Translations under genes and position numbers: made by a program | Shown: one piece after another, positions 1-20,000 of the stretch | Numbering within the stretch: position 1 is the first letter of the stretch | How the letters are laid out: every line of letters starts with the position of its first letter | The notes under the pieces: generated by a model | Databases searched by the model: none | Told to the model about the DNA's origin: nothing | Seen by the model: the letters and a program-made list of their open reading frames with translations, nothing else | Virus record (IMG/VR): IMGVR_UViG_2917045514_000007 | Location: 44,755 to 64,754 of that record | Source: an uncultured virus (IMG/VR IMGVR_UViG_2917045514_000007) | Taxonomy: Duplodnaviria > Heunggongvirae > Uroviricota > Caudoviricetes | DNA length: 20,000 nt | Direction: 5' to 3' (one strand)

Positions 1-101
1 ATCCAGACGAGGAGTACACCAGGGACCAAATGCGTGAGAGTAACCTCAGCATCATCGGCTGGGTCTTCTGGTGGTCCGTCATGAGACGTAGAAAACACTG
101 A
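1..101 (+). CDS. 3' end of a phage CI/PrtR-like repressor (S24 peptidase domain), partial
   Basis: Frame from nt 3 reads PDEEYTRDQMRESNLSIIGWVFWWSVMRRRKH* (TGA 99-101). The 'PDEEY...IIGxVFW' ending is typical of Pseudomonas S24-family repressors, and the position fits the immunity region. Confidence 0.75.
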   Translation, partial: PDEEYTRDQMRESNLSIIGWVFWWSVMRRRKH

Positions 102-137
102 GTCCGCTCCCTCCCGCCTGGCCAGCCCCGTCCGGGG

Positions 138-404
138 CTACCAGGCCTGCTCGCCCCTCTCCTGCTCCTCCCACCTCAACGTGACGCTGCCGTCATCGTT
201 GAAAGTCAGATCAATGCCGTCCGTCTCGGCCAACACTTCCATAATCCCTTCCCAGGCCTCGTCTGCATCCGTGTCCAGACGGTGAATAGTTACTGTCCGA
301 AGCTCTTGGGCCTTCGGCGAGTTGATCATCTGGGTCACCCGCAACCCTAGCTTCTCACCCGCGGTGAGAACCTGGGCTTCCTGCTTTTTCTTTTGCTTGG
401 CCAT
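138..404 (-). CDS. DUF1654-like small protein (88 aa), probably SOS-regulated
   Basis: ATG at 404 with GGAGGT RBS (409-414, minus). Sequence 'EKLGLRVTQMINSPKAQ...VTIHRLDTDADEAWEGIMEVLAETDGIDLTFNDDGSVTLRW' resembles Pseudomonas DUF1654 proteins. Confidence 0.75.
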   Translation of the reverse strand: MAKQKKKQEAQVLTAGEKLGLRVTQMINSPKAQELRTVTIHRLDTDADEAWEGIMEVLAETDGIDLTFNDDGSVTLRWEEQERGEQAW

Positions 405-419
405 AAGCACCTCCACAAG

Positions 420-435
420 CTGTATATCCATACAG
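420..435. promoter_or_regulatory. LexA (SOS) box CTGTATATCCATACAG
   Basis: Matches the gammaproteobacterial CTGT-N8-ACAG consensus and overlaps the -10 of the minus-strand promoter upstream of the DUF1654-like gene. Confidence 0.85.
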
Positions 436-460
436 TATTACCAGGGCCCCTACTTTTCAA
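432..460 (-). promoter_or_regulatory. Sigma70-type promoter for the DUF1654-like gene
   Basis: Minus strand TTGAAA (460-455), 17 nt spacer, TACTGT (437-432). Confidence 0.65.
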
Positions 461-494
461 GAGCGCTATTTTGATTTTTTTAATACCGCAGGTC

Positions 495-523
495 TTGACC
501 AATAATATGACCGCTGATAATTT
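495..523 (+). promoter_or_regulatory. PL-like early promoter
   Basis: TTGACC (495-500), 17 nt spacer, TAATTT (518-523) in an AT-rich patch at the head of the long + strand operon. Confidence 0.55.
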
Positions 524-813
524 TCACGCCATCGGCACAGAAACTCGTGACGACAGAACAGGCCACAGCGAGCCAAGGCCTTGCCGACAGGCAGAACGGG
601 ATTCAGGGGACGCCTCGCCCCGGGTGTGCAGCTTCGAGCACCGCAAGCGAGAGTCGGCAGCAAAGCGTGGCCGGCTGTCGGGATCTCAGGTCCCCCGAGA
701 AAGCATTCGCCCAGCCGGAGGTGGCGCGTAACGCCGGCCAGCAACACCGATTTCTCAGATGCCCTTCGCAAGAGGGGCATCGAAGAAGTCAACACGCCCT
801 GGAGGGCAAGACG

Positions 814-1020
814 ATGAATGAAAAGGCCTTACTGGCTTTACGTCAGTCTCTTCGAATCATTCGCAGGGAGAGCGATGTACACCGAGCGCGCATCGAGTAC
901 TACGAAACGGTCGGGATGTTGCGCGGATTGCACTACGGCGGAGCGATCGATTCCTGGCAGCTATTAGCTCTAACCGAGCTAGCAGGAAGCGCATACATCA
1001 ACGCCGGTAAACCCTGGTAA
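814..1020 (+). CDS. Hypothetical phage protein (68 aa)
   Basis: GGAGG RBS at 801-805 before ATG 814 (MNEKALLALRQ...). The longer ORF from 547 runs through a structured leader. Confidence 0.7.
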   Translation: MNEKALLALRQSLRIIRRESDVHRARIEYYETVGMLRGLHYGGAIDSWQLLALTELAGSAYINAGKPW

Positions 1021-1030
1021 GGAGACTGAA

Positions 1031-1237
1031 ATGGCTCAATTCAACATCGATTCCCACCTGAGTGACGGAAAGAGCCTGCAATGGCTTGCTCTGCCGGACG
1101 CTGGTGAACAGCCTCTGGACGTTGAGGTGAAGGTTCGCCAGGCGGCCATGAAGAAGTTCGGACAGTCCGTCTTCTTCAATTGTTGGGAGCACGTAGTTGC
1201 CAGCAACGGCTACATCACCGTGCGGATGCATGCGTGA
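1031..1237 (+). CDS. Hypothetical phage protein (68 aa)
   Basis: AAGGAG RBS directly after the previous stop; compact operon spacing. Confidence 0.75.
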   Translation: MAQFNIDSHLSDGKSLQWLALPDAGEQPLDVEVKVRQAAMKKFGQSVFFNCWEHVVASNGYITVRMHA

Positions 1238-1254
1238 TGTAAGGAGTCGACCCG

Positions 1255-1479
1255 ATGACAATCATTCACGAATGCGACCGGTGCAACGCGCCCGGTCGCG
1301 TGATCGAGACGTCCGACGGATTCCGCTGCGATGGTTGCTACGAGGAGGCGCAGGAGCAGGTGCGCAGCGATGCGAGCTGCCCCGAGTGTGGGCGCCTGGG
1401 GGTGACGGCTACCGGAATTTGTTACGCCTGTGAGAACACTGCCCCGGTTCGCCGGGGCATCACCGAGGAAAGGACATGA
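1255..1479 (+). CDS. Small Cys-rich putative double Zn-ribbon protein
   Basis: AAGGAG RBS at 1241-1246; four CxxC motifs (CDRC, CDGC, CPEC, CYAC). Confidence 0.7.
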   Translation: MTIIHECDRCNAPGRVIETSDGFRCDGCYEEAQEQVRSDASCPECGRLGVTATGICYACENTAPVRRGITEERT

Positions 1480-1634
1480 GCAACTACGCGCTGAACATCT
1501 ACAACGCTTGGGTTGGCGAAATGGACAAGCTGAGCCGCAGCGGCCGCCAGACAAGAGCCAAGTATCTGAAGGTTCGCAAGCTGGCGATTCTCTTTATTCG
1601 AGCTGGCAGCGTGCGTGCGGCCTTCCCGCTTTAA
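1476..1634 (+). CDS. Small basic hypothetical protein (52 aa; not in ORF track)
   Basis: GAGGAAAGGA RBS, ATGA overlap with upstream stop; MSNYALNIYNAWVGEMDKLSRSGRQTRAKYLKVRKLAILFIRAGSVRAAFPL*. Confidence 0.65.
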   Translation: MSNYALNIYNAWVGEMDKLSRSGRQTRAKYLKVRKLAILFIRAGSVRAAFPL

Positions 1635-1696
1635 CCCGCAGCCCTGCCCGTAGCAGGGCATCACCAGCCCCACCGAACTCTATCCGGAGACACACG

Positions 1697-1909
1697 ATGA
1701 AGCGAAACGCCAACCCGGCGGCGACCGTTGCTGCCTGGAATTCCGCATACCCCGCCGGCACCGAGGTCAACTATCGGTTTCATCGCCACGCCACGCCGAA
1801 GCGCACCCGGACGACAACCGAAGCCCAGGTCCTCGGCGGCCACACCGCTGTCGTCTGGCTCGCGGGCGTGTCTGGTTGCGTTGCCCTTTCCCACTGCGAG
1901 CCGGCTTGA
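1697..1909 (+). CDS. Hypothetical protein (70 aa), paralogue of the C-terminal domain of the adjacent CsrA fusion
   Basis: GGAG RBS, ATG 1697 (MKRNANPAATVAAWN...). 27/66 ungapped identities by hand to the C-terminal half of 1944-2315. Confidence 0.8.
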   Translation: MKRNANPAATVAAWNSAYPAGTEVNYRFHRHATPKRTRTTTEAQVLGGHTAVVWLAGVSGCVALSHCEPA

Positions 1910-1943
1910 GCCCGCGCGCCCAGCATCCTGAACGGAGGCACAC

Positions 1944-2315
1944 ATGCTGATCCTCACTCGCCGAGTCGGCGAAACCCTGCACATTGGCGACGACATCACC
2001 GTGACCGTCGTCGAGAACAGAGGCGGCCAGATCCGCCTCGGAATCGTTGCTCCGGAAGCGATGGCCATTCATCGCGCCGAGATCTACGCCCGGGTTGGCG
2101 CCGTCCGGTCCGCCTCACCCAAAGACCTGGTTGAAGAGTGGAATCGCACGCACCCGGCCCAGGTGGCCGTTGAGTACCGTCCGCTCCGCGACTCCATCCC
2201 CATCCGCACCAGAACGCTCACTCAAGCCAAAGTTTCCGCCTCCGGCATGGCGGTGATCTGGCTAGAAGGTCAGGCCACGCCGGTGCTGCTGCGCAACTGC
2301 ACTGCTGTTTCCTGA
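1944..2315 (+). CDS. csrA: CsrA/RsmA-family RNA-binding regulator with extra C-terminal domain
   Basis: N-terminus [23 protein letters not shown]...QIRLGIVAP...IHRAEIY is colinear with RsmA/CsrA, including Arg44; GGAGG RBS. Confidence 0.92.
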
Positions 2316-2335
2316 GCCCGTTTCATCCCCCCCTT

Positions 2336-2359
2336 GCCCGGCTCCGGCCGGGCTTTTTT
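2336..2359 (+). terminator. Rho-independent terminator
   Basis: GCCCGGC-TCCG-GCCGGGC followed by T6. Confidence 0.85.
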
Positions 2360-2457
2360 CACCGCCCACATTCGCATGAACGTTCCCCGACTCCCCGCCG
2401 AGCAAGCCCGGCGGCGCGAGCGTTCAGCCGAATGCAGGTGAATACGGAGCACACGCC

Positions 2458-2961
2458 ATGATCGACCCACGAGCGAACAGCCTGGAGAAACTGGTGCCGC
2501 CGGCACCGCTGCCCCACGTCAGCCGCGGCGCGCTCAAGCGCATCAAGCATCCTCAGCCAATCCCCTCCGGCTGCCCGCACTGCGGCGGCCTGGTCCGGCT
2601 GGTCAGCAACCGGGTGATCTACGGTCGCGAGTACGGCGACTGGCCATATGCATACGCCTGTACTGGCACGGGCTGCGGCGCTTACGTGGGCCTGCATCCC
2701 GACACCGACATCCCGCTGGGAACGCTGGCCGACAAGCCGCTGCGCGACGCTCGCAACCGCTGCAAGCGCCCATTCGAACGCATCTGGCGCGACAAGCTGA
2801 TGACGCGCAGTCAGGCCTACGCCTGGCTCGCCGCTGAACTCCAAATCACGCCGCCCGAATGCCACTTCGGACTCTTCGACGTTGACCGGTGTGAGCGGGC
2901 CAAACGCATCTGCGACCAGTACCTGGAAGCGATCTACACCAGTTCAGCGAGGTGGGGATGA
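2458..2961 (+). CDS. DUF3268-like zinc-finger protein
   Basis: CPHC...IYG...YAC..CGAYVGLHP.T.IPLGTLAD..LR...RSQAYAWLA..L......CHFGLFD pattern. Confidence 0.8.
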   Translation: MIDPRANSLEKLVPPAPLPHVSRGALKRIKHPQPIPSGCPHCGGLVRLVSNRVIYGREYGDWPYAYACTGTGCGAYVGLHPDTDIPLGTLADKPLRDARNRCKRPFERIWRDKLMTRSQAYAWLAAELQITPPECHFGLFDVDRCERAKRICDQYLEAIYTSSARWG

Positions 2962-3107
2962 TGTGGACATACCGCGAGCGCCACAACCGCGCAGCGTTCA
3001 ACTGCGCCCAGCAGGCCTGGGACCGCGAAGTCGATCCGCTCTGGGACCAGCCGGACCCGGAGCCCGAGGACGAAGAGCAGGAGGACGAAGATGGCCTTCA
3101 GCGATGA
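2961..3107 (+). CDS. Small acidic hypothetical protein (48 aa; not in ORF track)
   Basis: GAGGTG RBS, overlaps upstream stop; MWTYRERHNRAAFNCAQQAWDREVDPLWDQPDPEPEDEEQEDEDGLQR*. Confidence 0.6.
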   Translation: MWTYRERHNRAAFNCAQQAWDREVDPLWDQPDPEPEDEEQEDEDGLQR

Positions 3108-3312
3108 ACGCGCGGTGCTGATGATCGAGGAAGGCATTACGGCGATGCGCCGATCACCGTTCCCACGCCCGGACCAGAAGTTCGTCCACGGCCAAATTGA
3201 ACTGGCCTATGCGGTCGGCTTCATCGACACCCGTATTTACGACGACATGCGCCACCGGCTCGACGCCGCGTCGGACGCCCGCTGGGCAGAACTCAGGAGC
3301 ACTCGGGTATGA
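3091..3312 (+). CDS. Hypothetical phage protein (73 aa)
   Basis: GGAGG RBS upstream; translationally coupled to the next ORF (ATGA). Confidence 0.7.
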   Translation: MAFSDERAVLMIEEGITAMRRSPFPRPDQKFVHGQIELAYAVGFIDTRIYDDMRHRLDAASDARWAELRSTRV

Positions 3313-3680
3313 ATCCAATCACCCGCTTTCAAGTCCGGGCCGGCCGAGACGCAGCTAGCCGCTGTGAGTTCGTTCGGGAAACGAAGGCCTACTACGTTCG
3401 AGCCGACGGCACGCGCATCGCGAAGCGCGCTGACTGGTACAGGTTCTACGCCACCGAACAGGAAGCGCAGTCTGCAATCGAGCGCGACAACCGCAAGCGG
3501 GCGGAACGCGCAGCACGGCGGCGCGTTGAAAGCTACGGACCCGAATTACTCATCGCCCTGGAGCAGGCGTACTGCGCGCTGGTCGGCTATCTGCCGCAGC
3601 ATCGCAACGCGATCACAACTGCGGCGATCGAGGCGGCCCGAAGCGCAATCGACAAAGCCAAGGGAGGGGCCTCCGCATGA
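3309..3680 (+). CDS. Hypothetical phage protein (123 aa)
   Basis: AGGAG RBS; ATGA overlaps on both ends. Confidence 0.7.
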   Translation: MNPITRFQVRAGRDAASRCEFVRETKAYYVRADGTRIAKRADWYRFYATEQEAQSAIERDNRKRAERAARRRVESYGPELLIALEQAYCALVGYLPQHRNAITTAAIEAARSAIDKAKGGASA

Positions 3681-3796
3681 AGCCAAATGCGACTGGCGCC
3701 CGCCGGGCGCTCACCGAAGTTGCGTCGGCCATCGGCGTGCTGGCCCTGGTGGCTCCGTTTTACGGCTGGCTGATCTACAGGATGCTCCCGACATGA
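3677..3796 (+). CDS. Small single-TM membrane peptide (39 aa; not in ORF track)
   Basis: GGAGG RBS, ATGA overlap; MKPNATGARRALTEVASAIGVLALVAPFYGWLIYRMLPT*. Confidence 0.6.
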   Translation: MKPNATGARRALTEVASAIGVLALVAPFYGWLIYRMLPT

Positions 3797-3945
3797 ACGC
3801 GAAACGCAAAGCCATCTGGGTGGGCGGCCTGATTGGCGGCCTCCTCTTCCTGCTCATTCTCGCCCTAGGCCCGATCTGGGGCGGACTGATTACCGCGGAA
3901 CAACCAGCCACGGCGCCGGCAGCCGTCAAGCGAGCAACACCATGA
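3793..3945 (+). CDS. Small single-TM membrane protein (50 aa)
   Basis: ATGA overlap; MNAKRKAIWVGGLIGGLLFLLILALGPIWGGLITAEQ... has a hydrophobic helix after a basic N-terminus. Confidence 0.65.
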   Translation: MNAKRKAIWVGGLIGGLLFLLILALGPIWGGLITAEQPATAPAAVKRATP

Positions 3946-4697
3946 CAAACATGAATAGCAACATGGCTATCTGGGACCAGGTGAAAGAGACGGACACCAG
4001 GTACACAAGGCAGGCGAAGCTCAACGGTCAGGACATGACGTCCATCAACGGCTTGTATATCGTCCGTCGTGCGACTGAGCTATTCGGCCCCGTCGGCAAG
4101 GGCTGGGGCTGGAAAGTCTTGGTAGAGCGCTTCGATGAAGGCGCACCGCACCTCGATAAGAACGGTGCGGTCATCTGCCACGACAAGACCCACACCCTGT
4201 ACATCGAACTCTGGTATCGCCACGACGGGACGATCAATCACGCCCGCCAATACGGGCACACCCCCTACGTCTACAAGACCGAGTGGGGCTTCAAGACCGA
4301 CCACGACTACGGCAAGAAGTCACTCACCGACGCCATCAAGAAGTGTCTGTCACTCCTCGGGTTCAGCGCCGACATTCACATGGGCATGTTCGACGACACG
4401 ACCTATGTCGAAGGCCTGAAGCTGAAAGAGCGCCTGGCCGATGCCGGCGATCCCGAGACAGCCCTGGACGAAGCCAAGGACGAATTCAAGACCTGGCTTC
4501 GCGCACAACTCGACGCGATCGCCGCGGCACCGAACTCCCGCGCCCTGGAGTTAATGCGTAAGCAAGTCGCCGAGAAGGCCCGCGCCAAAGCGCCAGTCGT
4601 CAACTTCAACCCCTCAGAGATTGAGCTGCGCGTGAATGAAGCCGCCGATGAGCGCCTGCGCCAGCTTTCCCCCGCTCCTACCAGCCCCGAGGAATGA
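3942..4697 (+). CDS. Sak/Rad52-like single-strand annealing protein
   Basis: 'ATELFGPVGKGWGW' and 'KKSLTDAIKKCLSLLGFSADIH' resemble Rad52/Sak motifs; lies in the recombination module with exonuclease, SSB and RdgC. Confidence 0.65.
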   Translation: MTNMNSNMAIWDQVKETDTRYTRQAKLNGQDMTSINGLYIVRRATELFGPVGKGWGWKVLVERFDEGAPHLDKNGAVICHDKTHTLYIELWYRHDGTINHARQYGHTPYVYKTEWGFKTDHDYGKKSLTDAIKKCLSLLGFSADIHMGMFDDTTYVEGLKLKERLADAGDPETALDEAKDEFKTWLRAQLDAIAAAPNSRALELMRKQVAEKARAKAPVVNFNPSEIELRVNEAADERLRQLSPAPTSPEE

Positions 4698-4701
4698 CAC
4701 C

Positions 4702-5718
4702 ATGACCATCCTGAAAAATGTTGACCTGGAAAACGGTACCGTCGAGGTCGCCGAGTACAACGCAACCAACGCCGCCCTGGCAAAACTTCGCGAGAAGTAC
4801 GCGACGCTGCCGGACGCCAATACCGCCGATGGCTACGAGTTCATCAAGGCCGGTATCAAGGAATTGACCACACTGCGCACCAGCCTGGAAGCCGCTCGCA
4901 AGCGTGAAAAGGCGCCTTACATCGAGGCAGGCCAGATCATCGACGCCGAGGCGAAGCGGATCACCGCCGCACTGGTGACGTTGGAAGATCCGATGAAGGC
5001 CGCCAAGAAGGAGGTCGACGATCGCGTCGAACGCGAGCGCCAGGAACGGATCGCACGCCTGATGTCGAAGGTCGACGCCATCAAAGGGATGCCGGCCCAG
5101 GTACGCGGCAAGACCAGCGACGAGATTGCCGCGATGATCGACCGCTGTGGCGAAATCGACACCGCACACGACTTCTACGACTTGACGAAGGAAGCCCAAG
5201 CCGCACAGCAGGCGGCCATGGACGAACTGACCCAAATGCTGACCGACCGCCTGGCCTTCGAGCAAGCGGAGCGCCAGCGGCAGGAGTTGGAAGCCCAGCA
5301 AGCCGAAATGCGCCGCCGCATGGAGGAGCAACAGGCGGAAATGCGCCGGCAGCAAGAGGAAATGCAACGCCAACGCGAAGAACTGGCGCGCCAGCAGCAG
5401 GAGCTTGCCGCCGCGCGCCAGCAGCTCGCCGAGCAGGACACGCCCGTCGCTGTCGAGCCGGAGGCGCCGAAGGCCGAGGTTGCACCAGCGCCCGCCCAGA
5501 TCAAGCCCGCCGGCAAGGCAGCAGAGCCCGGCGCTATCCAGTGGCGCGCCCGCGTCGTCGATAAAAGCGCGTTCATCGCCGCCATCGCCGAAGGCCTGGC
5601 TACCGAAGACTTGCTCGTTGTCGACCAGCCGGCCCTGGACAGCCTGGCCAACAGCAAGGGCCAAACGCTGAATCTGCCGGGCGTGATCGTCGAAAAGGCC
5701 CCCGCGAAAGCGGCCTGA
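4702..5718 (+). CDS. Long coiled-coil phage protein (recombination-module associated)
   Basis: GAGG RBS before ATG 4702 (MTILKNVDLE...); E/Q/R-rich heptads, Pro/Ala linker, small C-terminal domain. Confidence 0.7.
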   Translation: MTILKNVDLENGTVEVAEYNATNAALAKLREKYATLPDANTADGYEFIKAGIKELTTLRTSLEAARKREKAPYIEAGQIIDAEAKRITAALVTLEDPMKAAKKEVDDRVERERQERIARLMSKVDAIKGMPAQVRGKTSDEIAAMIDRCGEIDTAHDFYDLTKEAQAAQQAAMDELTQMLTDRLAFEQAERQRQELEAQQAEMRRRMEEQQAEMRRQQEEMQRQREELARQQQELAAARQQLAEQDTPVAVEPEAPKAEVAPAPAQIKPAGKAAEPGAIQWRARVVDKSAFIAAIAEGLATEDLLVVDQPALDSLANSKGQTLNLPGVIVEKAPAKAA

Positions 5719-5765
5719 CCATCCACCTCGCACCGGCCACGCCGGCACAGTTCAAGGAAACGAGA

Positions 5766-6320
5766 ATGACCAGTATCGACTGGAGCATCGCGCCTCATTG
5801 GGCGCAGGCAGTGGTCACTACCGAGCACGGCAACGATATGTACTGGGTTGAGGGATGGGGCTGCCGGATCAGCAAACGCCAGCGCGTGGGCAACCTGCGG
5901 CCAGACCTCAACACCTGCGACATGACCAAACTGGACCACGCATGGCGACTGGTGGAACGTCGTCCTGTGGCTGATGAGGCAAAGGAGCCTGTCATACAGT
6001 GGAACGGCCAAGAAGGCCTGCCGCCGGTCGGCGTGGAATGCGAATACAGGCACATGATCTGGCCGGAGTATCGGCGCTGTGAAATTCGGTACATCAGCGA
6101 CGAGTCGTTAGTTGCGTACGACAACGGCCAAGAACAGTACTACCGCACGCGCGACATGCTGTTCCGCCCGCTCCCCACCCCCGAGCAGATCGCCGCCCAG
6201 GCTGTCGATGCCATGCTCAGCGACTACCAGTACAAGGTTGGCTCCTGTACGTTCATGCTCACGCGCGAACAGGCTGAACGGTTGTACGCCATCGGCTACC
6301 GCAAGCACCCCTCCTCCTAA
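5766..6320 (+). CDS. Hypothetical phage protein (184 aa)
   Basis: AAGGA RBS; two-module look (IDWSIAPHWA... and WNGQEGLPPVGVECEY...). Confidence 0.75.
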   Translation: MTSIDWSIAPHWAQAVVTTEHGNDMYWVEGWGCRISKRQRVGNLRPDLNTCDMTKLDHAWRLVERRPVADEAKEPVIQWNGQEGLPPVGVECEYRHMIWPEYRRCEIRYISDESLVAYDNGQEQYYRTRDMLFRPLPTPEQIAAQAVDAMLSDYQYKVGSCTFMLTREQAERLYAIGYRKHPSS

Positions 6321-6428
6321 TCCCCCCAACCCCTCCGAACCGCCTGCGCCGGCGCCCGCCGCCGGTGCGGCATCCGGGTGCGCGTTCATCGAGCGCGCAG
6401 CCTGATGCCCAACCACTGAGGACAGACC

Positions 6429-7034
6429 ATGCTCACCAACATTTTCGACTTCGAAACGACGGGTATTCCCGAGTGGAAGTTGCCCAGTGAAGACCCGTGC
6501 CAGCCCCACATCGTAGAAGTTGCCGCTCTGCTCTGCGATGCCGCCGGCAACACCATCGATCGCTTTGAGGCGATCGTGCGACCCAACGGCTGGGAAATCA
6601 GCCCCGAAATGACCGCGATCCACGGCATCAGCCACGAACAGGCGATGGATGTTGGCATCAGCGAGGCCGAGGCTCTGGAGGGATTTCTTGCGATCAACGG
6701 CCGCGCAGCCCGCCGCGCGGCGCACAACATCAGCTTCGACGACCGTATCACTCGCATCGCGCTGATGCGCTACCAGGACGAGGATGCGGCCAACGCCTTC
6801 AAGGAATCGGGTGAGAAGTTCTGCACCTGCTATCGCTCCCGCGCACAGGTCGCGCTTCCCCGCAACAAGCTGCCGACCTTGGCCGAGGCATACAAGCACT
6901 TCACCGGGGAGGACCTCGTGGAGGCTCACCGCGCGATGCCGGACGCCCAAGCCTGCGCCCGCATCTACTTCGCTTTGCAGGGAGTCGATGTGGCGCCGGC
7001 CAGTTCGGTGCCGCCGGCTGAGGCGGAGGCCTGA
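6429..7034 (+). CDS. DEDDh 3'-5' exonuclease (DnaQ/epsilon-like)
   Basis: ExoI DFETTG, ExoII AHNISFD, ExoIII AHRAMPDA. Confidence 0.9.
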   Translation: MLTNIFDFETTGIPEWKLPSEDPCQPHIVEVAALLCDAAGNTIDRFEAIVRPNGWEISPEMTAIHGISHEQAMDVGISEAEALEGFLAINGRAARRAAHNISFDDRITRIALMRYQDEDAANAFKESGEKFCTCYRSRAQVALPRNKLPTLAEAYKHFTGEDLVEAHRAMPDAQACARIYFALQGVDVAPASSVPPAEAEA

Positions 7035-7037
7035 GCC

Positions 7038-7535
7038 ATGGCACGCGGAGTGAACAAGGTAATCCTGGTCGGCCATCTGGGCCAGGATCCAGACGCAAGA
7101 TCTACCCCCAGCGGGAAGGCAGTTACGTCCCTCAGCCTGGCCACTAGCGAAAGCTGGAAAGACAAGCAGACCGGCCAGCAGCAGGAGCGCACCGAGTGGC
7201 ACCGGGTCGTGCTCTTTGGCCGGCTGGCCGAAATCGCAGCGCAATACCTGCGAAAGGGCTCCCAGGTCTACATCGAAGGCAGCCTACGCACCCGCAAGTG
7301 GCAGGGCCAGGACGGCCAGGACCACTACAGCACCGAGGTAGTGGTGGACATCAACGGCAACATGCAACTGCTCGGCGGCAAGCCTGAGCAGGCAGGCCAG
7401 TCGCGTGGCCCTGGCCGCGAGCCGCCACCGCGGCCGACCACTCACCACCAGCCGCAACCGGCAACCGACTACGACAGCTACGACGACGACATTCCGTTCG
7501 ATGACCCCTATCGCCTGCTCTGGCGTCTCGTGTAA
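7038..7535 (+). CDS. ssb: Single-stranded DNA-binding protein
   Basis: [18 protein letters not shown]...[43 protein letters not shown] near the C-terminus. Confidence 0.97.
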
Positions 7536-7561
7536 GCGCCAGGCCACCCAGGAGACACCCC

Positions 7562-8782
7562 ATGTGGTTCCGCAACCTGCAAATCTACCGCCTCACCCAA
7601 GACCTGCAAATCGACGCCGCGGCGCTGGAGCAGGCCCTGGCCAGCAAGCCGGCACGCCCCTGCGAAAGCCAGGAACTGACCACCTACGGCTTCGCCGCTC
7701 CGTTCGGCAAGGGCCCGAACGCACCGCTGGTGCACGCCAGCCGCGGCTTCCTGCTCATCTCCACCCGAAAGCAGGAGCGCCTGCTGCCCGGCAGCGTAGT
7801 GCGCGACGAACTGGCCGAGAAGGTCGAGCAAATCGAAACCGACCAGATGCGCAAGGTGTTCAAGAAGGAGCGCGACCAGCTCAAGGACGAGATCGTCCAG
7901 ACGCTGCTGCCACGGGCTTTCATTCGCAAGTCCAGCACGTTCGCCGCGCTGGACCTTGAGCAAGGCCTGGTGCTGATCGACACCAACAGCGCAAAGAAGG
8001 CCGAGGACCTACTGTCCACCCTGCGCGAAGCCCTGGGCTCGCTGCCGGTACGCCCGCTCAGCGTGAAGGTCGCGCCCAGTGCAACCCTCACCGACTGGAT
8101 GAAGGACCAGGCCGCCGGCGGCGACTTCCACGTGCTGGACAGCGCGGTACTCGCCGACACCCACGAGGACGGCGGCAAGGTCGTGGCCACCCGCCAGGAC
8201 ATGACCAGCGAGGAAATGCAGTTACACCTGTCCTCCGGGAAGCTGGTCACCCAGGTGGCCCTGGCCTGGTCGGACAAGCTCAGCTTCGTGCTCGACACCA
8301 AGCTGGCGATCAAGCGCCTGCGCTTCGACGACCTGCTGCAGGAGCAGGCTGAGAAGGACGGCGGCGACGATGCCGCCGGCCAGCTCGACGCCAGCTTCGT
8401 CCTGATGATGCTCACCTTCCGCGAGTTCATACCGCAACTGCTGGAGGCCTTGGGCGGCGAAGAGTTCCCGCAGGGAATCGACGGTGCGTACGATGAGCCC
8501 GAGCCAGCGCCTGGCGCCGGCATCGACGTAACCAAGGCGCTAGGGATGCGCGACGGTATCACCGCGACCCTCCATATCCCCCAGGTCAACGGGCCCGGTG
8601 ACGACCCGCTGCTGAAGGAGGCCATCCGCTTCGTCCGCGAGACGCGCCGCGCTTCGATCTCCGCCATCCAGCGCAAACTCAAGATCGGCTACAACCGCGC
8701 GGCACGCCTGGTAGAGGAAATGGAATTGCTGGATATCGTCGGGCCGATGCAGGGAGACGGATCTCGCGAGGTTCTGTCGTGA
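7562..8782 (+). CDS. rdgC: Recombination-associated protein RdgC fused to C-terminal FtsK-gamma domain
   Basis: [11 protein letters not shown]...ERLLPGSVV...[14 protein letters not shown]...GSLPVRPL is RdgC. The last ~60 aa ([41 protein letters not shown]...GSREVL) are an FtsK gamma winged helix. Confidence 0.92.
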
Positions 8783-8988
8783 AGTCGCCCCCATCGACGA
8801 TGCAGAACGAAACGCTCGGGCACATCCGAGCGTTCTGGGCGGAGAAAGGCTACGCACCCACCGTCGCAGAACTGGCAGCCAAGGCCGGCGTCCGCCAGTT
8901 CGCCATCCAGCAGCGCCTGACCGCCCTCGAGAACAAGGGCTACATCCAGCGCGACCCGAAAGTGGCGCGCAGTATCCGCCCGCTCTAA
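8779..8988 (+). CDS. LexA N-terminal DNA-binding-domain-only protein (69 aa)
   Basis: '[10 protein letters not shown]...[21 protein letters not shown]' matches the LexA wHTH (GxPPTxxEIA...L.AL.RKG.I...G.SRGIR); no peptidase domain. Confidence 0.8.
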
Positions 8989-9000
8989 CGCCACCCGCCG

Positions 9001-9028
9001 AGCGCCCCACCCGGGGCGCTTTCTCTTT
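9001..9028 (+). terminator. Probable Rho-independent terminator
   Basis: AGCGCCCC-ACCC-GGGGCGCT followed by TTCTCTTT. Confidence 0.7.
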
Positions 9029-9132
9029 CAGCACGCACCGGACGCCGCCCTGTGGGCGATTCAACCATGCCTCGTGGGCCGCCCTGTCAGGCAGGGCGGC
9101 GTCCGGTGTGTGCCGTTCCTCAAGGAAACAGC

Positions 9133-11763
9133 ATGACCGCCTATGAAGACTTCTTGCGAGCGAAGGTCCGCCTCGCCGAGCCGAAAGGCTTCGAAGTGGA
9201 GCCCTCGGCCTTCAACCCCCTGCTCAAGCCGCACCAGCGCGCCATCGCCACCTGGCTGGTGCGCCAAGGCCGCGCGGCCTGTTTCGCGGCCTTCGGCCTG
9301 GGCAAGTCGGTAATGCAGCTTGAGGTGGTGCGCGTCACCCGCGACCTAGCCGGCGGCTACGCTCTCATCACCATTCCGCTGGGTGTGCGCCAGGAGTTCT
9401 ACCGCGACGCCGCGATGCTCGGCATCACCGTCCGGTTCATCCGCAGTTTCGACGAGGTAGACGACCCCGCCACCATCTACCTGACCAATTACGAGACCGT
9501 CCGCGACGGCAAGCTCGACCCTCGCCGGTTCAGCGTGGCAAGCCTGGACGAAGCCAGTTGCCTTCGCGGCTTCGGCGGCAGCAAGACGTTCCGCGAGTTC
9601 ATGGCTCTGTTCGCTGGTGACGATCGCGCCGCCGGCGTCCGCGGCGATGGCGTCCGGTACCGGTACGTGGCCACTGCCACGCCAAGCCCGAACGAATACA
9701 TCGAGCTACTGGCTTACTCGGCCTTCCTCGGCGTGATGGATGTCGGCCAGGCCAAGACCAGGTTCTTCAAACGCAACTCTGAGAAGGCCGACCAACTCAC
9801 CATCCATGCCCACAAAGAGGGCGAGTTCTGGATGTGGGTGGCGTCCTGGGCGATCTTCGTTCAGCGCCCCAGCGACCTCGGGTTCAGCGACGAAGGCTAC
9901 GCGCTACCGGAACTGGACATCCGCTGGCACGAAGTACCGTCCGACCACTCGCACGCTGGCCATGAGCGTAACGGCCAGGGCCGCCTGCTTCGCAACACCG
10001 CCATTGGCGTGCAGGACGCCGCCGCAGAGAAGCGCGAGAGCCTTCCTGCCCGGATCGCCAAACTGATGGAGATCCGGGCCGAGGCTCCAGATGCTCACCG
10101 GATCATCTGGCATGACCTCGAGGCGGAACGCCACGCGATCGAGGCCGCTATCCCCACCGCCATCAGCGTCTACGGCGCCCAGGATCTGGAGGAGCGCGAG
10201 CGCGCGATTGTCCAGTTCAGCGACGGCGAGTTCCAGGAACTGGCTGCCAAACCAGTGATCGCAGGCAGCGGCTGCAACTTCCAGCGCCACTGCTCGTGGG
10301 CCATCTACCTGGGCATCGGCTTCAAGTTCAACGACTTCATCCAGTCCATTCACCGCCTGCACCGATTCCTGCAGACAGGCCGTGTGCGCATCGACCTGAT
10401 CTATACCGAGGCCGAGCGCGACATCCGCCGCCAACTCGAACGGAAGTGGCAGCAGCACAACACCATGGTTCAGCGCATGACCGAGATCATCAAGCAGTAC
10501 GGCCTGTCCGTGGCCGCCATGGCACAGACCCTCACCCGCTCCATGGGCGTGGAGCGCGTCGAGATCAAGGGCAAGGACTACACCATCGTCAACAACGACA
10601 CCGTGCTCGAAACCTGCCGCATGGAAAGCAACAGCGTCGGCTTGACCATCACCAGCATCCCCTTCAGCACCCAGTACGAGTACTCGCCGAACTACGCCGA
10701 CTTCGGCCACACCGACGACAACGCGCACTTCTTCGAGCAGATGGACTATCTGATCCCGGAACTGCTGCGCGTGACCATCCCCGGGCGTCTGGCCTGCATC
10801 CACGTGAAGGATCGCATCATTCCCGGCGGAATGACCGGCCTTGGCTTCCAGACCGTCTACCCCTTCCACATGGAAGTGACTCGAGCCTTCGTCAAGCATG
10901 GCTGGGCCTATATGGGCATGAAGACCATCGTCACCGACGTGGTTCACGAGAACGCCCAGACCTACCGCCTCTCGTGGACGGAACAGTGCAAGGACGGCAC
11001 CAAGATGGGTGTCGGCATGCCCGAGTACCTGCTGATCTTCCGCAAGCCCCCCACCGACAACTCCAACGCCTACGGCGACATTCCGGTGGTCAAGGCCAAG
11101 CCCCTGTGCATCGACGAAGACGGCCAGATCGTCCCCTTCGCCATGGACAAGAAGCTCACCGTCACCCGCGGCAACGGCTACAGCCGGGCACGCTGGCAGT
11201 TGGACGCCCACGGCTTCACCCGCAGCAACGGCAACCGTCCGCTGACTGAAGCGGACTTCGAAGGCATTCCGCACGACGTGATGTTCAAGCTGTACCGCGA
11301 CTACAGCCTGTCCACCGTCTACGACTTCGAGCACCACGTCCGCATCGGCGAATCGCTGGAGGTCACCGGGAAGCTGCCCACCGGCTTCATGCTGCTGCCA
11401 CCGCAGTCCTGGCACCCGGACGTATGGACCGACGTCGCCCGCATGCGGACGCTCAACGCCCAGCAGTACAGCAAGGGCCAGGAAATGCACCTGTGCCCGC
11501 TGCAGTTCGACATCGTCGACCGGGCCATCGTGCAGTACTCCATGGAAGGAGACCTGGTCTTCGATCCCTTCGGCGGGATCATGACCGTCCCGTACTGCGC
11601 GCTGAAGCTCAAGCGCAGAGCCCGCGCCCACGAACTGAACTCCCGCTACTTCCTGGACGGTGCCGGCTATTGCAAGTCTGCCGAGGAAGAGATGGCCATG
11701 CCCGACCTGTTCGCCCTGCTCGAGGCCGAGGCCGACATTATCCATAAGGAACCCGCCGCATGA
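9133..11763 (+). CDS. SF2/SNF2-like helicase fused to an amino (N4C/N6A, beta-class) DNA methyltransferase
   Basis: AAGGA RBS before ATG 9133. Helicase motifs FGLGKS, LDEAS, TATPSPN, QSIHRLHRFLQ; MTase motif IV-like TSIPF precedes motif I FDPFGG. Confidence 0.85.
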   Translation: MTAYEDFLRAKVRLAEPKGFEVEPSAFNPLLKPHQRAIATWLVRQGRAACFAAFGLGKSVMQLEVVRVTRDLAGGYALITIPLGVRQEFYRDAAMLGITVRFIRSFDEVDDPATIYLTNYETVRDGKLDPRRFSVASLDEASCLRGFGGSKTFREFMALFAGDDRAAGVRGDGVRYRYVATATPSPNEYIELLAYSAFLGVMDVGQAKTRFFKRNSEKADQLTIHAHKEGEFWMWVASWAIFVQRPSDLGFSDEGYALPELDIRWHEVPSDHSHAGHERNGQGRLLRNTAIGVQDAAAEKRESLPARIAKLMEIRAEAPDAHRIIWHDLEAERHAIEAAIPTAISVYGAQDLEERERAIVQFSDGEFQELAAKPVIAGSGCNFQRHCSWAIYLGIGFKFNDFIQSIHRLHRFLQTGRVRIDLIYTEAERDIRRQLERKWQQHNTMVQRMTEIIKQYGLSVAAMAQTLTRSMGVERVEIKGKDYTIVNNDTVLETCRMESNSVGLTITSIPFSTQYEYSPNYADFGHTDDNAHFFEQMDYLIPELLRVTIPGRLACIHVKDRIIPGGMTGLGFQTVYPFHMEVTRAFVKHGWAYMGMKTIVTDVVHENAQTYRLSWTEQCKDGTKMGVGMPEYLLIFRKPPTDNSNAYGDIPVVKAKPLCIDEDGQIVPFAMDKKLTVTRGNGYSRARWQLDAHGFTRSNGNRPLTEADFEGIPHDVMFKLYRDYSLSTVYDFEHHVRIGESLEVTGKLPTGFMLLPPQSWHPDVWTDVARMRTLNAQQYSKGQEMHLCPLQFDIVDRAIVQYSMEGDLVFDPFGGIMTVPYCALKLKRRARAHELNSRYFLDGAGYCKSAEEEMAMPDLFALLEAEADIIHKEPAA

Positions 11764-13568
11764 TCAAGCGCACTCTGTACCACTTCCACTTCTGCTGCGG
11801 CCTGGGCGGCGGCGCCGCCGGTTTCAACCGGGCGCGCCCGCGGGTCGGCAACGTCGAGGCTGAATGGGTCTGCCTCGGCGGGATCGACGTGGACCCGGCC
11901 GGCCTGCGCGACTTCGAGCGCCTGGCCGGTGTCCCGGGTACCCTGCTGGACCTGTTCACCCGCGACCAATACATCCGCTTCCATGGAAAGGAGCCGCCCG
12001 CCGGTTGGCGGGAGGCGACTCCGGAGGATATTCGTCGCGCCGCCGGCGGGCGCCGGCCGGATGCCGTGTTCATCAGCTCGCCCTGCAAAGGCGCCAGCGG
12101 CCTGCTGTCGGAGAAGATGAGCCTGACTCCAAAGTACCAGGCGCTGAACGAGTTGACGCTGCGCTGCATCTGGCTGATGGGCGAGGCATGGGCTGATGAC
12201 CCGGTACCGCTGATCGTCTTCGAGAACGTCCCACGCCTTGCCAGCCGCGGCCGGCACCTGCTGGACCAGATCAATAGCCTGCTCGGCGGCTTCGGCTACG
12301 CAGTGGCGGAAACCACTCACGACTGCGGCGAACTCGGCGGCCTGGCGCAGTCCCGGAAGCGCTTCCTGCTTGTCGCGCGGCACGTCGAAAAAGTGCCCCC
12401 CTTCCTGTACGAGCCAGAGAAGAAGACCCTGCGCGCCGTCGGCGACATCCTCGGCCGCATGCCGCTGCCGGGCGACATCGATGCCGCGGGGCCAATGCAC
12501 CGCATCCCATCGCTGCACTGGAAGACCTGGGTGCGCCTGGCCTTGGTAGAGGCCGGCAGCGACTGGCGGAGCCTGAACAAGCTGGCGATCGAGGACGGCC
12601 ACCTGCGCGACCTGGTAATCGTGCCGGAGTACCGCTCCGGCTACATGGGGGTGCATGGGTGGGACGACACTGCCAGCACTATCGCCGGCCGCTCCGGCCC
12701 TACCAACGGCGCATTTTCGGTAGCCGATCCTCGCTACCGCCAAGCCGCAAACTGGAACCACGGCCAGCAGTTCGGGGTGATCCGCTGGGCCGAATCAGCG
12801 CCGACTATCCCAGGGCAAACGATGCCAGGCCAAGGCACATTCAGCGTCGCCGACCCGCGCCCAGGCGGCGTCCGGCACAACAACGTGTTTCGCGTCGTCA
12901 GCATGGGGAGCCACGCCGGAACCGTCACCGGCGGGCACTCACCCAGTTCCGGAGGCCAGGCTGTTGCCGATCCCAGGTACCACAACTGGCACCCAGGGGC
13001 GAGCAGCCGCAAATTGCACGTCGGCGAGTGGGGAAGCGCTACCGGCACGGTCACCGGCTCCCAGCAAGTGGCCAGCGGCGCGCTGTCGATCGCTGATCCG
13101 CGCGTGCTCGATCGCACCAAGGGCGACGCCTACCTGACCGGCGGGCACTACGGTGTCGTCGGGTTCGACCAGTCCGCCGGCGCAGTATCCGCCAGCGCGC
13201 GGCACGACAATGGCCGGTGGAGCTTCGCCGACCCGCGCATGCCGGCGGCGAACGACCGGCTCACCTGCATCATCCAGTCGCTGGACGGCACCTGGCACCG
13301 GCCCTTCACCACCCTGGAGCTGGCCGCGCTGCAGAGCCTGGTGGACCCGGAAGAACAGTTGATCCTCGACGGCCTGAGCGACAGCGACTGGCGCGAGCGC
13401 ATCGGCAACGCCGTACCGCCGGCCGCGGCCGAGGCCATCGCCGGCGTGATGGGCACCACCCTGCTGCTGGCCGAGCAGGGCGAGACCTTCATGCTCAGCA
13501 ATACGCCGATCTGGGTACGCCCGGTTGCGATGGCGCTGAGCGTCGCGCAACAGGAGGCGCAACCGTGA
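11760..13568 (+). CDS. C5-cytosine DNA methyltransferase with expanded repetitive variable region
   Basis: Motif I FCCGLGGG, IV SSPCKGAS, VI FENV, VIII QSRKR, X IGNAVPP. Confidence 0.92.
   Translation: MIKRTLYHFHFCCGLGGGAAGFNRARPRVGNVEAEWVCLGGIDVDPAGLRDFERLAGVPGTLLDLFTRDQYIRFHGKEPPAGWREATPEDIRRAAGGRRPDAVFISSPCKGASGLLSEKMSLTPKYQALNELTLRCIWLMGEAWADDPVPLIVFENVPRLASRGRHLLDQINSLLGGFGYAVAETTHDCGELGGLAQSRKRFLLVARHVEKVPPFLYEPEKKTLRAVGDILGRMPLPGDIDAAGPMHRIPSLHWKTWVRLALVEAGSDWRSLNKLAIEDGHLRDLVIVPEYRSGYMGVHGWDDTASTIAGRSGPTNGAFSVADPRYRQAANWNHGQQFGVIRWAESAPTIPGQTMPGQGTFSVADPRPGGVRHNNVFRVVSMGSHAGTVTGGHSPSSGGQAVADPRYHNWHPGASSRKLHVGEWGSATGTVTGSQQVASGALSIADPRVLDRTKGDAYLTGGHYGVVGFDQSAGAVSASARHDNGRWSFADPRMPAANDRLTCIIQSLDGTWHRPFTTLELAALQSLVDPEEQLILDGLSDSDWRERIGNAVPPAAAEAIAGVMGTTLLLAEQGETFMLSNTPIWVRPVAMALSVAQQEAQP
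12648..13238 (+). repeat. Five diverged ~39-45 aa in-frame repeats ending in ADPR inside the C5 MTase
   Basis: ADPR ends at 12734, 12860, 12977, 13103, 13238 (spacing 126/117/126/135 nt). Confidence 0.9.
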
Positions 13569-13996
13569 ACACCGAACAGTTCATTCGCAACGCGGCCGCG
13601 CGCGGGCTCTCCCGCCGCGCCACCATGCACGCGCTCGGCATGGGCCCCTGGAAGTTCCGAGAGCTGCTGACCCTGATGCCGGATATCGAGTGGCCGGCGA
13701 AGGGCCAGTCACTGGACCACAAACGCGCGAACCAGCAGAAGCGGGGCTACTGCCCGCCAGCGCTCGCCCGCGCGCTGGACCAGGCCCGCCAGGCACGCAA
13801 GGAAAAGCACACCCACACCGTGCGCGGCCGGACCGGAACCATAGAGGAACTGGTGGAGACGCTGCCGAGCCCTGTCTCGGCTAGCACCGTACGCAGGCGG
13901 CTCGCCGGAGGCATGCCGCTCGAGGAAGCCCTCCTTACTCCTGCAATTCCGCCGTTCAGCAACTCCAAACGGGAGAATCCCGATGATCAAGAATGA
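13565..13996 (+). CDS. Hypothetical basic protein, possible HTH (143 aa)
   Basis: GGAGG RBS, GTGA overlap with MTase stop; MNTEQFIRNAAARGLSRRA...VSASTVRRRLAGGMPLEEALLTP. Confidence 0.7.
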   Translation: MNTEQFIRNAAARGLSRRATMHALGMGPWKFRELLTLMPDIEWPAKGQSLDHKRANQQKRGYCPPALARALDQARQARKEKHTHTVRGRTGTIEELVETLPSPVSASTVRRRLAGGMPLEEALLTPAIPPFSNSKRENPDDQE

Positions 13997-15611
13997 CTCT
14001 CAGACTCCTTTATGCACTTGCCCGAGTGGCAACGGCTCGCTGCGCCATCCCTGCCCGGCACATCCTGCGGTAGAGCAGGCAGGCGGGGATGAGCGCGACT
14101 TCCAGGCAAAGGGCGCACAGGAGGTTCCATCGCCAGTCTCAAAAGAGTATGACCGACATTTGATCGGTCTTTTGCGTAAAGGTGAGGCACTTCCTGGCCA
14201 CCAGGAGGAGGCCGCTGACGAGATCGAGCGCCTGCGCGATTGGAATGATCACCTGAACAACACCGTTCTACCCAACATACTCAATCCAAATTTCCTGATG
14301 CTCATGAAGGGTGGCGAGAGGCTGCTTGACCTGTGCACGAAGGACGGCAAGTTCATTGGCGTATCGCTGAATGACATGAAGGACGTGTTTGATTGGATGG
14401 TCACGCACGCTCGAATTGCACCTGATCACGCCGCCCTGGCGCAACCCTCCCCGGCGTCGGACCTAGACCCGCTCAACCTAGCCCCGCATGCGGAAGCGTT
14501 CAACGAAGCTCCCGATGAAGCTCTCAGGCCTGAGCAGGCAGAGGCGGAGCGGTCGGCATTGTGGGCTGTACATGCCCAGGGGCCGGACGAACTGTACGCA
14601 GCATTCAGCCGCGAAGACGCGGAGAAACATGCCGCCGAGCTGAACGCCCTGCCAATGCCTGAAGGGATCGCGGTTGGCGCCGTGGTCGTTCCCTCCCCCT
14701 GGCCGGCTGTCCAGCACTGGCAGTATCTGGCCGAACAGGAGCAAGACCACAAGAACGAGATCGCCGGGCGCCTGCGCCAGCACGAGCGCATCGGCGAGGC
14801 GCTGCGGGCGGAGATCACCCAACTCCGTCAGCACAAGAACGATTACATGGATGCTGGGCAGGAAACGTACCGGGCATTACAGAACGAAATCAGAGAACGG
14901 GAAGCGGAAATTGCTCGTCTTGATGGTCTGGTTTCAGGCCACACGGCAGAGCGCGACGCCGCCCTGGCCAGGGTCGCAGAGCTGGAGAGGCAGGAGCCGG
15001 TTGGATGGGAATGGATCGAGGTATTTGTGGGCGGCAACTTCGACGGCGAAGAAGCTGACAACGGCTTCTATCGCGGCACCGACAAGGAGAATATCCTCCC
15101 GTCCATTGAGGGCACCGAGGTACGGCAGCGTCCGCTCTACGCCGCCCCGGTAGCCCAGACTCAGCACAGCGTGCCGGTAGCGCGAGAGCAGTTGGAGCGG
15201 CTGGTTCGAATTCTCGACGCCCACAACTACGCAAAAGATGCTGAAGCACTAATGGCTCTGCTCGCCGCCGCGCCCGGCAAAGAAGTGCCGCAGGCATGGC
15301 TCGACGTTCAAGCCGAACGACGCCGGCAGGTCGAGGCCGAGGGATGGACGCCGGAGCACGACGACGAGCACGCCTGCGACGAGATCGCGGCCTTCGCATG
15401 CTTCTACGCTATGCCGCCGGCGGCGCGCGACCGGGATACCAGCAGCACCGGCTACGGCGACACGCTGGGCGAGGCCATTCTGCCTGAAGGCTGGGAGCCG
15501 AAGACCGGCGACCGACGCCGCGAGCTGGTCAAGGCCGGCGGCCTGATCCTTGCCGAGATCGAGCGCCTGGACCGAACAGCGGCGACCCAGGGAGGGCCGC
15601 GCGATGCGTAG
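13983..15611 (+). CDS. Mosaic multi-module phage accessory protein (Ead/Ea22-like position; 542 aa)
   Basis: GGAG RBS; patchwork of coiled-coil and short domains; C-terminal 'AWLDVQAERRRQVEAEGWTPEHDDEH...RRELVKAGGLILAEIERLDR' module common in lambdoid early regions. Confidence 0.7.
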   Translation: MIKNDSQTPLCTCPSGNGSLRHPCPAHPAVEQAGGDERDFQAKGAQEVPSPVSKEYDRHLIGLLRKGEALPGHQEEAADEIERLRDWNDHLNNTVLPNILNPNFLMLMKGGERLLDLCTKDGKFIGVSLNDMKDVFDWMVTHARIAPDHAALAQPSPASDLDPLNLAPHAEAFNEAPDEALRPEQAEAERSALWAVHAQGPDELYAAFSREDAEKHAAELNALPMPEGIAVGAVVVPSPWPAVQHWQYLAEQEQDHKNEIAGRLRQHERIGEALRAEITQLRQHKNDYMDAGQETYRALQNEIREREAEIARLDGLVSGHTAERDAALARVAELERQEPVGWEWIEVFVGGNFDGEEADNGFYRGTDKENILPSIEGTEVRQRPLYAAPVAQTQHSVPVAREQLERLVRILDAHNYAKDAEALMALLAAAPGKEVPQAWLDVQAERRRQVEAEGWTPEHDDEHACDEIAAFACFYAMPPAARDRDTSSTGYGDTLGEAILPEGWEPKTGDRRRELVKAGGLILAEIERLDRTAATQGGPRDA

Positions 15612-15726
15612 AGCACTGACCGCCCTCGGCATCATCGCCGCCCTCGGCCTGGCCGTGGTGGGGCTGGTGGAGACATTCCCGATCATCCGCACGCTGGCGG
15701 CCTGGCAGGCGGGGTGCTTCGGATGA
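15604..15726 (+). CDS. Small hydrophobic peptide (40 aa; not in ORF track)
   Basis: GGAGG RBS; MRRALTALGIIAALGLAVVGLVETFPIIRTLAAWQAGCFG*; ATGA overlap with the next gene. Confidence 0.6.
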   Translation: MRRALTALGIIAALGLAVVGLVETFPIIRTLAAWQAGCFG

Positions 15727-16145
15727 AGCAGAAACCAGGCATCGCCCTTCCCCGCTGGCTCCTGCGGACCACAACGATGCAGATGCACAGCGTCGACGTG
15801 GTATTGGTCATGGCGCTGGTGCTCCAGCACCACGGCACGGCGGACGCTGTTCGCCGCGCCGCCGGTCAGCTTCGCGACAGAGTGTGTGCCGAGCACCGGC
15901 CCAAGATGACCGCGCTCATGCGCATGCAAGACGACGCGGCGGCGCTGCAAGTGGCGCTCAACATCGTCCAACGCGCCACCGACGCCCTGGGCATCCTGCC
16001 GGAAACGGCGTTTCCGGCCGGGCCGGTACTGACTAACCGTTACCTCGAAACCCAACTTTCACCCGGTCCGTATCAATGGACCCGGGAGGTATCTCTATGC
16101 GCAACACCCAGCAGCACCAAGACGTCCCCCGCTTCATCGACTTGA
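15723..16145 (+). CDS. Hypothetical phage protein
   Basis: ATGA-coupled start MKQKPGIALPRWLL...; the 3' end overlaps the AlpA-like gene by 49 nt, so the tail is uncertain. Confidence 0.6.
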   Translation: MKQKPGIALPRWLLRTTTMQMHSVDVVLVMALVLQHHGTADAVRRAAGQLRDRVCAEHRPKMTALMRMQDDAAALQVALNIVQRATDALGILPETAFPAGPVLTNRYLETQLSPGPYQWTREVSLCATPSSTKTSPASST

Positions 16146-16330
16146 ATATGGTCAAGTTGAGAACGGGGATGGGCACCACGTTCATCTACGACCATATGAA
16201 GAAAGGGGACTTCCCCAAAGGGCGCAAGTTCGGCCGCGCCACTCGCTGGGCAGAGGTTGAAATCGACCAGTACTGCAACGGAACCTGGACGCCGCCGGCG
16301 CCGGCAAACGAAGCGGGAGCCCCAGAGTGA
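16097..16330 (+). CDS. AlpA-family excisionase / recombination directionality factor (77 aa)
   Basis: GGAGGT RBS at 16085-16090; 'RFIDLNMVKLRTGMGTTFIYDHMKKGDFPKGRKFGRATRWAEVEIDQY' is an AlpA HTH. Confidence 0.88.
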   Translation: MRNTQQHQDVPRFIDLNMVKLRTGMGTTFIYDHMKKGDFPKGRKFGRATRWAEVEIDQYCNGTWTPPAPANEAGAPE

Positions 16331-16408
16331 TCACTCCGGGGCAGCTTCCTCTAACCGAACCAAGTAGCCACGGCAGTGCTGCACGTAGCGCGCTCGAGAC
16401 AGTCTCCA

Positions 16409-16632
16409 ACCATGGCCAGTTAGTAGTCCATCGAACCCAAGGCGCTTAATCACTTCGCTAACGGCGTTTTGGCTCATCATCTTCGTTGGGTCTATTCGAC
16501 CCACGAACGCTAACTAGTGCTCCCCCTCCGCAGAAACCACCTGGCTTACTTAATCATTAGGCGCGACAGAGACACAATCTACGGCGGCGCATCCTCCCCG
16601 TCCCTGCGCACCTTTTCAGGCAATTGTTTCAC
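16409..16632 (-). pseudogene. Decayed fragment of a second, homologous tyrosine integrase
   Basis: Minus-strand translation VKQLPEKVRRDGEDAPP*IVSLSRLMIK*ARWFLR/(4-nt deletion)/AFVGRIDPTKMMSQNAVSEVIKRLGFDGLLTGHG aligns to the intact integrase at 18960-19187. Confidence 0.9.
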
Positions 16633-16677
16633 CCTTCCGAGTCGCCATCAACTCTGTCAGCGGGTCGAAATTCTACC

Positions 16678-17220
16678 TTAAGGGTCCCGCCCTTGGAACG
16701 TGTCGTAGGTCAAATCAACCATACTTTTATATCGATCTGTAACAAAATCTGAAAGACGCATATAAAGATCAATAGCTTTAGAGTTTACAACAGCAATACG
16801 CCGTTCACGATCTGCCTCAGGCATTTTGCTACTAATTTCTGAATCAAGAGTTGCCGAGTCACGCAGATCAGCTATCTTTTCTACGGCAAAGTTCATAATT
16901 CTAGGCTCTGCTGTCCAATGCGTTAGCTTCCGGCACTTTCGCTCAAGCAAGGAAACTTTATGCTCAACAAAGTTACATTTCAAATCAACAGAACACGCAA
17001 ATAACCGTGCAGCCAAATCTGTATTATCGTCTTCGCATCTCCCCCAAAAATCGGAAACATCACTCACGATCTCTTGAAGCATCTTCTCGATCGCTGCAAC
17101 TATCGCATTCGCCTCAGATTGTCTAGCAAGCGATCGCGAATTATGATAAACAAAAATCCAACCAACGATTCCAATAATTACTGAAACGACCGCGGCCCAG
17201 TTAAAATCACCGCCCACCAT
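16678..17220 (-). CDS. Single-TM helical hypothetical protein (180 aa), third gene of AT-rich cargo operon
   Basis: N-terminal TM WAAVVSVIIGIVGWIFVY, then a predicted helical soluble domain; start overlaps the upstream gene by 14 nt. Confidence 0.8.
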   Translation of the reverse strand: MVGGDFNWAAVVSVIIGIVGWIFVYHNSRSLARQSEANAIVAAIEKMLQEIVSDVSDFWGRCEDDNTDLAARLFACSVDLKCNFVEHKVSLLERKCRKLTHWTAEPRIMNFAVEKIADLRDSATLDSEISSKMPEADRERRIAVVNSKAIDLYMRLSDFVTDRYKSMVDLTYDTFQGRDP

Positions 17221-17563
17221 TATTTTCAGGCCTCGCCTCGCGAATGTACTTATCTATATTATTCAACACACTTTTATAACGGCTTTTATAACCGACCCGC
17301 TTCCGCACCTCTTCTGGAGTGAAGCCCTCATATTTAATTAGCCCCCCAAATACCTCATCCAGAAAAGATGAACCACTCCCCAGCACCCCAGTTAAGTCAA
17401 CTTCAACGTAATCATACTCTTCTAAGGCTTTGAGCAAGAACTCCTTTCTGAATCGAACACCATTAAACTCCGGATTATCAACCTCGGAGCGACCATAAGG
17501 CATATCAGTAAAATCTTTTGCCACATCAATTATCTTAATCAAACCTTTATTCATTTGAATCAC
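17207..17563 (-). CDS. STAS-like (DUF4325-type) protein
   Basis: 'PYGR...NGVRFRKEFLLKAL...VEVDLTGVLGSGSSFLDEVFGGL' fits the DUF4325 signature. GTGA overlap with the upstream stop; an alternative ATG is at 17554. Confidence 0.85.
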   Translation of the reverse strand: MIQMNKGLIKIIDVAKDFTDMPYGRSEVDNPEFNGVRFRKEFLLKALEEYDYVEVDLTGVLGSGSSFLDEVFGGLIKYEGFTPEEVRKRVGYKSRYKSVLNNIDKYIREARPENNGGR

Positions 17564-18660
17564 CCTGGGACTTTAAGCTTGATATTCCATTGAATCAAGG
17601 TTCCATGAAATTCAAACGGAAGCGGCCTAGCCTCCTCTCTCTGCCCCTTTGTTTGGTATTGATACCAACCACTACCACTATAGATCATTAGCGTTCCCAT
17701 TGGATTCGCTTCGACAAAATCTTTTGCTTCGGACAGACCTTTTCCGCGCCCGCTAGTATTGAAGCGAGACTTCCCATAGTCGACAGCAGCCTTAATACTT
17801 GCAGCATCGCGAAATGCTCTTGCGGGAAATGACGGACTAATTTTCAGAAACTTTCTCACGACACGATAAGCATCTTTCATCATACCAACCACATTTGACT
17901 TAATGGATAAGGTCTTTGGAATACCCACACCCATGTCATAAACACCTATAAAAAGCTGATCCTCAATCAGACGAACAACAATCCACCAATTCTGCAAATG
18001 AGCAGGGAGATCCAGTTCGAATTCTTTAGCATACCCATGTTGCCAAACATTACCAACAGATTCCGTAATCGCAGCGAAAGCTAATCCGCCTTGTTCATCC
18101 TCTTTAGAACTTTCAAATATATCTTTCACATATGAAATAACAGACCGAAGCTCCGTTTGTTCTGCCCCACCCTCTTTATCCTCGGATGAAGCAGTACAGA
18201 TAGGAACCCCGGGAACCTTCGCATCCTTAAAGTTAGGACGGCGCTCTCGCATCAAGTCCCAAAAGCCTAAAATCTGAAATTTTCTCGCTATATTAAGATT
18301 GCAACAAGCAGTTGATTTAATAATTTTTGAATTTCCATGAAGCTTTTGCAACTGCTCTATATTTGCATACAAGACAAGTAGTGCTGCGACCTTTACAGCA
18401 CGCACAGGTTTGAAGTCAAGAAGAACCAACCCACTAGAGCAAGCTTGTCTGATACTATTTATAAATTTCCAAAATTCATCATAGCCCGAACCAAAAAAAT
18501 TAAGCTCTTCCGGCGCAACAACTACAATTCGAGAGCCGATCCGTGATTTGAGTTTCAGCTTTCTTTGAGGATCATATTTACGTGGATTTCTAGCGATCAA
18601 CAGTGCACGCCTAGTAGCATTCCTTTGCCGAATAAAATCAGAATCCCTTAACTTTTTCAT
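17560..18660 (-). CDS. STAS-like + GHKL (HATPase_c) ATPase/kinase
   Basis: Bergerat-fold motifs: N-box ITESVGNVWQHG, G1 YDMGVGIP, G2 GRGKGL, G3 HGTLIQW. N-terminal 'VLLDFKPVRAVKVAALLVL' is STAS-like. No HisKA or sensor TM visible. Confidence 0.85.
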   Translation of the reverse strand: MKKLRDSDFIRQRNATRRALLIARNPRKYDPQRKLKLKSRIGSRIVVVAPEELNFFGSGYDEFWKFINSIRQACSSGLVLLDFKPVRAVKVAALLVLYANIEQLQKLHGNSKIIKSTACCNLNIARKFQILGFWDLMRERRPNFKDAKVPGVPICTASSEDKEGGAEQTELRSVISYVKDIFESSKEDEQGGLAFAAITESVGNVWQHGYAKEFELDLPAHLQNWWIVVRLIEDQLFIGVYDMGVGIPKTLSIKSNVVGMMKDAYRVVRKFLKISPSFPARAFRDAASIKAAVDYGKSRFNTSGRGKGLSEAKDFVEANPMGTLMIYSGSGWYQYQTKGQREEARPLPFEFHGTLIQWNIKLKVPG

Positions 18661-18767
18661 CGCAAACAGTCGCTCGTAGAACCAAAATGCGAAAGATCAT
18701 ACATGAGCGAAGTAGAGGATTCACAGGGCAAGTCTCTTTTTTTACCGTGATGCTCACTGGTCACATG

Positions 18768-20000
18768 TCAGCCCTCAGCCAGCTCCCGCTGATCCAGAAA
18801 ATCAGCCCAGGCTTGCATCATTTCCCTTCGCTTTTCCACATGTGCAGCATGGTTATAAGCCGCCCTGGCCTTACTGGGATCCGCATGTGACAGCTGCGCC
18901 TCAATCAAGGTCGTGTCGTACCCCATCTCATGCAATGCCGTAGAAAACGTTCCACGCAGACCATGTCCGGTAAGCAATCCGTCAAACCCAAGTCGCTTGA
19001 TTGCCTGATTGATAGTGTTCTCACTCATCATCTTGGTGGGATCGTTCCGACCGGCGAACGCGTACGGGTAGCGACCCGTAATCCTCAAAAGCGCTCTTAC
19101 CTCCTCTATCGCCTGCCGAGACAGGGGTACGATGTACGGCGGCACTTGCGCTCCATCCTTACGTACCAGACCTCGTAACTGCTTAACTGTTCCGGGTGGA
19201 ACAGTCCATATCCCCTTTTCTAGATCGAAGTCTGCCGGCGCAGCCTTTCGAAGCTCAATCGTACGTACCGCCGTCAGAAGCATCAGACGAACGGCGATCC
19301 TTGTGATTTCGGACCCTTGGTAAGACCGCAGCCTCACAAGAAGGGCTGGAAGCTCTTCGCCATCATGCGCAAGAATCGGATTGTGCTCAGTCGGTGGTTG
19401 TTCTTTCGCCAGAATGTCCAGATCCGAAGCAGGGTTGTCCTCTCGTAACCCGGCCGCGATCCCAACGCGGAAGATCTGGCGTAACCAACTCCGCGCCTTC
19501 TCCGCGACGTGCAGCGCTCCCCGGCGCTCGATGGCTCCGACAACCGCAGCCAGGTCACGACGGTGAATTTCGCGAAACTTCATATTCGCCAGGGCCGGGT
19601 ACAGGTCATTGTCCAATACTCTGCGCGCCTGGTTTGCGCTGCCTTTCCGGCTATCGTCCGCCCAGCGCCCCTGTTTCAACGCCAGCCACTGTTCAGCCAC
19701 GTGTCGAAACGTCTCCTCGACGCTGACCGTCTTCCGGTCCGCTCGATGCTGCCCCCGCGGATCGATGCCTTGGGCCACCAACGAACGCGCCTCGTCACGG
19801 CGCTGCCGGGCATCACGCAGGCTCAACTCGGGATACGTCCCAAGCGACACTCGCTTCTGCTGACCATTCAGCGAAAAGCGGAAGTGCCAGCTTTTGGTGC
19901 CCTTGTGTGAAACAAAGAGAGAGAGGCCGTCAATGTCGGCGAGGGTATAGTCTTTAGCTTCTGCTTTTGCCTGGCGGACAGCAGTATCCGTGAGCGGCAT
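18768..20000 (-). CDS. int: P4-family tyrosine recombinase (phage integrase)
   Basis: N-terminal arm-binding domain (DGLSLFV...SW.FRF...SLGTYPELSL.DAR); catalytic R (TAVRTIE), HGLR, QLSH, AAYN. Confidence 0.97.
   Translation of the reverse strand: MPLTDTAVRQAKAEAKDYTLADIDGLSLFVSHKGTKSWHFRFSLNGQQKRVSLGTYPELSLRDARQRRDEARSLVAQGIDPRGQHRADRKTVSVEETFRHVAEQWLALKQGRWADDSRKGSANQARRVLDNDLYPALANMKFREIHRRDLAAVVGAIERRGALHVAEKARSWLRQIFRVGIAAGLREDNPASDLDILAKEQPPTEHNPILAHDGEELPALLVRLRSYQGSEITRIAVRLMLLTAVRTIELRKAAPADFDLEKGIWTVPPGTVKQLRGLVRKDGAQVPPYIVPLSRQAIEEVRALLRITGRYPYAFAGRNDPTKMMSENTINQAIKRLGFDGLLTGHGLRGTFSTALHEMGYDTTLIEAQLSHADPSKARAAYNHAAHVEKRREMMQAWADFLDQRELAEG

Follow-up and report, generated by a model that had tools for sequence, protein, structure and literature searches.

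The CsrA homologue analyzed here is, judged by its identity to named members, RsmM/Bci, whose gene lies in the early region of temperate P. aeruginosa phages of the F116 and phi297 types, and its C-terminal tail is predicted to be a separately folded SH3-like domain that is also encoded by a free-standing gene immediately upstream. In our preferred reading, which we regard as probable, RsmM acts like the plasmid-encoded regulator RsmQ, the tail contributes either stability or a contact to another protein, and the free protein independently keeps the ancestral role of its own family. The RsmM protein is already known and named, and the two-part module that had been proposed for this DNA in an earlier note is poorly supported.

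The window, i.e., the whole stretch of 20,000 nucleotides that was analyzed, represents the final 20 kb of a 64,754-base provirus record and is near-identical to phages F116, LKA5, H66 and PA8. Its genes include DUF1654, exonucleases, SSB, RdgC, methylases and AlpA, and on the basis of gene content and near identity the source virus can be grouped with the F116-like P. aeruginosa temperate phages. The free gene and the fusion gene sit in an early operon adjoining the immunity region with a gap of 34 nt between both ORFs (Table 1), and the whole virus record contains exactly two copies of the shared domain and one csrA domain.

Table 1. Features of the gene pair and its flanks (window coordinates).
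Feature	Position	Strand	Basis
Free-standing gene, F116 gp25 orthologue, phrog_9165, 70 aa	1697..1909	+	ORF and profile searches
rsmM/bci-type gene, F116 gp24 orthologue, phrog_5527, 123-aa CsrA fusion	1944..2315	+	ORF, PHROG, identity
CsrA domain, aa 1-52 of the fusion	1944..2099	+	profile match, 29 alleles
C-terminal SH3-like domain (predicted), aa 55-123 of the fusion; diverged paralogue of the upstream gene	2106..2312	+	alignment, model, tree
Ribosome-binding site of the fusion, ACGGAGG, includes ANGGA motif	1932..1938	+	sequence
Intrinsic-terminator-like hairpin with U run, 3' of the gene pair	2336..2360	+	sequence, folding
Leader hairpin 5' of the free gene, of the type found near 758-781 and 1440-1459; close to cassette exchange points	1644..1662	+	

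The terminator-like hairpin behind the gene pair is not a conserved boundary, as a T run 3' of the fusion was found in just 20 of 123 loci. Contigs from 4 of the 24 listed RNA runs cover both genes and one of them (X5, 1671-2339) stops at this terminator, but such contigs can show neither expression nor transcript ends. The ribosome-binding site of the fusion contains ACGGA in 122 of 123 loci; autoregulation via this motif was considered and rejected as non-specific, because the DUF3268 gene has a similar leader. Between the terminator and the DUF3268 gene lies a long stem-loop (2363-2440, z -3.0) without Rfam match. The Rfam scan of the window gave no match that reached the gathering threshold, and at 400-3000 the matches were at chance level only, which gives no sign of an Rsm-type sRNA in this region, nor of a known motif before DUF3268.

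Several further observations concern the architecture of the window. The leader hairpins at 758-781, 1440-1459 and 1644-1662 each end with GGGCATC and are each located 5' of early genes. In contigs of other strains the segments 769-1440, 817-1663 and 1478-1632 are replaced, with ends at or near these hairpins, which suggests that the hairpins are cassette exchange points. A palindrome, CTGT-N8-ACAG (420-435), which we take to be LexA-box-like, sits where the DUF1654 gene (138-431, minus strand) starts. A low-GC (43-52%) insert of three genes on the minus strand (16678-18660), located beside an integrase-like ORF, encodes a 180-aa protein, a STAS-like DUF4325 protein and a weakly HATPase-like protein and looks like a moron, either a signalling or a defence unit. 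Furthermore, RdgC is fused to an FtsK gamma domain (7562-8782), and a helicase-like region is fused to an N6/N4 methyltransferase (9136-11763), followed by a C5 methyltransferase.

The assignment of the fusion to CsrA, which the earlier note had made from the letters alone, was confirmed, as residues 1-51 pass the cut-offs of PF02599 (77.9 bits versus 27), NF002469 (81.5 versus 73) and TIGR00202 (73.8 versus 70.1). L4, R6, R7, Q29, R31, H43, R44 and I47 are invariant in 29 of 29 distinct alleles; this includes Arg44, whose retention had been claimed, and together with H43 it belongs to the pocket residues described as important for RNA binding (PMC7366521; PMC9928087). The protein is 99.2% identical to F116 gp24 (YP_164288.1), 100% to the CF24a protein and 62.6% to Bci of AUS531phi. 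All eight P. aeruginosa phage alleles, F116 included, have been named RsmM (Sobrero and Valverde, 2020; PMC7366521), with F116 and CF24a included in Table 3 of that paper, and near identity to these named members in combination with an extended structured C-terminus places the fusion in this subfamily. The published subfamily shares the phage location and a longer C-terminus, which adds one helix and two short strands and has been proposed as a protein-interaction scaffold; in the parts of PMC7366521 covered here, however, the extension is neither recognised as an SH3-like domain in its own right nor linked to the paralogous upstream gene or to a wider family. Every named full-length match of the fusion is from P. 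aeruginosa, and the fusion was also detected in one of 401 Pseudomonadaceae genomes (L390). Full-length fusions were found solely as proteins of 122-123 aa, with alleles down to 64% identity. A different arrangement was seen in a 140-aa metagenomic protein (P0197), which consists of two tandem CsrA domains.

Two published relatives give an idea of how RsmM might act. Bci of prophage AUS531phi (Ambroa et al., 2020; PMC7546807) is likewise a 123-aa protein with its CsrA domain at 1-51 in the same genomic slot, but it belongs to another allele class, AUS531phi carries no free copy, and the tail is not analyzed in the portions of the paper covered. Deletion of bci weakened infection and raised the transcripts of lasR, rhlR, qscR and pqsR, and in the presence of bci motility was decreased while biofilm and pyocyanin were increased (PMC7546807); a complementation of the knockout was not found in the sections of this paper covered. 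RsmQ of plasmid pQBR103 is also a CsrA homologue of a mobile element, which binds AnGGA via H43/R44, binds RsmY/Z, heterodimerises with host Rsm proteins and causes a motile-to-sessile switch (PMC9928087). It differs in being plasmid-borne and in a predicted model that was reported to resemble the host Rsm proteins very closely; the parts of PMC9928087 covered mention no additional domain. By analogy, RsmQ would be the best model for the action of RsmM. Since bci deletion has the phenotypes described and RsmQ heterodimerises with host Rsm proteins, it also seems plausible that RsmM acts on the host Gac/Rsm network, as had been suggested for this DNA. More generally, csrA genes are common in phages and have been proposed to damp CRISPR-Cas (PMC8450108).

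Position 38 of the fusion, on which the earlier note is silent, is D, E or N in 29 of 29 alleles (E in the window's copy), whereas 97 of 104 ordinary CsrA matches have K or R there, a basic residue that is typical of CsrA/RsmA but not defining. K38 of CsrA contacts RNA. The acidic residue or asparagine in every RsmM allele might therefore lower RNA affinity, and together with the bulky tail the charge reversal in all alleles would fit a protein that is chiefly an antagonist of RsmA, i.e., a weak-binding heterodimer subunit that lowers repression by the host RsmA. Lower motility in combination with higher biofilm and pyocyanin is the direction expected from reduced RsmA activity. Such changes are what bci brings about (PMC7546807), and heterodimers of CsrA-fold proteins exist (PMC9928087). 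Nevertheless, we consider a mainly antagonistic role rather unlikely: all other pocket residues, including H43 and R44, are invariant, RsmQ binds RNA and yet gives a similar motile-to-sessile switch, the transcripts of quorum-sensing regulators are lower with bci (PMC7546807), and the sole passage on the K38 contact that we found comes from a ligand-docking study, which puts K38 in the pocket (PMC5668361).

Turning to the tail, the gap-free alignment of the C-terminal extension with the upstream 70-aa protein, reported before at 27 of 66 identical residues, was reproduced exactly; the best ungapped match has 28 identities, while 5,000 shuffles averaged 10.6 and never exceeded 17. Pairwise BLASTP returned 28 of 65 identities without gaps (E 5e-17), and the PHROG profiles of the free protein and the fusion match each other in both directions. 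AlphaFold2 predicts the free protein with a pLDDT of 92.5 as a helix (7-17) followed by five strands, and the fusion tail (pLDDT 90-96) with the same elements and topology, while the overall pTM of the fusion of 0.54 suggests two independent domains. According to these models the shared domain consists of an N-terminal helix and a five-stranded SH3-like barrel in which a short helix precedes the last strand.

The fold search that the earlier note had recommended thus delivered a confident SH3-like fold but neither a specific match nor a function. The listed matches are mostly Tudor, PWWP, chromo-barrel, BAH and ribosomal barrels with Z scores of 6.7 at most, with ties and none standing out. 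With Tudor, PWWP, chromo-barrel and KOW the domain shares the five-strand topology (Z 5-6.7, with an rmsd of about 2-3.5 A across 50-60 residues), but identity is 25% or less and the shared domain has an additional N-terminal helix, and function cannot be transferred from these matches. Uncharacterised phage proteins with a TM of up to 0.92 are also among the fold matches. No Pfam family, Tudor, PWWP and KOW included, and no NCBIfam family matched the free protein, and Pfam was also blank for 18 domain members. A lead to the R67 (type II) dihydrofolate reductase (DHFR_2), which came from the Atlas only (0.80, 0.76), was discarded, as none of the 18 members has the Pfam match and the active-site strand motif of this enzyme is absent from the domain alignment.

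As the closest folds also include a PWWP domain bound to ssDNA, an integrase C-terminal domain and ribosomal large-subunit proteins (KOW-type by inspection), the tail might be a second nucleic-acid-binding domain of KOW- or PWWP-like type that redirects RsmM to phage transcripts. A net charge of +3, which makes the tail mildly basic, and the invariant R90 and R117 would be in line with this idea. However, matches at this Z level are generic for this barrel, and nucleic-acid binding would be of no obvious use to the acyltransferases that carry the same domain (see below), so that we regard this function as improbable.

At the residue level the fused copies keep the core positions N15, A43, V52, W54 and L64, whereas H49, C61 and H66 are lost in all of them and G21, G48 and T50 in nearly all; the window's tail lacks all six. 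These lost residues are 88-95% conserved in the sampled family, a sample that is biased to top matches sharing these words. Following the SH3 topology, H49, T50 and H66 would be located on the usual ligand face. In addition, the tail has acquired new invariant residues that are specific to its lineage.

The profile of the domain matched 3,122 clusters at E <=1e-3 and 1,058 at 1e-10, and 104 of 192 aligned stretches are extended by over 40 residues on one side or both, a few of these being spurious fragments. None of the 94 and 21 longer family proteins scanned has a CsrA partner; the partners found are scattered and comprise DUF4326, a phage Zn-finger, DUF5131 and weak Ead/Ea22 matches. One retroelement-like protein of 2,851 aa (P0161) was discarded as spurious. 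A 528-aa protein contains three tandem copies of the domain (P0037), and in two clusters the free gene is joined to Zn-ribbon or DUF3268 neighbours (P0006, P0008). In two other clusters (P0010, P0011) the N-terminal half of the free gene is joined to the C-terminal half of a phi297-type tail, implying that the CsrA part was lost through recombination between the paralogues; a simple script search found no such chimeras in the fetched loci, and they are known solely from these protein clusters. Large Pseudomonas plasmids hold a free domain gene and csrA as well (NZ_MT732194.1, 308911-309102 and 397503-397655). We do not count them as a second linked pair, as both genes are about 88 kb apart in this plasmid and the flanks in three records are without annotated csrA.

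A second home of the domain was found on enzymes. Residues 333-394 of PDB 3g87, a malonyl-CoA-ACP transacylase that is not among the fold matches listed, match the domain profile with E values of 5e-9 and 2e-10. The family of G001, which was reached via a Paraburkholderia locus, was represented by 298 scored genomes; 14 of them match the domain, and in 11 of these 14 the match covers the C-terminal ~65 aa of Acyl_transf_1 proteins of 358-408 aa from Burkholderiaceae (L376-L386). Profile-profile comparison links the acyltransferase tail to the domain family (98.9%) and to the fused tail (94.5%). Both the domain family and the C-terminal position are thus shared with RsmM, although here the domain is attached to an enzyme and W54 and C61 are replaced by Tyr. 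At one locus (L377) the acyltransferase gene is followed by an ORF that reads, by inspection, as a free-standing ketosynthase. Two of the 11 acyltransferase hosts have 0.5-Mb genomes, with 21-22% GC at the loci, and the retention of the domain on an enzyme in such reduced genomes suggests a useful generic role, for example docking or stabilisation. The presence of the tail on unrelated proteins also fits a generic interaction module. Beyond the papers cited here, the literature searched, which covers few subscription journals, contained no account of the tail as a domain, of its paralogue or of the acyltransferase domain.

With regard to its origin, the eight fused domains form one clade with a long branch (SH-aLRT 99), and this clade groups with the window's free protein and P0126 (SH-aLRT 91) in a tree built with a quick method from 74 columns and rooted at the midpoint. 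As the fused copies are one clade beside the free gene, the tail likely goes back to a tandem duplication of the upstream gene, after which one copy was fused to csrA. Among alleles that are more than 85% identical, pN/pS comes to 0.22 in the free gene, 0.19 in the CsrA half and 0.11 in the tail, which points to purifying selection on both copies of the domain, with none of the three parts decaying. That the tail is a neutral passenger of an accidental fusion is therefore very improbable: small phage domains of this family are indeed fused to many unrelated sequences and chimeras of neighbouring genes occur, but the tail has the pN/pS of 0.11, the length has been kept over the whole range of alleles, and the lineage-specific invariant residues are new in the tail.

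The remaining question is whether the free gene is a dedicated partner. The proposal made for this DNA was that the shared domain associates with itself and that the free copy binds the RsmM tail and thereby tunes or antagonises RsmM. The CsrA fusion that this proposal starts from is real and conserved, and purifying selection on both copies would be in line with a partnership. In 73 of 80 listed loci the free gene is at least 90% identical to ours, i.e., of the P. aeruginosa type, and all 73 have the fusion downstream, 51 adjacent and 22 with inserts. Among 47 loci with full flanks found via the gene at 814 (19 short ones were set aside), the free gene is present in 8 of the 14 that have the fusion and in none of the 33 that lack it (Fisher p 1e-5). 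The co-occurrence across phages that the earlier note proposed to check hence applies to the free gene but not in the opposite direction. Among at least 124 loci centred on the fusion (L216 and L237 are one contig), 72 have a free copy, 51 show none in the 4 kb before the fusion and one is too short; 3 of the 72 copies are broken or partial and 22 are spaced by 0.1-1.1 kb. The fusion alone is present in 11 of 46 phage records (duplicates counted), including AUS531phi and phi297.

This one-way co-occurrence can be explained by linkage, because an unrelated neighbour at 3091 is no less closely tied to the fusion, the two occurring together in 50 of 51 loci with complete flanks once 11 short ones were excluded; a one-way dependency of the free gene on the fusion would give the same pattern. 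Moreover, the alleles do not co-vary: 5 of 23 free alleles are paired with both tail classes, and the distance between free genes is 0.049 within and 0.054 between these classes, despite a difference of 0.39 between the tails themselves. The conserved surface residues are unlike between the two copies, and none of 37 loci of distant free homologues has csrA nearby (flanks of 3-4 kb, with a positive control). Altogether, there is little to support the free copy as a dedicated tuner or antagonist, a role that we consider unlikely, and the free gene is probably not a dedicated regulator of the fusion.

In the RsmQ-like reading that we prefer, RsmM would be made early in infection, and its CsrA half would dimerise with itself and probably with host RsmA and would bind GGA motifs in mRNA leaders and in RsmY/RsmZ, as the conserved residues and the precedents suggest. 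On the same grounds, post-transcriptional control of the host would be shifted to the benefit of the phage. The tail, with its predicted fold kept and its conserved surface remodelled, appears to be retained by selection and most likely serves as a protein-contact or stabilising appendage, while the free gene would be an optional accessory that belongs to a widespread domain family of mobile elements and resides in the same recombining early-gene module. A more specific version, to which we assign a small but real chance, assumes that the SH3-like domain is a portable protein-docking module of polyketide-associated acyltransferases and phages; the remodelled copy in RsmM would then tether the CsrA dimer, or a heterodimer with RsmA that position 38 makes weaker, to one particular protein of the host or the phage. 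RsmM would thereby be an Rsm regulator targeted by protein contact, which the free copy might modulate in those phages that have it.

CsrA homologues of phages and plasmids are an established route of mobile elements into the global regulation of their hosts, of which RsmM is a named example and its relative Bci one with a published deletion phenotype. What is added here is the tail as a separate, predicted folded domain, its free paralogue, the second home of the domain on acyltransferases and the change of charge at position 38. The domain represents a new family at the Pfam level with more than 3,000 clusters, and its recognition is a useful annotation rather than a new kind of system.

Follow-up and report, generated by a model that had tools for sequence, protein, structure and literature searches.

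A prophage cassette encoding a STAS-GHKL kinase, a stand-alone STAS protein and a membrane-anchored helical protein, a candidate phosphorylation switch for phage defence

What do three overlapping, AT-rich genes for a predicted kinase, a STAS protein and a membrane protein do between the xis and int genes of a prophage? The question is raised by a window of 20,000 nucleotides (the whole stretch of viral DNA that was analysed), for which an earlier note, made from the sequence alone, had proposed a kinase/STAS phospho-switch that gates a membrane effector in anti-phage defence. The three genes, here designated K, S and X, are listed with their neighbours in Table 1.

Table 1. Features at the int-xis end of the window, in window positions
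Feature	Position	Strand	Description
K	17560..18660	-	366 aa ORF; N-terminal helix, STAS domain and GHKL kinase domain
S	17207..17563	-	118 aa DUF4325 STAS protein; Pfam PF14213, E 1.5e-12
X	16678..17220	-	180 aa; N-terminal TM helix and four-helix bundle, predicted cytoplasmic
int-K spacer	18661..18767	-	107 nt, from int stop to K start
Tyrosine integrase int	18768..20000	-	410 aa; Pfam and PHROG
Degenerate duplicate of the int 3' region	16331..16639	-	about 75% identical; abuts xis; insertion scar
AlpA-family excisionase/regulator xis	16097..16330	+	Pfam Phage_AlpA, E 4.7e-9; PHROG 66; bounds the cargo slot

The list of open reading frames gives overlaps of 4 nt between K and S and of 14 nt between S and X, and its coordinates confirm the arrangement first described, three overlapping minus-strand genes between xis and int. 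The AT-richness claimed for the cassette is also borne out, as its windowed GC content is 0.39-0.47 against mostly 0.60-0.70 in the upstream prophage, and the GC3 values of K, S and X are 0.35, 0.41 and 0.37 against 0.62-0.87 in five phage genes. The int gene, too, is encoded on the minus strand and lies upstream of K, so that it and the operon are read in the same direction, 107 nt apart. At the other end, X is followed by the degenerate copy of the int 3' region and then by xis, which is convergent with the cassette. A promoter and terminator scan remained at chance level (4 promoter-like sites in the scanned region versus 4.1 in shuffled sequences) and placed no promoter-like site within the int-K spacer. 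RNA-seq contigs from copies about 95% identical cover the cassette in 4/4 runs from 4 studies, and two of them span roughly the cassette only (16308-18432 and 16327-18548); they are a weak hint only, because they show neither strand nor level and may derive from DNA. Elsewhere in the window, the early operon (1944-13568) presumably encodes a CsrA-like protein, a 3'-5' exonuclease, SSB and RdgC, together with what we take from the translations to be a helicase-methylase and a cytosine methylase.

The history of the insertion can be approached through eight sister viral contigs with 96-100% identical xis genes. In five of them int is located directly beside xis, two hold the cassette, and one is cut at the contig end; across these xis-matched sisters the exact slot is either empty or occupied by K-S-X, with no other cargo found. 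Comparison with one cassette-free sister (L116) revealed that the remnant next to xis ends like the int of that sister, and that the C-terminus of the working int differs. On the simplest reading, the cassette and a new int end would have been acquired by recombination within int. Contig L121 (6001-7378) encodes a 372-aa integrase with the remnant-type rearranged end and no cassette, and may be either a loss product or a precursor allele. Given this allele and the absence of the cassette from five of the eight sisters, the cassette is dispensable for persistence of the element.

K, S and X travel together as prophage cargo. Among 49 kinase loci obtained from two collection scans, many of them near-copies, S is the next gene in 48 and X is present in 47, and the homologues are thus kept as a triplet. 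Of the two exceptions, L030 is truncated behind K, and in L048 the X profile missed a third gene that is TM-helical. At 49/49 loci the flanks have a lower AT content than the cassette. In an independent sample of 401 Pseudomonadaceae genomes, DUF4325 was found in 30, and these loci comprise 18 K-S-X operons (16 detected by profile, in genomes of which two were already in the main set, and 2 by eye), 5 operons in which the third gene encodes a PIN protein (K-S-PIN, confirmed by Pfam) and 7 other arrangements. The tree and the residue counts used below are based on 47 kinases linked to X, 6 linked to PIN and 5 orphans; of the 49 loci, 18 were left out as near-duplicates, truncated or split. In the tree, a branch with support 97/99 separates the X-linked kinases from the rest, a result to be read with a long-branch caveat. 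The identities of K, S and X co-vary (K-X Spearman 0.54, shuffles up to 0.18), which is not decisive, because shared descent would also yield it.

K combines STAS and GHKL domains, its ATP site is intact, and it is predicted to be active as a kinase. Its model (pLDDT 86.5) shows a basic N-terminal stretch of about residues 1-45, built as one long and one short helix, a STAS domain (38-141) and a GHKL domain of the SpoIIAB/RsbW type (149-365). The best fold matches are STAS domains for the former (4qtp, Z 9.0, rmsd 2.5, 94 aligned) and SpoIIAB/RsbW for the latter (1l0o, VIA Z 11.1, rmsd 3.4, 139 aligned), which also aligns with 6m36 (Z 11.0, rmsd 2.6, 102 aligned). Sequence searches of solved structures gave nothing significant, the best being RsbW with E 0.12. 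The claim that gene 1 carries the GHKL ATP-binding motifs and no HisKA domain has held, as E200/N204, D242/G244, G306/G308 and G353/T354 are invariant in 47/47 family kinases, and Pfam returned no HisKA and a weak HATPase_c match (E 0.078). Pfam found no HTH in K or S. In addition, K matches PHROG 3364 (E 1.5e-45) and aligns with the PIN-linked VapK-type kinases (hhalign 99.4%, E 5e-22, 260 columns). Two features set the X-linked clade apart, namely the aromatic residues Y210 (46/47) and W225, W226 and W358 (47/47), conserved in this clade only, and an N-terminal stretch with a net charge of at least +7, found in 41/47 X-linked and 0/6 PIN-linked kinases. The X-linked kinases of L083, L084, L085, L041 and L238 have no basic N-terminal extension in the ORF. 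Three further loci (L002 5001-6088, L021 432-1472 and L049 3436-4209) retain intact S and X next to a split or shortened kinase gene, which sequencing error or loss of the trigger could explain.

The second gene had been described as a stand-alone STAS-like protein with a candidate phosphorylatable serine, and this description agrees with its DUF4325 match and with the residue S66 (codon 17366-17368), a putative phospho-acceptor that is invariant in 47/47 and that we take to be equivalent to SpoIIAA S58. P22, R25 and R39 are also invariant and are specific to the family. The 118-aa protein stops right after the STAS fold and aligns with VapS-type proteins (hhalign 96.1%, E 3e-9). In the gapless alignment S66 falls one residue past VapS S48, whose position is occupied by S65, a serine here and variable across the family. 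On the other hand, S66 directly precedes a conserved Phe, as does S54 of CapS (counted from Appendix Table S2, PMC13373217).

The third gene is, as initially claimed, a membrane-anchored helical protein, judging by its hydrophobic segment and modelled bundle. The TM segment (about residues 8-26) runs into a long helix followed by three more, forming a four-helix bundle (pLDDT 89). Lysine and arginine residues are more numerous after than before the TM segment in 37/37 X members, and the bundle is predicted to be cytoplasmic, where it would be reachable by S. X matches PHROG 30059 (E 6e-11) and has relatives in 758 clusters at 50% identity (E<=1e-3). A hydropathy scan of the best 150 of these 758 relatives gave one TM segment in 104, two in 34 and none in 12, and no fusion of X to S or K was found among them. 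The only fold matches were generic helical bundles (Z up to about 13), which neither name nor exclude a family, and profile and fold searches detected no catalytic or toxin motif. None of the 37 X members matched PIN, with a profile library that detected 6/6 PIN-type third genes. X is consequently treated as a candidate, either effector or sensor. KilB emerged as a lead from the Atlas search only (score 0.89, 138/256 features).

Two kinase-STAS systems have been characterised experimentally, VapKSC and CapKS, and in both of them sensing falls to K and switching to S (PMC13373217). In VapKSC, VapS inhibits VapC and a phosphomimetic substitution abolishes this inhibition, and the operon protects against one phage by about 2 logs (Chambers et al., EMBO J 2026, PMC13373217). 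The cassette resembles VapKSC in its order of kinase, STAS and third gene, in its homologous K and S, in a kinase that lacks an HTH and keeps the N-box Asn (N204, 47/47), in a stand-alone STAS protein directly downstream of the kinase (48/49 loci), in the lack of a sigma factor or phosphatase, and in its location near defence genes. It differs in that the third gene encodes a TM four-helix bundle instead of a VapC/PIN nuclease, in the separate clade of its kinases, in the basic N-terminal extension, in the shorter S tail and, as far as the gapless alignment shows, in the position of the invariant serine of S. The VapK residues F54 (the STAS-loop Phe) and K180/K181 (in the hairpin that precedes the D-box), taken from Appendix Table S2 of PMC13373217, were mapped by alignment and manual count, with a five-residue offset from the printed sequence. 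The F54 position is A88 here, and it is aromatic in 2/47 X-linked versus 3/6 PIN-linked kinases, while the hairpin is shorter and acidic here and is net basic in 8/47 versus 6/6. Identity with VapKSC was rejected on the grounds that X replaces VapC, the clade is separate and the ssDNA residues are mostly absent. The match to an already catalogued system that had been left open is thereby answered in part: K and S have homologues in VapKSC, but the effector and the ssDNA site differ.

Similarly, CapK/CapS combines a STAS-GHKL kinase with a STAS substrate in which S54 is placed like S66, as judged from the same appendix table, but no HTH is present on this K and no wHTH on this S, which indicates that S is not a transcriptional repressor. 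Nor is there a downstream immune operon; instead, the pair has a fixed membrane-protein partner, followed by the int remnant and the convergent xis in the window and by varied phage genes at other loci. The likeness to CapS and to VapS-VapC is sequence-based, as their structures were absent from the structure-search results. SpoIIAB/SpoIIAA and RsbW/RsbV offer the best kinase-domain folds and a STAS partner with a conserved serine, but K has its own STAS domain, and the cassette is mobile cargo rather than core genome. As the earlier note had stated, the cassette encodes neither a cognate sigma factor nor a PP2C phosphatase; in 14 further chromosomal loci, a STAS gene with SpoIIE appears beyond int-dus in one, and an rpoS-like sigma gene beyond mutS in two.

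By analogy with VapKSC, K-S-X may constitute a phosphorylation-released membrane effector for phage defence, a reading to which we give about even chances. Gene order, the homology of K and S with PIN-linked operons and the experimental demonstration of the switch (PMC13373217) support it, as do the conserved triplet, its cargo slots and the co-varying identities. The missing toxin motif and specific fold match of X, the absence of X fusions to S or K among the best 150 relatives and the lack of a PADLOC match count against it. What the analysis establishes is the anatomy, linkage and context of the genes; the binding of X by S, the kinase activity of K, the toxicity of X and protection by the cassette are inferred. 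In its unphosphorylated form, S would bind the cytoplasmic bundle of X and keep it inactive; an infection or stress signal would activate K, which would phosphorylate S66 and release X; and freed X might damage the membrane or arrest growth, which would shield the lysogen population against certain phages. Unlike VapK and CapK, K is probably not triggered by bound ssDNA; more likely its basic N-terminal helix or its conserved aromatic residues recognise a phage protein or some nucleic acid.

The wiring could also run in reverse, with X as a membrane sensor or inhibitor that responds to a phage protein or membrane event, a K output that arrests growth through a host target, and S as antagonist or decoy. 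X is the fastest-evolving of the three proteins (its median identity is 16%, that of K 25% and that of S 38%), as would be expected of a sensor in contact with phages, and receptor ligand-binding bundles are among its fold neighbours, even though helical-bundle matches of this strength are unspecific. Moreover, the VapK ssDNA residues are missing from most X-linked kinases, whose input would therefore come from elsewhere, and the four aromatic residues described above are confined to the clade linked to X. Nevertheless, this arrangement is judged unlikely, as it conflicts with the roles of K and S in both characterised relatives (PMC13373217), and the X bundle is predicted to be cytoplasmic, unlike periplasmic receptor domains.

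The genomic context bears on whether the proposed released effector serves in defence. The cassette is clearly mobile cargo. In E. coli it occupies the gpA/dinI-portal slot of a P2-like prophage, the int-psu slot of a P4-like element and a site beside a prophage integrase, and the triplet occurs 68 and 9 times in the P2 and P4 hotspot tables of PMC9122126, where neighbouring cargo has been validated as defensive. The proposal of a prophage cargo slot is consequently well founded. Around 36 loci (100/130 flanking proteins scanned), the flanks included 8 portal, 5 integrase, 3 cI-like repressor, 3 DNA methylase, 2 tail/baseplate and 2 transposase genes. At the 14 chromosomal loci (131/133 neighbours scanned, the other 2 belonging to the cassette), 8 cassettes lie beside an integrase or prophage repressor. 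Enrichment near defence genes depends on the treatment of the matches: after manual removal of generic-domain matches, 4/14 loci and 0/14 controls adjoin Mrr, retron I-B, Hachiman or GmrSD, but any raw PADLOC match with E<=1e-10 is found in 8/14 loci and 5/14 controls, which is little difference. The link of the cassette to defence is therefore modest. In L212 (2657-4947) K-S-X directly follows a retron I-B (RT and ATPase-Toprim), and in L215 (1133-4998) it directly follows Hachiman. PADLOC itself gave no match at E<=1e-3 for the three window proteins or 27 homologues, and NCBIfam, Pfam and PADLOC assigned neither K nor X above cut-off.

The family has been listed before. In Rousset et al. 2022 (PMC9122126), system 69 of Table S1B and system 61 of Table S5B correspond to K-S-X, since the entries show the K and S motifs, DUF4325 and '1 TM in protein 3', and the accessions match the E. 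coli loci. The entries list the family unnamed and give no mechanism, and the lists of tested systems in the available part of that article contain no DUF4325 or motif match. A 112-aa DUF4325 protein, WP_000763711, has 95 entries for the P2 hotspot (Table S5A, PMC9122126) and, with a three-gene 'hypothetical' arrangement in two rows, is probably another member. Beyond such table entries, no description of the triplet was found in the full-text literature searched, which mostly excluded subscription papers and bioRxiv supplements. Separately, identity with the validated Rst_3HP system ('hp + hp + hp') was rejected, as its proteins (334, ~360 and ~230 aa), compared by reading and motif search only, lack the K or S motifs in the material available for them.

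A member of the family has nonetheless been screened. In the DefensePredictor article (PMC13092281), VPUS is a 1,871-bp unit annotated as 'hypothetical, STAS-like, hypothetical' (log-odds 5.75, with 7.5 for another DUF4325 gene recurrent in the P2 hotspot), which was cloned into MG1655 together with the promoter predicted to be its own and scored as non-defensive against 24 phages. The annealing part of its reverse primer matches five viral contigs, one of which (L238) has three ORFs that together cover exactly 1,871 bp and match the K, S and X profiles (E 3e-43, 1e-31 and 2e-19); the forward primer was not found in the L238 locus. VPUS is thus taken as a K-S-X member, its match to L238 resting on the reverse primer, the span and the annotation. 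The prophages carrying the VPUS-type triplet (L236-L240) also have, at 1338-2228, a hydrophobic gene with GC 0.28 upstream of xis-int, possibly further cargo. The VPUS result means that the family has been tested once and failed, and it also shows that E. coli tolerates carriage of the complete operon. It lowers the defence reading but does not remove it, since VPUS is distant from the window cassette (K 29% identical over 181 aa, X 31% over 141 aa), its kinase has no basic N-terminus, and 52/94 predicted units (55%) failed in the same screen (PMC13092281). That kinase keeps the VapK-like Phe and is closest to those of L083-L085. The phospho-switch originally proposed consequently stands as regards triplet conservation, location in defence slots and the VapKSC precedent, and has this negative against it.

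The negative screen would be accounted for by a stress-response or addiction module without anti-phage function, which stabilises the element or adjusts lysogen membrane physiology. The authors of VapKSC call the line between stress response and immunity fuzzy (PMC13373217), and toxin-antitoxin logic would also stabilise cargo. Such a module appears rather unlikely, however, because the cassette recurs in hotspots whose neighbouring cargo is validated as defensive (PMC9122126) and adjoins defence systems, and because the element persists in the five cassette-free sisters and in the L121 allele.

Another interpretation that would fit the result for VPUS, through a narrow target range, is superinfection exclusion, in which X would keep the DNA of related phages from crossing the inner membrane and spare the cell, and K and S would tune X or switch it off during induction. 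Small membrane proteins of prophage immunity and integrase regions often mediate exclusion, and one homologue (L206) has cI and a gene with a Pfam superinfection-immunity match as neighbours. The exclusion proteins that are known mostly work on their own, though, whereas at the loci examined, a kinase-anchored set, X always came together with K and S; furthermore, X is predicted to be mostly cytoplasmic and gave no match to known exclusion families in profile searches. This function is considered improbable.

Should the released-effector reading be correct, the kinase-STAS switch described in 2026 would be a plug-in module with both input and output swappable, a large unannotated membrane-protein family (the 758 clusters) would gain a function, and prophage carriage would have a testable effect on phages infecting Pseudomonas or E. 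coli lysogens. Gating of a non-sigma effector by a kinase/STAS pair has already been shown in VapKSC (PMC13373217), so the concept is known and the novelty is lower. It is possible, but doubtful, that K-S-X is a distinct and widespread anti-phage system, the third kinase-STAS output after transcription (CapKS) and RNase (VapKSC), with a new input on K (basic N-terminal helix and aromatic patch instead of ssDNA) and with X as a new family of non-enzymatic membrane effectors. In the Pseudomonadaceae sample K-S-X outnumbers VapKSC, by 18 to 5 of the 30 DUF4325 loci.

DUF4325 also occurs in other architectures. A class-level census detected it in 59/400 genomes, from which no frequency is drawn, because the 29 of 30 best-scoring loci that were examined encode mostly fused proteins of about 345 aa. 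Many such stand-alone proteins, with DUF4325 at the C-terminus, are among the best class-level matches (L087-L115), and L076 (418-1728) encodes a fused kinase-DUF4325 protein of 436 aa. Finally, five loci (L063, L067, L071, L074 and L080) hold orphan kinase-STAS pairs with no third gene, whose kinases form their own clade and are aromatic at the VapK F54 position in 5/5.
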